Shown: positions 1 through 64,000 of the stretch, one piece after another | Position numbering within the stretch: position 1 is the first letter of the stretch | Layout of the letters: every line of letters begins with the position of its first letter | NCBI GenBank assembly: GCA_965202785.1 | Contig: OZ241855.1 | Location: forward strand, 224,001-288,000 | Origin: Thermodesulfobacteriota bacterium | GTDB taxonomy: Bacteria; Desulfobacterota_D; UBA1144; Nemesobacterales; Nemesobacteraceae | Length of the DNA: 64,000 nt | Direction: 5' to 3' | Notes under the pieces: generated by a model | Databases searched by the model: none | What the model was told of the DNA's origin: nothing | What the model saw: only the letters and a program-made list of their open reading frames with translations | Made by a program: the position numbers and the translations under genes

Positions 1-659
1 AGATAATCTGCCCCGAAGGAAAGAAGATAGTCCGCCTTGTCTATTCTGTAGGAAGGAATTTCGTCTCTTCCGAAAACAATTGAATTCGCCTTTCTGATGG
101 GTTCGTGGGAAAAAGTCTCGTAAACGTAATGCTCTCCCCCGAGGGGTTTCAGAAACTCGGCCACCAGCTTTGAGTAAGTTCCCGATATGTCGTTGCTCAG
201 ATAGACGATCTTCCCCGAACCGAGGGAATTTAATTTCTCCGCGAGCAGTTCTTCACCCCGCTTCCAGCCTATAGCTTCAAGCCTCTGGGTTTCAGGGTTG
301 CGTACAAGCGGGGAGCGGACCCTGTCGGGGTTGTAAAGGCCCTGTAGGGAAGCCTGGCCCATGGCGCATGTCTTACCCTTGTTTATCGGGCTATCGGGGT
401 TGCCTTCAACCTTTATGGCGCGACCCTCGCGGTTTTTCACTACAAAACCGCAACCGGATGAACACTCCCTGCAGGTCGTCGTATAGAACTTAGGAACTCC
501 GGGAATAACGTTTTCAGGAGGAATAACGTAAGGGATTATCTGCTCTACCGGCTCCGAGCAGCTTCCGGCAACAGCTGCCGTACCGCCCGCTACCCCGATC
601 ACTTTCAGGAAATCTCTTCTTTTCATCCCCTCTTTCCCTTTCTTTTCTTTCCCAGACAT
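1..659 (-). CDS. actB: Alternative complex III / Qrc subunit B (molybdopterin-oxidoreductase-like), N-terminal part, runs off the window
   Basis: Not in the ORF track. Manual translation from ATG at 659 (RBS GGAGGGG upstream): MSGKEKKGKEGMKRRDFLKVIGVAGGTAAVAGSCSEPVEQIIPYV...TTCRECSSGC...KVEGNPDSPINKGKTCAMGQASLQGLYNPDR. Has Tat motif RRDFLK and lies directly downstream of a pentahaem cytochrome. Confidence 0.85.
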   Translation of the reverse strand, partial: MSGKEKKGKEGMKRRDFLKVIGVAGGTAAVAGSCSEPVEQIIPYVIPPENVIPGVPKFYTTTCRECSSGCGFVVKNREGRAIKVEGNPDSPINKGKTCAMGQASLQGLYNPDRVRSPLVRNPETQRLEAIGWKRGEELLAEKLNSLGSGKIVYLSNDISGTYSKLVAEFLKPLGGEHYVYETFSHEPIRKANSIVFGRDEIPSYRIDKADYLLSFGADY

Positions 660-673
660 ATATCCCCTCCGGC

Positions 674-1306
674 CTAATAGTGGCAGGTCAGACAATCCTT
701 AAGTTCAGTCTTGTGCTGCTCGTCGTCAGCGTTTTCTTCATGACACGATATGCAGAACCCCATAGTCAGGTCCTTTGCCTTGTGCACCACGTCCATTTTC
801 TCAACTTCCCCGTGACAGGTACTGCACTCAAATCCGCGCTTTATGTGCCTTTTGTGGTTAAAACGCACAAACTCCGGCATTCCCGCGGAGGTCGTGCCGT
901 ACATTCCGGTAACCTTTACCCACGGTATCGGTTCCTGCCTTCGCCAGTAACCCTTTACCTTGTTTATCTCCTCTCTTATGTTGATCGTCTGCCCTCCCTG
1001 GGTGGTGTATTCAACGTCCCTTCCGGCAACATAGGAATGACATCCCATGCACTTCTGCATCGAGGGAATACCGGGATGGGGAGAAACTTCCGTGTAGCTG
1101 TGGCAGGTCTCACATTTTATCTGGTTGTCACCAGCGTGTATTTTGTGGCTGAAAAGAACGGGCTGCGCCGGCCCTTTGTCTCTGCTCTCGGCAGTTTCCG
1201 CGTGTAGGCAAAAACCCGCAGCGACAAATAAAACGGTTATAGCAATACGCAGGAATCTGTGTGTGTCTCTCTTCATCCTAAACTTGCTGAAAAACGGGTT
1301 ATTCAA
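674..1306 (-). CDS. actA: Pentahaem cytochrome c, ActA/QrcA-like
   Basis: Five CxxCH motifs (CETCH, CMGCH, CSTCH, CISCH, CLTCH), QPVLFSHKIH and FNHKRH motifs, N-terminal hydrophobic segment. Confidence 0.85.
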   Translation of the reverse strand: MNNPFFSKFRMKRDTHRFLRIAITVLFVAAGFCLHAETAESRDKGPAQPVLFSHKIHAGDNQIKCETCHSYTEVSPHPGIPSMQKCMGCHSYVAGRDVEYTTQGGQTINIREEINKVKGYWRRQEPIPWVKVTGMYGTTSAGMPEFVRFNHKRHIKRGFECSTCHGEVEKMDVVHKAKDLTMGFCISCHEENADDEQHKTELKDCLTCHY

Positions 1307-1446
1307 TCAGGAAGTAAATTTGATCGGCTAGTATTATTAGCAAGTTCTCTTAATCTGTCAAGAATTCAGAAACCGCGTTGGAGAAACCACGAAACTTTAG
1401 AGAGGAAAAGTTCCCGGCGACTGGTTACAACTCGAAAAAAATCACC

Positions 1447-2205
1447 TCACCACGATGCTTTCTCCGAGAGCCCCTCTAAAAAGGCATCCGCTGAGAATTC
1501 TCCCCCGAAAAGCGGGGAAAAACAGCCTTCCCCAATGCCCTTGAGTTCCGAAAAGGAGCCGCCTTCAACATCAAGCCCCGGCAAAAAGGGCAGCACCCCG
1601 AGTATGTTCACCGAGAAGACATCCCTCAGGACGGCCGGGTTGGTGGCTGAAGCCACGTCCGCGGGTCTCGGGAATCCGTTTATCACTACTCCGAGCACCT
1701 GTGCGCCCCTTTGCCTAGCGTATTCAAGTGAAAGGGCGGTATGGTTAAGGGTGCCGAGCCCCGGGCGCGCAACTATAATCATCGGGGCATCAAGATCAAC
1801 GGCAAGGTCAGCCATCATGTAGCTCCCGGTAACGGGCACGCAGAGACCTCCCGCGCCTTCAACGAGGGTTACTTCGTTTCGGGATATATAATCCCGCGTA
1901 TGTTCTATTATGTCCTCCAAGGGAATATCAACCCCTTCAATCCCGGCGGCACGATAGGGAGAGAGGGGAGCTTTCAGGCGGCAGGGAGAAACCTCGGACA
2001 GCACGCAGTCCCTTCCCAGGAATGCGTAGATGAATTCGGCGTCGCTCAGGCCTTCGAGCTCCGTTCCAGTCTGAAACGGCTTTATTGCTCCAGTCACAAC
2101 ACCTTTTTCCCAGAGAAGAGCCGCAAGCGCCGCGGTGACCGCGGTTTTCCCCACTCCCGTGTCGGTACCGGTTATGAAAACGGCTTTGGGAAGGTCTTTC
2201 ATCAA
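1447..2205 (-). CDS. bioD: Dethiobiotin synthase
   Basis: FITGTDTGVGKT P-loop, KPFQTG, VEGAGG, LGTLNHT. Confidence 0.95.
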   Translation of the reverse strand: MMKDLPKAVFITGTDTGVGKTAVTAALAALLWEKGVVTGAIKPFQTGTELEGLSDAEFIYAFLGRDCVLSEVSPCRLKAPLSPYRAAGIEGVDIPLEDIIEHTRDYISRNEVTLVEGAGGLCVPVTGSYMMADLAVDLDAPMIIVARPGLGTLNHTALSLEYARQRGAQVLGVVINGFPRPADVASATNPAVLRDVFSVNILGVLPFLPGLDVEGGSFSELKGIGEGCFSPLFGGEFSADAFLEGLSEKASW

Positions 2206-2221
2206 ATTCGCGGCAGGAAAA

Positions 2222-2680
2222 CTACAAACCCAGTTCTCTTACCTTCTCGGTTACCTCTTCAGCGTGAGAGGAGGTCTTCACCTTGTTCCAGATATGGGCT
2301 ATTCTGCCACCTTTCTCTATAAGGAAGGTGACCCTGCGGGCGCTATCGAACTTGCTTTTTACCCCGTAAAGATCCACTATCTCCCTGCTCTTGTCGCTCA
2401 GCAGCGGGAAATTGAGCGAAAGCTTGTTTCTGAAGTTCTCATGGGACTTTACCCCGTCTGTGCTTACCCCCAGGACCTGCACTCCAAGGGACATAAGTTC
2501 CTCCTCCGCGTCGCGAAGCGAGCAGGCCTCCTTAGTACAGCCCGGGGTGTTGTCTCTGGGATAGAAGTAAAGCGCCACGGTTCCTTTCGAGTAAAAGTCA
2601 CTCAGTCTTACCTTCTCCGCTCCGTAGGTTTCGGCTTCAAAATCAGGAGCCTGGCTCCCTATCTCAAGATTCTCTGCCAT
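2222..2680 (-). CDS. bcp: Peroxiredoxin, BCP/PrxQ family (copy 1)
   Basis: YFYPRDNTPGCTKEAC active-site motif. Confidence 0.93.
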   Translation of the reverse strand: MAENLEIGSQAPDFEAETYGAEKVRLSDFYSKGTVALYFYPRDNTPGCTKEACSLRDAEEELMSLGVQVLGVSTDGVKSHENFRNKLSLNFPLLSDKSREIVDLYGVKSKFDSARRVTFLIEKGGRIAHIWNKVKTSSHAEEVTEKVRELGL

Positions 2681-2716
2681 TTCTAACCTCCTTGGTCACG
2701 GCAGCAAAGCAGGTAA

Positions 2717-3040
2717 TCAGAACATTCCCAGACTTTCTTTTGCCGCCTCGCTCATCTTTCCCGGATCCCAGGGCGGATCCCACACGATCTCAACGTTTAC
2801 TTCTGAGACTCCGTCAAGTTCCTCGACAAGGTACTTGGCTTCGGCAACTATCTGCGTTGCGGCGGGACATCCGGGAGACGTCATGGTCATATCGATATTC
2901 ACCCGGGAACCTTCTATGGCAATACCGTAGACAAGACCCAGATTGACTATATCTATCGGTATCTCGGGATCGTATATGTCGCCGAGAACCTCCATCACGT
3001 CATCTTTTGTAACTTCGGATTTTTCAGTCGTCTCGCTCAT
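2717..3040 (-). CDS. Fe-S cluster assembly factor, DUF59/SufT/PaaD-like
   Basis: DPEIPIDIVNLGLVY, TMTSPGCP and WDPPW motifs. Confidence 0.9.
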   Translation of the reverse strand: MSETTEKSEVTKDDVMEVLGDIYDPEIPIDIVNLGLVYGIAIEGSRVNIDMTMTSPGCPAATQIVAEAKYLVEELDGVSEVNVEIVWDPPWDPGKMSEAAKESLGMF

Positions 3041-3071
3041 CGTAAAAAAGGCCCTTACTTAAAAAATATCA

Positions 3072-3326
3072 TTACCCGGCCTGCAACTCAACACCGCATC
3101 TGGGACAGAAGCCGTCAGACTCTCCGTATTCGTAGTATTCGCCGCAGTAAGGGCAAAGCTTTACTTTAGGCCTCGTGATGAGCCATAGCGGCAGAAACAG
3201 TATGAGGACGAAAAACACGCCGAGGAACCATAAAAACGCCTTCCCCGTGCTCTTGCCCCTGTTTTTCGCATCCGTATAAACCCAGAAAGCCGCTATAAAC
3301 GCGATTGCCAGTCCAAGAAATTGCAT
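3072..3326 (-). CDS. Small membrane protein with C-terminal zinc ribbon
   Basis: Two hydrophobic helices followed by CPYCG...CPRCG. Confidence 0.75.
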   Translation of the reverse strand: MQFLGLAIAFIAAFWVYTDAKNRGKSTGKAFLWFLGVFFVLILFLPLWLITRPKVKLCPYCGEYYEYGESDGFCPRCGVELQAG

Positions 3327-3371
3327 GGTAATCCTTATTCCCTATCGAAAATTATATGCTTTGTTCACCGT

Positions 3372-3836
3372 TCAAAGACCTAGTTCTTCTACCTTGCTGA
3401 GTATCTCTTCGGCATGGGACGAGGAATTAACTTTGCGCCAAATATACGCTATCCTGCCACCTTTCTCTATAAGGAAGGTGGTCCTGCTAGCAACGAAGGG
3501 GAAGAACTTCCATCTTACCCCGTAAAGATCCACTATCTCCCTTCTCTTGTCGCTCAGCAGCGGGAAGTTGAGCGAAAACTTGTCTCTGAACTTCTCATGG
3601 GACTTTATCCCGTCTGTGCTTACCCCCAGGATCTGCACTCCAAGAGACTCAAGCTCCTGCTCCGCGTTGCGAAGCGAACAAGCCTCCCTGATACAGCCCG
3701 TAGTGTTGTCCTTAGGATAGAAGTAAAGCGCCACGGTCCCTTTCGAGTAAAAGTCGCTCAACCTTACTTTTTCCGCTCCGTAGGTTTCGGCTTCAAAATC
3801 AGGAGCCTGACTCCCTATCTCAAGTTTTCTTCCCAT
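3372..3836 (-). CDS. bcp: Peroxiredoxin, BCP/PrxQ family (copy 2)
   Basis: YFYPKDNTTGCIREAC; closely similar to 2222-2680 at DNA and protein level. Confidence 0.93.
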   Translation of the reverse strand: MGRKLEIGSQAPDFEAETYGAEKVRLSDFYSKGTVALYFYPKDNTTGCIREACSLRNAEQELESLGVQILGVSTDGIKSHEKFRDKFSLNFPLLSDKRREIVDLYGVRWKFFPFVASRTTFLIEKGGRIAYIWRKVNSSSHAEEILSKVEELGL

Positions 3837-3892
3837 AACTGCTCCTTAATCTTGATGAAATCTTTGGTGAATTATCTATAATAATTCCCCCT

Positions 3893-4405
3893 CTATCCTA
3901 TTGATTTTATCACCTCAAGCGCCGCATTGTAATCCGGCTCGTTCACTATGTCTCCAACGTACTCAACGTGCTCGACCACGTTATCACGACCCACAACGAA
4001 AATCGCGCGGGCGAGAAGTCTGTTCTCCTTTATAAGCACCCCGTAGGCCTCGCCGAAAGAGGCGTGCTGGTAATCTGACGCCGTCCTCACCCTATCCACT
4101 CCGGCAGCCGCGCAGTAGCGGCTCTGTGCGAACGGAAGATCCACGCTCACCGTTATTATCTGGACCGAGTCAGAAAGCGCCGCCGCTTCCTCGTTGAACC
4201 TCCTGATCTGAACATCGCAGACCGGCGTGTCAACTGAAACCACAACGTTGAAAACCTTTACATCGTCTCCGAAACTCCCAAGGCTTACCTCGCTTCCCAA
4301 GGTTTCCACGCACCTGAAATCGGGAGCCGGGTCGCCTTTTTTCAGTTCAGGCCCGATAAGGGTAATCGGATTGCCTTTCATCTTTACCGCGTTGTCCCTT
4401 TCCAT
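3893..4405 (-). CDS. tpx: Thiol peroxidase Tpx
   Basis: SVDTPVC, SVDLPFAQSRYC, LARAIFV, EPDY motifs. Confidence 0.93.
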   Translation of the reverse strand: MERDNAVKMKGNPITLIGPELKKGDPAPDFRCVETLGSEVSLGSFGDDVKVFNVVVSVDTPVCDVQIRRFNEEAAALSDSVQIITVSVDLPFAQSRYCAAAGVDRVRTASDYQHASFGEAYGVLIKENRLLARAIFVVGRDNVVEHVEYVGDIVNEPDYNAALEVIKSIG

Positions 4406-4420
4406 TTGTCTTTTCCCTCC

Positions 4421-4747
4421 TTATGACTGTTTTTCGTCAATATCAAGATTTATTTTCCTAGCCGTTACGTTCGCATCATAAATGGATATCCCGGCAATGA
4501 AAAGCGTCGCAAGAGAATACCCCGCGACAAGAGTAAGCGTAGAGCTGGGAACATCTTCAAGCGTCTGGGTGTCCGCAAACTCAAGAAAAACCGCAAGCGG
4601 TTCGCGCGAAAGCATGTTCACGATGATTATGAGAGCGAATATCGAGATGGCCTTGGCAAATTGCCCGTTGTAGAGCTGTCCCAGTCCCGGGAAAAAAAGG
4701 GAAAGCAGAACTGCCAGCCAAGGTTTTTTTCTTCCTTCTCCACGCAT
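4421..4747 (-). CDS. Small membrane protein of unknown function
   Basis: LSLFFPGLGQLYNGQ motif and three hydrophobic segments; start at 4747 or 4771. Confidence 0.7.
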   Translation of the reverse strand: MRGEGRKKPWLAVLLSLFFPGLGQLYNGQFAKAISIFALIIIVNMLSREPLAVFLEFADTQTLEDVPSSTLTLVAGYSLATLFIAGISIYDANVTARKINLDIDEKQS

Positions 4748-4764
4748 GCTCCACAAGCACTCCA

Positions 4765-5538
4765 TCAGCAAAGAAAACCGCGAAGGGCCTCCCCGGGGCT
4801 CTCAGCTTTCATAAACGTTTCTCCTATAAGAAAAGTGTCTATACCGCAGGCCATAAGTCCTTCCATGTCCCTGACCGACGATATGCCGCTTTCGCTTATT
4901 ATGATTTTCCCTTCAGGCACCATGGCGGAAAGCCTCTTTGAGACGTCAAGCGAAACGTCAAATGTCCGAAGGTCCCTGTTATTTATGCCGATTATCTCGC
5001 TTCCTGCCAACAAAGCGGTCTCAAGTTCCTCCTCGCCGTGCACCTCCACGATGCAGTTCATCCCTAGGGAACGCGAGAGAGAAAGATATTCCTCTATCTG
5101 CCCGCGGTCCAGCACGGCGACTATAAGAAGCACGAGGTCGGCCCCGTGGCACCTTGCCTCATAGACCTGGTAGGGGTCTATGGTGAAATCCTTTCTCAGA
5201 ATCGGAAGCGCCGAGTGAGTTCTTATATCGGAGAGATAGGAAATGTCTCCCCCGAAGAACTTGCGGTCTGTAAGAACCGAAAGCGCAAAAGCCCCCGAGG
5301 CTTCATACTCCCGGGCAATAGAGAAATGATCGAAATCATCCCTTATGACGCCCTTGGAGGGAGAAGCCCGTTTTATTTCCGATATTATTTTCACCCCACG
5401 GGTCTTTGCGTGAAGAGCGGCAAAGTCAATTGCCGGGGGGCGGTCCGCGGAGGCGGAGGCGAGTTCTTCGAGAGGAAGCTTTTTTTTCGCTTCATCCAGT
5501 TCCTGCCTTTTATACGCAACTATATCGTTAAGAATCAT
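4765..5538 (-). CDS. trpC: Indole-3-glycerol phosphate synthase
   Basis: EIKRASPSKG, LRKDF, GINNRDL, SESGI; start trimmed to MILNDIV, which overlaps the trpD stop. Confidence 0.95.
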   Translation of the reverse strand: MILNDIVAYKRQELDEAKKKLPLEELASASADRPPAIDFAALHAKTRGVKIISEIKRASPSKGVIRDDFDHFSIAREYEASGAFALSVLTDRKFFGGDISYLSDIRTHSALPILRKDFTIDPYQVYEARCHGADLVLLIVAVLDRGQIEEYLSLSRSLGMNCIVEVHGEEELETALLAGSEIIGINNRDLRTFDVSLDVSKRLSAMVPEGKIIISESGISSVRDMEGLMACGIDTFLIGETFMKAESPGEALRGFLC

Positions 5539-6562
5539 TGGGCTGGTTCCGCTTGGTAATTTCAACGAGCATTTCAAGCTTTCCAAGGGCGGCCCCGCTT
5601 GAAAGAGAATCTTTGGCCAGAACGAGTGCTTCCGCAAGGCTCGCCGCCTTGCCCGAAACGTATATGGCCGCCATCGCGTTAAGCAGACTCGCGTCTGTTT
5701 TCGCCCCGTTCTCCCCTCCCCTCAGCACAGAAAGGGTTATCTCGGCGTTCTCAGCCGCGCTCGCGCCGCCCCTGAGTTCTTCCTGCGAGCGGGTTTTTAC
5801 GCCAAAATCTTCGGGGTGCAGATCATACTCGGCGATTTCGCCGTCGCGAAGTTCGGCCACTTTCGTGTCCCCCGTAACGGTTATTTCGTCCATGCACCCT
5901 TCACCGTGAACCACCATGACCTTTTGCGAACCCAGGTTCTTAAGCACCTCGGCAACGGGAACGAGAAGCTGCGGTGAGTAGACTCCCATAACCTGATTCC
6001 TCACTCCCGCGGGATTTACCACGGGACCTATCAGGTTAAAAACAGTCCTTATTCCGAGTTCCTTCCTGCACTTTGCTACATTTCTCATGGCGGGGTGATA
6101 CACAGGAGCGAAAAGAAAAGCTATGCCCGCTTCCGAAAGACATTTCTGCGCGAGAGACGGGGGAATGCCTATTTTCACTCCGAGCGCTTCCAGTACGTCC
6201 GCGCTTCCGACCGGGCTTGAAACCGACCTGTTGCCATGTTTTGCGACCGTGACTCCTGCTCCTGAGACTATGAAGGCAGCGGTTGTGGATATGTTAAAGG
6301 TCCCGCTTCCGTCACCGCCGGTTCCGCAGAGGTCCACTGCCGTTTCCCGGTCGCAGTCTATCTTTTCGGCCTTACCCAAAAGGGCCTTTGCCACGCCGGT
6401 TATCTCGGAAACGGTTTCCCCCTTCATGCGAAGCGCCGTAAGAAAGGCGGCCATCTGGCTTTCGGGAAGTTCCCCCTCCATCATAAGGTCAAAGACCGCG
6501 GTCACTTCTTTCTCCGAGAGATCTCCACCTTCCACAAGCTTAGAGATTACTTCAGTTATCAT
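5528..6562 (-). CDS. trpD: Anthranilate phosphoribosyltransferase
   Basis: DLCGTGGDGSGTFNIST, KHGNRSVSS, GSADVLEALG; start trimmed to MITEV. Confidence 0.95.
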   Translation of the reverse strand: MITEVISKLVEGGDLSEKEVTAVFDLMMEGELPESQMAAFLTALRMKGETVSEITGVAKALLGKAEKIDCDRETAVDLCGTGGDGSGTFNISTTAAFIVSGAGVTVAKHGNRSVSSPVGSADVLEALGVKIGIPPSLAQKCLSEAGIAFLFAPVYHPAMRNVAKCRKELGIRTVFNLIGPVVNPAGVRNQVMGVYSPQLLVPVAEVLKNLGSQKVMVVHGEGCMDEITVTGDTKVAELRDGEIAEYDLHPEDFGVKTRSQEELRGGASAAENAEITLSVLRGGENGAKTDASLLNAMAAIYVSGKAASLAEALVLAKDSLSSGAALGKLEMLVEITKRNQPNDS

Positions 6563-7007
6563 CGCCGAACTCGCCTCTTTCCATGCTTTTCCCAATCTTA
6601 TCGAGAATACCGTTTATAAACGCGGCGGAGGTCTCCGACCCGAACTCCTTGGCCACTTCGATCGCCTCGTTTATAGTAACAGGCAGAGGTATATCGCTCA
6701 AGAAGACGATCTCGTAAACCGAGAGGCGCAGAATGTTCCTGTCTATCGGGGACATTCTCGACACCCTCCAGTGCTCAGAATATCTGTTTAAGATGCCGTC
6801 TATGGACTCGATGTTCCCCACAACGCCCTGGCAGAGCAGAAACGCAAATTCAAGCGTTTCCCCGTCCGCCGCTTCGTGATGAAGCAAACAGAAAGATTCA
6901 AAATTGGAACGCAGGTTGGATGACTTTGGGGAACTTTCCCCGGAGGCTGAATCAACCTGATAGAGAAACTGAAGGGCGGTTTTCCTGGATGACCTTCTCT
7001 TCCCCAT
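6552..7007 (-). CDS. nusB: Transcription antitermination factor NusB
   Basis: RRSSRKTALQFLYQ, DRNILRL, INEAIEVAKEFG, FINGILD; follows ribH. Confidence 0.95.
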   Translation of the reverse strand: MGKRRSSRKTALQFLYQVDSASGESSPKSSNLRSNFESFCLLHHEAADGETLEFAFLLCQGVVGNIESIDGILNRYSEHWRVSRMSPIDRNILRLSVYEIVFLSDIPLPVTINEAIEVAKEFGSETSAAFINGILDKIGKSMERGEFGDDN

Positions 7008-7017
7008 CTGGTAAATC

Positions 7018-7485
7018 TTAGGAAAGCGCTTTTACGAGATTAACCATCTCAAGCGCGCTAAGTGCGGCCTCGCTTCCCCTGTTTCCCGCCTTAACCCCTG
7101 CCCTTTCAATGGCCTGCTCGGTGGTTTCAGTGGTTATTATGCCGCAGCAGACGGGCACTCCGGTTTCAAGAGCCACCGCTGAGAGATCCTTTGTCACCTG
7201 CGAAGCGAGAAAATCAAAATGGGAAGTCTGCCCCCTTATTATGGCTCCAATCGCCACGACGGCATCGTATTTTCCTGACAGTGCCGCCTTTTTCACCGCC
7301 AAAGGCACCTCAAAAGAACCCGGCACCTTTATCACGTCTATTGACCTCTCCGCCGCGCCGTGACGAACGAGGGTATCGATCGCTCCCTCCGTCATGGGGT
7401 TCGTGACGAAACTGTTGACCCTGCTTGACACGATGGCGAAGCGGAATTTCCCGGCGCTCAGTTTTCCTTCTATCGTTTCAGGCAT
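7018..7485 (-). CDS. ribH: 6,7-dimethyl-8-ribityllumazine synthase
   Basis: VPGSFEVP, GAIIRGQTSHFD, EQAIERAG. Confidence 0.95.
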   Translation of the reverse strand: MPETIEGKLSAGKFRFAIVSSRVNSFVTNPMTEGAIDTLVRHGAAERSIDVIKVPGSFEVPLAVKKAALSGKYDAVVAIGAIIRGQTSHFDFLASQVTKDLSAVALETGVPVCCGIITTETTEQAIERAGVKAGNRGSEAALSALEMVNLVKALS

Positions 7486-7496
7486 TTGCTCCCCTC

Positions 7497-8726
7497 TTAC
7501 TTTGATATTGACACAATATTACCGTAATCAGTGCTTTTTCCCATTGCAATTTCCTTTTCCGTGTAATCCGAGATATCTATGGGAACGCTCCCGACCATTC
7601 TGAGCCCGAATCCCTCAAGCCCCTTTACCTTTATTGGATTATTAGTGAGAAGCCGTATGTCACGCACTCCAAGATCTCTGAGTATCTGGGCTCCCACTCC
7701 GTAATGCCTGAGTTCAGCCTTGAGTTCCTGTCTCTCCGGAACAAGCGTGGGCATCTCCTTTATCTTTCCGTTTGAATAGCGATTTATCTTTTTCGCGAAT
7801 CCCCCGTTGCTTGACTCCTGGTTTATGTAGACGAGAACCCCGGAGCCGTTTGCCTCTATCATCTTCAGGGACTGGGTAAGCTTCGCCCTGCTGTGGCAGT
7901 AAAGAGAACCGAAAATGTCGCTTATGGCGCAGTCGGAATGCACCCTGACGAGTGTCCCCTCCTCGGGGCTTAGTTCCCCTTTCACAAAGGCCATGTGCTG
8001 AAGGCCGTCTATTTCATTTTCAAACGCGATAGCACGGAAAACCCCGTATTCGGTAGGCACTTCCGCCTCGGCCACCCTGCGCACGAAGCTCTCCTTGCCT
8101 ATCCTGTATCTTATGAGATCGGCTATAGTGGCGATCTTTATGCCGTGCTTCTTCGAGAAAACCATCAGATCCTCAAGACGCGCCATGTCGCCGTTTTCCT
8201 TCATTATCTCGCAGATAACCGACGCCGGGTGAAAACCCGCCAGCCTTGATATGTCGACCGAGCCTTCCGTGTGGCCGGCGCGGACAAGCACCCCGCCCTT
8301 TTTCGCTATAAGCGGAAAAATATGTCCGGGACGCACGAAATCCTCAGGTCTTGAATCCCGGGATATCGCCTGTCTTATCGTTGAGGCCCTGTCATGGGTC
8401 GATATGCCGGTCGTAACTCCCTTTTTCGCATCTATGGGAACGGTGAAAGCCGTGTGTTCGGGAGCTTCGTTGTACTCGGGTTTTATAGGCTGAAGAGCCA
8501 GGCGGTCTGCGTCTTCCTGAGTAAGGGAGAGACAGATAAGGCCACGGCCGTGAGTAGCCATGAAATTGATCACTTCCGCGCTAGCGTTTTCGGCGGGTAT
8601 GACGAAATCCCCCTCGTTCTCCCTGTCTTCGTCATCGACCAGTATTACGAGTTTGCCCTGTTTTACGTCATCAATAATTTCTTCGATGGAGTTCATCTTC
8701 CCATATGCCCTTGCGTTGCGAAACAC
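7497..8726 (-). CDS. ribB: DHBP synthase fused to a degenerate GTP cyclohydrolase II-like domain (RibBX-type)
   Basis: Intact DDEDRENEGD, GLIC and GHTE motifs; C-terminal RibA-like domain with altered zinc site. Confidence 0.88.
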   Translation of the reverse strand: MFRNARAYGKMNSIEEIIDDVKQGKLVILVDDEDRENEGDFVIPAENASAEVINFMATHGRGLICLSLTQEDADRLALQPIKPEYNEAPEHTAFTVPIDAKKGVTTGISTHDRASTIRQAISRDSRPEDFVRPGHIFPLIAKKGGVLVRAGHTEGSVDISRLAGFHPASVICEIMKENGDMARLEDLMVFSKKHGIKIATIADLIRYRIGKESFVRRVAEAEVPTEYGVFRAIAFENEIDGLQHMAFVKGELSPEEGTLVRVHSDCAISDIFGSLYCHSRAKLTQSLKMIEANGSGVLVYINQESSNGGFAKKINRYSNGKIKEMPTLVPERQELKAELRHYGVGAQILRDLGVRDIRLLTNNPIKVKGLEGFGLRMVGSVPIDISDYTEKEIAMGKSTDYGNIVSISK

Positions 8727-8799
8727 ATCTTAAACACAAACAATTTCTTTAAGCAGGATATAGAATAGACAGCGTCTCTGTCAACAAACACGCGGAGCT

Positions 8800-9843
8800 T
8801 TAAGTACGGAAAAGACCAACCTTCTCCTTTATCTCTTCCATGTTCTCTTCGGCTATCCGTTTCGCCCTGAGGGTTCCCTCGCGGAGTATGTCCCTTACCT
8901 CGTCCGTCCTTTTTTCATACTGCGCCCTTTTTTCCCTGATGGGTTCAAGGAGAAGATTTATGGCGCGGGCGAGTTTCTTCTTCACTTCTACATCCCCAAC
9001 GTTTCCTGTTCTGTAGCGGTCTTTGAGATCCTCTATCTCCTCGGTATCGTCGTTGAAAAGATCGTGGTAGATAAAAACCGGGTTGCCTTCCACGGTGCCC
9101 GGTATGTCGGCCCTTATTCTCTTCGGGTCGGTATACATGCTTCTTACTTTGCGCTCAACTTCCTTTTCGCTGTCGCTGAGGTATATGCAGTTGTTAAGAC
9201 TCTTGCTCATCTTCCTGTTCCCGTCGGTGCCTACGAGGCGAGACGCTTCGCTGATGAGCGGTTCAGGCTCCCCGAAGTAATCGCCGTAGAGAAAATTAAA
9301 CCTCCTGGCAAGCTCCCTCGTGAGTTCCACGTGACTCAGCTGATCCTCGCCCACGGGAACCTTGGTCGCCCGGAACATCAGTATGTCGGCCGCCATTAGC
9401 ACGGGGTATCCGAGAAGCCCGGCAGAGTAATTGTCCCCCACTCCCATATCCTGAATTTTCTCCTTAAGGGTGGGGATTCTCTGGAGTCTCGGCACGGGAC
9501 AAAGCATCGAGAGTATGGTTGAGAGTTCGGTTATCTGAGGCACCTGGGACTGGACATAAAAAACCGAGCTCTCCGGGTCCATTCCCACAGAAAGCCAGTC
9601 GCATACCATTTCGATCGTGTTTTCCTCAACCTCAACAGCCCTGTCGTAATGCGTGGTCAGCATGTGGAGGTTGGCAACCAGAAAAAAGCAGTCGTATTCG
9701 CTCTGAAACCTGATGCGGTTTTGAAGCGAACCCACAAGGTGTCCCAGATGAAGCTTCCCCGTCGGCCTGTCGCCGGTAACCAGAATGGGTCTTGAGCTCA
9801 CTTTAACCTCCGAAAATCGATGCGTGGCGGTAATGTTACTCAA
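8800..9843 (-). CDS. trpS: Tryptophan--tRNA ligase
   Basis: [25 protein letters not shown]. Confidence 0.96.
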
Positions 9844-9968
9844 ACAGCGAAGATACTCAACATGAGGTACGGGATTAGGGGCCGTCGGCCCAGGCTCCTG
9901 TCAGATTCCTGCAGGAAATAAAATCCCGCCACGCCGAAACCGAAGACCTCACCGGCCCGATTACATCA

Positions 9969-10020
9969 TTGACACGGTACTTTCTCATGTGGTAAGCTAA
10001 ATGATAATATTTCTCATTTA
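9969..10020 (+). promoter_or_regulatory. Sigma70-type promoter with overlapping Fur-family (Zur/Fur) box
   Basis: TTGACA (9969) - 18 nt - TAAGCT (9993) with extended-10 TG; palindrome TAAATGATAATATTTCTCATTTA at 9998-10020. Confidence 0.8.
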
Positions 10021-10029
10021 CCTATGCAG

Positions 10030-10314
10030 ATGAGCAGAACATTTTCCTTATCGCTTACAATCGCCTTTCTGGGAGCGCAGATGCTTTCTTTTGCCCATGC
10101 GGCCGAATACGGTTCCTGGGAACACGAGCATGAGGGAGTTTCCTGCGAAATCTGCCTGAGCGCCAAGTATCAGGACTTCTCAAGTCCCGGCGCCGCGAGC
10201 GGGCCCAGTGTTCTCCGCCACGCGGAATACGTCTCGCAGTCACCCACTGGCGCTACCATCGTTCGGGACGATTACGATGAGGGAATTACCCGCGGACCTC
10301 CCCTTTCCTCCTGA
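10030..10314 (+). CDS. Putative leader/arrest peptide, DUF2946/CruR-like (copy 1)
   Basis: 94 aa: hydrophobic N-terminus, HEH, CEIC, C-terminal RGPP; start set by homology with copy 2. Confidence 0.8.
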   Translation: MSRTFSLSLTIAFLGAQMLSFAHAAEYGSWEHEHEGVSCEICLSAKYQDFSSPGAASGPSVLRHAEYVSQSPTGATIVRDDYDEGITRGPPLSS

Positions 10315-10332
10315 GATGTAGACAGACTTTTT

Positions 10333-10371
10333 ATTCCCCGCGCATACGTGCGGGCAGCGGAATTTTCTTTT
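10333..10371 (+). terminator. Hairpin plus U-tract between leader ORF and downstream gene (possible attenuator), copy 1
   Basis: CCCGCGC-ATAC-GTGCGGG stem, extendable by ATTCC/GGAAT, followed by TTTTCTTTT; identical in copy 2. Confidence 0.55.
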
Positions 10372-10391
10372 AAAACTTTAAGGAGGAAAAA

Positions 10392-11885
10392 ATGAATATA
10401 TTGCGTTTCGCGGTAATAACTGCGTTTTTTGCCGTCTTGCCGTTTTCTCATATCCCCGCTTTCGCCGCTTCTGATCAGGAGATAGAAGCTTTAAAGAAGG
10501 AAATACAGGAAATGAGGTCAGAATATGAGAACCGGATTTTAAAGATGGAGGAAAAACTTGCCGAGATGAAGACTGCGGCAACCGTGGATAAAACGAAAAC
10601 GACTTACTCAAAGAGCAGAGACAGCGCCTACCCCGGCAGAGCCGTTTACAACAGCACCCTTAATCCTTCAATCGGAGCGGTACTGGGCGGAACCTTCGCC
10701 GCATTCTCTTCTGACGAGGGCGAGATTCCGGGGTTTGTCCTGGGACACGAAGGAGAACGGGGAGCGGAAGGAATTTCCCTCGGGGAAACCGAACTCAATT
10801 TCTCTACAAGCGTCGATGATAAATTTTACGGACACATAACCACGGCTCTTGCAGACCATGGAGACGGGGTTGAGATAGAGCTTGAGGAAGCGTACGTGGA
10901 AACCCTTCCAGGTTTCGGGCTTCCAACGGGAGCGACGATAAGGATGGGACGCGCGTTCTGGACTTTTGGATACCTGAACGAGCATCACGCCCACGCTGAC
11001 GATTTCGCCGATCGTTCCCTGCCTTACAGGGTGTACCTCGACAATGGCTTTAATGATACCGGAGTGCAGATTTCATACGTGCTTCCAACAGATTTCTATG
11101 TTGAGGCGGGAGGCGGTATTTTCCGCGGAGACGATTTCCCGTTTGCGGGAGCTGAGGGTAGCGACATAAACTCATTCAGCGCCTTCCTGCGGGTAGGCGG
11201 TGACATAGGAAATAATTCATCCTGGAGAATCGGAGGTTATTTCCTTGACGGAGAGGCAAGCGGTCGCGGCGGCGGACATGGACACGAAGACGAGCATGCC
11301 CATGAAGAAAACGGCCATGATGATGACCACATGGATGAACACATGGATGAACACGATGATGACCACATGGATGAACACGCGGATGAACACGATGATGACC
11401 ACATGGATGAACATGGACATGAGGAGTTCTTCAGCGCCGGCATGTTTACGGGCGACACGAGGCTTTACTCGGTTGATTTTCGCTACGTTTGGGCCCCCAC
11501 CGGAAACATCCGCCAAAAAGAGGTGCTTCTCCAAGGTGAGTATTTCTGGCGTGACGAAGAAGGCTACTACACTCTTGAGGAAGGAGGCGAGGTCCACGAA
11601 GAGCACCTCGACGGAGGAAGCCACGGCTGGTACGCGCAGGGGGTTTTCAAGTTCTCGCCGAAATGGAGAATCGGAGCCCGCTATTCCCAGATATACTCTC
11701 CCGAGGATTCAGGGATAGATCACGATCCCTACGCGGTAGCGGTCATGGGCGACTGGTCAAACAGCGAGTTCTCGCGCTTACGCCTTCAGTACAACTATGA
11801 AAAACTGGGAGAGGACCTGAGCGACAACCAGATCCTGCTCCAGTACATAATGAGCATAGGCGCACACGCCGCGCATAAATACTAA
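10392..11885 (+). CDS. His-rich outer-membrane beta-barrel protein, putative metal (Zn)-regulated porin/receptor
   Basis: Signal peptide, coiled coil, LEEAY, FGYLNEHHAHADDF, SEFSRLRLQY, C-terminal GAHAAHKY, internal His/Asp loop. Confidence 0.8.
   Translation: MNILRFAVITAFFAVLPFSHIPAFAASDQEIEALKKEIQEMRSEYENRILKMEEKLAEMKTAATVDKTKTTYSKSRDSAYPGRAVYNSTLNPSIGAVLGGTFAAFSSDEGEIPGFVLGHEGERGAEGISLGETELNFSTSVDDKFYGHITTALADHGDGVEIELEEAYVETLPGFGLPTGATIRMGRAFWTFGYLNEHHAHADDFADRSLPYRVYLDNGFNDTGVQISYVLPTDFYVEAGGGIFRGDDFPFAGAEGSDINSFSAFLRVGGDIGNNSSWRIGGYFLDGEASGRGGGHGHEDEHAHEENGHDDDHMDEHMDEHDDDHMDEHADEHDDDHMDEHGHEEFFSAGMFTGDTRLYSVDFRYVWAPTGNIRQKEVLLQGEYFWRDEEGYYTLEEGGEVHEEHLDGGSHGWYAQGVFKFSPKWRIGARYSQIYSPEDSGIDHDPYAVAVMGDWSNSEFSRLRLQYNYEKLGEDLSDNQILLQYIMSIGAHAAHKY
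11316..11411 (+). repeat. Eight tandem 12-bp units encoding HDDD/HMDE/HADE
   Basis: CACATGGATGAA and CAYGATGATGAC units arranged in a 36-bp higher-order pattern. Confidence 0.9.
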
Positions 11886-11889
11886 GAGC

Positions 11890-11920
11890 AACCGTAGCGT
11901 GAAACGCTACCTGGTTTTTC
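11890..11920 (+). terminator. Intrinsic terminator after the porin gene
   Basis: GTAGCGT-GAA-ACGCTAC hairpin followed by CTGGTTTTT; a second GC-rich hairpin GCCGGGGCCGC/GCGGCCCCGGC lies at 11934-11960. Confidence 0.65.
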
Positions 11921-12021
11921 TCTCCATCCTCCTGCCGGGGCCGCTTTTCGCGGCCCCGGCATATTTTTTGGCAACTGCCCCAAGGAATCGGTGGAACTGA
12001 CGGCCCGAAGTACATACATCA

Positions 12022-12073
12022 TTGACACCGTACTTTCTCGTGTGGTAGGCTAAATGATAATATTTCTCATTTA
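12022..12073 (+). promoter_or_regulatory. Sigma70-type promoter with Fur-family (Zur/Fur) box, copy 2
   Basis: TTGACA (12022) - 18 nt - TAGGCT (12046); identical 23-bp box at 12051-12073. Confidence 0.8.
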
Positions 12074-12082
12074 CCCATACAG

Positions 12083-12367
12083 ATGAACAAAACATTTTCC
12101 TTATTGCTTACAATCGCCTTTCTGGGGGCGCAGATGCTTTCCTTTGCCCATGCGGCCGAGTGCGGTTCCCGGGAGCATAAGCATGAGGGCACTGAATGCG
12201 AGATATGCCTGAACGCCAAGTATCAGGACTATACAGATCCCGGCGCCACGAGTGAAGTCCGTGTTCTTCACCGCGCACAGAACGTCCCGCAGCCACTCGC
12301 TGACGTTATCGTCGTTCGGGACACTTGCGAAGCGGGAATTACCCGCGGACCTCCCGTCTCTTCCTGA
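12083..12367 (+). CDS. Putative leader/arrest peptide, DUF2946/CruR-like (copy 2)
   Basis: 94 aa: hydrophobic N-terminus, HKH, CEIC, C-terminal RGPP with the same spacing as copy 1. Confidence 0.8.
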   Translation: MNKTFSLLLTIAFLGAQMLSFAHAAECGSREHKHEGTECEICLNAKYQDYTDPGATSEVRVLHRAQNVPQPLADVIVVRDTCEAGITRGPPVSS

Positions 12368-12443
12368 GCCGTAAACAGACTTTTTATTCCCCGCGCATAC
12401 GTGCGGGCAGCGGAATTTTCTTTTAAAACTTAAGGAGGAAAAA

Positions 12444-13355
12444 ATGAATATATTGCGTTTCGCGGTAATAACTGCGTTTTTTGCCGTCTTGCCGTTTTCT
12501 CATATCTCCGCTTTCGCCGCTTCTTATCAGAAGGTAAAAGTATTTGCCTGCGAACCGGAATGGGCGGCACTGGCCCAAGAAATCGGCGGTGACAAGGTGG
12601 AAGCGTTTTCAGCCACCTCGGCCACACAGAATCCACACTACATAAGGGCACGCCCAAGCCTGATATCCAAAGTGCGCAAAGCCGATCTGCTGATCTGCTC
12701 GGGCGCAAGTCTTGAGGTAGGCTGGCTTCCGGTTCTGCTTAAGAAGGCAAGTTCTGATCTCCAGCCCGGCTCCCCCGGTTACCTTATGGCTTCAAATCTG
12801 CTCACCATGCTCGAAGTACCGGTTGTGGTCGACCGCAGCATGGGAGATATACATCCGGAAGGCAATCCCCACGTGCACCTGAATCCGTACAACCTGATAA
12901 TTGTAGGCGAAGTGCTTGCCGATCGCCTTTCGGAAATCGACCCTGGGACCGCCTCTTTTTACAAAAACCGATTCCGGGATTTTTCATCACGCATGCAAAA
13001 GGCCATCTCCCGGTGGGAATCCGAGGCCGCCGAGCTTAAAGGAAAGCCGGTGGTGGTTCATCACAAATCGTTTAGTTATCTGATTGACTGGCTCGGAATG
13101 AAAGGAGTGGGGGCGCTTGAACCGAAACCCGGAATTCCCCCCACAGCTTCTCACCTGAAGAATCTGCTGCTGCAGTTAAGAAACAGCCCGGCGGATGTGA
13201 TTATCCGTACCCCTTACGATCCGGGTGACGCGAGTGAATGGTTCTCGGAGAAAACCGGGGCAAGGGCAGTCGTGCTTCCTTACACCGTTGGCGGTGACAG
13301 CCAGAGCGGCGACCTGTTCGCGCTGTTTGACAGGACTATAGCTTTGTTAAAATAG
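12444..13355 (+). CDS. Metal ABC transporter substrate-binding protein, ZnuA/TroA family
   Basis: QNPHYIRARPS, GASLEVGWL, GDIHPEGNPHVHLNP, EPKPGIPPT. Confidence 0.9.
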   Translation: MNILRFAVITAFFAVLPFSHISAFAASYQKVKVFACEPEWAALAQEIGGDKVEAFSATSATQNPHYIRARPSLISKVRKADLLICSGASLEVGWLPVLLKKASSDLQPGSPGYLMASNLLTMLEVPVVVDRSMGDIHPEGNPHVHLNPYNLIIVGEVLADRLSEIDPGTASFYKNRFRDFSSRMQKAISRWESEAAELKGKPVVVHHKSFSYLIDWLGMKGVGALEPKPGIPPTASHLKNLLLQLRNSPADVIIRTPYDPGDASEWFSEKTGARAVVLPYTVGGDSQSGDLFALFDRTIALLK

Positions 13356-13359
13356 ACAT

Positions 13360-14124
13360 ATGATGTTGAGTGGTGAACTTCTGGAAATCATCGGGCCGGC
13401 AGTGGCTGCCGGCCTCATGATTGCGCTTACCCACGCTCCCTTGGGCATCGAGGTGCTGCGCCGCGGCATCATCTTTATTGATCTTGCGGTGGCGCAGATT
13501 GCGGGACTCGGGCTTGTGGCCGGCAACATGTTTATCCATGACCCGTCTCCGTGGCTGATCCAGTTAATGGCTCTTGGCTGCGCGGTCGCGGCAGGGCTGT
13601 TTTTCCGCAAGGTGGAAACGGCGATGCCCGAGCGACAGGAAGCGGTCATAGGGTGCACTTTCGTACTTGCCGCATCGCTGGCGCTTCTGCTGCTGGCCGA
13701 TCACCCCCACGGCGGAGAAGAGGTAAAACACCTGCTTTCGGGACAGATGCTGTTTGTGACATGGACAGACGTGGCGAAACACTCGCCCATTTACGCGTTG
13801 ATACTGCTGGCTTGGTTCTTCAGGCCCGAGGTGCGGAACAACGTTGGATTTTACCTGCTCTTCGCCCTTGCCATCACTTCGTCGGTTCAGCTGGTCGGCG
13901 TCTATGTAGTCTTTGCGAGCCTCATACTTCCGGCTCTGGCCGCCGTACGCGTAAGAAAGCCTCATCTTGTCGCATGGCTCTGCGGGGTGGTGGCGCTTCT
14001 GTCAGGCATCGCCTTCGCCGTAGCGTTCGATATGCCTGCCGGACCGATTATTATCCTGTCATATACCGCGACGGCCCTGATCATACGAGGGGTCAGGATG
14101 GCAAACCGGGATCATAAAATTTAA
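13360..14124 (+). CDS. Metal ABC transporter permease, ZnuB-like
   Basis: Highly hydrophobic; RRGIIFIDLAVAQIA and GVYVVFASLILPA; follows the binding-protein gene. Confidence 0.88.
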   Translation: MMLSGELLEIIGPAVAAGLMIALTHAPLGIEVLRRGIIFIDLAVAQIAGLGLVAGNMFIHDPSPWLIQLMALGCAVAAGLFFRKVETAMPERQEAVIGCTFVLAASLALLLLADHPHGGEEVKHLLSGQMLFVTWTDVAKHSPIYALILLAWFFRPEVRNNVGFYLLFALAITSSVQLVGVYVVFASLILPALAAVRVRKPHLVAWLCGVVALLSGIAFAVAFDMPAGPIIILSYTATALIIRGVRMANRDHKI

Positions 14125-14189
14125 GAAGGGTTTATTGTGCGCGCCCCAGTGAGCAATTTACGAATCAACACAATGCTCTATATCAGGAA

Positions 14190-14204
14190 TGTTTCAATGA
14201 AACA
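14190..14204 (+). promoter_or_regulatory. Perfect 7-1-7 inverted repeat, Zur-box-like operator
   Basis: TGTTTCA-A-TGAAACA about 50 bp upstream of the oxidoreductase start. Confidence 0.55.
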
Positions 14205-14254
14205 ATTATCGTTAAATAAATCCTTTCGACATGAAACGTCAGGAGGTCAGAGAG

Positions 14255-15373
14255 ATGAGACAATTTGATGTTGTTATTGTTGGAGCCGGTCCGGCAGGGA
14301 TAGGGATTGCCGCTATGCTTAAGGATCTGGGTATAAAGCGAATGATTGTTCTTGAGAGAGAAAAAGTCGGCGCGACTTTCGATAAATGGCCGAAGGAAAT
14401 GCAACTCCTAACCCCTTCATTTACAACTAACTTTTATGGTCATCTTGACCTTAATGCGGTTATATCCGGGACCTCGCCAGCATATATGCTTCGAAAGGAA
14501 CACCCTACCGGCAAGGAGTATGCCCGGTATTTAAGAGAGATATCAGAATATTTTGATTTGCCAGTTGTTGAACATACAAATGTAGAGAAGGTGCTTTATT
14601 CTGAAGGCTCTTTTAAGGTTCATATTACTGGAGGAAAGCCGATAGAGTCTCGCTTTTTGATTTGGGCGGGCGGAGAATTTCAGTACCCGAATACAAATCC
14701 TTTTTCAGGTGCTGAGTTGTGTTTGCATAACAGCCGAGTGAAAAGCTGGGAACACGTTAAAGGCGATGAAATTTATATTATCGGCGGTTATGAGAGCGGA
14801 ATTGATGCAGCCATCCATTTGAGTCGACTGGGCAAAAAGGTTCATGTATTAGACCGCGATGCGCGTTGGAGCAAAGAAACAACTGACCCAAGTGAAAACT
14901 TATCGCCTTTTACGTTGGAGAGGTTGAGGCAGGAAATAATTTATAACAGGATTGAGCTTGTTGGTAAATCCATGGTCAGGGAGATAAGGCTGGAGCAGGA
15001 CAAGTATTTGATTTATGTCAGAGGCAAATCATCACCTTATCAAAGCGCCACACCACCCATTTTGGCAACAGGATTTAAAAGCAGCCTGGTCGTCATTAAA
15101 GAGTTGTTTGATTGGGAGAAGAATAAAGACTACTGTTTGCTGAATGAGCAGGATGAATCAACCAAAACTTCTGGATTGTTTCTCGTTGGTCCACAAGTTC
15201 GCCATGATGATCTTATTTTCTGTTTTATTTATAAATATCGGCAGAGGTTTGGTGTTGTCGCTAATGCAATTGGAGAGCGATTGGGCATGGATACAACGCT
15301 GCTTGAGACATATCGCAATGAAGGCCTCTACCTGGATGATTTGAGCTGCTGCGGAGAGGAGTGTGTTTGCTGA
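14255..15373 (+). CDS. FAD/NAD(P)-dependent oxidoreductase with Cys-rich C-terminal tail
   Basis: GAGPAG, IIGGYESG, LATGF; ends DDLSCCGEECVC; RBS AGGAGG at 14241 favours ATG 14255. Confidence 0.85.
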   Translation: MRQFDVVIVGAGPAGIGIAAMLKDLGIKRMIVLEREKVGATFDKWPKEMQLLTPSFTTNFYGHLDLNAVISGTSPAYMLRKEHPTGKEYARYLREISEYFDLPVVEHTNVEKVLYSEGSFKVHITGGKPIESRFLIWAGGEFQYPNTNPFSGAELCLHNSRVKSWEHVKGDEIYIIGGYESGIDAAIHLSRLGKKVHVLDRDARWSKETTDPSENLSPFTLERLRQEIIYNRIELVGKSMVREIRLEQDKYLIYVRGKSSPYQSATPPILATGFKSSLVVIKELFDWEKNKDYCLLNEQDESTKTSGLFLVGPQVRHDDLIFCFIYKYRQRFGVVANAIGERLGMDTTLLETYRNEGLYLDDLSCCGEECVC

Positions 15374-15591
15374 TGCAAGAAGAACTAGTTCAGAAAGAAA
15401 TTAAGACCAATATAAGCATACAATGGTTATGCCAATTGATCGCCAGTTTGTCCTGGTTCACTTCCGTTATTGTTTACGGATCATTTGAACTGGGTGATTG
15501 CCTGCAATTGTTAGCTGCATCCGCGTGGACCGTATCTAATATTGTGAATTATTTTACTAACAAAAATCATGTCATAAGCCAAAGCATGTGA
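15373..15591 (+). CDS. Small membrane protein
   Basis: TGATG coupling to the upstream gene; two hydrophobic helices. Confidence 0.65.
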   Translation: MQEELVQKEIKTNISIQWLCQLIASLSWFTSVIVYGSFELGDCLQLLAASAWTVSNIVNYFTNKNHVISQSM

Positions 15592-15791
15592 CGGTGGAAG
15601 TAGAAAGCCAGTGTCAGCAGAAGTGGCTTCTGGCGCATACGATGCCCTTAAGTTTGGAACTCCTGAACAAAGATGCCGGTTGATGAACTTTGTATTTTCG
15701 AACCTGGAGCTAAAGAGATTAACCCTTTGTTATACCTCGCCCCTTGAAAAAACTGTTTGATAGGTTCGTAAATGCGTCTAATATTGAAGAA

Positions 15792-15868
15792 TGGCGCGCC
15801 CGGAGGGATTCGAACCCCCAACCTCTTGATCCGTAGTCAAGCGCTCTGTCCAGTTGGGCTACGGGCGC
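15792..15868 (-). tRNA. tRNA-Arg(ACG)
   Basis: GCGCCCGTAGCCCAACTGGACAGAGCGCTTGACT-ACG-GATCAAG...GGTTCGAATCC...GCCA. Confidence 0.97.
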
Positions 15869-15998
15869 GGAAAAGTAACGCTTCCTAATGGTTCCTGAGC
15901 CGAGTGGAGCAGTCAAACCAAAAAAAGGCAGGAACGATTAACAATACGAATTTCTGTATTATAATAGTCGTTCTGAATTTTATTCTGGGAAAAACTAA

Positions 15999-16619
15999 AT
16001 GGAAGAGCTTGAATCGCTTCTTGACATCGAAGTCGAAACCTATCTTCGCAGGGTGAAAGACAAAGAGGAGATAAAGGATCTTGTTTCAGGGAACCTCTCC
16101 CGGGAAACCTATGCAAGATTCCTGTTCACTTTTTATATAATCGAATTTCTGAGTCAGAGAGCCGTTAACATGGCAAGCATAAACACTAAAGACTCCGATC
16201 CCTACCTGAGCAAAAGGTTTCATTCCTGCGCACAGGGAGAACTCGGGCATGCAGAGATTGCCCTTCGTGATCTAAAGGATCTCGGAGAGAAGGAGATCAA
16301 TCCTTTCTGCCTAGAGATCGTAAGGGAATACGACGAGTTCCTCCAGAACGCCGCCGAGCAGTTTCCTCTCGCGATACTCGGACATTCCTATCTGTTTGAA
16401 AACGTATCGGGGCTTCTTTTCCCCGAGTTAGAAACAGTTCCCGATCCCTCAACATTCATAGAGGTTCACGCCAAGGAAGATCCCGCGCACTCTCTGGCGA
16501 TAAAGAAAACGGTAAGAAGAATCGAAAAAGATCTCGGCAAAGAAAAGATCGAAAAAATAGTCCAGTTCAGCAGGGAAAGCGGAGACTACCTGATGCGGCT
16601 ATTTGACTCCCTTGCTTAA
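15999..16619 (+). CDS. Haem-oxygenase-like (TenA/PqqC/CADD fold) putative di-iron redox enzyme
   Basis: Helical-looking sequence with E...ELGH...YLFE...HAKEDPAH ligand pattern. Confidence 0.65.
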   Translation: MEELESLLDIEVETYLRRVKDKEEIKDLVSGNLSRETYARFLFTFYIIEFLSQRAVNMASINTKDSDPYLSKRFHSCAQGELGHAEIALRDLKDLGEKEINPFCLEIVREYDEFLQNAAEQFPLAILGHSYLFENVSGLLFPELETVPDPSTFIEVHAKEDPAHSLAIKKTVRRIEKDLGKEKIEKIVQFSRESGDYLMRLFDSLA

Positions 16620-17195
16620 GCCCAGGATCTCTTCGTAGCGAAAACACGAGACCAGGTGATCGTTCACCACCCCCGTCGCCTGAAGATGGGCGTAGACGAT
16701 AGTGGGACCCATGAAGCGGAAGCCCCTTTTCTTAAGGTCGCGACTGACCGTCACTGAAAGTTCCGTCGAGGCCGGTATTTCCGATAGTTCCTCCCAGGCG
16801 TTAGTAACCGGGACTCCGCCGGTAAATCCCCACAGATAATCGGAGAAGCTTCCGAACTCATCCCGTATTTCAAGGAACCGCACGGCGTTATTTATCGAAG
16901 CCTCTATTTTCTTTCGGTTGCGTATTATTCCGCTGTCCGACATGAGCTCCTGTATCTTCTCCTCTCGGTAGCGGGCGACTTTTTCCGGATCGAACCCGTC
17001 GTAAAGACGCCTGTAGTTCTCCCTTTTTCGAAGAACCGTAAGCCAGCTGAGGCCCGCCTGGGCGGATTCTAGGACCAGAAACTCAAACTGCTTTTCGTCG
17101 GAGAAAACGGGAACTCCCCACTCCTTGTCGTGGTAATCCCTCTCAAGGTCGCTTCGCTCGCACCATGGACATCTTCGCATCTTATCTCTCCCCAC
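16599..17195 (-). CDS. tag: DNA-3-methyladenine glycosylase I
   Basis: RCPW, YHDKEWG, LESAQAGLSW, GIIRNRKKI, NDHLVSC. Confidence 0.95.
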   Translation of the reverse strand: MGRDKMRRCPWCERSDLERDYHDKEWGVPVFSDEKQFEFLVLESAQAGLSWLTVLRKRENYRRLYDGFDPEKVARYREEKIQELMSDSGIIRNRKKIEASINNAVRFLEIRDEFGSFSDYLWGFTGGVPVTNAWEELSEIPASTELSVTVSRDLKKRGFRFMGPTIVYAHLQATGVVNDHLVSCFRYEEILGLSKGVK

Positions 17196-17198
17196 GGT

Positions 17199-18203
17199 TC
17201 AAAGAAAGGCGTTATAGAGAAACCCGAAAAAAAGCACCTGAGGGACGGCCACTACGGGAAGGAGCAAGGCCGTCTTTCTGCCTATGTTAGTCCAGAGAAG
17301 ACCGATCTCCGTATAGTCGGTCACAACTCCCGCCATCAGAAAGACGAACGGGTTTCCAAATGCCTGGACCTTGTCGTAGATCTCAAACGCAACAACCGAA
17401 CTTCCCTCGCTGCAGACCTCAATCACGGTAGCTCCCACTAGGGTGAGCAAAAGACCGCCTGTGTCCGGACCAAGATACTGCATAAAAAATTCTCCGGGCA
17501 CGTATACGTCTATCAGGACCGCCGCGATAAGGCCGACTATAAGCCACCAGAGAACCATGTTGGAAAGGTCGAGACTTCCCCTCAAGACCCCCGTGACGCT
17601 TTCCCGGAGGGAAAAGTTCCTTATCCTCTCCCACTCGTATCCTTCCTCCATGTCCCCGAGATAGCTTTTCTCCAGGTAACCGCCCCGTTCAAGCATCCTG
17701 AAGATAAAGCCCGTGACAATCGCTATGAACCCGGCCGTGACTATGAACAGCACGCCCTTCCACCCGAAAAAGCTTATGAGAAGAATGGTTACGGGGAAGT
17801 TCGCCCATGGAGAAGCGAGAAGAAAGGTTATAACCGCCGGGATGCCCGCCCCTTTTCTGTAGATCTGAATCGCTATTGCAAGTATTCCATGGGAACAGGA
17901 GGACATGAGAAACCCCCCGGCAAGAGCATAGAAAAGAGATGAATTCCCCGTTGCGCCAAGGTACCTGTATATAAACCCTTGGGGAACAAAGTAATCTACG
18001 GCCCCGCCGAGAAGAAAACCCACAATAAGCGGGACGGCGAGCAGCTTCAGATAACCCAAGAGGGAAGCATTAAGGGCCGAAAGCGCCGGCAGGAAAGAAA
18101 CGGCTACCAGGCACAGAAGCAACGCAAGAGAGATTTTAAGGTTCCGGCTGACTCTGAGAGGTTCGCCGGGCGGCGTAGTGTGGCAGCAGGAAGCCTCATT
18201 CAT
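17199..18203 (-). CDS. Predicted permease, DUF318/ArsP-like
   Basis: Polytopic membrane protein with duplicated SCSHG / VCSEG motifs and FLLASP. Confidence 0.8.
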   Translation of the reverse strand: MNEASCCHTTPPGEPLRVSRNLKISLALLLCLVAVSFLPALSALNASLLGYLKLLAVPLIVGFLLGGAVDYFVPQGFIYRYLGATGNSSLFYALAGGFLMSSCSHGILAIAIQIYRKGAGIPAVITFLLASPWANFPVTILLISFFGWKGVLFIVTAGFIAIVTGFIFRMLERGGYLEKSYLGDMEEGYEWERIRNFSLRESVTGVLRGSLDLSNMVLWWLIVGLIAAVLIDVYVPGEFFMQYLGPDTGGLLLTLVGATVIEVCSEGSSVVAFEIYDKVQAFGNPFVFLMAGVVTDYTEIGLLWTNIGRKTALLLPVVAVPQVLFFGFLYNAFL

Positions 18204-18320
18204 CTTACTAATGTAACATAATTCGAAGTCCCGGCCGAACGCCCCGCGCTCTTTGCCATAGCGGAACGAAGAAAAAGCTTTTTCGTTTGTCCGCTCTTTT
18301 TTCTAGGGTAAAATCCTTGC

Positions 18321-19397
18321 GTGATGGGAAAGAGAATCGTAGTAGCCATGAGCGGAGGAGTCGACAGCGCCACCACTGCCGCCCTTCTTAAGTCCCAGGG
18401 GCATGAAGTCATAGGAATGACCATGCAGCTTTGGGATTACGGAGAGAGCGAGGGGGGATGCTGTTCCGCGGACGAGGTCTGCGACGCGAGAAGAGTCGCA
18501 TACGAGATAGGCATACCTCACTACGTGGTAAATTACATGGATTCCTTCAGGGAACTCGTGGTCTCCGATTTCGTAAACAAGTACGATTCCGGAGAAACCC
18601 CCATACCCTGCGTGCTCTGCAACCAGTTCATGAAGTTCGATTTCCTTTTGAAGCGCGCTCTTGAGCTCGACGCGGACTTTCTCGCCACAGGCCACTACGC
18701 GAGAATATCCCGTAGCGCCGAAACCGGCGAGTATTCACTCGAGCGGGCCGTTGACTCCACAAAAGACCAGTCGTACTTTCTTTTCACCCTCGGTCAGAGG
18801 GAACTTCAGAGGCTTATTTTCCCTCTGGGAGACAAAACGAAAACCGAGGTGAGAAAAATTGCCGAGGACATGGGACTTCGGGTCGCCACAAAGGCCGAGA
18901 GCATGGGCGTCTGCTTCATCACGGGAAGCAGCTACAGAGAATTTCTTGAGCCTTACCTGGAGAGAGGAAAAAGAGAGGGAGACATAGTGGATATGGATGG
19001 GAACTCGGTCGCCAGGCACCGCGGAATCGCGTCTTTTACAATCGGTCAGAGACGCGGACTCGGTTTCGCGAAGGGAAAGCCGATGTATGTCGTCGGTATC
19101 GATGCAGAACGAAACGAGGTAAGGGTCGGAGAGGAAAAGGACCTCTACAGCAACGCCCTTACTGCGGGAGACCTCTCGTGGGTAAGCCTGCCTCCAGAGG
19201 GAGAGATCGAAGTGCGCTCGAAAATAAGGTACCGCCACGGCGCGGTTCCCTGCAGAGTAACGGTCACCGACGACGGGAAGGCAACAGTGAATTTCCCGGA
19301 ACCGCAGAAAGCCGTAACGCCCGGCCAGGCAATTGTTTTCTACAAGGATGAAGCGGTGATGGGAGGCGGCTGGATAAAAGAGGCGTACATGCAATGA
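18321..19397 (+). CDS. mnmA: tRNA 2-thiouridylase
   Basis: VAMSGGVDS, PCVLCN, ATGHYA, KDQSYFL, TPGQA. Confidence 0.96.
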   Translation: MMGKRIVVAMSGGVDSATTAALLKSQGHEVIGMTMQLWDYGESEGGCCSADEVCDARRVAYEIGIPHYVVNYMDSFRELVVSDFVNKYDSGETPIPCVLCNQFMKFDFLLKRALELDADFLATGHYARISRSAETGEYSLERAVDSTKDQSYFLFTLGQRELQRLIFPLGDKTKTEVRKIAEDMGLRVATKAESMGVCFITGSSYREFLEPYLERGKREGDIVDMDGNSVARHRGIASFTIGQRRGLGFAKGKPMYVVGIDAERNEVRVGEEKDLYSNALTAGDLSWVSLPPEGEIEVRSKIRYRHGAVPCRVTVTDDGKATVNFPEPQKAVTPGQAIVFYKDEAVMGGGWIKEAYMQ

Positions 19398-20683
19398 GAA
19401 AGATCTCCGTTGTAACCCTGGGGTGCAAGGTTAACCAGTACGACACTGCCGCCTTGCTTAACCACCTGCCATCTTCAGAGTTCGTAAAGAACGAAAAATT
19501 TGACGAGCCGGCAGACGTGTACGTAATAGACACCTGCACCGTTACGCACAAGGCGGATTCGGAAGCCAGGAACTACATATACAGGGCAAAAAGATCAAAC
19601 CCCCACGGCGTTGTAATAGTCACGGGCTGCTACGCCCAAGTCTCCCCCGAACAACTCTCGGCAATGGAGCAAGTCGACTACGTAATCGGAAACTCCCATA
19701 AGTTCTCATCCCTTCTCGGAGCAATACGCCGGGGCAAGGTTCAGAGTGAGCCGAAGGTTCTCATATCAGATATTTTCAAGGAAAAGAAAAAGAAATTCGA
19801 TACCCCAGATATAAGGTTCTTTCCCGACAGGACGAGGGCATTCCTCAAGGTGCAGGACGGGTGCAATTACGCCTGCACGTTTTGCGTGATCCCAAGGGCG
19901 CGGGGACGATCTCGCAGCCTGGAGGCAGATGAAGTGATCTCAAGGCTAGGAACTCTCGCGCGTGGGGGTTACAAGGAAGTCGTTCTAACCGGAGTTCATC
20001 TCGCAAGCTACGGAAGGGATATAGGCTCAGATCTTGTCAGCCTGCTACAAAAGATTGAAAAGTCCAGGGCCGTAAGCAGAGTAAGACTCAGTTCCCTTGA
20101 TCCCGCGGATACCACAGAGGAACTGATCCGTTTCGTCTCGAACTCCGAAGTCGTATGTCCGAGTTTCCACGTAGCACTTCAAAGCGGAGACAGGGATGTC
20201 CTCAGAAGAATGAGAAGAAGGTACAGTCCCGAGCAGTTCCTTGAGTGCACTGACTCGATACGCAGCGCATTGCCCGAGGCTTCAATCGGTACAGACATAA
20301 TGGTTGGATTTCCCGGGGAAACACATGAGCAGTTTGAGAATTCCCGTGACGTCGCGGCCGCATCGGAACTCACCTATTTCCATGTGTTTCCGTACTCAAT
20401 AAGGAAAATGACCCCAGCCGCGAATATGAAAGATCAGATTCCCCCGCAGGTAAAAAAGGAAAGAGCGGCAGAACTCCGGGCTCTTGGAAAAACAAAAAAA
20501 GAGAATTTCTACAGAAAGTTTATCGGCAAGACCCTTGATGCTATTGTCGAGAGCAAGTCGAGCTGCACAACGGAAAACTACATAAGCGTAAAGCTGATTG
20601 AGAGCAACATCAATGCCGGGTCAGAGATAAAGGTAAAAATAGAGGATGTAAGAAACGAGGTTGCCTACGCAACAGCAGTATGA
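19394..20683 (+). CDS. mtaB: tRNA t6A37 methylthiotransferase
   Basis: TLGCKVNQYD, TCTVT, KVQDGCNYACTFC radical-SAM motif, HVFPYS. Confidence 0.92.
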   Translation: MRKISVVTLGCKVNQYDTAALLNHLPSSEFVKNEKFDEPADVYVIDTCTVTHKADSEARNYIYRAKRSNPHGVVIVTGCYAQVSPEQLSAMEQVDYVIGNSHKFSSLLGAIRRGKVQSEPKVLISDIFKEKKKKFDTPDIRFFPDRTRAFLKVQDGCNYACTFCVIPRARGRSRSLEADEVISRLGTLARGGYKEVVLTGVHLASYGRDIGSDLVSLLQKIEKSRAVSRVRLSSLDPADTTEELIRFVSNSEVVCPSFHVALQSGDRDVLRRMRRRYSPEQFLECTDSIRSALPEASIGTDIMVGFPGETHEQFENSRDVAAASELTYFHVFPYSIRKMTPAANMKDQIPPQVKKERAAELRALGKTKKENFYRKFIGKTLDAIVESKSSCTTENYISVKLIESNINAGSEIKVKIEDVRNEVAYATAV

Positions 20684-20847
20684 GCGATTTTACTGAGACT
20701 ATCCTGTCACCGGAGCCTTAAGCCCATCCCTGACAAAATTTCCTGCATCATTTTAGAAGTAAAGATGAGAATTTTATGTTTTTACGCGGAAACACCTTAC
20801 AAATTCGGAGTCTATCTCCGAGAATGCATGCATGCCGGGAAAATGAA

Positions 20848-20939
20848 TGGCGGAGAGAGTGGGATTCGAACCCACGAAGGGGCTTTCACCCCTTACTCGA
20901 TTAGCAATCGAGCGCCTTCGACCACTCGGCCACCTCTCC
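20848..20939 (-). tRNA. tRNA-Ser(GCT)
   Basis: GGAGAGGTGGCCGAGTGG...CTCGATT-GCT-AATCGAG, long variable arm, CCA end. Confidence 0.97.
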
Positions 20940-21005
20940 CCGCTCGGTGAAAAAATCATAACTCAACGGAAAACAGAGTCAAAACTCCGCTCCGCCTGTT
21001 TTTTT

Positions 21006-22358
21006 TCAACCCACGATGGAAAAGACCTCAAGAATGATCAGGATATCATCTGTTTTGTTTTCGACAGTGCAGTTTGCCCCGTCTTCAAAAAAAACGGTCT
21101 GCCCCAGGCAGAGTTCATCGCTGCTTTTATCGCCGATTATCAGAGCTTCTCCCTCGAGAACCAGAAGTCGGAGATCTTGAGAAGAGGTGTTCTCCGTCCT
21201 TGCGGATTTGCCGGGGAAAATAGTCGTTTTCGTTACTTTCGAGAGTTCTCCTTTTTCAATTTCTTCCCTGCTGCCCCAAGGATAGTGAACTACCTTCGGA
21301 CGGTCTGCCTCATCCCTCCCCCGCTCTCTTAATTCCCTCGCAAACTCGCCCGCCTCACTCGAGCGGTCAAGATCGGAGATAAAAACGGCGTCCTTAGTTT
21401 CAATCACGGCAACGTTGCGAAGACCGGATACGCAGACAAGCCTCGAGCCGCTTCTTACAATGGAATCCTCAGTGCCCTTCAGGATTACGTCTCCTTCAAG
21501 CACGTTTCCCTCGGAATCTTTCGGGAAAAACTCGTAGAAGAGCCGCCATGACCCTACGTCGCTCCATGGAAAAGAAGACGGTATTACGGCTCCGCGCGAG
21601 GTCTTCTCCATTACCGCCCGGTCAACGGGAACGGAAGGAAGCCCGTCATAAATATCACTGCTGATTTTCCCGCGGGAAGCTTCGTGCATCGGCTCATACA
21701 CCTCGGGGCAAAGAGCCGCGTATTCCTCGATCATGGTCCGGGCCCGGAAAACGAACATTCCACTGTTCCAGAAGAAGTTTCCTGAAAGCAGGTATTCGCT
21801 CGCAACTTCGGCGCTGGGCTTCTCTATGAACCTTTCTATTCTGAGTCCGCCGTCGCGAAGCGGTTCCCCTCCCTCGATGTAGCCGTACCCGGTCTCGGGG
21901 GCGGAGGGGGTAATTCCAAAACATACTATGTAATCGTCTTCGGCGAGCGAAACCGCCCTTCGCACTTGATCGCAGAAATCCTCGTCGTCTCCGACCACAT
22001 GGTCCGAGGGGAGAACCATTATCACCGCGTCTTCGTCTTCTGAGGCGACCCCGAGCGTCCCAAGCAGAATCGCCGGAGCAGTGTTTCTGCCCACGGGCTC
22101 GGTCACAATTTTTATCTTTCCCGAAAAGTCCGTGTAGCGAAGATTGTCTTCAATCAGAGGGCGCTGTTTTTCCTCAAGTACAACCAATATGTTTTCTTCG
22201 GCGACAAGACGGGCGGCCCGCTTAAGCGTTCCAAGCAGAAGTGACTCATTCCCGTTTATGGTGAGGAACTGCTTGGGTAAGGACTCTCTTGATAGAGGCC
22301 AGAGCCTGGTTCCCCGTCCCCCGGCAAGAATAAGGCAGTAAAGATTTTTTTTAGGCAT
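21006..22358 (-). CDS. manC: Mannose-1-phosphate guanylyltransferase with C-terminal cupin
   Basis: ILAGGRGTRLWPLSR, PKQF, EPVGRNTAPA, FIEKP, WNSGMF, WSDVGSW. Confidence 0.92.
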   Translation of the reverse strand: MPKKNLYCLILAGGRGTRLWPLSRESLPKQFLTINGNESLLLGTLKRAARLVAEENILVVLEEKQRPLIEDNLRYTDFSGKIKIVTEPVGRNTAPAILLGTLGVASEDEDAVIMVLPSDHVVGDDEDFCDQVRRAVSLAEDDYIVCFGITPSAPETGYGYIEGGEPLRDGGLRIERFIEKPSAEVASEYLLSGNFFWNSGMFVFRARTMIEEYAALCPEVYEPMHEASRGKISSDIYDGLPSVPVDRAVMEKTSRGAVIPSSFPWSDVGSWRLFYEFFPKDSEGNVLEGDVILKGTEDSIVRSGSRLVCVSGLRNVAVIETKDAVFISDLDRSSEAGEFARELRERGRDEADRPKVVHYPWGSREEIEKGELSKVTKTTIFPGKSARTENTSSQDLRLLVLEGEALIIGDKSSDELCLGQTVFFEDGANCTVENKTDDILIILEVFSIVG

Positions 22359-22394
22359 TTTGAGAACCGAGTTCCGCAGAACAGTGTCTGAGTT

Positions 22395-23867
22395 CTAATC
22401 TACCTGATGTGGCTCCTTCAGAAGATCCCATACGGTCTTCACGGGATTAAACGTTGTGGAGGGAACTTCGACGAAAACGGTTATCCAGCCGGACATGGAA
22501 CCGTTCCAGAGCCCGGGAAGCTCAAGCGCCTTTATCTTCATAGTACCAAAGGTCTTTTCGGTGATAATTCCGGCTTCCGGATCGACAAAGCCAGTCAGAT
22601 TAAATTTCTCCCCCCTGAAATCCTTTACTCCGCAGACAATATCCACAGGATTAAAATGGGTTGAGTTCTCCCAGATATGCCGTTGGGAAGAGGAGTCTCG
22701 GTCAATCTCGGCACTCTCAACTATCTGAAGGGACTCCCCCCCTTCTCCTTCCACCCAGAACGGACCGCCGCCCGGCTCACCCATGTTCTTTACAACGCCG
22801 CATACCCTGATGGGCCTGTGAAGAGCCCGAAACAGGAATTCCCTCCTGCCGGCTCCAGACAGCCCTGAAAGTTCCTGGGAGAGGTCCACGAAAAGTTCCC
22901 CCCGGCAAAAGGAAATTATCTCCCGCTCAAGTGCCTCAGAGGTCCAGGAGGAAGAGAGGGCTTCTGTATAGAGGAAAACTCTTTTCTGTATAGAGAGAAG
23001 AACTCCCCCCAAGGTCTTTTTCCACTTAACCGTATCGGGGAGAAGCTCCTCTTTCGCCACGTTGTCTATGTTCTTTACGAAAATACAGTCATAGGAAAGT
23101 TCATTCAGGTTCTTCAGCAGCGCTCCGTGCCCAGCGGGCCTTCTGAGCAGAGATCCGTCGGCGTCAGTAACAGGCGTGTTGTCCATTGCGACCGCGATTG
23201 TATCCGTTTCGGGGTCCTGAACCGAGTATGTTACTTCAAATGAAACCCCTTCGCAGGACAGAAGAGAACCTGCGTCCTTCTCCTCCAGAGCAAACTCCTC
23301 GGCAAAGGCAGGTGGAATAGTAAAATGCATGGAGACCGTGCCGCACGAGGCTATATATCCCAGGGCCTCTTTGAAATGTTCGGAAAAAGCCGTTCTTCTC
23401 TCCTCTCCATAGCTGTGAAAAGGCACAAGTCCTTTCGGAATGTCCGCATAACCCAGTCCGCCGCTTCCCAGAAGAGTATCGAGAATAAGTTTGAAATTCC
23501 CCGAAGAGACAGCATCTTCAAGCTCTTCTTCCAACCTCTCTTCAAGCAATCCCGCGAAGGGGAATCTCGTTAAGTTCGAGAGGAATTTCTCAAGCATCTT
23601 TTCCCCTTTGGGGTCCAGAACCTTTTCGTCCGAGGAGAAAGCATCCCGAAGCACACCAAAGTCCCGGAACATTCGCGAGGCCGCTCCCGATGCCGGAACG
23701 AATTTGCACACGCTAGTTTCAGGAAGAGAATCCTCGTATTCGCGCTGAAGTGCCCGGGATTCATCCTCTCCCAGTTTTCTTATGCCGTCGCCTACTGTCG
23801 CGGGGCGGAGGAGCCTGCGGAAGGGATAACCCTTTTTGAACCGTTCAATCTGTTTTTGAATATCCAA
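22395..23867 (-). CDS. DUF4301-family protein (nucleotidyltransferase-like)
   Basis: KFVPASGAASRMF, RPAGHGALL, KNIDNV, GEPGGGPFW, THFNPVD, ELPGLWNG, FNPVKTV. Confidence 0.8.
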   Translation of the reverse strand: MDIQKQIERFKKGYPFRRLLRPATVGDGIRKLGEDESRALQREYEDSLPETSVCKFVPASGAASRMFRDFGVLRDAFSSDEKVLDPKGEKMLEKFLSNLTRFPFAGLLEERLEEELEDAVSSGNFKLILDTLLGSGGLGYADIPKGLVPFHSYGEERRTAFSEHFKEALGYIASCGTVSMHFTIPPAFAEEFALEEKDAGSLLSCEGVSFEVTYSVQDPETDTIAVAMDNTPVTDADGSLLRRPAGHGALLKNLNELSYDCIFVKNIDNVAKEELLPDTVKWKKTLGGVLLSIQKRVFLYTEALSSSWTSEALEREIISFCRGELFVDLSQELSGLSGAGRREFLFRALHRPIRVCGVVKNMGEPGGGPFWVEGEGGESLQIVESAEIDRDSSSQRHIWENSTHFNPVDIVCGVKDFRGEKFNLTGFVDPEAGIITEKTFGTMKIKALELPGLWNGSMSGWITVFVEVPSTTFNPVKTVWDLLKEPHQVD

Positions 23868-23972
23868 GATGTGAATTTCCCGTGGCGGAACCTAATGGGA
23901 GAACTATACATAAAAAAGCTGAAAACTCCCCCTGGTCCCTGAGCGGAATTCCGTGCGATTCTTTGATCGGGG

Positions 23973-24050
23973 TGGCGGGACCGACGGGATTTGAACCCGC
24001 GACCTCTGGCTTGACAGGCCAGCGTTCTAACCAGGCTGAACTACGGCCCC
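23973..24050 (-). tRNA. tRNA-Asp(GTC)
   Basis: GGGGCCGTAGTTCAG...CTGGCCT-GTC-AAGCCAG...GCCA. Confidence 0.97.
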
Positions 24051-24062
24051 GTTTAAATCAGA

Positions 24063-24137
24063 TGGTGGGCGGTACAGGATTCGAACCTGTGACCCCCTGC
24101 TTGTAAGGCAGGTGCTCTCCCGCTGAGCTAACCGCCC
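24063..24137 (-). tRNA. tRNA-Val(TAC)
   Basis: GGGCGGTTAGCTCAG...CCTGCCT-TAC-AAGCAGG...ACCA. Confidence 0.97.
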
Positions 24138-24211
24138 GCAAAAACGCAAAAAAGCAGGCAATCTGTATAACCGAATAAAAACTCTTTGTCCAAGACTAAG
24201 ACACGGAACGG

Positions 24212-25171
24212 CTAAAGTCCATGCTCTTCTATGAACCTCTCGGCGTCCATAGCCGCCATGCACCCGCTTCCCGCCGCCGTTATAGCCTGCTTGTATCTTG
24301 TGTCCTGTATGTCTCCGGCGGCAAAAACGCCGGCGACGCTTGTTTCAGAGGTGCCGTTACTGGTAATCAGGTAACCGTTATCGTCCATATCAAGCTGTCC
24401 CCTGAAGATTTCGCTGTTGGGAGTGTGCCCGATCGCTACGAACATGCCTTGACATTCCTTAACGTAACTCTCCCCGGTCACGACATCCTTTATCCGTACC
24501 CCCGTTACTCCGTCCTCTCTTGAACCCAGCACATCTTCAACGACACCGTTCCATATAAAATCTATTTTTTCGTTTTCTCTGGCACGCTGCTGCATTATCA
24601 CCGACGCTCTGAGCTTGTCGCGTCTGTGAACCACCGTAACCCGGGTGGCGAATTTGGTAAGAAAGATGGATTCTTCCATGGCGCTGTCGCCTCCCCCGAT
24701 GACCACAAGCTCCTTGTCCCTGAAGAAAAATCCGTCGCATGTGGCGCACGTTGAAACCCCGTAGCCCACAAGCTCGCGTTCGGAAGGAAGGCCAAGCATC
24801 CTTGCCGTGGCGCCCGAAGAAATAATGAACGTGGAGGCAAGTATCTGCCCGTCTTCCGTCGATACGAGAAACGGCCTTTTGGAAAAATCGACGGCGGTTA
24901 CGGCCTTCTGCACGCACTGCGCCCCGAAACGCTCGGACTGCTCCCTCATAAGATCCATGAGTTCAGGACCCATGATTCCTTCCGGGAACCCCGGGAAATT
25001 CTCAACATCGGTAGTCGTGGTAAGCTGCCCCCCGGCTTCCGGACCTTCAAATACAAGCGGCTCAAGATTCGCTCGCGCTGTGTAAAGGGCCGCGGTCAGC
25101 CCCGCAGGGCCGGAACCCATGATGACCACCCTGTAGCTTTCTTTCAGTTCTTTCACTTCGCACTCCTGCAA
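24212..25171 (-). CDS. trxB: Thioredoxin reductase
   Basis: GSGPAG, GGQL, CATCDG, GGGDSAMEE, HRRD, QAITAAG. Confidence 0.96.
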   Translation of the reverse strand: MQECEVKELKESYRVVIMGSGPAGLTAALYTARANLEPLVFEGPEAGGQLTTTTDVENFPGFPEGIMGPELMDLMREQSERFGAQCVQKAVTAVDFSKRPFLVSTEDGQILASTFIISSGATARMLGLPSERELVGYGVSTCATCDGFFFRDKELVVIGGGDSAMEESIFLTKFATRVTVVHRRDKLRASVIMQQRARENEKIDFIWNGVVEDVLGSREDGVTGVRIKDVVTGESYVKECQGMFVAIGHTPNSEIFRGQLDMDDNGYLITSNGTSETSVAGVFAAGDIQDTRYKQAITAAGSGCMAAMDAERFIEEHGL

Positions 25172-25278
25172 TTTCTTTTTAGAACAGGGACTTTATACTA
25201 CATTCAGGAAGTGGTTTTTCAAGAGATAAAACAAACGCAGGAGACGGCCAGAACCCCGCCCCGCAAACGCTTACGCTA

Positions 25279-26370
25279 ATGGAATCCGCGAAGAAAACTC
25301 CGCTTTATGAAAGACACGCAGCCCAGGGAGCCGTATTCGGCGAGACGGGCGGATTTTTTCTTCCGAAAAGCTACGGTGACCCGGAAGGGGAAGCAAAGAC
25401 CGTAAGAGAATCTGTGGGCGTTATAGACATTTCAAGCAGAGGAAAACTCATGCTGTCGGGAGCCGACCACATAAAATTCCTGCAGGGAATGCTCACAAAC
25501 GACGTAAAGGAAAAAACCCCCGGGACAGGGGGCTACGCGGCGATACTCACCCCCAAGGGAAAAATGATTTCAGACATGAGGGTCTTTAAAAATGAAGACT
25601 CTGTCTACATGGATACAGAACCCGGCACGGGTGGGAACATAGCGGAGCTTCTTCGCAAGTTCAGGCTTTCATACAAAGCAGAAGTACTTGACGTTACCGA
25701 AGATTACTGCGTTTTTCACGTCTGCGGTCCCGGCTGCGGGGAATTAATCGAAAAGCGCCTCGGCGTCGACGTTAAACAAATGAAAGAATATGATCACCGG
25801 GCTTGCGGCGAGGCAACCGTAATGAAGCTCAACAGAACGGGAGAAACCGGTTTTGACGTTTTTTTTGAAAACCGCAGTGCTCAGAAAATCTGGGAACTCC
25901 TTCTTGAAAATCCGCCGGTTCCGGGACTTTGCGGACAGGAGGCTCTCGAAACCCTGAGAATAGAGGCCGGAATCCCAGTTTACGGAAAGGATATGGACAT
26001 CTCCACCATACCAATTGAAGCCGGCATATGGGATGCCCTTGACTTTGAAAAGGGATGCTACGTGGGGCAGGAAGTAATAGCAAGGATAAAGTGGAGAGGA
26101 AGAGTAAACTGGCATCTAGCGTATTTCGAGGCGCAGCAAGGCGGCAGTGCGCTACCGGGAGACACGCTCTGGGTTAAGGAGAAAAAAGTGGGGAGAATAA
26201 CCTCTTCAACATACTCTCCGACTCTGGGGAAAAATATCTCCATCGGCTATATAAGAAGAGAATTCTGCGATTTTCGGGAAGAAATATTCATTGGCGGGGA
26301 ACACCACGCCGATAAAACTCCGAACACGGTAAAAATAACGGAAAAACCCTTTTATAGCCGCTTTGAATAA
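25279..26370 (+). CDS. Folate-binding YgfZ/GcvT-like protein
   Basis: GcvT-like N-terminus and KGCYVGQE signature of YgfZ. Confidence 0.88.
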   Translation: MESAKKTPLYERHAAQGAVFGETGGFFLPKSYGDPEGEAKTVRESVGVIDISSRGKLMLSGADHIKFLQGMLTNDVKEKTPGTGGYAAILTPKGKMISDMRVFKNEDSVYMDTEPGTGGNIAELLRKFRLSYKAEVLDVTEDYCVFHVCGPGCGELIEKRLGVDVKQMKEYDHRACGEATVMKLNRTGETGFDVFFENRSAQKIWELLLENPPVPGLCGQEALETLRIEAGIPVYGKDMDISTIPIEAGIWDALDFEKGCYVGQEVIARIKWRGRVNWHLAYFEAQQGGSALPGDTLWVKEKKVGRITSSTYSPTLGKNISIGYIRREFCDFREEIFIGGEHHADKTPNTVKITEKPFYSRFE

Positions 26371-26498
26371 TTAAAAAAAATGCTATAGTTTAGAGGTTAA
26401 CTATTTGGCTGTGTACTAGTCTGTCTTACAGGGGGCATAAGGCGAGTATTTCGGGTTTGATTATGTTTTAACCTAAAGAATGAGGTAATTATAAAATA

Positions 26499-27539
26499 AT
26501 GATACTGGACAACCTTCTGGAATATTTTTCAAATGATCTGGCAATCGACCTCGGGACTGCGAACACCCTTGTATACCTCAAAGGTAAGGGGATAGTGTCC
26601 AATGAACCGTCGGTGGTAGCCGTGCAGCACATTCCGGGACAAAAGTCACGACTCATCGCTGTAGGCCAGCAGGCCAGGGAGATGGTAGGAAGGACCCCCG
26701 AGTCGATTAAAGCCATAAGACCTCTTCGCGACGGTGTTATTGCTGATTTCGAAGCGGCTCAGAAAATGATCGAGTATTTCATAAAAAAATCCAACGGCAA
26801 TAAAAGAAGCTTCGTGCGCCCGAGAGTAATAATATCGGTTCCCCTTGAGATTACCGAAGTAGAGAAAAGAGCTGTAAGAGAATCGGCCGAGGCGGCGGGA
26901 GCTAGGAGAGTATACCTCATCGAGGAAACAATGTGCGCCGCCATAGGGGCTGGGATAGAAGTGCATAGACCCTCGGGCAACATGGTGGTCGACATAGGAG
27001 GCGGTACCACGGGAATAGCCGTTATCGCACTGTCCGGGATAGTTGTGAGCAAATCAATCAAAACCGGTGGAGACAAGATGGATGAAGCCATACAACAGTG
27101 GCTGAGAAGAAATCACAACATAGTAATCGGATACAGAACAGCAGAAGAACTTAAGAAAAAGTTCTCTTCGCACCCGGAAACAAACAGCGGCAGAAAGACG
27201 CAAATGAAAGTAACCGGAAGAAACAACATTTCCGGTGTTCCTTCAATGCTTACAATTGACTCAGAAGAAATCCAAGAGGCGGTAGAAGAAACCATAAACC
27301 AGATAGTCGATGCAATTATGCAGACTTTGGAGAAAACCCCGCCGGAACTCTCTGCAGATGTCTTTGAATCGGGAATAGTGCTAGCCGGAGGCGGCTCGCT
27401 TCTAAGAGGACTGGGCAACCGCATAGAGCAAAAAACCGGCATACAGATAAAAAGGGCCAAGCAACCACTTGATTGCGTCGTTATGGGCTCTGGAAAAGCT
27501 CTCGAAGATATAGATCTTCTAAACTCCGTCGCTATATAA
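26499..27539 (+). CDS. mreB: Rod shape-determining protein MreB
   Basis: IDLGTANT, EPSVVA, DIGGGTT, GGGSLL. Confidence 0.96.
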   Translation: MILDNLLEYFSNDLAIDLGTANTLVYLKGKGIVSNEPSVVAVQHIPGQKSRLIAVGQQAREMVGRTPESIKAIRPLRDGVIADFEAAQKMIEYFIKKSNGNKRSFVRPRVIISVPLEITEVEKRAVRESAEAAGARRVYLIEETMCAAIGAGIEVHRPSGNMVVDIGGGTTGIAVIALSGIVVSKSIKTGGDKMDEAIQQWLRRNHNIVIGYRTAEELKKKFSSHPETNSGRKTQMKVTGRNNISGVPSMLTIDSEEIQEAVEETINQIVDAIMQTLEKTPPELSADVFESGIVLAGGGSLLRGLGNRIEQKTGIQIKRAKQPLDCVVMGSGKALEDIDLLNSVAI

Positions 27540-27827
27540 ATTGTAGAAAGCCAGTGATATCGGGCGGATTCCATAATGTTCCGATTATTGAGCCGCAAGT
27601 GCCGAATTCGGCCTTGATTTGCATCTGCTTTAACAATCATGCTCTAACACGGATTGCTTCTTGATTTTTCCTTGAAACTTAAATTGTTTTGTGTTATGTT
27701 GATTCACAGTGATTTTTTGTTTTAGTGTCCCGTAATTTCTTGCAGTGGCTGTCATTATATGGACAATGATTTTTTCCGTCGCTTGTGAGAATCGTAATTA
27801 AGTATTTCCGACCGGAAGGGAAGCTTA

Positions 27828-28634
27828 ATGAAGAAGCTTTTCAGCAAAAATCAACTATTCCTGTCCTTTATCCTCATAATTGCTCTAATTCATCTGTTGC
27901 CCGTCACTTTTGATCTGGCAAAGAAAGAAAACAATTACACAACAAAATTGATGCTAAGCATCAACTACGGTTCTGGTGCTTTCGCAAACTATGTTAAAGA
28001 TGGCGTAAGGTACTATTGGGACCATTATATTGACCTCGTCGATACAAGCGTTGAAAATTCCCGCCTGAAGGCTCAGCTACAGGAAATGGAAACACAAGAG
28101 TTGATGCTAACGGAAATAAGGCTTGAGAATGAAAGGTTAAGAAGACTTCTTAACTATAGGAACTCCTTTGAGGGAGAAGTCGTGGGAGCAAAGGTCATAG
28201 GTAGCAGTCCTTCGCTGGTGGGGCCTGGCTTCCTTATAATAGATAAAGGATCGTCTTCCGGAATAAGTGAGGGGTCCCCGGTGCTTAACAACGTCAGGGC
28301 TATAGGAACCATACACTCGGTAAATGAAAGAACCTCCATGGTAATGCTAATGACAAATCCCTCAAGCGTAGCGGATGCAATTGTACAAAGGAGCCGCGCA
28401 CGAGGCATAGTTGCTGGAGCGGGGAACCATTACGTTATGAAGTACATTGAGCAAGAGGAAGATATTATAGTCGGAGACAAAGTAATATCGTCCGGAAAAG
28501 ACAATGTTTTCCCAAAAAATATTGTTATAGGAACCGTAACAAGAATCGAGATGGACAGAGGACTTCAAAAAGCCATCATAAAACCAGTAATCGATGTGAG
28601 CAGGGTTGAAGAGGTGCTCATACATCTCAATTAG
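27828..28634 (+). CDS. mreC: Rod shape-determining protein MreC
   Basis: TM helix, coiled coil ENERLRRLL, IIDKGSSSG; synteny. Confidence 0.92.
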   Translation: MKKLFSKNQLFLSFILIIALIHLLPVTFDLAKKENNYTTKLMLSINYGSGAFANYVKDGVRYYWDHYIDLVDTSVENSRLKAQLQEMETQELMLTEIRLENERLRRLLNYRNSFEGEVVGAKVIGSSPSLVGPGFLIIDKGSSSGISEGSPVLNNVRAIGTIHSVNERTSMVMLMTNPSSVADAIVQRSRARGIVAGAGNHYVMKYIEQEEDIIVGDKVISSGKDNVFPKNIVIGTVTRIEMDRGLQKAIIKPVIDVSRVEEVLIHLN

Positions 28635-28661
28635 CTCTCTCCAACTGAATCCAGCTGGAAT

Positions 28662-29168
28662 ATGATGAGAATAAACTTCTCTTTTCTTTTCTATCTATTC
28701 TGCTCTTTCCTTTTCATCGTTATCCAGACATCAGTAATCCCGACATCTTCTCTGGGCAAGTTCACCCCTGATCTCAACCTGATCTTAATAATCTGCCTAG
28801 CAGTCAGAACCGAAATACCTTATCTGTTCACACTTGCCATGCTGAACGGGTTTTTAATGGATGTTTTTTCGGCCGGAGCTTTGGGGCTCCATACGGTCAC
28901 GAGATTCGCCGTGTTTCTCACTCTGCGAGTGAGCATGCACAATCTTAATTACAACCGCAACAACCCCCTTTTACTACCTCTGGCACTTTTTACAGGAACC
29001 CTGCTCATGCACTTGCTGCTACTGATATTGCTTCTGTTTAAGCAAGATAGCGGACAGTTGGCATTTCTTAGTGTTGAGCTAGCTTTCTATCAAGCTATCA
29101 TTAATACAGTGGTCGGCGTTCCTATAATAATACTTCTGAGGAAACTAGATGGGGTTCCTAAAACATAG
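28662..29168 (+). CDS. mreD: Rod shape-determining protein MreD
   Basis: Hydrophobic; PDL and GFLMD motifs; between mreC and mrdA. Confidence 0.85.
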   Translation: MMRINFSFLFYLFCSFLFIVIQTSVIPTSSLGKFTPDLNLILIICLAVRTEIPYLFTLAMLNGFLMDVFSAGALGLHTVTRFAVFLTLRVSMHNLNYNRNNPLLLPLALFTGTLLMHLLLLILLLFKQDSGQLAFLSVELAFYQAIINTVVGVPIIILLRKLDGVPKT

Positions 29169-30954
29169 ATTCACAATAGCCTCCTCCCTAATTGTGCTGC
29201 TTTTTCTCGTATTCTCGGCGAGGTTGTTTTACCTCCAGATATACAAGGGCGAGGAATACAGAAATTTTTCGGAAAGAAATATCCTGAGGGCACTTGAACT
29301 TCCTGCGCCCAGAGGACGCATTTTCGATAGAAACGGCGAAAAAATCCTCTATAACAAACCGTCTTTTAACATACGAATATTTCCAAGAGAAATAACAGAT
29401 GTCGAGGAGCTCGCAGAAAATCTTGCGGGGATAATAAACGTTCCAGAGAAAGAACTTCTGAAAAGACTTCGGGAAATAGCAAACCTCAAAAGTTTCTATC
29501 CCGTTACAATCGCCAAAGACATAAGCAGGGAAGAGCTTCTTCTGGTCGAAAAAAGCAAGGAAGCGCTAGAGGGCATATTTCTTGAAGTGGGGCACAAGAG
29601 ATTCTATCCACATGGAGAGGCAGCCGCCGTGCTTCTTGGATACACGGGAATCGCTGACGCAGAAGAGGTAAGAGCCTACAGTCGGATCAAGGCGGGAAAC
29701 GAACTCGGGAAAATGGGTGTTGAAAAGGTCTTTGACAGCGAACTCAGAGGAACAAACGGTCTTGAATACGTCATGGTAAACGCGCACGGAGAGATAATCT
29801 CAGACTCTGCTGCCGCACTATTGCCAACCCGCAAGAGCAGGGAAATGGTTCAGGGAAAAGATATACACCTCACCATTGACGCGCAGCTACAGAAGGTCGC
29901 CTATGACGCTTTGGGCAAAGAGAAAGGGGCCATAGTGGCAATGGACGTAAAAAGCGGAGAAATTCTGGCAATGGTAAGTCGTCCATCCTATCGTCCTGAG
30001 CACATATCCAAGGAACTTTCTCCTGACCAAAAAAGAAAAACAAAAAAGAAAAAATCCTTTTCCCTTCTAAACCGCTCAACCCAAGGAACCTATCCGCCCG
30101 GATCAGTACTCAAAATAATCACGGCCTTTGCGCTGCTAGAGGAAAAAACTGCTGATCCGAAGTTGTCCGTAAACTGCCCGGGTTATTATTTGATAAACAA
30201 CAAACGTTTTAACTGCTGGCGGGACGAAGGCCATGGGCATATAAACCTCCACAGGGCGATTGTCGAATCATGTGACGTATATTTCTACAAACTTTCCCAG
30301 AAGCTTGGTGTTGACGGCCTCTACCCCTACCTGAAGAAATTCGGACTTGGAGAAAGAACCGGCATAGCACTGCCCGAGAAACGGGGAGTGAACCCATCCA
30401 AGACATGGAAAAGAAAGCACCTAAAAGAACCTTGGTACCCGGGTGAAACTGCAATTCTGGCAATAGGCCAAGGATACGTTACCGCAACTCCTCTTCAGAT
30501 AAGTGTTATGACCTCAGCCATAGCAAACGGAGGCATTATAGTCAAACCCAAGATAAGAAAAATAGATGAAAAGAAACCATCTCGCATAACCGGGGCGGTT
30601 CAGCGCCTTGACGCAAAGTCAGTATCTTTTCTCAAAAAAGCACTTTACGGCGCCGTAAACGAACACCGAGGTACCGGGATTTACGCAAGATCAAAGATCA
30701 CGTCCGTCTCGGGCAAGACGGGTACGGCTCAGGTTGTCTCGGCAAAATTTGAATCGACAAAAAAACGGTTCAAAGACCACGCCTGGTTTACATCCTACGC
30801 ACCGTCGGATTCGGGGGAGATATCCGTAACCGTCCTCGTTGAAAACGGAGGAAGCGGAAGTGTGGTCGCAGCCCCGATAGCAAAAGAAATCATCGAAACC
30901 TATTTCAGACTCAAGAAGGAACGAGATGAAGCTCGAATTGCCAAATCTGAGTAG
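29149..30954 (+). CDS. mrdA: Penicillin-binding protein 2
   Basis: PRGRIFDRNG, SVLK (SxxK), SCD, KTG, DHAWF. Confidence 0.94.
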   Translation: MGFLKHRFTIASSLIVLLFLVFSARLFYLQIYKGEEYRNFSERNILRALELPAPRGRIFDRNGEKILYNKPSFNIRIFPREITDVEELAENLAGIINVPEKELLKRLREIANLKSFYPVTIAKDISREELLLVEKSKEALEGIFLEVGHKRFYPHGEAAAVLLGYTGIADAEEVRAYSRIKAGNELGKMGVEKVFDSELRGTNGLEYVMVNAHGEIISDSAAALLPTRKSREMVQGKDIHLTIDAQLQKVAYDALGKEKGAIVAMDVKSGEILAMVSRPSYRPEHISKELSPDQKRKTKKKKSFSLLNRSTQGTYPPGSVLKIITAFALLEEKTADPKLSVNCPGYYLINNKRFNCWRDEGHGHINLHRAIVESCDVYFYKLSQKLGVDGLYPYLKKFGLGERTGIALPEKRGVNPSKTWKRKHLKEPWYPGETAILAIGQGYVTATPLQISVMTSAIANGGIIVKPKIRKIDEKKPSRITGAVQRLDAKSVSFLKKALYGAVNEHRGTGIYARSKITSVSGKTGTAQVVSAKFESTKKRFKDHAWFTSYAPSDSGEISVTVLVENGGSGSVVAAPIAKEIIETYFRLKKERDEARIAKSE

Positions 30955-32008
30955 ATCCTCCTGGCTGTTTCTGCTGACCGCTTTGCTTTGCTTAGCGGGA
31001 CTCATCAATCTCTACAGCATATCTTTGTTGGCTGACTTGGGTGCATTCAAGAAACAACTCATATGGGTTCTCGCGGGACTTTTGACTGTAGGGACTATTA
31101 GTCGCTTAAGACCCGTTACGCTGAAAAATCACTCGGTTACCTTCTACCTGTTTTTCCTCGCGTTACTGGCGTTGATTTTCGTATTCGGGAAAACGGTATC
31201 GGGATCCAAGAGTTGGTTCCAGATAGGTCCGGTCTCCGTCCAGCCATCCGAATTTATTAAAATCGGCATAATAATGGCGCTTGCTAATTACTACGCAAAC
31301 GAGGTGGCTGCGAAGAAAAATTACAATTTGTGGGAACTCCTCAAGCCTTTAGCTCTTCTGCTTATTCCTACCGCAGCAGTCATTGCCCAGCCCGACATGG
31401 GAACCGCGATCACCATTCTTCTCACAGGTTCAAGCATCATCTTGTTTATGGGAATCAGCAGAAAAGCACTGCTTAAAATAATAATAATAGCACTGATATC
31501 CATCTTGCCGGCCTGGCATCTTCTGATCAAAGACTATCAGAAGGAAAGAATATATTCCTTCATGGATACCTCCTCTGATCCTTTCGGTATAAGCTACAAC
31601 TCGATTCAGTCCCAGATTGCGATAGGTTCCGGCATGGGTTACGGAAAAGGCTTTTCTCTGGGTTCGCAGTCTAACCTGAATTTTCTTCCCGCACACCATA
31701 CGGATTTCGCATTTTCTGTGATTTCCGAGGAATGGGGATTTCGGGGTTCAGTGTTTATCCTTCTTCTATATTTCTCCATAATCCTTTTTATCCTCAATAT
31801 AGCAACATCCCTAGAAGATCGTTTCTCGACGATCGCATGCTTTGGAATTGCGGCCATGTTCTTCTGGCACGCCGTGATAAATATCGCTATGGTAACGGGA
31901 CTTATGCCGATTATCGGCACTCCTCTTTTCTTCATCAGTTACGGCGGTTCGTCAACCCTTACGGCCTTTATCGGAATCGGTATAGTTCTCTGCCTGAGAA
32001 GGAAATAA
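30926..32008 (+). CDS. rodA: SEDS glycosyltransferase RodA
   Basis: QPSEFIK, QPDMGT, HTDFAF, SYGGSS. Confidence 0.94.
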   Translation: MKLELPNLSRSSWLFLLTALLCLAGLINLYSISLLADLGAFKKQLIWVLAGLLTVGTISRLRPVTLKNHSVTFYLFFLALLALIFVFGKTVSGSKSWFQIGPVSVQPSEFIKIGIIMALANYYANEVAAKKNYNLWELLKPLALLLIPTAAVIAQPDMGTAITILLTGSSIILFMGISRKALLKIIIIALISILPAWHLLIKDYQKERIYSFMDTSSDPFGISYNSIQSQIAIGSGMGYGKGFSLGSQSNLNFLPAHHTDFAFSVISEEWGFRGSVFILLLYFSIILFILNIATSLEDRFSTIACFGIAAMFFWHAVINIAMVTGLMPIIGTPLFFISYGGSSTLTAFIGIGIVLCLRRK

Positions 32009-32177
32009 ACTGGGTCCAAAACACCGGACAAGCCCTAGTGAAACCAGGTTCTTGACAGAGAATTAACATCAGATACAATCTACGCCGATTTGAGACAAGA
32101 GAAGAGAAAAAACTTTTTAACATCTTAAGCCCTCAAACGCTTTTCATTAAAAAAACCGCCAGAAAACGGCTCCTTTC

Positions 32178-32996
32178 ATGCGGAGGTTCTTCATTTTTCT
32201 CAGTGTTATGTGTATCTCAAGCACGGTTCCGGCTCTATTCGCATCAGATGTTCGCGCACTTTCTAACGTAAATGACGTAGAAGAAATAGGTTTTGACGAA
32301 AAACTTGCGTCTTCCATAGATCTCGACACTGAATTTCGCGGAGAAAGCGGTGAAGCGGTAAGTATTTCCTCTTTTTTCGGGCAAAAAAAGCCGGTGGTAC
32401 TGAGTCTCGCATACTTCACATGCCCAAGGCTCTGCATTCTCGGGACAGACGGAGTTCTGGAAGTCATAAACCAGCTAGATTCCTTCAGGCCGGGCAAGGA
32501 CTACACCGTGGTGACCGTAAGCTTTGACCCGGAGGAACCCCTTGATGTTATCGGCGAGAAATCCGCAAGATACAAAAAAGCGCTTGCGGGCGGGGTTGAG
32601 GAAGCCAAAGAGTGGTACTTTCTAACGGCAACAGCGGAAAACATACTCAGGCTTACCGATTCAGTGGGATTCCGTTTCAAAAAAGACGGCGAGGAGTTCG
32701 CTCATCCTTCGGGAATAGTCATACTCACGCCGGATGGGACAATCTCGCGATACCTCTACGGAGTTCAGTATGATCCCCGTAACTTCAAATTATCTCTAAT
32801 AGAGGCTTCTGAGGGAAAAATAGGTTCCTCGGAACTTCTTAATAAAGTGCTTATGTTCTGTTATCAGTTTGACCCTGTGGGGAAAAGATATGCGCTTGCC
32901 GCTCTTAACGTCGTCAAGGCGGGAGGAGTGGTAACCCTTACGGTTCTCGTAGCGTTTCTCTGTCTGATGTGGAGAAGAGAAAGAAAAACCCATTAA
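32178..32996 (+). CDS. SCO-family copper chaperone
   Basis: CPRLC motif and conserved His (AHPSG); heads the oxidase operon. Confidence 0.88.
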   Translation: MRRFFIFLSVMCISSTVPALFASDVRALSNVNDVEEIGFDEKLASSIDLDTEFRGESGEAVSISSFFGQKKPVVLSLAYFTCPRLCILGTDGVLEVINQLDSFRPGKDYTVVTVSFDPEEPLDVIGEKSARYKKALAGGVEEAKEWYFLTATAENILRLTDSVGFRFKKDGEEFAHPSGIVILTPDGTISRYLYGVQYDPRNFKLSLIEASEGKIGSSELLNKVLMFCYQFDPVGKRYALAALNVVKAGGVVTLTVLVAFLCLMWRRERKTH

Positions 32997-33021
32997 CTAT
33001 TGCGGAGGTTGTAAATCATAA

Positions 33022-33969
33022 ATGTCCACCTGGATACCGGAATCAGCTTCAAATCTCGCAGCAAGCGTTGATAACATAACCCTGTTCGTAACAATCGTAT
33101 CAGTATTTTTCTTCGTCCTGATTTCGGCCGTACTCGTAGGCTTCTCAATCAAGTACAGGCGGAAAAGCGAGGATCAGGAAACCGCTTACATAACTCACAA
33201 CCCGATCATCGAAACCATCTGGACCATAATCCCGACCATACTGCTTATGGTCATCTTCGCATGGGGATGGATAGCTTTCAAGGAGCTTCGCAACCCGCCC
33301 GCAGAAGCAATCGAAGTTAACGTCGTGGCAAAGCAGTGGCTTTGGGAATTTGAGTATTTCACCGGGAAAAAGTCGCTTAACGAACTGTTCGTTCAGCAGA
33401 ACAAGCCCGTAAGGCTCATAATGAGGTCAGAGGACGTTATTCACAGCTTCTTCGTTCCGCAGTTCCGGGTAAAGCAGGATATTCTCCCGGGCAGCTACCA
33501 GCAGCTCTGGTTCACTCCAACCAAGGTAGGAACTTTTGACCTTCTGTGCGCGGAATACTGCGGTTCCGGGCACTCCCAAATGCTCGCCACGGTAAAGGTC
33601 CTGAGTCCGGAGGCATTCGCGAGATGGGAAAAAGGAGACGAACTTGAAGACGGAGCCGCCCTAGCGGCAATCAGTGTATCCCCGGCGGAGAGAGGAAAAG
33701 AACTGCATTCCCAGAGGGGCTGCCTTGCATGCCACAGCATAGACGGCAAGGAAGTCATAGGGCCGACTTTCAAAAATCTTTACGGGAAAACGGAGAGTCT
33801 TGCAGACGGTTCCTCGGTCCTTGTGGACGAGAACTATATCAGGGAATCAATTTATGAACCCCAGGCAAAAATGGTGGAGGGCTACCCGCCGACGATGCCC
33901 TCGTTCAAAGGTATATTATCCGAGGAAGAAGTAACCGCTCTTATCGAGTATATAAAGACGTTGAAGTAG
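33022..33969 (+). CDS. coxB: Cytochrome c oxidase subunit II with fused cytochrome c (caa3)
   Basis: DVIHSF, CuA motif CAEYCGSGHSQM, C-terminal CLACH. Confidence 0.95.
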   Translation: MSTWIPESASNLAASVDNITLFVTIVSVFFFVLISAVLVGFSIKYRRKSEDQETAYITHNPIIETIWTIIPTILLMVIFAWGWIAFKELRNPPAEAIEVNVVAKQWLWEFEYFTGKKSLNELFVQQNKPVRLIMRSEDVIHSFFVPQFRVKQDILPGSYQQLWFTPTKVGTFDLLCAEYCGSGHSQMLATVKVLSPEAFARWEKGDELEDGAALAAISVSPAERGKELHSQRGCLACHSIDGKEVIGPTFKNLYGKTESLADGSSVLVDENYIRESIYEPQAKMVEGYPPTMPSFKGILSEEEVTALIEYIKTLK

Positions 33970-33988
33970 CAATATCAAGGAGAAAAAG

Positions 33989-35593
33989 ATGGCAAACGGA
34001 GTCATGACGCAGACCCAGCATATACCGTATTTAGCCCAGAAAGGGTTAAAGTCGTGGATTTTGACGACGGATCACAAACGCATCGGGATCCTTTATCTCG
34101 TTACGATCTCGTTTTTCTTCATGATCGCCGGCCTGGCGGCTCTGGGAATGAGGTACGAGCTTATGACTCCCGAGCTTGACTTCTTCAGAACCGCAACGGA
34201 GTACAACGTAGCGTTTACGCTTCACGGTTCCCTGATGGTTTTCTTCTTCATCGTCCCGGGAATCGCGGCAAGTTTCGGCAATTTCCTTATACCGCTTATG
34301 ATCGGGGCCAGAGACGTGGCGTTTCCCAGAATCAACCTGCTGAGTTTCTGGATATATCTTGTCGGGACGGCAATACTGCTTACAGCGCTCGCACAGCCAG
34401 CTGACACGGGCTGGACGTTCTACACTCCCTACAGCATTCAGACGGGCACCAAGGTAATAATGATAACCTTGGGAGTCTTCGTCCTCGGATTCTCATCGAT
34501 TCTCACCGGAATGAACTTCATAGTGACTATCCACAAGCTTCGGGCACCTGGGATGACGTGGTCAAGACTGCCGCTTTTCATATGGGCGTCCTACGCGACC
34601 GCGATACTGCAGCTGCTAGCGACGCCGGTTGTGGGGATCACGCTTCTTCTGCTGATAGCGGAGAGAGCGTTTGACATAGGCTTTTTTGATCCGGCCAAGG
34701 GAGGGGATCCCATACTCTTCCAGAACTTTTTCTGGTTCTACTCCCATCCCGCCGTCTACATAATGGTTATCCCCGCCTTCGGGATTATCTCCGAGATAAT
34801 CCCGGTCTTCGCAAGAAAACCCATCTTCGGATACAAGGCGATCGCTTATTCAAGCTTCGCGATAGCCATAATAAGCTTCTTCGTCTGGCTGCACCACATG
34901 TTCGTAAGCGGGATATCGGAAACGGCGGCGGCGATATTCTCATTTCTGACCATGCTTGTCGCCATCCCGACGGCTGTAAAGGTGTTTAACTGGACCGCAA
35001 CTCTGTACAAGGGATCAATAGACTTTCACTCATCCATGTTATACGCGCTGTCATTCATAGTGCTCTTCACGGTCGGAGGGCTGACCGGTGTTTATCTGGG
35101 AGCCCTGGCCGTTGACGTGCATCTGCACGACACGTACTTCATAGTGGCTCACATGCACTATGTCATGATAGGTGGAACAGTGATGGGATTTTTCGGGGCC
35201 CTTCATTTCTGGTATCAGAAATGGTTCGGAAAGGTATTCAATGAACTGATCGCAAAAGTTGCGTGGTTCCTGATTTTCGTAGGATTCAACGTAACGTTTT
35301 TCCCGCAGTTTTTCATGGGCTTCCAGGGAATGCCCAGAAGGTATGCGACCTATCCCGAAGAGTACATATCCTATCATGCCCTTTCGACCTACGGATCGTG
35401 GATACTAGGGCTCGGAATTTTAATAATGACCGTGAACCTGCTTATACCGCTGTGGAAAAAAGGTCGGCCTGAATCGTCAAACCCCTACGGCTCACTCTCT
35501 CTTGAGTGGCAGGTTCCTTCCCCGCCGCCACATGAGAATTTTGACGAAATACCGACTGTAACTGACTGGACTTACGCTTACGGGAAAAAATAG
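33989..35593 (+). CDS. coxA: Cytochrome c oxidase subunit I, A2-type
   Basis: DHKRIG, GWTFY, YSHPAVY (A2 signature), WLHH, AHMHYV, GMPRR. Confidence 0.96.
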   Translation: MANGVMTQTQHIPYLAQKGLKSWILTTDHKRIGILYLVTISFFFMIAGLAALGMRYELMTPELDFFRTATEYNVAFTLHGSLMVFFFIVPGIAASFGNFLIPLMIGARDVAFPRINLLSFWIYLVGTAILLTALAQPADTGWTFYTPYSIQTGTKVIMITLGVFVLGFSSILTGMNFIVTIHKLRAPGMTWSRLPLFIWASYATAILQLLATPVVGITLLLLIAERAFDIGFFDPAKGGDPILFQNFFWFYSHPAVYIMVIPAFGIISEIIPVFARKPIFGYKAIAYSSFAIAIISFFVWLHHMFVSGISETAAAIFSFLTMLVAIPTAVKVFNWTATLYKGSIDFHSSMLYALSFIVLFTVGGLTGVYLGALAVDVHLHDTYFIVAHMHYVMIGGTVMGFFGALHFWYQKWFGKVFNELIAKVAWFLIFVGFNVTFFPQFFMGFQGMPRRYATYPEEYISYHALSTYGSWILGLGILIMTVNLLIPLWKKGRPESSNPYGSLSLEWQVPSPPPHENFDEIPTVTDWTYAYGKK

Positions 35594-35614
35594 ATCGGAG
35601 GCTAACGTAAAAAA

Positions 35615-36232
35615 ATGAGCAGCACAGCAGAACACGCCGAAAGCCACGCGCACGGACACGGTCTCGGAGAAACCGTAACGCACAACGCGGCAAAATTCGG
35701 GATGTGGCTTTTCCTCGGAACGGAAATTCTTCTTTTCGGGGGACTCTTCGCGGCGTACGCGCTTTTCAGGGCCAAGTACCCGGATCTTTTCTACGAATCG
35801 CACAAGAAACTGGACGTGACTCTGGGCGCCATAAACACCATAGTGCTAATCTTCAGCAGTTTCACGATGGCTCTTGCGGTGTCGGCCTCGCAGAAAAGAA
35901 ACAGGAAATGGCTGATAATACTGCTTTCCGTAACTTTCATATGCGGAGCGGCTTTCGGGGTAAACAAGTACTTTGAGTACAGTGCGAAGTTTCACCATCA
36001 TATATTTCCTGAAACGAACATATTCTTCGCCCTTTACTTCATGATGACCGGACTTCACATGCTCCACGTGTTTGTGGGAATGGGCATAATTTTCGCCCTG
36101 ATAATAATGGCCAAGCAGGGAAGATTCAAAGAAGGAAACAGATACACCCCGGTTGAGGTCGGAGGGCTTTACTGGCATTTGGTTGACCTGATCTGGATAT
36201 ATTTGTTCCCGCTATTGTATCTAATCGGGTAA
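35615..36232 (+). CDS. coxC: Cytochrome c oxidase subunit III
   Basis: GMWLFLGTE, TGLHMLHV, YWHLVD. Confidence 0.94.
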   Translation: MSSTAEHAESHAHGHGLGETVTHNAAKFGMWLFLGTEILLFGGLFAAYALFRAKYPDLFYESHKKLDVTLGAINTIVLIFSSFTMALAVSASQKRNRKWLIILLSVTFICGAAFGVNKYFEYSAKFHHHIFPETNIFFALYFMMTGLHMLHVFVGMGIIFALIIMAKQGRFKEGNRYTPVEVGGLYWHLVDLIWIYLFPLLYLIG

Positions 36233-36245
36233 ACGGAGAAAGAAA

Positions 36246-36554
36246 ATGAGCACACACGATCACACTGAGGAACATCATACCGGTCTTCGGGTATACACCG
36301 CCGTATGTCTTGCGCTGTTCGTCCTGACGGCAGTTACGGTTTACGTAGCGAAGTTCGATTTCGGCGACTTCAATATCGTCGTAGCAATGTTAATAGCGTC
36401 GATAAAAGCATCGATCGTCGCCCTTTATTTCATGCATCTTAAATTTGAAGACAAGCTCACGTGGATATACGCCCTATATCCTCTTTTCCTGCTCTTCCTT
36501 CTCATCGGTTTCACCTTAATGGAAACCTTCACGAGGGTGCCGGTAATAAAGTAG
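36246..36554 (+). CDS. Cytochrome c oxidase subunit IV
   Basis: KASIVALYFMHLKFE; operon position. Confidence 0.88.
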   Translation: MSTHDHTEEHHTGLRVYTAVCLALFVLTAVTVYVAKFDFGDFNIVVAMLIASIKASIVALYFMHLKFEDKLTWIYALYPLFLLFLLIGFTLMETFTRVPVIK

Positions 36555-36570
36555 CCGTACAAAAACAGGG

Positions 36571-37440
36571 ATGCTTGCAAAAACTGCTCTAGGGCTTCTG
36601 TTCATACTTCTTATATGGGGAAACGCGGTATCGGGACTAAAGGCCGGACTCGCCTGTCCCGACTGGCCGCTTTGCCACGGGGAGATCATTCCGCCTTTCA
36701 GGTGGGATATATACGTCGAATTCTCCCACCGCGTAGTAGGCGGCATAACGTCCATAGTGCTTTTCATCCTCTGTTACAGAAGATTCCGCACGTACAGAAA
36801 AAATTACAGGATACTTCCGCTGCTCGTAGTCCTGCTTCTTCTGTTTCAGATAGTGCTTGGGGGAATCGTGGTTCTCACTAAACTCCCCGTGGACCTGACT
36901 ACGATCCATTTCACAAACGCCATCATAATCTTTTCAATTACCCTTTATATGGTGTATTTCGACGGCGTCATTAGAAAGCCCGATTTCCGTTTCTCGGGTC
37001 CAGCAGGGCTTTTTTTCGCGCTTTTTCTGCTCGTGTTCATACAGGCTTCTCTGGGAGCTTACGTAAGGCATCTTGGAGCAGGGCTTGCATGCCCTGATTT
37101 TCCCACGTGTCTAGGCTACTGGATTCCGCCCGAGCTCTCGGGCAAGGTGCTGGCGCACTTCACGCACAGAGCGGTCGCTTACCTGCTCACAGTGATATTT
37201 ATCTTCGTGCTGATTCTCTCCAGAAAATCCGAAAGGCTCAAGGAAGCCCGAAAAAACATGTCTCGCGCAGTTGCCCTGCTTTTCCTTCAGATCGGACTTG
37301 GAATCGTGGTCGTAACCTCAAAACTTGTCTTTTACGTCACCGCCGTTCATCTCGCAATCGGTCTTCTGATACTTTCCCTCTGCCTTCTCACCTGGTTCGG
37401 GTATATAAGTAAAGACACCGCAGCCGAAAGAACTTTTTAG
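36571..37440 (+). CDS. ctaA: Haem A synthase
   Basis: GLACPDWPLC, EFSHR, second GLACPDFPTC, HFTHR. Confidence 0.9.
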   Translation: MLAKTALGLLFILLIWGNAVSGLKAGLACPDWPLCHGEIIPPFRWDIYVEFSHRVVGGITSIVLFILCYRRFRTYRKNYRILPLLVVLLLLFQIVLGGIVVLTKLPVDLTTIHFTNAIIIFSITLYMVYFDGVIRKPDFRFSGPAGLFFALFLLVFIQASLGAYVRHLGAGLACPDFPTCLGYWIPPELSGKVLAHFTHRAVAYLLTVIFIFVLILSRKSERLKEARKNMSRAVALLFLQIGLGIVVVTSKLVFYVTAVHLAIGLLILSLCLLTWFGYISKDTAAERTF

Positions 37441-37442
37441 CA

Positions 37443-38363
37443 ATGAGCGAAGCGCAGAAAAAATCCATGGGAAACATGGCGGTTTCCGCCGTTATCCTCT
37501 CCAAGCCCGGAATAATAATGAGCGTGGCGTTTACGGGTCTTGCGGGAATGGTGGTGGCCAACCGGGCCTTCCCCTCCCTACAGACGGTTTTTCTATGCGT
37601 TGTCTCTCTTCTTCTTAGCGCCGGCGGAGCGGCAATTCTGAATAACCTGCTCGACAAGAAAATTGACAAGCAGATGACCCGTCTTAACAAAAGGGTGGAA
37701 GCCCTGAAAGTCCTTGGAGACCAAAACGCGTGGATAATCTCGATACTCATGATGGCCGTGGCTCTCTTGATCTCGCTTTCTTACTTCAACTATGTAAACG
37801 CGGCGCTTATTCTCCTCGCGATTCTAAGCTACACCCTTATTTACACCCTTTTTCTTAAAAGAACTTCCCCTTTCGGCACCGTGCTCGGGGGAATACCGGG
37901 CGCCCTTCCCGTCCTTATAGGCTACACCGCCATAAAACCCGTTCTGCAGCTCGACGCAATGATAGTATTCATATTCATGATGCTCTGGCAGCCTCCCCAC
38001 TTCTGGGTGCTCGCGCAGAAATACAGAAAGGATTATGAAAAAGCCGGGATAAACGTTCTTCCCGTCGCCCTGGGCACGAAGTACACCAACATGCTGATAC
38101 TTATCTACTCCCTCTCCCTGATACCCCTGACTTTCATCCTCTGGCTCACGGGAACAAACACCGTCTATTTTGCGGCTTTCGCCGCAGTATCCGGAATATA
38201 CTTTAATTACCTGGTGGTGAGGAGCGTTTTCGCCAACCGCGGTTACGGAAAGGCTTTCTCGGCTTCAATCATCTACATGCTTCTCATAATGCTCGGCATA
38301 GTGATCGACATACTGGTTAAGTCGCTCTCCCCGGTGGAAAGGGTTATCGGAAACCTTATGTAG
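37443..38363 (+). CDS. ctaB: Protohaem IX farnesyltransferase
   Basis: KPGI, DKKIDKQMTR, GALP, WQPPHFW. Confidence 0.93.
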   Translation: MSEAQKKSMGNMAVSAVILSKPGIIMSVAFTGLAGMVVANRAFPSLQTVFLCVVSLLLSAGGAAILNNLLDKKIDKQMTRLNKRVEALKVLGDQNAWIISILMMAVALLISLSYFNYVNAALILLAILSYTLIYTLFLKRTSPFGTVLGGIPGALPVLIGYTAIKPVLQLDAMIVFIFMMLWQPPHFWVLAQKYRKDYEKAGINVLPVALGTKYTNMLILIYSLSLIPLTFILWLTGTNTVYFAAFAAVSGIYFNYLVVRSVFANRGYGKAFSASIIYMLLIMLGIVIDILVKSLSPVERVIGNLM

Positions 38364-40143
38364 CAACCGACGGGAGAAGTTCCTTGAGCTCCTCAAGCGG
38401 CCGTGAGAGGGTAAGAATCGCCTCTTTCCAGAAATCCTTGCTTGTTATATCGTCCCCTATGGATCTCTTAACGGCCCCCTCGGCGTCATCCGAACCAGTG
38501 AGAGCGAGAAACTCTTCGTAAACGGGAATAAACTCCTCACCGTGCTGTCTGAATTTCTCGAAAAGAGCCCTGCTCAGCAGGTAACCGAAAGTGTAGGGGA
38601 AATTATAGAAACTGACGCCCGTTATGTAGAAATGAAGCTTTGAAGCCCAGAAAAACGGGTCGCATTCCAAAAGCACGTCCCCGAAAATCTCCTTCTGGGT
38701 CTCAGTCATAAGTTCTTTCAGCTCGCTCACGGTCAGTTCCCCTTCGGCACGCCTTTCGTAAAGCTTCCTTTCAAACTCATACCTGACAGGGATATCCAGA
38801 AGATATATGGCCCCATGGTTTACCTCCGCATCCCTCACAAGCACCTTGTCCTCAACGCTGGTTGAAGGGTCCCTCAGGAGTCCCTCGGCAAGCAGCATTT
38901 CCCCGAAAGTTGAAGCGGTTTCGGCAAGCGTCATAGGATAGAACTGAGCGTAGGGGCGAAGGTCTCTCATCACGTGAGAGTGGAAGGCGTGGCCCGCCTC
39001 GTGAGCAAGGGTAAGTATGTCGCCTACCCCGCCGTTATAAGTCATGAATATCCTTGACTCTCCGGTGAGAAGAGAACCCGTGCAGAAACCTCCGGGTCTT
39101 TTTCCTTCTCTTATCTCCCAGTCTATCCATTCGCTCCGGCATACATGGTCAAAAAACCCGCCGAGGCGCGAATAAGCCGTGGAAAAGGAATCGGAAACCA
39201 TGGATTTCGCTCCGTTCCAGTCAACCCGGCCGGTTGTCCCAAGATTCATAGGAGCACCCAGATCGTACCACGACACTCCCTCAAGGCCCATCGTCTCGGC
39301 CTTGAGCCTCAGGACGCTTCTTGGAAGTTCGACCGTCTCCCGTATTGCCTCCATCATGGAATCTAGGGTCTGTCTGGAAATTGCAGCGTCAAAAAGCGCT
39401 ACATTGAGAAAATGATCAATCTCCCTGTGCCTGTAAAGCGTATGCCTGGTTCCCGATATGGCGTTTATGGCGCCGGCAGCCACATCTTCAAGACCTTCCC
39501 AGGCCGCGTTGCCGCCGGAAAAAGCCGCTTTTCTTATCTCCCTGTCAGGACTTTCCATGAGCGACCTTCTCTGGGACATGGGGAGCCTTTTTTTCGTCCC
39601 GTCGGGGTAAACCATTTCAAACGTCATCTTGGAGGACACGGTATCGTAGATCCGCCCCCAGGCGCTTATCCCGTCAACTCCCAGTTCAGAAGCCAGAATT
39701 TCCTTCGGAGCGGACATGGTGAACCGGGAATTTCGCCAAACGCGCCTTACGTAGTAGGAAGCCGACTCGATATCCGGGAAAGAGACGAACTCGGAAAGCA
39801 GATCTTCGTCGGCATCCCGAAGCGCTCTTTGCAGTTGAACCTCAAGCTTCTCGAGATCCGAACCGAGGAGGGAAATCGCCGCCTCCTCGCGCAGATAATC
39901 CTCCCTGTTGGAATCTGAAGCGCTGAGACATCCCACGTAGGAACGGATATGGGAATACCGGCTTATGAGCTTCTCGGTTTCTAGGAAAACATCTTTCCAG
40001 AACGCAAGGTTCTCTCCGCAAAGAGGTTCAGAAGCCGAAGCCTTCTCGTCGAGATTCTTTATGCCTCCCGAGAGATTTTCTTTGAACTCTTTATATTCAG
40101 CTCCCTGAAATTCGGGGAAATAAGAAGTAAGGTCCCAGTTCAT
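38356..40143 (-). CDS. M3B oligoendopeptidase F family peptidase
   Basis: WDL start, KRPGGFC, LAHEAGHAFH, AETAS, FYNFPYTFG. Confidence 0.92.
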   Translation of the reverse strand: MNWDLTSYFPEFQGAEYKEFKENLSGGIKNLDEKASASEPLCGENLAFWKDVFLETEKLISRYSHIRSYVGCLSASDSNREDYLREEAAISLLGSDLEKLEVQLQRALRDADEDLLSEFVSFPDIESASYYVRRVWRNSRFTMSAPKEILASELGVDGISAWGRIYDTVSSKMTFEMVYPDGTKKRLPMSQRRSLMESPDREIRKAAFSGGNAAWEGLEDVAAGAINAISGTRHTLYRHREIDHFLNVALFDAAISRQTLDSMMEAIRETVELPRSVLRLKAETMGLEGVSWYDLGAPMNLGTTGRVDWNGAKSMVSDSFSTAYSRLGGFFDHVCRSEWIDWEIREGKRPGGFCTGSLLTGESRIFMTYNGGVGDILTLAHEAGHAFHSHVMRDLRPYAQFYPMTLAETASTFGEMLLAEGLLRDPSTSVEDKVLVRDAEVNHGAIYLLDIPVRYEFERKLYERRAEGELTVSELKELMTETQKEIFGDVLLECDPFFWASKLHFYITGVSFYNFPYTFGYLLSRALFEKFRQHGEEFIPVYEEFLALTGSDDAEGAVKRSIGDDITSKDFWKEAILTLSRPLEELKELLPSVAT

Positions 40144-40370
40144 ATCGGTATTTTTGCTCTACATCAACAGCGGTAAGCTTCCAGATGTAATCGCTCCTTA
40201 AGGCCAAGAATAATACAACAGAATTTGCTAATTGAAATAAGCCGGGTTTCCACAGAGAGCATTTTGGAACACACCATCTTAGTCTCCACGGGAAAGTAAT
40301 ATTTGACATTACCACAGGCGTAAAACTTTTACGTTCTTGACTCTTCTCTTTCTTCCCTTGTTAAAGTAAA

Positions 40371-40481
40371 CTTGAAAGTGGATTTGCGGAAACCGCGATC
40401 CGAGGCAGGAAAGCCTCATGAAGTCTCTTATAAGAGGGAACGTTCCAAGGAAGCGACATTGCCGTGCCGCTTCCTTTTTTT
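40371..40481 (+). ncRNA. Candidate structured RNA with intrinsic terminator upstream of carA
   Basis: Three hairpins inside a possible closing helix, then a GGAAGCG...CGCTTCC hairpin and T7. Confidence 0.45.
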
Positions 40482-40541
40482 ATGTTTTCAAACTTGCTTG
40501 TTTTCAAGGGAGAATCACTATATATTTTAACCCCCTGAACA

Positions 40542-41669
40542 ATGAAAAAAGCTTACCTCGCGCTTGAAGGCGGAAAAGTATTTGAAGGCACAAGCTTCGG
40601 AGCCCAAGGAGAGGCAGCCGGCGAAGTTGTTTTCAATACCTCCTTAACGGGTTACCAGGAAATACTCACGGATCCTTCCTATAACGGTCAGATCATCGTA
40701 ATGACCTACCCCGAAATAGGCAACTACGGAATCAACCCCGAGGATTTCGAATCAGAAAAACCTCACCTAAGCGGTTTCGTCGTAAAGGAATACTGGGACC
40801 ACCCGAGCAACTGGAGGTCGAAAGAGAGCCTCGACAGTTTTCTCTCAAGACATGGGATACCCGGCATACAGGGAATCGACACCAGGGAACTTACAAGGAT
40901 CATACGAATTGGTGGAGCGATAAAGGGGATTATCTCAACTGCCGAGACAAGCCCTGAGGCTCTTGCCGAGAAAGTCGACTCCTCGCCGGGAATAGTCGGA
41001 CGCGACCTTGTAACAGAAGTAAGCTGTGCTCAGCCTTACGCATGGGACGAGGGAACGGGAAAGTGGCGCCACAGCAGGGACAAAAACTCCGAACCCTCCA
41101 GAAAATTCAAAGTCGCCGTCTACGACTTCGGAATAAAGAGAAACATACTCAGGGAGCTTCACGATCTTGGATGCGAAACAACGGTTTTTCCGTCGAAAAC
41201 GGACTCCAAGGACATACTGGCCTTCGACCCCGACGGGATTTTCCTCTCAAACGGACCCGGGGACCCGGCCGCGGTTAAATACGCTTCGAAGAATGTAAGA
41301 AAACTTATCGGGAAAAAACCCATTTTCGGGATCTGCCTGGGACACCAGATACTGGGTCTCGCTCTCGGAGGAAAAACCTTCAAGCTAAAATTCGGGCATC
41401 GCGGAGGAAACCAGCCGGTTAAGAATCTTGCGACCGGAAAGGTGGAGATAACTTCGCAGAATCACGGCTTCGCCGTGGATCCCGATTCACTTAAAAGCAA
41501 TGTCGCCGTCTCCCACGTAAACCTGAACGATCAGACCGTCGAGGGACTGAAACACAAGGAGTATCCCCTATCCTGCGTCCAGTATCACCCCGAGGCCTCA
41601 CCCGGGCCGCATGATTCTTCCTATCTTTTCAGAGACTTCATCGAGATGATGGAAGATTTTTCAGCGTAA
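40542..41669 (+). CDS. carA: Carbamoyl-phosphate synthase small subunit
   Basis: GEVVFNT, SNGPGDP, GICLGHQ, QYHPEA. Confidence 0.97.
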   Translation: MKKAYLALEGGKVFEGTSFGAQGEAAGEVVFNTSLTGYQEILTDPSYNGQIIVMTYPEIGNYGINPEDFESEKPHLSGFVVKEYWDHPSNWRSKESLDSFLSRHGIPGIQGIDTRELTRIIRIGGAIKGIISTAETSPEALAEKVDSSPGIVGRDLVTEVSCAQPYAWDEGTGKWRHSRDKNSEPSRKFKVAVYDFGIKRNILRELHDLGCETTVFPSKTDSKDILAFDPDGIFLSNGPGDPAAVKYASKNVRKLIGKKPIFGICLGHQILGLALGGKTFKLKFGHRGGNQPVKNLATGKVEITSQNHGFAVDPDSLKSNVAVSHVNLNDQTVEGLKHKEYPLSCVQYHPEASPGPHDSSYLFRDFIEMMEDFSA

Positions 41670-42050
41670 GCATTCAGACAGGGAACGACCTATGCTCGGT
41701 ATTTAAAGAAAGGGAATTAAGTATTTAACTTGACAGCTTTAGGGGGTTTCCAGTTTAATTCCAGCCTTCTCGTATGCTTCCTTCGGAGCCCTGTTTGCAT
41801 CTAGTATCACCTGAACTTCTATCTCTGAGTATTTTCCGAAAAAGTGGTTTTGTTGGACTATGAAAGCACGGTTTAAGAAGAGATTCGGCGAAAAAATAAT
41901 TAACAGAACATACCTTTACATCGCCATACTGAATCGATTTTTCGTTTCAAGAAGCAAGTTCAGGAATAATATACAATGCTAGCTAAAGAGAACCCTCTAG
42001 CCTGCTTGCGACTACAGAAAGAGGGTGATAAAATGACTAGGGAGGGGTTT

Positions 42051-42302
42051 ATGCTGAGCGAAGTAAGCAATAAGTTGAAAAAAAACTGGGATGCATTCAA
42101 CGCTGCTAAAGAAGAACTTGAAGCAGAACACCTAGGAAAAACAGCGTTATTGCATGATGGGAAAGTCGTTGCCATATACAACGACAGTGGAGATGCTTAT
42201 ACCATTGGTCGTGAGAAGTACGGGTTGGGAAATTTCTCAACACAGACGATAGGAGAGAAACCTATACATCTCGGAATATTCACTCTCCGCCTACCGAGAT
42301 AA
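42051..42302 (+). CDS. Small protein, DUF5678-like
   Basis: RBS GGAGG before ATG 42051; pattern NWDAF..L..H.GK.ALLHDG.VV; paired with an aspartyl protease gene. Confidence 0.65.
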   Translation: MLSEVSNKLKKNWDAFNAAKEELEAEHLGKTALLHDGKVVAIYNDSGDAYTIGREKYGLGNFSTQTIGEKPIHLGIFTLRLPR

Positions 42303-42322
42303 ACGAAACACCCTTAAAACAA

Positions 42323-42766
42323 ATGGCTACTTTTAACGGGATAGTTGTAGATAATCAGATTATTTTTGTTGTCTGGATCGCTATTTCTGGAGATCCCCAA
42401 GACTGGGAAAATCCTAAGGCATATAGGGCATTGCTAGACACGGGAGCACAAAGAACAATGGTTTCCGGGAAAGTGGTAGAAGAAGTAGGGTTAATTGCAA
42501 GCGGGTTCTTTTCGATTAGTGGCGTGACCGGGGATACCATTACAGCAGATAAGTATAAAGTTAGAATTGATATCCCAATCATGAGAGAGGCAAGAAGTCT
42601 TGGCGGAGGCACTCGCACAGAACCTGTGTTAAGTGGCAAGGACATAGATGTCGCACTGTTTCCCGATTCCTTCAAACCAGAAACTTTTGATGTTTTGCTT
42701 GGAATGGATTTCCTGTACGGGTTTCACTTAACCATATTTGCAGATACATTCATCCTTAGCAATTAG
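42323..42766 (+). CDS. Retropepsin-like (clan AA) aspartic protease
   Basis: ALLDTGA catalytic motif and VLLGMDFL motif. Confidence 0.88.
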   Translation: MATFNGIVVDNQIIFVVWIAISGDPQDWENPKAYRALLDTGAQRTMVSGKVVEEVGLIASGFFSISGVTGDTITADKYKVRIDIPIMREARSLGGGTRTEPVLSGKDIDVALFPDSFKPETFDVLLGMDFLYGFHLTIFADTFILSN

Positions 42767-42951
42767 TCTGAATGTTAGTCAAGATTTGCGGGCGCGGTGA
42801 AAAAAGTCGTGGGAAAATGTGGAAAAATTGAGCCGCTCCATGAAGTCATAAAAACTGATTCTTTCTCTTTTCGATTTGGGTTTCTGTCCCACTGTTTTCA
42901 GAGGCTTTGCCAAGTTAAATACATAATTCCCCTAAAAATATAATAGAGTCT

Positions 42952-43422
42952 CTAAGATTGATCTTCCGAATCCGACCCTCTCGTCACTTTCCGATGAGAT
43001 TCTCGGGAGGAAATCAACACGCGGTTGATGATAGTCGACGGGTGTTCATCACCTTCCAACACGAAACCTTTAGCTTTAAGTTCCCGCGAGACGCGCTCGT
43101 TGTGTTCCCAGAATTCATTCTCAAGCCGCTTGTTCTCTTCGGGGTCGTCTGAAACTCTCCGCATGCTGCAATATGAATCGAGGCTTCTGGAACTGCCGTC
43201 GGCATACAAACGGACATGCCTGTCGTTCGTCATGCGATGAGAGGCGTAATAATCAAGATAGTCGCCAGTTTCGTCCGTTCCAAACAGATACCAGATAGTC
43301 CATCCGCTCTTGACTATCTTCCCTTTTTGTCGATTTTTGACGGCTTCTTCCGGGAGCTCGATACTCCAGGTCTCAAAAGACCTGTTGAAATTCACAATAT
43401 GCTGGTCCACAGAGCTACTCAT
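42952..43422 (-). CDS. Hypothetical protein
   Basis: 156-aa ORF, co-oriented and closely spaced with upstream genes; LDYYASHRMTNDRH looks like a conserved motif; family not recognised. Confidence 0.7.
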   Translation of the reverse strand: MSSSVDQHIVNFNRSFETWSIELPEEAVKNRQKGKIVKSGWTIWYLFGTDETGDYLDYYASHRMTNDRHVRLYADGSSRSLDSYCSMRRVSDDPEENKRLENEFWEHNERVSRELKAKGFVLEGDEHPSTIINRVLISSRESHRKVTRGSDSEDQS

Positions 43423-43443
43423 CTAGCTTTTTTCTTTCACGTA

Positions 43444-43614
43444 TTATCCCATTTCTTCCCTTTCCAAGTGTCTTTCAAGGAATTCTATTGTCCGCAACGT
43501 AAGTTCCGCTTTCTCATCAAGCCCTTCAAGTCTTTCCTCCTTCATTTTTGCGTTGAGCAGCCTGTACAGATGTCCATATATATCCGAAGGGGTCTTTATC
43601 TTCTGTTCCTGCAT
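43444..43614 (-). CDS. Small helical hypothetical protein
   Basis: RBS GGGAGGA before ATG 43614 (MQEQKIK..., 56 aa). Confidence 0.55.
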   Translation of the reverse strand: MQEQKIKTPSDIYGHLYRLLNAKMKEERLEGLDEKAELTLRTIEFLERHLEREEMG

Positions 43615-43685
43615 ATTATATTCCTCCCTAGAGCAATATGAGTTTAACCGACCGGATACTCCCATTTAGAAGTATGTGGTGCAAT

Positions 43686-44396
43686 TTATCCACACACATC
43701 TTTTTTGAGCAGGCCTACATACTTGTCGGCAAGCCTTGTAGGTTCGGGAACCCTAAGACCTCGGGAACACTCAAGGGCAATTGCAACTGAGGTATCGAGA
43801 TCAACTCTGTTCCCAATAGACACGAAAACCGGCTTCACACCGTCTCTGGTTCTTAAAGCGGCACCAACAACTTCGCCGTCCCTTCCCCTCATTAGTGTTC
43901 TTTCACCCTTATTAAGTCCTGGTTCACTGAAAGTCCCATAGAGGCATTTTTTCGCAACACCCATCGCCGGAATATCAAGCAAAACCCCGACGTGACAGGC
44001 AAGTCCAAAGCCTCTTGGGTGAGCAAGTCCGTGTCCGTCCACCATAATCATGTCACAGCGCTCACTAAGCTTACCGAAGGTGTCGATGACGCAAGGAGCT
44101 TCTCTGAAACCCAGAAGCCCCGGAATATAGGGGAATACTTCGTCCGATACGGTCCATACCCTTTCGATCTCTTCTAGTTTGGGGTAGGAAAAAAGAATTA
44201 TTCCGCAGACAAGCTTTTTTTCCTTAACGCAGATAGAGATATCGGCACCGGCAATTGTGTGAATAGGCTTCGGGTCAGGGGTTTTTACAACTCTTTGCGA
44301 AAGCTCTTTCTGAATGCGAAAACCTTCTCTTACAGGAGGAGGCTTTGCGGAGTAAAGTATTTCAAGGTCTTTTATCAAGTCGCCCTTGTGGTGCAT
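43686..44396 (-). CDS. nfi: Endonuclease V
   Basis: AGAD, FPYIPGLLGFRE, VDGHGLAHPRGFGLACH, GVAK, PEPTRLAD. Confidence 0.95.
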   Translation of the reverse strand: MHHKGDLIKDLEILYSAKPPPVREGFRIQKELSQRVVKTPDPKPIHTIAGADISICVKEKKLVCGIILFSYPKLEEIERVWTVSDEVFPYIPGLLGFREAPCVIDTFGKLSERCDMIMVDGHGLAHPRGFGLACHVGVLLDIPAMGVAKKCLYGTFSEPGLNKGERTLMRGRDGEVVGAALRTRDGVKPVFVSIGNRVDLDTSVAIALECSRGLRVPEPTRLADKYVGLLKKDVCG

Positions 44397-44414
44397 GAAA
44401 ACAGAATACCTGCA

Positions 44415-45344
44415 CTAAAGCTGACAGTGGGCACACGCACTACCTATAGGTATTCGATTACCTGACTTCTCGCAATGACTGCAACCGTACTTGCCGTAGA
44501 ACCATAGTGCAGGATCAAGTGCAGCACTTGTTCCTGCAATCCGGGGCGGTCCTCCTATATCGGTCTTGGCAACTGCATTGTGGCAGGCGTTTTGGATTAT
44601 CGGTTTTGCTTCTCTAAGCCTAAGCCCCCGTGTGTCCGCAATGCCCAGATTCTCTGTCGTACGACGAACCTGAACATCTACCGCTACCGGGACTGCCTCC
44701 ATGCGGGTTACCTTGGCCCCACCCGGGTTCACCATGATCCGAATCCACATCGGTCCAATCTTCTGACCGCGAAGAAATGGAAATTTGGACCGACCCATGC
44801 TGTCTTTACTTTTGAGTGCCGTGAGCAGTTCCTCCGCGTCTCCAAGGCCACGGTTTATTACGCGGCGTATCGAACTATCCTCGGAAACTAAATTAGTAGC
44901 AATAGTACGCCAAGCTTGTGAGTCCGGTCCGTGGCGCTGGCTTACCCCACTTTCAGACAGCCTTAATCTGAGTGTAGAAAGGGTAATCTTTGTTACTTCA
45001 GCAGGATCGAAAAGTTCCGAATGCGATCTAAAAAGTTCCGCCGCGACCCGCCACAGGCGATTTGCATCTCTTGCACGGTCCATTGCCGAAACGAAGGTCA
45101 GAAACAAACGCACGGTACGGTCAGATGCACCGGAAGCACGCATCTCCTGTACAAATTCAACCTCTGGCATTTGCGACCATGGATCATATGACGTTATGCC
45201 TCTCTGGGATAAATCAAGTTGACCGCCGTAGAAGTCACTGGAAATCATTTTGACTATTCGTACCGTATCAGACATTTCCGAGGTTCCCAAAACAGCCTCC
45301 GTCACTTTTATAAGGAATCTGTATTCAATATTTCTTTGTACCAC
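44415..45344 (-). CDS. HhH-GPD-like DNA glycosylase-fold protein with C-terminal Cys cluster
   Basis: LRGQKIGPMW (HhH-like), VAVDVQVRR (GPD-like Asp), LDPALWFYG, C-x2-C-x10-C-x2-C; start uncertain. Confidence 0.6.
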   Translation of the reverse strand: MVQRNIEYRFLIKVTEAVLGTSEMSDTVRIVKMISSDFYGGQLDLSQRGITSYDPWSQMPEVEFVQEMRASGASDRTVRLFLTFVSAMDRARDANRLWRVAAELFRSHSELFDPAEVTKITLSTLRLRLSESGVSQRHGPDSQAWRTIATNLVSEDSSIRRVINRGLGDAEELLTALKSKDSMGRSKFPFLRGQKIGPMWIRIMVNPGGAKVTRMEAVPVAVDVQVRRTTENLGIADTRGLRLREAKPIIQNACHNAVAKTDIGGPPRIAGTSAALDPALWFYGKYGCSHCEKSGNRIPIGSACAHCQL

Positions 45345-45748
45345 TTAAGCTGGAAACCGAAAGTGTAGTGCGCAAGCGGACGACGGACTAAAGCACCAGC
45401 ATCCCTCAACCTCTCTTCTAAACCGAATTTAACATAACGTTCACCTGCGTGAATCTCGATTACTTTTCCTTTTAACATCGATTCCTTGGCCATCAACTCA
45501 TCAAAGACTTGCTTAGACCATTCGCGACATGTCGCTACCGGAAAATTGTTAAGTGTTAAGTTATATGGCTTTATTTCGTCGTCGGGAACCAGTAATCCAT
45601 ACTTGGCACTGAGTATATACCAAGAGCAACCTAGTTTCTCCGCGTAAGCTCGCCGGAAACTCCAAAGTGATGATATATATAGATCCTTGGCAAGGCTTTT
45701 ATAATCACGTTTCTTCTTGACACAACCAACCAGAAGGATTCGAATCAT
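45308..45748 (-). CDS. DUF6884-like protein; original 5' end split off by an insertion
   Basis: LVGCVKKK, AKDLYIS, WYILSAKYGL, PYNLTL, HAGERY motifs. Confidence 0.75.
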   Translation of the reverse strand: MIRILLVGCVKKKRDYKSLAKDLYISSLWSFRRAYAEKLGCSWYILSAKYGLLVPDDEIKPYNLTLNNFPVATCREWSKQVFDELMAKESMLKGKVIEIHAGERYVKFGLEERLRDAGALVRRPLAHYTFGFQLKWYKEILNTDSL

Positions 45749-45866
45749 CCTATTCTTAGGGAATTATTAACTTTACTTGACAAGTATTCTGCGAATCTGT
45801 TACCCATTTTAAGAGAAAACCATGAGAAGGTTTATTGTGTTCACTTCGGGGGCTGTTCTTTTTTTA

Positions 45867-46239
45867 GGGAATTACCAGCTTAACTCGGTAATCCCCTTTT
45901 TTTCGTCCAGATTTTTTCAATTGATGAGAAAGATACTAGTTCTTAGCCTGCTGTTTGCATTGCTGGTTGTTCCAGCAAGCACGCAGGAACTTCCAAAAGA
46001 CCAAAAAGCATATGTTTTAGCAATTCAGTCTTTTGGGTGGAAATGCAACCAAGTCAAAAATTGGAAAGGGGAAAGAATTGCCGCACAGCATAGCGTTATC
46101 AAAATCACATGCGACTGGGGTCGGGCATACTATCTGAGAAATGTATTTGTTCCTGGAGAAGGTTATCATATGACTTTTTGCTACAAAGGCAATTGTAAGA
46201 GATTTGAGTGATTTTGCAAGCCCCTAACTACTTATTGCG
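45867..46239. mobile_element. Nested mini-cassette 3 (373 bp)
   Basis: Left end GGGAATTACCAGCTTAACTCGGTA, degenerate right end, TTTTTTTA at both 45859-45866 and 46240-46247. Confidence 0.55.
45924..46211 (+). CDS. Small secreted protein with four cysteines
   Basis: Signal peptide MRKILVLSLLFALLVVPAST; 95 aa. Confidence 0.7.
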   Translation: MRKILVLSLLFALLVVPASTQELPKDQKAYVLAIQSFGWKCNQVKNWKGERIAAQHSVIKITCDWGRAYYLRNVFVPGEGYHMTFCYKGNCKRFE

Positions 46240-46251
46240 TTTTTTTATTCA

Positions 46252-47094
46252 TTAATCGTCAAATGGGCTAAAAAAAGTTACCCCAATGCTTCGGTAACCT
46301 TCACCAGGATCAAGCTTCTGGATTTCTTCTCTCTTGTCAATAACCGGCGGCTCAAGGCTGTCAATATCTTTTGAAACCCCCCACTGCTGTTCTTCCCCCC
46401 GATAAAGAGCTAAGTCATATTGTCCTAGATGATCTGGCCCATATAGAATTTCCACCCGGTCTCCGAGTTTGTCGCAATTCTCAGAATTTATTCTGACGTA
46501 TAACCAACGCCAATATTTCTCATAACGATCCCGTCGCAGCCGGCGACTGCAAGTGGATTGATAGGGGTCCAGTTTGGCGTTGTTTGCAGACTTTATAGCC
46601 TGGATGCAACCGAGTATGATTTCATGCATGAACTCTATGCTGATTCGCGGCATCTTCTGACTTCGTTTTTTCTCAATGAGGAAGTACCGCCAGTCGAAAG
46701 AACCTATATTCTTATCGCCATCAAGATTCGCAAGGAAGTCATCCAGGGAACTGAATGGGAATATTTCTTTCCTAACGCCTAAGAAGAAAAGACTGTCCCT
46801 ATAGTCGTTATAATATTCTCTGAGAATCGCCTTGTCCTCCTCTTTGAATAATTCAAAGAGAGGATGTAGAGAGTGTTTCTTCTGGACTTCTTCCCCTCGG
46901 GCATGCAGGAGTCCCTTGAATGCCTGCTCCATAAGGAAGTAGGCGGTTACAATGTAGCTCCACCACTGCGTAGCTTCGTAGTCTGGCAGTAAGTCCGGGT
47001 TTACCGGGCATTTCTCGTACTTTTCCTTTTCTTTCTTTAAAGCGAACTTCAGCCATAGGCTGATAGTTGAGGGGTCCTTAAAATCGATTGACAT
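46252..47094 (-). CDS. Hypothetical protein, HEPN-like N-terminal domain
   Basis: MEQAFKGLL...HSLHPLF...WRY pattern resembles HEPN helices. Confidence 0.55.
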   Translation of the reverse strand: MSIDFKDPSTISLWLKFALKKEKEKYEKCPVNPDLLPDYEATQWWSYIVTAYFLMEQAFKGLLHARGEEVQKKHSLHPLFELFKEEDKAILREYYNDYRDSLFFLGVRKEIFPFSSLDDFLANLDGDKNIGSFDWRYFLIEKKRSQKMPRISIEFMHEIILGCIQAIKSANNAKLDPYQSTCSRRLRRDRYEKYWRWLYVRINSENCDKLGDRVEILYGPDHLGQYDLALYRGEEQQWGVSKDIDSLEPPVIDKREEIQKLDPGEGYRSIGVTFFSPFDD

Positions 47095-47234
47095 GAGAGA
47101 TCACCTGCCCCGCCAATAAAGATAAACAAGGTTAGTTTGATTAGCAAGGCAACCTCTGATAGAATAACCTCGTTGACATTTGTGCGAACCCGCCCTATGA
47201 AACTCAATCACATATATTGCGGAAGGAGGAATAC

Positions 47235-47594
47235 ATGCAGATTAAAAAAGTTTGGCTTGTCGCAGGGATAATCCTCGCCCTTGTCGGCATACCAGGCGTT
47301 CTTGAGGATTTACAAAGTTGGGAGTACCTGCTTTCAAGACTCGGAACGTGGCAACTATGGAATTATCTTTTGCTTTTGGGTGGGATCAGTGTATCTGTCT
47401 GGTCTCTACTGCCGGTTTTTTATCGGCAACAAAGACCGCTCTCAAGAAAGAAAGACAGGTGGACGAAACTGGTAGAGAAACTTGAACCTGACCAGATCCT
47501 CGAACTTGAAAAAGATAGGAGCCAGAATCATATGGGCTACTTTGTTTGTACCCTAGTCTCCGCCTTGATCCTTGTAGGAATCTTGAGTTGTTAA
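47235..47594 (+). CDS. Small membrane protein
   Basis: RBS AAGGAGGA before ATG 47235; three hydrophobic segments. Confidence 0.7.
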   Translation: MQIKKVWLVAGIILALVGIPGVLEDLQSWEYLLSRLGTWQLWNYLLLLGGISVSVWSLLPVFYRQQRPLSRKKDRWTKLVEKLEPDQILELEKDRSQNHMGYFVCTLVSALILVGILSC

Positions 47595-47813
47595 CAGTGA
47601 GCCCAACGCTTTTGATATTCTTCTGTCAATTTGGGTCATAAGAACTAGGACTCTGGTTAGCGTAGGTGTTACCTCAACCTCTTTGCCTTGGACGTTCCTG
47701 AAGAATCTTAGATAGCCCTCATATTGCTCTATACGCAAATCTCCTTCATTCAACATTAGACCGTTCCTCCTAACTGATAACAATTCCAAAGCGTGCGTGA
47801 TATTCACTAGCAT
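47553..47813 (-). CDS. Hypothetical protein
   Basis: 86-aa ORF preceded by promoter-like TTGACT..TAAAAT; no recognised motif. Confidence 0.4.
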   Translation of the reverse strand: MLVNITHALELLSVRRNGLMLNEGDLRIEQYEGYLRFFRNVQGKEVEVTPTLTRVLVLMTQIDRRISKALGSLLTTQDSYKDQGGD

Positions 47814-48001
47814 TTTATCACATTGTCTAAATAGTCAAGGTAACTTTTTTACCATTATATGTCATAGAGCACCTCTGCCAAGTATTCTTAGTAATTCCCT
47901 ATTCTTATTCGGCATAATCCCTCCCCCAGAAGTTTTTTGGATAGTTATACAGTTGGCAAACTAATGTAACACCTTAAAGTCCCTTTAAGGATTCAAGACG
48001 G

Positions 48002-48334
48002 TTACCGGGACACGCTTCTCTCCAAAACATGCACAATCCAACTGTTCAGACTCATTTTACTTTCTTCCGCAGCAACAACTATGCGTTTGTGTAGATCAGA
48101 ACCAAGTCTAACATTGAGCTTGCCCGAGAAAGGCTTTACAGGTTCTAATCCGTCTTCTTCGCAAGAAGCAATATACTCATCAATCGAACGATGAAACTCT
48201 TCCCGAATTCCCTCAACATCAGTTGCTTCAAAAGTGGCAATCGGATAACTGCCGCTGTTAATAACTCTTCCGTGAAGACACCCTACGGAATCGTCAAATT
48301 CGACCACGGCAATGTACCCCTTGTACTCAATCAT
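48002..48334 (-). CDS. hicB: HicB-family antitoxin
   Basis: EYKGY, HGRV, TFEA, KPFSGKLNVRL, SLNSW. Confidence 0.92.
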   Translation of the reverse strand: MIEYKGYIAVVEFDDSVGCLHGRVINSGSYPIATFEATDVEGIREEFHRSIDEYIASCEEDGLEPVKPFSGKLNVRLGSDLHKRIVVAAEESKMSLNSWIVHVLERSVSR

Positions 48335-48375
48335 GGCTTCATTCCTTCAGCTTTGAGGAAAGCAGTTACATCTGG
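48331..48375 (-). pseudogene. 3' remnant of hicA toxin
   Basis: 14 codons PDVTAFLKAEGMKP* ending in an ATGA overlap with hicB; in-frame stop directly upstream. Confidence 0.6.
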
Positions 48376-48397
48376 TTAGAATAGAATATACGAAAAT

Positions 48398-49270
48398 ATG
48401 TTCGGCAAAAACTTCAAAAAGCAAAAAATACGGACTACCGAAGCTGAGATAAACACCGTTTGGGGAGGAAAGGGAGAACCTATCCTTCTACTCCACGGTT
48501 ACCCGCAAACCCACGTCATGTGGCACGCGGTAGCACGCTCACTTGCCTCGAACTTTCTGGTCGTGTGTCCAGATCTCCGTGGCTATGGAGACAGCTCCAA
48601 GCCTGCCGGAAAAAAAGATCACTCAAACTATTCAAAAAGAGCCATGGCCGCGGATATGGTCTCGGTAATGAAAGCTCTGGGTTTTCATGAATTCTACGCA
48701 GCGGGACACGACAGAGGAGGCAGGGTGCTTCACCGCATGTGCCTCGATCACCCTGAAAAAGTCCTAAAGGTCTGCGTCATGGATATAGCCCCTACCCACC
48801 ACATGTTCAAGACCGCGGACAAGCACTTTTCCACGGGCTACTATCACTGGTTTTTTCTTATCCAACCCGACGGACTTCCGGAAAAAATGATAGGGGCTGA
48901 TCCAGAGTACTACCTTCTTGAAAAGCTCAGACGCTGGAGCGCCCCCGGTGCGAAATTTGATTCCAAGGCAGTAAAAGAGTACGTGCGCTGTTTCAGCGAC
49001 CCGCTCGCAATCCACGCAAGCTGCGAGGACTACAGGGCTGCGGCCTCCATAGATATTGCTCACGACGAAGAAGATATGGATGCCAAGATAACGTGTCCGC
49101 TTCTTGCCCTTTGGGGTGGAAGGGGGTTCATTCACAAAACCTACGACGTGCTTGACGTATGGAGAAAAAAAGCGCTCAGCGTTTCGGGAAAACCGCTTGA
49201 CTGCGGCCATTTTCTCCCTGAAGAAAAACCCCAGGAGACCTCCGCGGAACTGCTGTCGTTTTTTGGATAA
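48398..49270 (+). CDS. Haloacetate (fluoroacetate) dehalogenase-like alpha/beta hydrolase
   Basis: LHGYPQT, GHDRGGR, YYHWFF, CEDYRA, CGHF. Confidence 0.85.
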   Translation: MFGKNFKKQKIRTTEAEINTVWGGKGEPILLLHGYPQTHVMWHAVARSLASNFLVVCPDLRGYGDSSKPAGKKDHSNYSKRAMAADMVSVMKALGFHEFYAAGHDRGGRVLHRMCLDHPEKVLKVCVMDIAPTHHMFKTADKHFSTGYYHWFFLIQPDGLPEKMIGADPEYYLLEKLRRWSAPGAKFDSKAVKEYVRCFSDPLAIHASCEDYRAAASIDIAHDEEDMDAKITCPLLALWGGRGFIHKTYDVLDVWRKKALSVSGKPLDCGHFLPEEKPQETSAELLSFFG

Positions 49271-49403
49271 CGGAATTTCCCGAAGCATTCCAAGTACTGC
49301 CCCTCCTATCCGAGAAAGTTTCGGGAGCAAAAAAAAGCCGTAGAATCTTTTGCTAAATATTATTCGTGGTTCAACCGTTTTACATCAAGCTCGTGTCAGC
49401 ACT

Positions 49404-49451
49404 GGCATATCTTGTCATATGCCGCTATGTGGTATATACTGTCATATACCA
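49404..49451 (+). promoter_or_regulatory. vapBC promoter with two tandem operator palindromes
   Basis: GGCATAT-N6-ATATGCC (49404-49423) and TGGTATAT-N6-ATATACCA (49430-49451) overlap TTGTCA-17-TATACT. Confidence 0.8.
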
Positions 49452-49466
49452 ATACAGGAGGTGGCC

Positions 49467-49712
49467 ATGCACATCGCAAAAATTTTTAAGAACGGCCGTA
49501 GCCAAGCTGTCCGTATACCGAAAGATTTCGCCTACGAAGGCGTAACGGAACTGACTGTCCAGAAGGTCGGCGAAAAGCTGATCCTAGAGCCGGTGCGCAA
49601 ATCCTGGCTAACCCTATATGACGAGATCGAGCCGCTAGGAGCAGATGATGATTTTCTGGCTGACCGCCCTGACTTGTTCGCTATTGACGAAAACAGGGTG
49701 AAGTTTAAATGA
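49467..49712 (+). CDS. vapB: AbrB-type antitoxin VapB
   Basis: AKIFKNGRSQAVRIPK; RBS AGGAGGT; ATGA overlap with vapC. Confidence 0.92.
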   Translation: MHIAKIFKNGRSQAVRIPKDFAYEGVTELTVQKVGEKLILEPVRKSWLTLYDEIEPLGADDDFLADRPDLFAIDENRVKFK

Positions 49713-50119
49713 ACTACATGCTCGATACGGACACCTTCAGCTACATCATGCACCATCACGCTTTATCGGTTGTCAAAGCCCTAGACGAGAAAATGCGTGC
49801 GGGCCATGTTATCTGCATCTCAGTGATCACTTATCAGGAACTGCGCTTTGGGGCAGAACGACGTGGTTCCGTGAAATATCACAACTTGATCGATACGATC
49901 TGCAACCGGCTTGACTATATAGCCGAATGGAATACGGAATGTGCTGACCAATTTGCCGTCGTTCAGTCCTCCTTACTGAAGAAAGGGATGCCGATCGGCT
50001 ATACAGATGCCATGATCGCTTCTCACGCCATCTGTCTTGGCGCTACACTGGTAACGAACAACTACAAACACTTCTCAAACGTGGACGGTTTGTCTCTGGA
50101 CAACTGGGTTTCGTCTTGA
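49709..50119 (+). CDS. vapC: PIN-domain toxin VapC
   Basis: YMLDTD, DAMIASHA, LVTNN..HF..V.GL..DNW. Confidence 0.93.
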   Translation: MNYMLDTDTFSYIMHHHALSVVKALDEKMRAGHVICISVITYQELRFGAERRGSVKYHNLIDTICNRLDYIAEWNTECADQFAVVQSSLLKKGMPIGYTDAMIASHAICLGATLVTNNYKHFSNVDGLSLDNWVSS

Positions 50120-50396
50120 TTTACCCTTGTTCAACCTGATGTCTTTAGAGGATAAGAAAAGGTGCTGTCTATCGCGTCAATCAGGACTAAGTGATTTTTA
50201 CCGAATGTGGCGGTTACAAGTGCAGATCAACTGAAGTTGCGCTTAACCCGTCCCCAAGAACTACAGACTCCTAGGTTTTCTCTTTCCATTTAAAACAGTT
50301 CTTCCGCAAGAAACGGACAAAAAATTATCTTTCCTCTTTCTTTGAAATCCCCGCAGGTATGTTGTCCGTCTACATTGTTTTGTATAGAGTATCACC

Positions 50397-51356
50397 ATGT
50401 CGAAAATGCTCTTCGTTATGGACCCGATTGAGTCCATAAACATAAACAAGGACACCACCTTCGTAATAATGCTTGAATGCCAGGCGAGAGGACACGAAAT
50501 CCGCTACTGCGAACTCAAGGATCTTTTCGTCAAGGACTCTATGGCCTGGGCGGATTCAACAAAGCTTCGCCTCGAGAGAAAAAGCGATTACTACGCCAAG
50601 GGTTCCACGGAAACCTCCCCGCTTGACGACTTCGACGTCGTATGGATGAGAAAAGATCCTCCCTTCAACATGGACTATATCTACTCAACCTACATACTAA
50701 GCAGGGTTGACGAATCCGAAACGCCTGTGATCAACCATCCGGCCGGAATAAGGGAATCCAACGAGAAGATATACAGCCTTAATTTTGCCGACTACATCCC
50801 CCCTACCCTGGTTTCAAAAGACATTGGAAAGCTAAAAGAGTTTCTCTGCGAAACCGGCAATGAAATGGTGGTAAAGCCGCTTGACGGCTACGGCGGGGAG
50901 GGAATTTTCCTCGTAAGGGCCGAGGATCCCAACCTCAACGTCATACTCGAGAACATAACGGACTTCGGGCGGACCTACGTGATGGCCCAGAAATTCATAA
51001 AAGAGGTTTCCCAGGGAGACAAAAGGGTTATAATTCTAAACGGCCAGCCCATAGGAGCCGTGATGAGGGTAGCCGCAAAGGGAGAATTCAGAAGCAACTT
51101 CCACTCCGGAGGACATCCCGAGAAAACCACGCTTACGGAAAGGGATCTGCAAATATGCGACGGCCTCAGACAGAAACTCATAGAAGACCGGCTCTATCTG
51201 GTCGGAATCGACATAGTCGGAGGGTATCTGACCGAAGTCAACACCACGAGCCCGACATGCGTTCAGGAAATAAATTTTTTCAGCGGGACAAAGCTTGAAT
51301 CGCAGATAGTCGATTTTGCGGAGAGCATTGTCTGCGGGCCTCCAGAGAGCCGTTAA
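50397..51356 (+). CDS. gshB: Glutathione synthetase
   Basis: MDPI, KDTT, MRKDPPF, KPLDGYGG, GDKR, EVNTTSPT. Confidence 0.95.
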   Translation: MSKMLFVMDPIESININKDTTFVIMLECQARGHEIRYCELKDLFVKDSMAWADSTKLRLERKSDYYAKGSTETSPLDDFDVVWMRKDPPFNMDYIYSTYILSRVDESETPVINHPAGIRESNEKIYSLNFADYIPPTLVSKDIGKLKEFLCETGNEMVVKPLDGYGGEGIFLVRAEDPNLNVILENITDFGRTYVMAQKFIKEVSQGDKRVIILNGQPIGAVMRVAAKGEFRSNFHSGGHPEKTTLTERDLQICDGLRQKLIEDRLYLVGIDIVGGYLTEVNTTSPTCVQEINFFSGTKLESQIVDFAESIVCGPPESR

Positions 51357-51394
51357 AAATCTCCGGGCAAAAGACCCCGCGCAGGACTCTGACC

Positions 51395-51691
51395 ATGAAA
51401 ATATCAAAAAAAGACGTGCTCAACACAGCCGAGCTTGCAAGGCTTGAGTTCGATGACGAAACGCTTTCGAAATTCACCCGTCAGCTCGGAGACATCCTCG
51501 TCCACATAGATGAGCTTGCCGAGCTTGATACGGAAAACGTAGAGCCCACATCGCATGTGCTTGAACTCTCAATCCCCTTCCGAAAAGACGAGGTGGATCA
51601 GCTAATAACGGCTGAAGACGCCCTTAGCAACGCACCCAGCAAAGAAAACGATTTTTTCACGGTTCCAAAAGTCATAGAGGACCAGAGCTAA
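51395..51691 (+). CDS. gatC: Asp/Glu-tRNA amidotransferase subunit C
   Basis: [24 protein letters not shown]. Confidence 0.93.
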
Positions 51692-51695
51692 CCCG

Positions 51696-53159
51696 ATGTC
51701 CATTCCAAGAACCATAAAAGAGGCAGCCGCGTTAATAGGAAAAAGAGAGGCTTCCCCGGTGGAACTAGCCGAACTTTTTCTCGAGCGCATATCCTCTGAG
51801 GACGCAAAAATAAACTCTTACATAACCGTCTGGGAAGAAGCGGCCCTGAAGGCCGCCAGAAAGGCAGAAAAAGAAATATCCGAAGGGAACTATCTGGGTC
51901 CTCTCCATGGAGTCCCAATAGGGCTTAAAGATATTTTCGTGACAAAAGACTCGCGGACCACCTGCGGGTCGAAAATGCTGCGGGATTTCGTCTCCCCCTA
52001 TAATTCCACCGTGGCCGGGAAACTCATGGCAAGCGGTTCCGTAGTGCTCGGAAAAAACAACATGGACGAGTTCGCCATGGGATCTTCAAACGAGACATCC
52101 TACTTCGGACCGGTAAAAAACCCTTGGGACACCGACAGGGTCCCGGGAGGATCAAGCGGAGGAAGCGCCGCCGCCACGGCGGCAAATCTGTGCGTCGCGT
52201 CAGTCGGAACAGACACCGGGGGTTCCATAAGACAGCCCGGTTCCCTCTGCGGAGTAGTGGGAATGAAACCCACCTACGGAAGGGTTAGCCGCTACGGCAT
52301 GATCGCATTCGCTTCTTCCCTTGATCAGGCGGGACCGCTTGCGAAAACCGTGGAGGACGCGGCCATAATCCTCTCCTCCATAGCGGGCCATGACCCGATG
52401 GACTCAACATCCGTAAACCTCCCAGCCGCTGACTACGCAAGCGCGCTCAGTGCGGACATAAAGGGGCTGCGGGTAGGGATACCGAAGGAATACTTCGTTT
52501 CGGGGATGGATCCCGAAGTGGAAAAATCCGTCCGTAAAGCTATCGCCGAACTTGAAACCCTGGGAGCGGAGATTGTGGAGATTTCACTTCCTCACTCCCG
52601 CTACGCGGTTTCAACCTACTATATAATAGCCCCTTCTGAAGCAAGTTCGAATCTAGCGAGATACGACGGGGTAAGATACACATACCGTTGCGAAAATCCG
52701 GAAACCCTGAGGGACTTGTTTTTCAGAAGCCGCTCGGAAGGATTCGGAGACGAAGTGAAAAGAAGAATAATGCTTGGGACCTATGCCCTCTCCACGGGCT
52801 ATTACGACGCTTATTACCTGAAAGCCCAGCAGGCAAGAACACTTATAATAAGGGATTTTGACAGTGCGTGGGAAAAAGTTGACGTCATAGCGAGCGCCAC
52901 TTCCCCTGAAACCGCTTTCAGGATAGGCGAAAAAACAGACGACCCCCTTAAAATGTACCTCTCGGACATACTTACCATCCCCTGCAATATAGCGGGGCTC
53001 CCCGGAATATCAGTCCCCTGCGGATTCAGCTCAGAAAAGCTTCCGATAGGGCTTCAGATAATGGGAAAGCCGTTTGACGAGCAGACTGTGCTCAACGTCG
53101 CGTACGCTTACGAGCAAAGCACGAAGTGGTACGAAAAAGAAGTGTCCCCTCTTGGTTAA
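51696..53159 (+). CDS. gatA: Asp/Glu-tRNA amidotransferase subunit A
   Basis: [35 protein letters not shown]. Confidence 0.96.
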
Positions 53160-53368
53160 TCGCAACCCGGGATACACCTCGGCCCAAAAACATGTTATTA
53201 TCGAAAATATGAAGCTTCTTTTCACGGGACGGCGCGGCAACTCATGAATGAATGCTCTGGATACCGTGAAAAGCAGTACGTACCCTGCGGATGGTCATAA
53301 TTCGTCTGCCCATTTTCACTGCGGACGTGTTATAATGGCAATATAGTCTTTAACAAGGAGAAACAACC

Positions 53369-53539
53369 GTGAGTAAAGACAAGAAATGCATGATGTGCGG
53401 CAAGCCTTCTCCTGATAGCATATGCGACCCTTGCAAGGCAAGCGTTCAGGCCGAAGCCGCCGGGGAAAAAGCGAAAATGGAAAGGAGCGTAAAAGTCGGC
53501 GGGAAAATGGCCGACGAACAGTCCAAACAGCGTTCCTGA
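53369..53539 (+). CDS. 56-aa zinc-finger microprotein (not in the ORF track)
   Basis: RBS AAGGAG then GTG; MSKDKKCMMCGKPSPDSICDPCKASVQAEAAGEKAKMERSVKVGGKMADEQSKQRS. Confidence 0.75.
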   Translation: MSKDKKCMMCGKPSPDSICDPCKASVQAEAAGEKAKMERSVKVGGKMADEQSKQRS

Positions 53540-53645
53540 TCAATCAGCCTCCCCGGACTCGAAAAACCTTTCTGTATATTCGGCTTTAGCTTGTCGGATA
53601 TATCAGAGAGCAATTCGTTAATCTTTTTCACTGTTTCCAGATCGC

Positions 53646-53690
53646 AATTTATTATGTTGACAAACATAATGTTTCCCTGCATAATAAATT
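53646..53690 (+). promoter_or_regulatory. Promoter framed by inverted repeats, probably leaderless
   Basis: TTGACA (53657)-17-CATAAT (53680); AATTTATTATG/CATAATAAATT arms; ATG at 53692. Confidence 0.7.
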
Positions 53691-53691
53691 C

Positions 53692-55080
53692 ATGGATTTT
53701 ATTGATCGACTTGAAGAAATGCGCAGACTCGATAATGCGCTACGTCGTCCGGGCGGATTCGCCGTTATCTGGGGCCGACGTCGGGTGGGGAAGTCGCGTC
53801 TGCTTATCGAGTGGTCCAAGCGTAACGAGGGTCTCTACACCGTCGCGGACCAGTCAGCTCCCGCCGTGCAGAGACGCTACCTGGCGTCTGCGGTGGCAAA
53901 GCGGTTCCCGGGATTTGCGGATGTCGAGTATCCAGACTGGCGGGCGTTTTTCACACGTCTCGCAGCCGAAGCAGCACGCACAAAATGGCATGGCCCCTTT
54001 ATTCTTGACGAACTGCCATATCTGGTTGCGGCTGACCCTACCGTGGCAAGCGTTCTTCAGAACTGGCTTGACGGCCCCGGGCATCGGCCCTGCGTAGTAG
54101 TCAGCGGGTCTGTCCTGCGGATGATGCGCAGTGCGATCCTTGATGCGGACGCGCCGCTTTACGGGCGCGCGACAGAATCCTTCGCCATTCGTCCTCTCAG
54201 ACCCGGACATCTCAGCAACGTATTCGCTGTATCCGCTCCCAAGGAACTTGTTTACCTCTATACGCTCTGGGGCGGTATGCCAAGATACTGGGAGCTTGCC
54301 GAGCCGTTCGGTACGGATTTTGATTCCGCCGTTGACTCGCTGGTTCTTGATCCCTCGGGACCTCTGCACAACGAGCCTGACCGGCTGTTGCTTGAGGAAA
54401 CGCCGTCTGCGGTTGCCCTGCGGCCGCTTCTTGACGTTATTGGCTCGGGCGCGCACAGGGTAAGCGAAATCGGCGCCCGACTAGGTCGCCCCGCATCAAG
54501 CCTTCCGAGACCATTGTCGACGCTCGCGGAAATGAACCTTGTACTTCGCGAGGTTCCATTCGGAAGCGACACCCGTTCCGGCAAGCGAAGTCTGTACAGA
54601 ATCGCCGATCCGTTTTTTCGCCTGTGGTTTCGTGTCGTTGCGCCCCACCGCGCCGCCATGGCGGAGGCTCCGCGCGAAACGCGTCTTGGTTACTGGCACA
54701 GGTACAGGACGGGGCTTGAATCAGCCGCCTGGGAAGAACTTTGCAGAATGGCCGTACCCTTTCTTCACCTAAATGGCGGTCCGCTGGCTGAACTTGGCCC
54801 CTGGGAGCCTGCTCAGCGCTACTGGCACGGCAATGATCCCGAATTTGACGTTGTCGCTCGTTCAGTTGACGGAGTCAGGACACTGGTGGGCGAGGCCAAA
54901 TGGGGAAAGCGCGCGGCTAAACCGCAGCGCGGCAGTACGGATATCCTTCCAGGCACGACAGAAAGCAAAGTGGTAAGGGTTTTGTTTGTTCCTGACGCAG
55001 ACACTGTGTCAGGCACCGCGGACAACACCCATATCGTTGATGCGGGTGCGGTTATGACGGCCCTTTGCGGCGACAGTTAA
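53692..55080 (+). CDS. Archaeal-type AAA ATPase with wHTH and DUF234-like nuclease-fold C-terminus
   Basis: FIDR, GRRRVGKS, ILDELPY, GGMPRY, DPFFRLWF, EFDVV...GEAKW. Confidence 0.88.
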   Translation: MDFIDRLEEMRRLDNALRRPGGFAVIWGRRRVGKSRLLIEWSKRNEGLYTVADQSAPAVQRRYLASAVAKRFPGFADVEYPDWRAFFTRLAAEAARTKWHGPFILDELPYLVAADPTVASVLQNWLDGPGHRPCVVVSGSVLRMMRSAILDADAPLYGRATESFAIRPLRPGHLSNVFAVSAPKELVYLYTLWGGMPRYWELAEPFGTDFDSAVDSLVLDPSGPLHNEPDRLLLEETPSAVALRPLLDVIGSGAHRVSEIGARLGRPASSLPRPLSTLAEMNLVLREVPFGSDTRSGKRSLYRIADPFFRLWFRVVAPHRAAMAEAPRETRLGYWHRYRTGLESAAWEELCRMAVPFLHLNGGPLAELGPWEPAQRYWHGNDPEFDVVARSVDGVRTLVGEAKWGKRAAKPQRGSTDILPGTTESKVVRVLFVPDADTVSGTADNTHIVDAGAVMTALCGDS

Positions 55081-55130
55081 TAAAACAGCCGACAGGAGAG
55101 CAAACCGGAGACAAAATCCTTTTCCTTTTT

Positions 55131-56009
55131 TCACGGAACCGGCCCGTCGCCGTCCCAGATTTCAAGAGCCACTCTGTATATTCCGTTTTTAGAAACTCCG
55201 AAGGCTCTGCTTACAAGGGAAACGGCTTCACTCAGCGAAAATCCCCGTTCCCTGAGAAGCCAAAGCGTGCTCTGAGCCGCATCAGCAGACGCCTCGCTGT
55301 GCCCGTCCCCGCTCCCTTCCACAACTACCGTCACCTCCCCTTTCAGAGTTTCTCTTTCTGAAAGAACAGAAATCACCTCGGACAATGATCCCCTGAGCAC
55401 TTCTTCATAAAGTTTTGTCATTTCCCTTGCGACGCAGATATTCCTGTCGCCGAGAATCTCCAGCATAAGACTCAATGTACGTGAAAGTCTCTTGGCGGAC
55501 TCGTAAAAAACCAGAGTATAAGGGTAGCGTTTTACGTCCTTTAGAAGCTCTTTCTTCTTGGCTATGGTCTTCGGAAAAAACCCGAGAAAAAGAAAACTGT
55601 CCGTGGGAAGTCCCGAAACAACAAGCGCTGACAAAACGGCCGAAGGACCGGGTACGGGAACTACTTCTATATTGTTTTCAATCGAGAGATTTACAAGCCT
55701 CCACCCGGGGTCGGAAACCGAAGGAGTTCCGGCGTCGGAAACAAGCCCTATGTTCTTGCCGTCTTTGAGTCTTTCAAGCAGCTTGGGCGATTTCTCAACC
55801 TCGTTGTGTTCATGGTAGCTTGTGAGGTTGGTTTCGATTCCGTAACGGGCAAGAAGTTTTTTTGTGTTTCTCGTATCCTCGCACGCTATAACATCACAAT
55901 CCTTAAGAACGTTTACAGCCCGCAAAGTTATGTCTTCAAGATTTCCTATCGGGGTAGAGACCACGAAGAGTTTTCCAAACATACTGTTATTCGGTAAACG
56001 TCCGGGCAT
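55131..56009 (-). CDS. rsmI: 16S rRNA C1402 2'-O-methyltransferase
   Basis: TPIGNLEDIT, CEDTR, SDAGTP, FYES, REMTKLYEE. Confidence 0.95.
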   Translation of the reverse strand: MPGRLPNNSMFGKLFVVSTPIGNLEDITLRAVNVLKDCDVIACEDTRNTKKLLARYGIETNLTSYHEHNEVEKSPKLLERLKDGKNIGLVSDAGTPSVSDPGWRLVNLSIENNIEVVPVPGPSAVLSALVVSGLPTDSFLFLGFFPKTIAKKKELLKDVKRYPYTLVFYESAKRLSRTLSLMLEILGDRNICVAREMTKLYEEVLRGSLSEVISVLSERETLKGEVTVVVEGSGDGHSEASADAAQSTLWLLRERGFSLSEAVSLVSRAFGVSKNGIYRVALEIWDGDGPVP

Positions 56010-56078
56010 TGAAAAGCGGTTTGCTATATGTGCTCCTTATTTTCCAAGATAAGGAAACCTGTTTTCCACAGCTTGCCG

Positions 56079-56161
<83 letters not shown>

Positions 56162-56198
56162 GGCAAAAGTCAGATTATACAGATAAACCAGACGCACT

Positions 56199-56633
56199 TC
56201 ACTGATCTTTCACCGTAACAGTTATTTTCTCCGAAAGCACGGGAGGTTTATGAGGTATGTGCACATAATTACCCAGCAGCAAACGCAGTGTATGCTTCCC
56301 GGGGGCGAGGGTTATCTCCGTTTCCGTCTGCCCGCCTCCGAAGTGCTTTACGTTCTCGCTGAAAACAAGAGGTTTTTCCATGTCCGGCAGACCCTCAAGA
56401 TCGATTAAAAGATGGTGGTGTCCGGTATTTGGGGCCTTGACCCCGGCCGGAGCGACTCCCATGTTCACAAGCCCGAATCTTACGGTGAAAGTCTTAGCGA
56501 CAACCTCCCCGTCTTTCGGGGAAATGATATACACCTTGGCGCCGGGAGGAGATTCGGAAAAATGCTCTTCCGCAAAGGCCGTACTCCATGACATGGCCAC
56601 GGCTATGAAAAACAAAAGAAATATTCTGTTCAT
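56199..56633 (-). CDS. DUF4399-family exported protein
   Basis: Signal peptide; GVAPAG, TGHHHLLID, HFGGGQTE, PGKHTL. Confidence 0.85.
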   Translation of the reverse strand: MNRIFLLFFIAVAMSWSTAFAEEHFSESPPGAKVYIISPKDGEVVAKTFTVRFGLVNMGVAPAGVKAPNTGHHHLLIDLEGLPDMEKPLVFSENVKHFGGGQTETEITLAPGKHTLRLLLGNYVHIPHKPPVLSEKITVTVKDQ

Positions 56634-56694
56634 TGTTATCGCCTCAAAATTTTTAATTGTGAAAACATTTCTGTGTTAAAAATACATGTTTTTT

Positions 56695-57693
56695 TCAGGA
56701 AAGATCAACCACAACCCTCCCAACCTGACCGCCCTCCAGTATAGTGTCTATTTCTGGATTAAGATCTTCAAGGGAAACCGTTCTGCACATCTGCTCAAGG
56801 ATATCGAGCTTCCACTCGCCGGATATCTTTTCCCATACAAGCCGCCTTCTTTCCATAGGACAGCTTGCCGAATCTATGCCCACAAGGGTAACTCCCCTCA
56901 ATATGAACGGATATACATTTATGTTGAGTTCATGGGAAGCGACATTGCCGCATGTCGTCACAACGCCTCTTTGTCCCGTGGACTTAATAGCGGTGGCAAG
57001 CATCTCTCCTCCCACGGTATCGACCACCCCGGCCCACTGCCCCTTAAGCAGCAGTCTGCCCGAAGGGTCAGTTAAATCCTCTCTCCCGATGACTTCCTCC
57101 GCCCCCAAATCCACCAGAAACTGTTCTTGGTCGGTCTTTCCCGTGGAAGCCGTCACGCTGTAGCCGGCTTTTCCAAGAATAGCGACGGCCATGCTGCCGA
57201 CCCCTCCGGTCGCCCCGGTTACGAGGATCTTTCCGCCTTCAGGCCCCACTCCGCCCTCCACAATTCTTAACACTGACTGTGCCGCCGTAAAACCCGCGGT
57301 GCCGTACATCATCGATTCTTTTAGATCAAGTCCCGCAGGCAGGTTAACCACCCAGTCAGCCGGAACCCTCACGTATTGTCCGAATCCTCCTGAGGTATCC
57401 ATTCCAAGGTCGTAGCCATGCACTATTACCCTATCTCCGGGTTTAAACTCCCCGCTTTCTGAATGCTCGACTACGCCGGCTGCGTCAACGCCGGGCGTAT
57501 GAGGATAATTCTTGGTAACGCCCCTGTTTCCTATGGCCGAAAGAGCATCCTTGTAGTTAAGGGATGAATACTTTACGTTCAGCAGCACTTCCCCGTCGGG
57601 AAGACTGTTTAGTTCTCTGGTTGTGATTTCCCTGGTGAATTTCCCGTCTTCCCCCCTGCTTATAACCATCGCCTTGAAATTATCAGAACTCAT
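56695..57693 (-). CDS. YhdH/AcuI-family acryloyl-CoA reductase-like oxidoreductase
   Basis: YSSLNYKDAL, GTAGFTA, TGATGGVG, PFILRGVTLVGIDS. Confidence 0.9.
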   Translation of the reverse strand: MSSDNFKAMVISRGEDGKFTREITTRELNSLPDGEVLLNVKYSSLNYKDALSAIGNRGVTKNYPHTPGVDAAGVVEHSESGEFKPGDRVIVHGYDLGMDTSGGFGQYVRVPADWVVNLPAGLDLKESMMYGTAGFTAAQSVLRIVEGGVGPEGGKILVTGATGGVGSMAVAILGKAGYSVTASTGKTDQEQFLVDLGAEEVIGREDLTDPSGRLLLKGQWAGVVDTVGGEMLATAIKSTGQRGVVTTCGNVASHELNINVYPFILRGVTLVGIDSASCPMERRRLVWEKISGEWKLDILEQMCRTVSLEDLNPEIDTILEGGQVGRVVVDLS

Positions 57694-57705
57694 TTAAAAC
57701 CTCCT

Positions 57706-58614
57706 TCAGTCGCGGTTTTCATCTCCGCAAAGATCCTCAAGCGCAAGTAAAAGCGCCTGCGTCCCGAGCCTTCCGTGCCCAAGCGCGCTCGCCCTTTCAT
57801 AAAGGGATTTAACAAGCGCAAGCCCCGGAAGATCAATTCCCATCCGCTGCGATTCCCCAAGAGCAATCTCCATGTCCTTTATGAAATGTTCTACGAAAAA
57901 GCCCGGGTCGAAATCTCCGTCCATTATTCTGGGGCCAAGATTATTCAGAAGCCAACTCGATGCCGCGCCGCTCCCCACGGAACGAAGCATGGTACGGGGA
58001 TCAAGCCCCGCCTTCCGGCAATAAATCAAGTTCTCGCAGATCCCTATCATTACTCCCGCTACCGTAATCTGGTTGCACATCTTCGCGTGCTGACCGGAAC
58101 CCGTCTTCCCCTGGTATACAATGTTTTTTCCTAAAAGCCCCAGAAGCGGCTTTACCGAATTAAAAGCTTCCTCATCCCCTCCAACCATTATTGAAAGCTC
58201 TCCCTTAACAGCACCTACGTCTCCCCCGGAGACCGGAGCGTCCAAAGAAGCGCAGCCTAATCCAAACGCCTTTTCATATATCTCTCCCGCAAGAGTCGGT
58301 TCGGTCGTGGTCATGTCAACGAAGATGCGACCGGTCTCGGGCTCGATCAGAAGGCCGTCACGACCGAAATATACTTCTCTTACGTCATCCGGATAACCGA
58401 CAATGGTAAAGACGACATCGGCCTGGCGGACAACCTCGGCGGGAGAGTCGCACCAGATCGCCCCTTCACTCAGCAGTTCCACCGCCTTTTGCTTCGTTCT
58501 GTTAAAAACAAAAACGCGGTACCCGGCGCGAACGAGGTGTCCGCACATGGGCGCGCCCATGATCCCCGTTCCTACCCACCCTATCGAACTTTGTTCGGGA
58601 CTTATTTCATTCAT
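57706..58614 (-). CDS. Beta-hydroxyacid dehydrogenase (GarR/MmsB family)
   Basis: GTGIMG, DAPVSGGDVGA, GQHAKMCNQ. Confidence 0.9.
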   Translation of the reverse strand: MNEISPEQSSIGWVGTGIMGAPMCGHLVRAGYRVFVFNRTKQKAVELLSEGAIWCDSPAEVVRQADVVFTIVGYPDDVREVYFGRDGLLIEPETGRIFVDMTTTEPTLAGEIYEKAFGLGCASLDAPVSGGDVGAVKGELSIMVGGDEEAFNSVKPLLGLLGKNIVYQGKTGSGQHAKMCNQITVAGVMIGICENLIYCRKAGLDPRTMLRSVGSGAASSWLLNNLGPRIMDGDFDPGFFVEHFIKDMEIALGESQRMGIDLPGLALVKSLYERASALGHGRLGTQALLLALEDLCGDENRD

Positions 58615-58632
58615 TTGCGCTGAAAACTATTG

Positions 58633-60303
58633 CTAAGCAACTTCTTGACGCTTAAGCATGGGAAGATATTTCCCGCCAAGGAGTATGTGCCCCTCGCTTG
58701 AACCGGCAAGAAGCCTTTGCACGAGATATTCTCTGTCAGGCCCGAGAACGTTAACCCCGTGGTCTGACTCGACAAGGCACAGAAGCTTTATGTCGCTGCC
58801 GTTTTTGGTTGCGGTTTCATAAACCGCGGAATAGTTGAGAAGAGCGGCTTCCACGGTGCCGCAGGGAAGAGAGGGATTCCGGGCTCCGGCGTGGTGTTCG
58901 CTCACGCCGAACCAGCATGGGTCAGGGTAGCCGTGAAAATGCAGAATGGACATTTCCTTCTCAATCAGAGAAGGGGCATAAAGAGCGGAGGAAAGTGCCT
59001 GAGAGAGTATAACGTAAGTATCAAAAGACGGCCTTATGTCTTTTCTTCCCAAGTCGACTCCTCTGGGTATCTCGAGATGAAGCTTTCCCTTCACAAGGCC
59101 AATTCTGACTATATCCGAATCCGGATTCAGGTTTGTTTTATCGCATCCCGACCTTGAAGTAACAATCCAGATGTCAGGAACCTGCTGGTACACCGTCTCA
59201 TCACCGAGAAGGGTTTTAACATACCATCTGTCGTTCGAGGCCGCTCTTACCTCCTCGGGGTTGTAACCCGCAATTTCCTGCAGGGAATTCCACATATCCC
59301 CGTCGATATATTTATCCCCATCGTATCCTGGGGGCTCGGCAAGCGCGATGAAGCCGTACGAAACTCCGGTCCTCCCGTCAAGTATCTTGTTCGCCACATC
59401 CCTGTGCGACAGGCGCTTTATCGCATCTACAAACTTTGACCCAGCGGGAAAAAGATCGGTGCTTTTAAGGTCCGCACCCAGGGCAGACAGCTTCTGGGCG
59501 TATTCAAATTCCTTCGGGTCGTATTCGCTTACGGAAAAACGCGTCAGAACGGGTGGCTTTATGGGAGCGTATATCTTCGGAATAAGCGAATAAAGCACGA
59601 AATCATCAAGCTGACCATGGGTATATATGGAATCGGAGAGATTCATGTTTATTATCGCAAAATTCCTGTGCGAAACCCCTATAACGATCTCCGACATGTT
59701 GGTTATCAGGTTTTTCAGGCCTAGGGAGATTTTTCTTTCATAAGTCGTATCCTCATTCTCAAACTCCGGGTCAAGTGACATTATCGTGATAACCTGAGTG
59801 TTATAGGGATCCTGGAGATAGCCGACGGTGAAATCGTCCGCCCAGCCGCTTATCTTCAGTATGCTGCTGACCGAAAGGGTATCTTTCCTGACAAACCTGT
59901 AGATGTTCTCGGCCACCTTGCTCAGAAACCACCTGAGCGGAGAAAGCTTCTTTTTAACGTCTATTACGGCGTTTACCTTCCTCCTCACGGACCTAAGTCC
60001 CATGAGCTTGGAAAACATTCCGTAAGATGCGTCCTCAATTGTTGCGTCTTCCCAGGAAATAACGTTGACCCCGTTGCTCAGAAGCGAGTTCCTGAGTCTC
60101 TCCCTGTACGCGTTTATCTCGGTGTCCGGGTAATTTTTCGGAATCGGCTTGAAGGTTACGGTAACCCGCTCCGACATCTCAGTGGGATTTTTGGGATTGA
60201 CTAGGTTTTTTATCTTCGGCATTCCGGCAAGTGCCGCTATGGTCCGCAGATCTAAATCCGCAATTCCCTGACGATCGTTCATAAAAAAGACAACCTCACA
60301 CAA
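58633..60303 (-). CDS. Large hypothetical protein with possible class II aldolase-like C-terminal domain
   Basis: 556-aa ORF within an operon; VTSRSG, RPSFDT, LHFHG, PCGT, DHG pattern. Confidence 0.6.
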   Translation of the reverse strand: MCEVVFFMNDRQGIADLDLRTIAALAGMPKIKNLVNPKNPTEMSERVTVTFKPIPKNYPDTEINAYRERLRNSLLSNGVNVISWEDATIEDASYGMFSKLMGLRSVRRKVNAVIDVKKKLSPLRWFLSKVAENIYRFVRKDTLSVSSILKISGWADDFTVGYLQDPYNTQVITIMSLDPEFENEDTTYERKISLGLKNLITNMSEIVIGVSHRNFAIINMNLSDSIYTHGQLDDFVLYSLIPKIYAPIKPPVLTRFSVSEYDPKEFEYAQKLSALGADLKSTDLFPAGSKFVDAIKRLSHRDVANKILDGRTGVSYGFIALAEPPGYDGDKYIDGDMWNSLQEIAGYNPEEVRAASNDRWYVKTLLGDETVYQQVPDIWIVTSRSGCDKTNLNPDSDIVRIGLVKGKLHLEIPRGVDLGRKDIRPSFDTYVILSQALSSALYAPSLIEKEMSILHFHGYPDPCWFGVSEHHAGARNPSLPCGTVEAALLNYSAVYETATKNGSDIKLLCLVESDHGVNVLGPDREYLVQRLLAGSSEGHILLGGKYLPMLKRQEVA

Positions 60304-60383
60304 CTCGTATCAGAGTACAGGTAAAGGGGCAAACAAAACAGAGCAAACGAAAGTTCCAACCAAGCCCGGACAACCTCTAGAGT

Positions 60384-61133
60384 TTAACGATTGCTACGGA
60401 TTTTTTCAATCTCGCGAAGCATCTCTTCCCGGACTACACCTTCAAGCTTCTCCCCACCCTCCTTTCCCTTTGGAAAGCTTGCGGTATCTATAGGAGGAAG
60501 AACTCTGACTACAATATCTGTGTCGGTATTAAGTTCGTAGGAACCCTTTTTTCTTATATCCTTGCCTCCCCATATGATCATCGGCACAACCGGCACCCTT
60601 GAAAGCGAGGCCATAAAAAAACCGCCCTGTTTAAAAGGAAGAAGTTCTCCATCCTCGCTTCTTGTGCCCTCAGGAGCAATAACCACCGAAGGTCCATTTC
60701 TTATTTTCCTTACGATTTCCCGGACTTTGTTCGTATCTCCAACCGAACCGTCCCTCGCAACGAAATACTGTCCGCTAAGTACGCACACCCAGCCAATAAA
60801 AGGAATCGAGGCGACTTCATTCTTCATGACCGCCCTCCACTCGAAAGGCAGCACCGCGGAGAAAACAGGTATGTCTAGGGAACTCTGGTGGTTGAACATC
60901 ACTATGAAAGGAGCTTGCGGGAAATTTTCAGTTCCTTTTACGTCAAGCTGAACTCCGCAGGACCAAAGAACTGTTTTTCCCCAAGGCCGAACGGAGCACT
61001 TTATAAGATGCCTTACGGCGAGAAGTGACATCACAACCCCCACACTGCCCCAGAACGCCGTAAACAGGGACGAAAAAATTATCGCCACAAAGCTTCTTAT
61101 TTTATTCATCACTGCTACTCCGTCACGTCGCAA
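60384..61133 (-). CDS. 1-acyl-sn-glycerol-3-phosphate acyltransferase (PlsC family)
   Basis: NHQSSLD, PEGTRS, PFKQG. Confidence 0.9.
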   Translation of the reverse strand: MRRDGVAVMNKIRSFVAIIFSSLFTAFWGSVGVVMSLLAVRHLIKCSVRPWGKTVLWSCGVQLDVKGTENFPQAPFIVMFNHQSSLDIPVFSAVLPFEWRAVMKNEVASIPFIGWVCVLSGQYFVARDGSVGDTNKVREIVRKIRNGPSVVIAPEGTRSEDGELLPFKQGGFFMASLSRVPVVPMIIWGGKDIRKKGSYELNTDTDIVVRVLPPIDTASFPKGKEGGEKLEGVVREEMLREIEKIRSNR

Positions 61134-61155
61134 AAAGAGTCTCCGGGACCCCGGC

Positions 61156-62079
61156 CTATGCGGGAACTATAATGTTTACTCCCTGCTCCTCAATCCGTAT
61201 ATCATGTTTTCCGGAACGAAGAAGGAATGTCTCCCCGTCCATGTGAGCCGGAAGATCGGTAAAGGTTTCAAACCGCAGTTGCTTCGCCCTTACAATACTG
61301 ACCTCTCGAAGTCCCTCGTGGTGACCCTTAAGCACCTTTTGTATCTTAAGAAGCCTCCCCACAGAACTCATGTCACTTATTATATGGATATCAAGATATC
61401 CGTCGAATATATCAGCCCCAGGAGCTAAATTGAACTTTCCACCCTGAAAAGGGCCGTTTGAAGCGCCGAAGAGAAGCAGTTTTTCACCCGCGGCGCCGAC
61501 TTCTCCATCCATCTCGGAGAAAAACCCTTGGAACCGAAATGCCTCGATCACCGCTCCAACAATGTAACCGAAGGAACCGAAGCGCCTGAGCCCTAGCTCT
61601 CCGAAATCATGCGCCACTGCCCCGTCCATCCCTACCCCGAAACCGTTTATAAAGCATTTTTCGTCGACAAAAGCCACATCAGCTTTTCTCGTTCGCCCAG
61701 AGAAGACATTGTCCACCGCCGCACGCGTATCAAGCGGAATACCGGCTGCCTTGGAGAAATCGTTCCCGCTGCCGCCCGGAATAATTCCCAAAATAGCTTC
61801 TGTTCCGCGAATCGAACTTACGATCTCACTTGACGTACCGTCCCCTCCAAGAGAAATCATGTGAGTAAAGCCTTCACGAAGTCCCTCTGTGGCGATCTTT
61901 GCGGCGTGCCCGGGAAATTGCGTAAACCTCACCTCGTGGATAACTTCTTTTGCTTCAAAAGCACTGCGGATCTGCTCAAGCGTTGGGCCAAACGCTTTTC
62001 TGCCCGCTTTGGGGTTCGCTATTACAAGATATTTCATCTTGTCTTCTTCTTGCTCCCGGAATCGGGGGTTTCGGAACAT
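61156..62079 (-). CDS. Diacylglycerol/lipid kinase, YegS/DAGK family
   Basis: NPKAG, GGDGT, PGGSGNDF, DGE; true start probably MKYLV. Confidence 0.9.
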   Translation of the reverse strand: MFRNPRFREQEEDKMKYLVIANPKAGRKAFGPTLEQIRSAFEAKEVIHEVRFTQFPGHAAKIATEGLREGFTHMISLGGDGTSSEIVSSIRGTEAILGIIPGGSGNDFSKAAGIPLDTRAAVDNVFSGRTRKADVAFVDEKCFINGFGVGMDGAVAHDFGELGLRRFGSFGYIVGAVIEAFRFQGFFSEMDGEVGAAGEKLLLFGASNGPFQGGKFNLAPGADIFDGYLDIHIISDMSSVGRLLKIQKVLKGHHEGLREVSIVRAKQLRFETFTDLPAHMDGETFLLRSGKHDIRIEEQGVNIIVPA

Positions 62080-62159
62080 TATGATACCCTACAACTTGAT
62101 TAATAATTGTTTTTCTGGTATTAAAACCTGATTTGCAAAAGGGATTTGGAGGATAATTA

Positions 62160-63080
62160 ATGACAGAAGAAGTCGCAGTTGGCGAAAAACTCAGCATGAA
62201 AAGCCTGCTTGAAGCGGGAGTTCATTTCGGACACCAGAAAAGTCACTGGAATCCGAAAATGAAATCCTTTATCTTCGGAGCAAGAAACGGCATTCACATA
62301 ATCGATCTTCAGCAGACCGTCACGCTTTTTAACAGGGCGTATACTTTCGTGAAAAACACAGTGGCGGACGGAGGAAACGTTTTGCTGGTGGGGACCAAGA
62401 AACAGGCCAGGGGAATAATCGAGGAAGAATCGGTCCGATGCAGCATGCCCTACATAAACACGCGTTGGCTGGGTGGAACCCTTACTAATTTCAACACGAT
62501 ACGTTCGAGGGTTGATTACCTGCTGGAACTGAAGAAGCTTGAGGAAGACGGGCAGATGGAAATGCTTCCGAAAAGAGAAGCGAAAAACCTTAGAAGGGAG
62601 ATAGTAAAGCTCGAGGGGCTTCTGGGTGGAATAGTAACCATGAGGCGGGCTCCCGATGCTATTTTCGTCGTAGATACAAAAAAAGAGCATATAGCCATAA
62701 AAGAAGCGAGAAACCTCTCGATACCGATTATAGCAATCGTAGACACGAATTGTGACCCCGCAAATGCGGATTATCCGATTCCGAGTAATGACGACGCCAT
62801 AAGGGCGATAAAGCTGTTCACTTCAAAAATAGCGGACGCCTGCATTGAAGGAACTCACATATACCAGGAAAAACTGGTGAGCGGAGAGGTTGAACAGGAA
62901 AAAGAAGACAGCCTTGATGGCGTAGTGGTAGAAAGGAAGGTGTTTGTTTTCAAAGAAGCTGAGTCCGACGATACCGAGGAAAGCTTTGTTTCCGTAGCGA
63001 TATCGGAATCTTCGCAAAGTGAAGACGCCCGGGCACAGAAAGAGATATCGGAGAATACAGAAGACAAAAAAGAGGATTAA
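62160..63080 (+). CDS. rpsB: 30S ribosomal protein S2
   Basis: [31 protein letters not shown]; acidic C-terminal tail. Confidence 0.97.
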
Positions 63081-63082
63081 AA

Positions 63083-63679
63083 ATGGCTGAAATCAAGGCA
63101 ACAATGGTAAAGGAGTTGAGAGAAAAGACAGGAGCTCCTTTTATTGACTGCAAGAACGCACTTGTGGAAACCGACGGGGACTTCGAGAAAGCTTCCGAGG
63201 TCCTGAGAATAAAGGGCGTCGCGAAAGCTTCTAAAAAAACTACCAGAAAAACCGACCAGGGAATCATATCCTCATACGTTCACGCGGGCGGCAAGATCGG
63301 CGTAATGCTCGAAGTTAACTGCGAGACGGATTTTGTGGCCAGAAACGACGAGTTTCAGAACCTCTGCAGGGAAGTCGCGATGCAGATAGCGGCAAACAAT
63401 CCTACTTACGTAAAGAAGGAAGAGGTTTCGGAAGAAGAAGTAGAAAATGAAAGGCGGATTCTCAAGGCAGAAGCTATGGAATCGGGAAAACCCGAGAATA
63501 TAGCGGAAAAGATGGTTGCGGGAAGAATAAACAAGTTTTTCGAGGAAATATGCCTTCTTGAGCAGCCCTACATAAGAGACCCCAAGATGAAAGTCGTGGA
63601 CCTTGTAAACAACCTGATAGCCAAGATCGGCGAAAACATAGTTGTAAAAAGATTCGTAAGATACCAGCTGGGCGAATGA
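63083..63679 (+). CDS. tsf: Elongation factor Ts (short form)
   Basis: VKELREKTGA, EVNCETDFVA; 198 aa. Confidence 0.96.
   Translation: MAEIKATMVKELREKTGAPFIDCKNALVETDGDFEKASEVLRIKGVAKASKKTTRKTDQGIISSYVHAGGKIGVMLEVNCETDFVARNDEFQNLCREVAMQIAANNPTYVKKEEVSEEEVENERRILKAEAMESGKPENIAEKMVAGRINKFFEEICLLEQPYIRDPKMKVVDLVNNLIAKIGENIVVKRFVRYQLGE

Positions 63680-64000
<321 letters not shown>

Follow-up and report, generated by a model that had tools for sequence, protein, structure and literature searches.

A marine bacterium with a 1.64-Mb Candidatus Dadabacteria genome carries, within the 64,000-nt window that we analysed, two copies of a control unit that is probably a two-tier zinc-starvation switch, in which a Zur-type repressor would be combined with an arresting leader peptide that opens the Shine-Dalgarno sequence (SD) of an uptake gene. 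In each unit a promoter and a 23-bp box of the Fur family are followed by a 94-codon leader that comprises a signal segment, a His/CxxC site, 45 residues and RGPP; unit 1 lies upstream of a porin-fold protein and unit 2 upstream of znuA-znuB. The initial annotation had proposed such a design, a Fur-family repressor joined to a CruR/CutF-like RGPP leader with zinc as the likely metal, and our sequence comparisons support it; the arrest, the identity of the metal and the direction of the switch are what we infer. The relevant features, all on the + strand, are as follows.

9969..9998, +, promoter 1, inferred by sequence inspection (TTGACA, 18 nt, TG-n-TAAGCT)
9998..10020, +, operator 1, 23-bp Fur-family (Zur-type) box from the end of the -10 across the likely start site (motif scans)
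10030..10314, +, leader ORF 1, 94 aa: hydrophobic segment to H23, H32-x-H34, C39-x2-C42, 45-aa linker, R88-G-P-P
10291..10314, +, RGPP and final codons of leader 1 with its stop, complementary to the SD of the porin gene (anti-SD)
10337..10371, +, GC hairpin at 10337-10354 with an offset U-rich tract at 10363-10371, forming the apex and 3' arm of a long SD-sequestering structure
10380..10386, +, SD of the porin gene
10392..11885, +, 497-aa outer-membrane protein with a porin-like barrel, a coiled coil at the N-terminus and a loop rich in His/Asp; no Pfam family
11899..12000, +, remnant of the former znuA 5' end with its old signal peptide, from comparison with relatives
11933..11961, +, 12-bp hairpin inside this relic, with a T-run after it in this strain
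12022..12051, +, promoter 2, inferred by sequence inspection
12051..12073, +, operator 2, identical to operator 1 (motif scans)
12083..12367, +, leader ORF 2, 94 aa, same motifs as leader 1
12344..12367, +, RGPP codons of leader 2 and its anti-SD, which pairs more weakly than that of copy 1
12390..12424, +, second copy of the GC hairpin (12390-12407) with its offset U-rich tract (12416-12424)
12444..13355, +, ZnuA-family solute-binding protein carrying the porin's duplicated signal peptide (PF01297, E 3e-38)
13360..14124, +, ZnuB/ABC-3 permease (PF00950, E 2e-18)

The presence of a ~530-bp unit before both an outer-membrane protein and ZnuA was confirmed: 9962-10488 and 12015-12540 are 86.9% identical across 527 nt, and no third copy was found across the 1.64-Mb genome. 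The repeat continues into the downstream gene for ~28 codons, which encode the signal peptide. Neither Pfam nor NCBIfam returned a family for the porin or for either leader peptide, and an ATPase gene is absent from the porin-znuA-znuB operon. A separate DtxR-TroABCD-like locus, recognised from sequence, covers Mn/Fe, and in three relatives a CzcA-type efflux operon is divergent from the leader.

The description of the module as used twice is accurate as to the number of copies but needs a history: on sequence comparison, the second unit arose by a single duplication that landed in the start of znuA in the common ancestor of a clade of 12 genomes (G008 is left out of the tree). The ancestral operon would have had a single unit ahead of porin-znuA-znuB, and the duplication would have given znuAB its own promoter, operator and leader; the second unit persists intact in 11 of the 12 descendants examined. 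We considered and rejected the 11933-11961 hairpin as a terminator that evolved to split the operon, because genomes with a single unit already have it within the codons of the znuA signal peptide; a T-run follows it in only 3/11 two-unit genomes. Spacer identity between units 1 and 2 is 89-95% in G000, G003 and G007 and 68-76% in the other eight genomes, which suggests gene conversion. The identity of the two hairpins in this strain is thus probably due to later homogenisation, and we rejected it as proof of independent conservation.

The transcriptional tier is indicated by the promoter region. TTGACA starts at 9969 and 12022 and an extended -10 comes 18 nt later; the -35 and the spacing are preserved in most genus copies. 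A consensus promoter scanner called neither promoter, so the overlap of promoter and 23-bp palindrome, which our analysis bore out, refers to a promoter read from the sequence. The two 23-mer boxes are identical and palindromic at 18/22 paired positions. They score 38.5 with a genus-derived matrix, compared with 8.6-20.2 for the top sites of five locally shuffled genomes; the runner-up in the real genome scores 14.1, inside the shuffle range, and precedes a ferritin-like gene. The same motif precedes a Zur-like regulator gene, located away from the leader operon at G000:C1:802087-802533, in 29/29 scored orthologues. Residues H95, H97, C113 and H133 of this regulator align in register with D77/H79/C95/H115, the zinc-sensing site of Synechococcus Zur (PMC9337993), in 29/29 orthologues, and the register of the Cys4 site is shared with Synechococcus WH8102 Zur as well. 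Unlike that protein, the regulator is overall as close to Fur models, scoring higher against them than against Zur models, and its binding is only predicted. The genome encodes two Fur-family proteins, the other being PerR-like. An operator over the promoter and a box-sharing regulator with zinc-sensing ligands are what a Zur regulon should have. Since the same box precedes a regulator with the cyanobacterial Zur ligand set, it most likely binds Zur; the Fur/Zur assignment made initially therefore stands as a Fur-family box and is narrowed to Zur by the ligands, though the overall sequence favours Fur models. Within 300 nt, a proteobacterial Zur box was found at 7/52 leader loci, 5/19 leaderless loci and in 26/3,550 shuffles, while the genus matrix matches only 1/39 other Dadabacteria and does not transfer to other lineages; two-tier pairing is therefore not demonstrated as general.

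Both leader ORFs have the length and the H23, H32-x-H34, C39-x2-C42 and R88-G-P-P residues first ascribed to them. They share 62/94 residues, and the 45-residue distance from CxxC to RGPP is kept, as had been noted, despite a linker that is their most diverged part (13/35 identical). The same CxxC-45-RGPP arrangement is found in 31/31 leader copies from 20 genus genomes, and leaders are under purifying selection (pN/pS 0.47 for first copies, with 0.22 in the tail and 0.69 in the linker; 0.27 for second copies, n=9). RGPP does not occur once in the 442,589 residues of ORFs of at least 250 aa in this genome. An HMM built from 53 other-phyla leaders retrieved only the two window leaders among 15,326 ORFs (E 1e-15 and 5e-14; next 0.04). 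The motif sits three residues before the stop; R-x-P-P is invariant in 66 aligned leaders, and besides it only H23 and C39 are kept in at least 90% of them. A hydrophobic stretch (residues 5-22) inside a predicted helix (3-27) corresponds to a putative export signal or transmembrane segment, which would make these small exported uORFs with R-[AG]-P-P near the C-terminus, as in RAPP/RGPP arrest peptides. Structure prediction gave a confident helix-hairpin-helix over residues 1-47; a fold search with the leader model, itself uninformative, returned no match above Z 4.0. H23 might be lost by cleavage, since by our own reading it falls in a putative Ala-x-Ala site for signal peptidase.

The leader heads porin-znuA-znuB in 31/35 genus genomes examined; the four leaderless members keep the promoter and box and, as read by eye, lack the leader-type GC hairpin. 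A neighbourhood survey, suggested initially as a check, tied homologues to metal-uptake genes: a leader precedes the porin in 39/40 other Dadabacteria loci and in 53/73 loci outside Dadabacteria, compared with 2/408 control positions. A Cys lies 46-50 residues before the Arg in 92/92 non-genus leaders, the linker drifting in sequence but hardly in length; the second Cys is absent from 25/53 distant leaders, where the His residues and first Cys stay.

These homologues appear to grade into DUF2946 (CruR/CutF) and DUF2607 (ZrgD family). The DUF2946 match sought for the window peptides did not materialise at E up to 1 (PF11162). Only more distant homologues match it, 19 of the 66 aligned at E up to 0.5 (best 2.1e-7), and none of 28 scanned singly passes the 23.7-bit cut-off (best 22.4); in the Atlas the nearest named cluster to the leaders is DUF2946 (0.93, 20% of members). 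PF10795 (DUF2607) also gave no match to the window peptides, although 8/66 homologues match weakly and another porin leader clears the cut-off (30.4 vs 24 bits). Across 401 genomes from the class of a gammaproteobacterial genome, a search for DUF2607 returned only 2 matches, too few to sample Vibrio-type loci, and 6/29 sampled ZrgA loci have a leader, most being without one. The rows listed in the source data of a 2025 survey (PMC12992588) include at least 30 DUF2607 proteins with C-terminal RAPP, 24 before DUF2796/ZrgA, 4 before TonB receptors and 2 before 'carbohydrate porin'; these data place RAPP leaders ahead of the receptor family and ZrgA and do not discuss zinc. A literature search, with most subscription journals outside its scope, yielded no description of a zinc-sensing RAPP/RGPP leader and nothing joining leader peptide, ribosome stalling, zinc uptake and Zur. 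The initial statement that the configuration is undescribed thus holds for the main texts searched and has to be qualified, since such leaders are listed in that source data.

The downstream RNA suggests how a leader could control its gene. The SD is predicted to be paired in free mRNA in 31/31 copies (unpaired probability 0-0.16), and covering the anti-SD lowers the cost of opening it by a median of 4.3 kcal/mol. Leader tails pair with their own downstream RBS at -12.6 kcal/mol and with those of others at -8.6 (0/20,000 permutations), a preference that holds after dereplication to 36 and GC stratification, and they outdo synonymous recodings in all three groups. Inside Dadabacteria the cognate test is weak (727/20,000) because a single SD is shared; among other Dadabacteria, 38/39 have GGAGGT, whose complement is commonly spelled by the R-S/A-P-P codons. 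The leader's last codons pair with the downstream SD, and this pairing covaries across phyla. An SD held in a structure that a stalled ribosome could open, as in CutF and SecM, is thus predicted computationally, weakly for copy 2 of this strain (SD-AUG opening 5.9 free vs 6.2 stalled; SD only, 5.5 vs 4.0); folding of the whole region is unexceptional (z -1.9 and -1.1). The RNA runs consulted are contigs from related strains, without strand, ends or levels.

The identical hairpins (10337-10354 and 12390-12407) followed by a U-tract are present as first reported, but their reading as attenuators is not upheld. The U-tract begins 8 nt past the stem, lies 4-13 nt from it in most genus copies and is missing in G021 and G023; a terminator scan called neither copy and predicted folds contained no antiterminator, so the hallmarks of an intrinsic attenuator, a GC stem running straight into a U-run and an alternative antiterminator, were not found. 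A bulged stem extension might still reach the U-run, but the hairpin is probably not a terminator. It is preserved with compensatory changes across the genus, in a comparison that picked the wrong stem in three copies and left out the last copy. Sequestration of the SD by the leader's last codons is the better-supported main output.

Under the proposed switch, the Zur-type repressor would bind the 23-bp box at sufficient cytoplasmic zinc. A ribosome translating the leader would arrest at RGPP, its P and A sites occupied by the two prolines, the configuration in which CruR arrests (PMC12992588), and would cover the last codons that otherwise pair with the SD 65-70 nt downstream, leaving the SD free and the uptake gene ON. 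Available zinc would bind the His/Cys site 46-49 residues upstream of the arginine, and the zinc-bound site would fold, pull the chain and free the ribosome; in an engineered construct, zinc-driven folding does release an arrest peptide (PMC4571824). After release the long hairpin would hide the SD and the uptake protein would not be made, and Rho may add polarity. Because an uptake operon needs to be ON at low metal, this anti-SD layout implies stalling without metal. Extracytoplasmic sensing by the leader is plausible, and the periplasm is slightly favoured as the sensing side; CruR functions without its signal peptide (PMC9426467).

CruR (Bp2923, Bordetella pertussis, DUF2946/PF11162) is likewise the first gene of a metal-import operon, has an export signal and carries CxxC 45 residues before an R-x-P-P located three residues from the C-terminus (PMC9426467), and its logic is the one predicted here (stall ON, metal-driven release OFF). 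The window leaders show the N-terminal export signal, the leading position in a metal-homeostasis operon and the 45 +/- 2 spacing, taken from PMC9426467, of the CruR family. They differ from CruR in having RGPP instead of RAPP, no match to PF11162, extra conserved His ligands with a second Cys dispensable across their family, a repressor box overlapping the promoter, porin/ZnuAB rather than a copper TonB receptor as cargo, and what looks like SD sequestration over ~76 nt in place of Rho termination in a 162-nt gap. CutF (Rhodobacter capsulatus) is also an exported nascent sensor, with a stem-loop that masks the RBS downstream until a stalled ribosome opens it, but it uses CxxxC and an EF-P-dependent polyproline motif where the window leaders have RGPP (PMC9973294; bioRxiv 10.1101/2025.02.05.636593). 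CutF stalls Cu-bound and controls a detoxifying oxidase, whereas the window leaders precede uptake genes, so the opposite polarity is expected. ZrgD (DUF2607/PF10795) is similar in its ~95-100 aa, hydrophobic segment, His cluster with Cys and C-terminal RAPP, the latter taken from the rows listed in PMC12992588, which do not include the V. parahaemolyticus locus tag. It is the first gene of the experimentally Zur-repressed zrg operon of Vibrionaceae; PMC9817125 treats it as a protein without known function and does not describe it as a leader peptide. ApdA/ApdP and SecM share RAPP/RGPP-type arrest and the opening of a downstream RBS hairpin (PMC12992588); unlike the window leaders, they monitor protein export, control sec/yidC genes and have no conserved His/Cys site.

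The same arrest and sensor could act mainly through transcription termination, either Rho-dependent as in CruR (PMC9426467) or intrinsic at the hairpin and U-tract. A CruR-type Rho mechanism fits as well, given that the leader 3' half is C-rich (C/G 1.5) and Rho is encoded in the genome, and the conserved apical hairpin would suit termination too. We nevertheless regard it as fairly unlikely: the displaced or missing U-tract, the negative terminator scan and the folds showing no antiterminator count against it, and it does not predict the specific covariation of tail and RBS. In V. parahaemolyticus under zinc limitation zrgA mRNA rose 206-fold and zrgD 147-fold (PMC9817125), implying little termination between them. 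Sensing of another metal (Cu, Ni, Co, Cd), or CutF polarity such as shut-off by a competing metal or a metal-dependent stall, is unlikely. It would accord with the CxxC at 45-residue spacing that forms the CruR copper site (PMC9426467), with Cu-dependent stalling of CutF, with His-only CutF-like clusters linked to Ni/Co genes (PMC9973294), with ZnuA-family proteins that carry Mn or Fe and with the divergent CzcA-type operon of three relatives. Against it stand the loss of the second Cys, unlike CruR, a cargo of ZnuA/ZnuB or ZrgA, the Zur-type ligands of the regulator and the anti-SD layout, which at an uptake operon needs stalling without metal.

An arrest independent of metal, whether a SecM/ApdA-kind secretion monitor or constitutive translational coupling that sets expression level, is distinctly improbable. 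The best-known role of RAPP/RGPP leaders with export signals is the monitoring of Sec/YidC (PMC12992588) and both cargo proteins are exported, but H23 and C39 are conserved at a fixed distance from the arrest motif and the cargo is metal uptake, not Sec. That the ORFs are small secreted metal-binding chaperones acting in trans, with RGPP incidental, is hardly credible despite their signal-peptide-like N-terminus and confidently predicted helix-hairpin-helix, as R-x-P-P stays invariant while the linker drifts, and in every case the leader immediately precedes its cargo, the RBS region having been copied along with it in the duplication.

Copper (CruR, CutF) is so far the only metal for which responsive arrest peptides have been demonstrated, and by analogy the window switch resembles a zinc version. 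Zur is described as controlling bacterial zinc uptake at the level of transcription, and a Zur-regulon review contained no match for 'post-transcriptional' or 'riboswitch'. Chelating zinc or deleting zur in V. parahaemolyticus changes the output of a promoter-lacZ fusion only ~2-fold, beside a ~200-290-fold rise in zrgA mRNA (PMC9817125); this gap may hide a second control layer, but the plasmid reporter can also explain it. More tentatively, the leaders might represent a widespread, unrecognised zinc-sensing branch of RAPP-type arrest peptides that reads periplasmic zinc and includes DUF2607/ZrgD. In such a branch, spanning Dadabacteria, Proteobacteria and several other phyla, the His/His/Cys site would be held at the outer end of the Sec channel, ~49 residues away from the peptidyl-transferase centre of the stalled ribosome, and the anti-SD written into the arrest codons would gate translation of zinc-uptake genes. 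The duplication shows the unit acting as a portable cassette of promoter, operator, leader, RBS and signal peptide. If true, the switch would provide the first natural example of an arrest peptide that responds to zinc and would add a second layer of control beneath Zur, a fast translational one that possibly reads zinc outside the cytoplasm. DUF2607/ZrgD, which heads the Vibrionaceae zrg operon and is unexplained, would thereby acquire a function, as would many small ORFs that lack annotation.

The porin gene and znuA are each preceded by a copy of a repeated unit of about 530 bp, and the two copies are 86.9% identical over a 527-nt alignment; no third copy was found elsewhere in the genome containing the window (G000). 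Each unit is composed, in order, of a TTGACA element, an extended -10, a 23-bp palindrome, a 94-codon ORF, a 76-77-nt spacer with a GC hairpin, a Shine-Dalgarno (SD) sequence, and about 28 codons from the 5' end of the next gene.

9998-10020: Fur-family operator (box), unit 1
10030-10314, + strand: 94-aa leader ending R88-G-P-P, unit 1
10392-11885: porin gene
12051-12073: Fur-family operator (box), unit 2
12083-12367, + strand: 94-aa leader ending R88-G-P-P, unit 2
12444-13355: znuA

The box is palindromic at 18 of 22 positions and identical in both units, as is the GC hairpin, and the SD of the downstream gene is strong. Both ORFs carry the residues attributed to them by the initial annotation (H23, HxH, CxxC and RGPP). 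The leaders start 9 nt past the operator (window 10020-10030 and 12073-12083) and lack a recognisable SD, and their translation may therefore be weak.

The porin (497 aa) is modeled by AlphaFold as a plug-less barrel (pLDDT 84) whose top structural matches are porins of 16-18 strands; the closest named relatives come from Candidatus Dadabacteria MAGs. The family (window 10392-11885), which combines conserved H-x-H motifs with a C-terminal His motif and models as a plug-less porin, appears to be the one annotated elsewhere as "zinc-regulated TonB-dependent receptor". Within the porin, a loop modeled with low confidence contains a His/Asp/Glu-rich 12-nt tandem repeat (window 11270-11430), the length of which differs between strains and reads. 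The porin gene is followed first by a gene for a ZnuA-family protein and then by one for an ABC-3 permease. This znuA-znuB pair (window 12444-14124) is without an ATPase gene in the genus and at most distant loci; in other Dadabacteria families a gap of 1.6-2.2 kb between znuA and znuB leaves room for one. The cluster further downstream (window 14231-18203), possibly metal-related, comprises a flavin oxidoreductase with CCxxxCxC at its end, an ORF resembling haem oxygenase, and an ArsP-type permease whose N-terminus is rich in Cys and His.

The observed feature is real and conserved, and the leader is a genuine gene under selection. When 41 genomes were searched, it turned up in 21 of the 24 other genus members. 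In all 31 leader copies, taken from 20 genomes, 45 residues separate CxxC from RGPP, and HxH is present in 27 of them. Pairwise, uncorrected pN/pS among these related, non-independent genomes is 0.47 for first copies (signal segment 0.36, metal site 0.33, linker 0.69, tail 0.22) and 0.27 for second copies (n=9). Among the 35 genus porin loci examined, 31 have the leader (one without its stop), and the four leaderless loci retain the promoter and box immediately 5' of the porin. One leaderless locus (L050, in G067) has three tandem promoter-plus-box copies with a degenerate spacer 5' of the porin. At another locus (L040, G023:C1:860574-860654) a 27-codon leader fragment with the His/CxxC part forms an in-frame fusion with an unrelated ORF rich in Cys. 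At L064 (G062), L093 and L099 the tail runs 10-25 residues beyond the arrest motif, the stop having been lost or displaced.

Of 120 genomes from the phylum, 86 encode the porin. Outside the genus, 39 of the 40 Dadabacteria porin loci fetched have a leader, ending in RSPP (29) or RAPP (10). We also examined the best 80 of 555 porin relatives from a collection scan, 73 of them outside Dadabacteria. The gene-neighborhood survey bore out the linkage of leader and porin: a hydrophobic leader ending in R-x-P-P precedes the porin at 53 of these 73 loci (RAPP 40, RGPP 11, RSPP 1, RDPP 1), compared with two positives at 408 control positions, one of which is the same porin counted twice. RSPP and RDPP are described as partly permissive arrest variants in PMC12992588. 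The 53 leaders come mostly from Alpha- and Gammaproteobacteria, with single records from Planctomycetes, Verrucomicrobia, Gemmatimonadota and Desulfobia. Each of them carries a Cys 46-50 residues N-terminal to the Arg, but only 28 have the second Cys; across 66 aligned leaders only R-x-P-P, H23 and C39 are at least 90% conserved.

The suggested kinship with DUF2946 holds in part: the window peptides did not pass Pfam tests for DUF2946 or DUF2607, but their relatives grade into both families. Among 401 genomes sampled for DUF2607, the top match is itself one of this porin's leaders. DUF2607 is the ZrgD family; PMC9817125 lists ZrgD as VP_RS01475, at the end of the Zur-repressed zrg operon where the promoter lies. 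Such leaders occur at 6 of 29 sampled zrgA loci, five of them matching the leader HMM (E <=1.3e-5). Zinc is unmentioned in the main text of the RAPP/RGPP survey (PMC12992588) and in that of PMC9973294, which proposes Ni/Co for His-rich clusters.

In computed folds of the free mRNA, the SD pairs in 31 of 31 copies with either the final codons of the leader or its Pro codons. Masking the footprint of a ribosome stalled at Pro90 lowers the median computed opening cost from 9.7 to 4.3 kcal/mol, copy 2 of the window strain being the exception. Pro90 is encoded by CCT in every one of 29 full-length copies, and Ser94 by TCC in 28 of them. Both the SD and the tail vary between lineages at the 53 distant loci; on average, tails pair with their own RBS at -12.6 kcal/mol versus -8.6 for those of others (0 of 20,000 permutations, with start codons picked automatically, some probably wrongly, and all rows kept), and the preference persists when the set is dereplicated to 36 loci and when it is stratified by GC. 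Natural tail codons also outpair synonymous recodings, with p <=0.1 for 18 of 31 genus copies, 28 of 39 other Dadabacteria and 33 of 53 distant loci. In the hairpin that had been described as attenuator-like, both sides of the stem change across the genus, but the U-tract is displaced from the stem and absent in two genomes. We read the hairpin as the apex of a long SD-hiding structure; it may also be a polymerase pause, and a contribution of Rho to the output is possible.

In single-unit genomes znuA, with a signal peptide of its own, lies directly after the porin gene. Two-unit genomes retain the decaying 5' end of the old znuA between the porin gene and promoter 2, and the N-terminus of their ZnuA is the porin's signal peptide. 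G002 has the fused signal peptide and no second leader. The 11 two-unit genomes and G002 form one clade (support 100/99, tree of 19 genomes) and second leaders form a single clade, which points to one duplication. The sequences thus indicate that znuAB gained separate control through one duplication, after which came one loss and probably some gene conversion.

The palindrome overlapping both promoters is of Fur family, as the initial annotation held in leaving Fur or Zur open. The G000 genome has two Fur-family genes, one PerR-like; the other (G000:C1:802087-802533) is preceded by the genome's third strong box (score 28.0), as are 29 of 29 scored orthologues (one further locus was left out). 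In alignment this regulator is missing the His that canonical Fur has near its N-terminus; its His95, His97, Cys113 and His133 stand at the distances from the CxxC at which Synechococcus Zur has its zinc-sensing ligands (PMC9337993). Because of its box, its Zur-type ligands and the missing His, Zur is the likelier regulator, though profile library scores favor Fur models. The gene lies ~5 kb from the uptake operon in three relatives. The proteobacterial Zur consensus (PMC2895646) is matched 5' of 7 of 52 leaders in other phyla versus 26 of 3,550 shuffles, well above shuffles yet a minority. In G000 the box, the Zur-like gene and a membrane gene that is MerC-like by sequence would form a small autoregulated unit (L041, G000:C1:802055-802927). 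In G023, G010 and G021 (L225-L227) the interval from the zur-like gene to the uptake operon contains a CzcA-type RND efflux pair, which is divergent from the leader promoter and shares its box region. A weak box (G000:C1:641139, score 14.1, inside the shuffle range) lies 5' of a ferritin-like gene.

Taken together, the window leader most likely resembles CruR in polarity and CutF/SecM in output, with zinc as the metal and Zur as the repressor: the footprint of a ribosome arrested at Pro90 would include the anti-SD codons of the leader tail, and the downstream SD would open.
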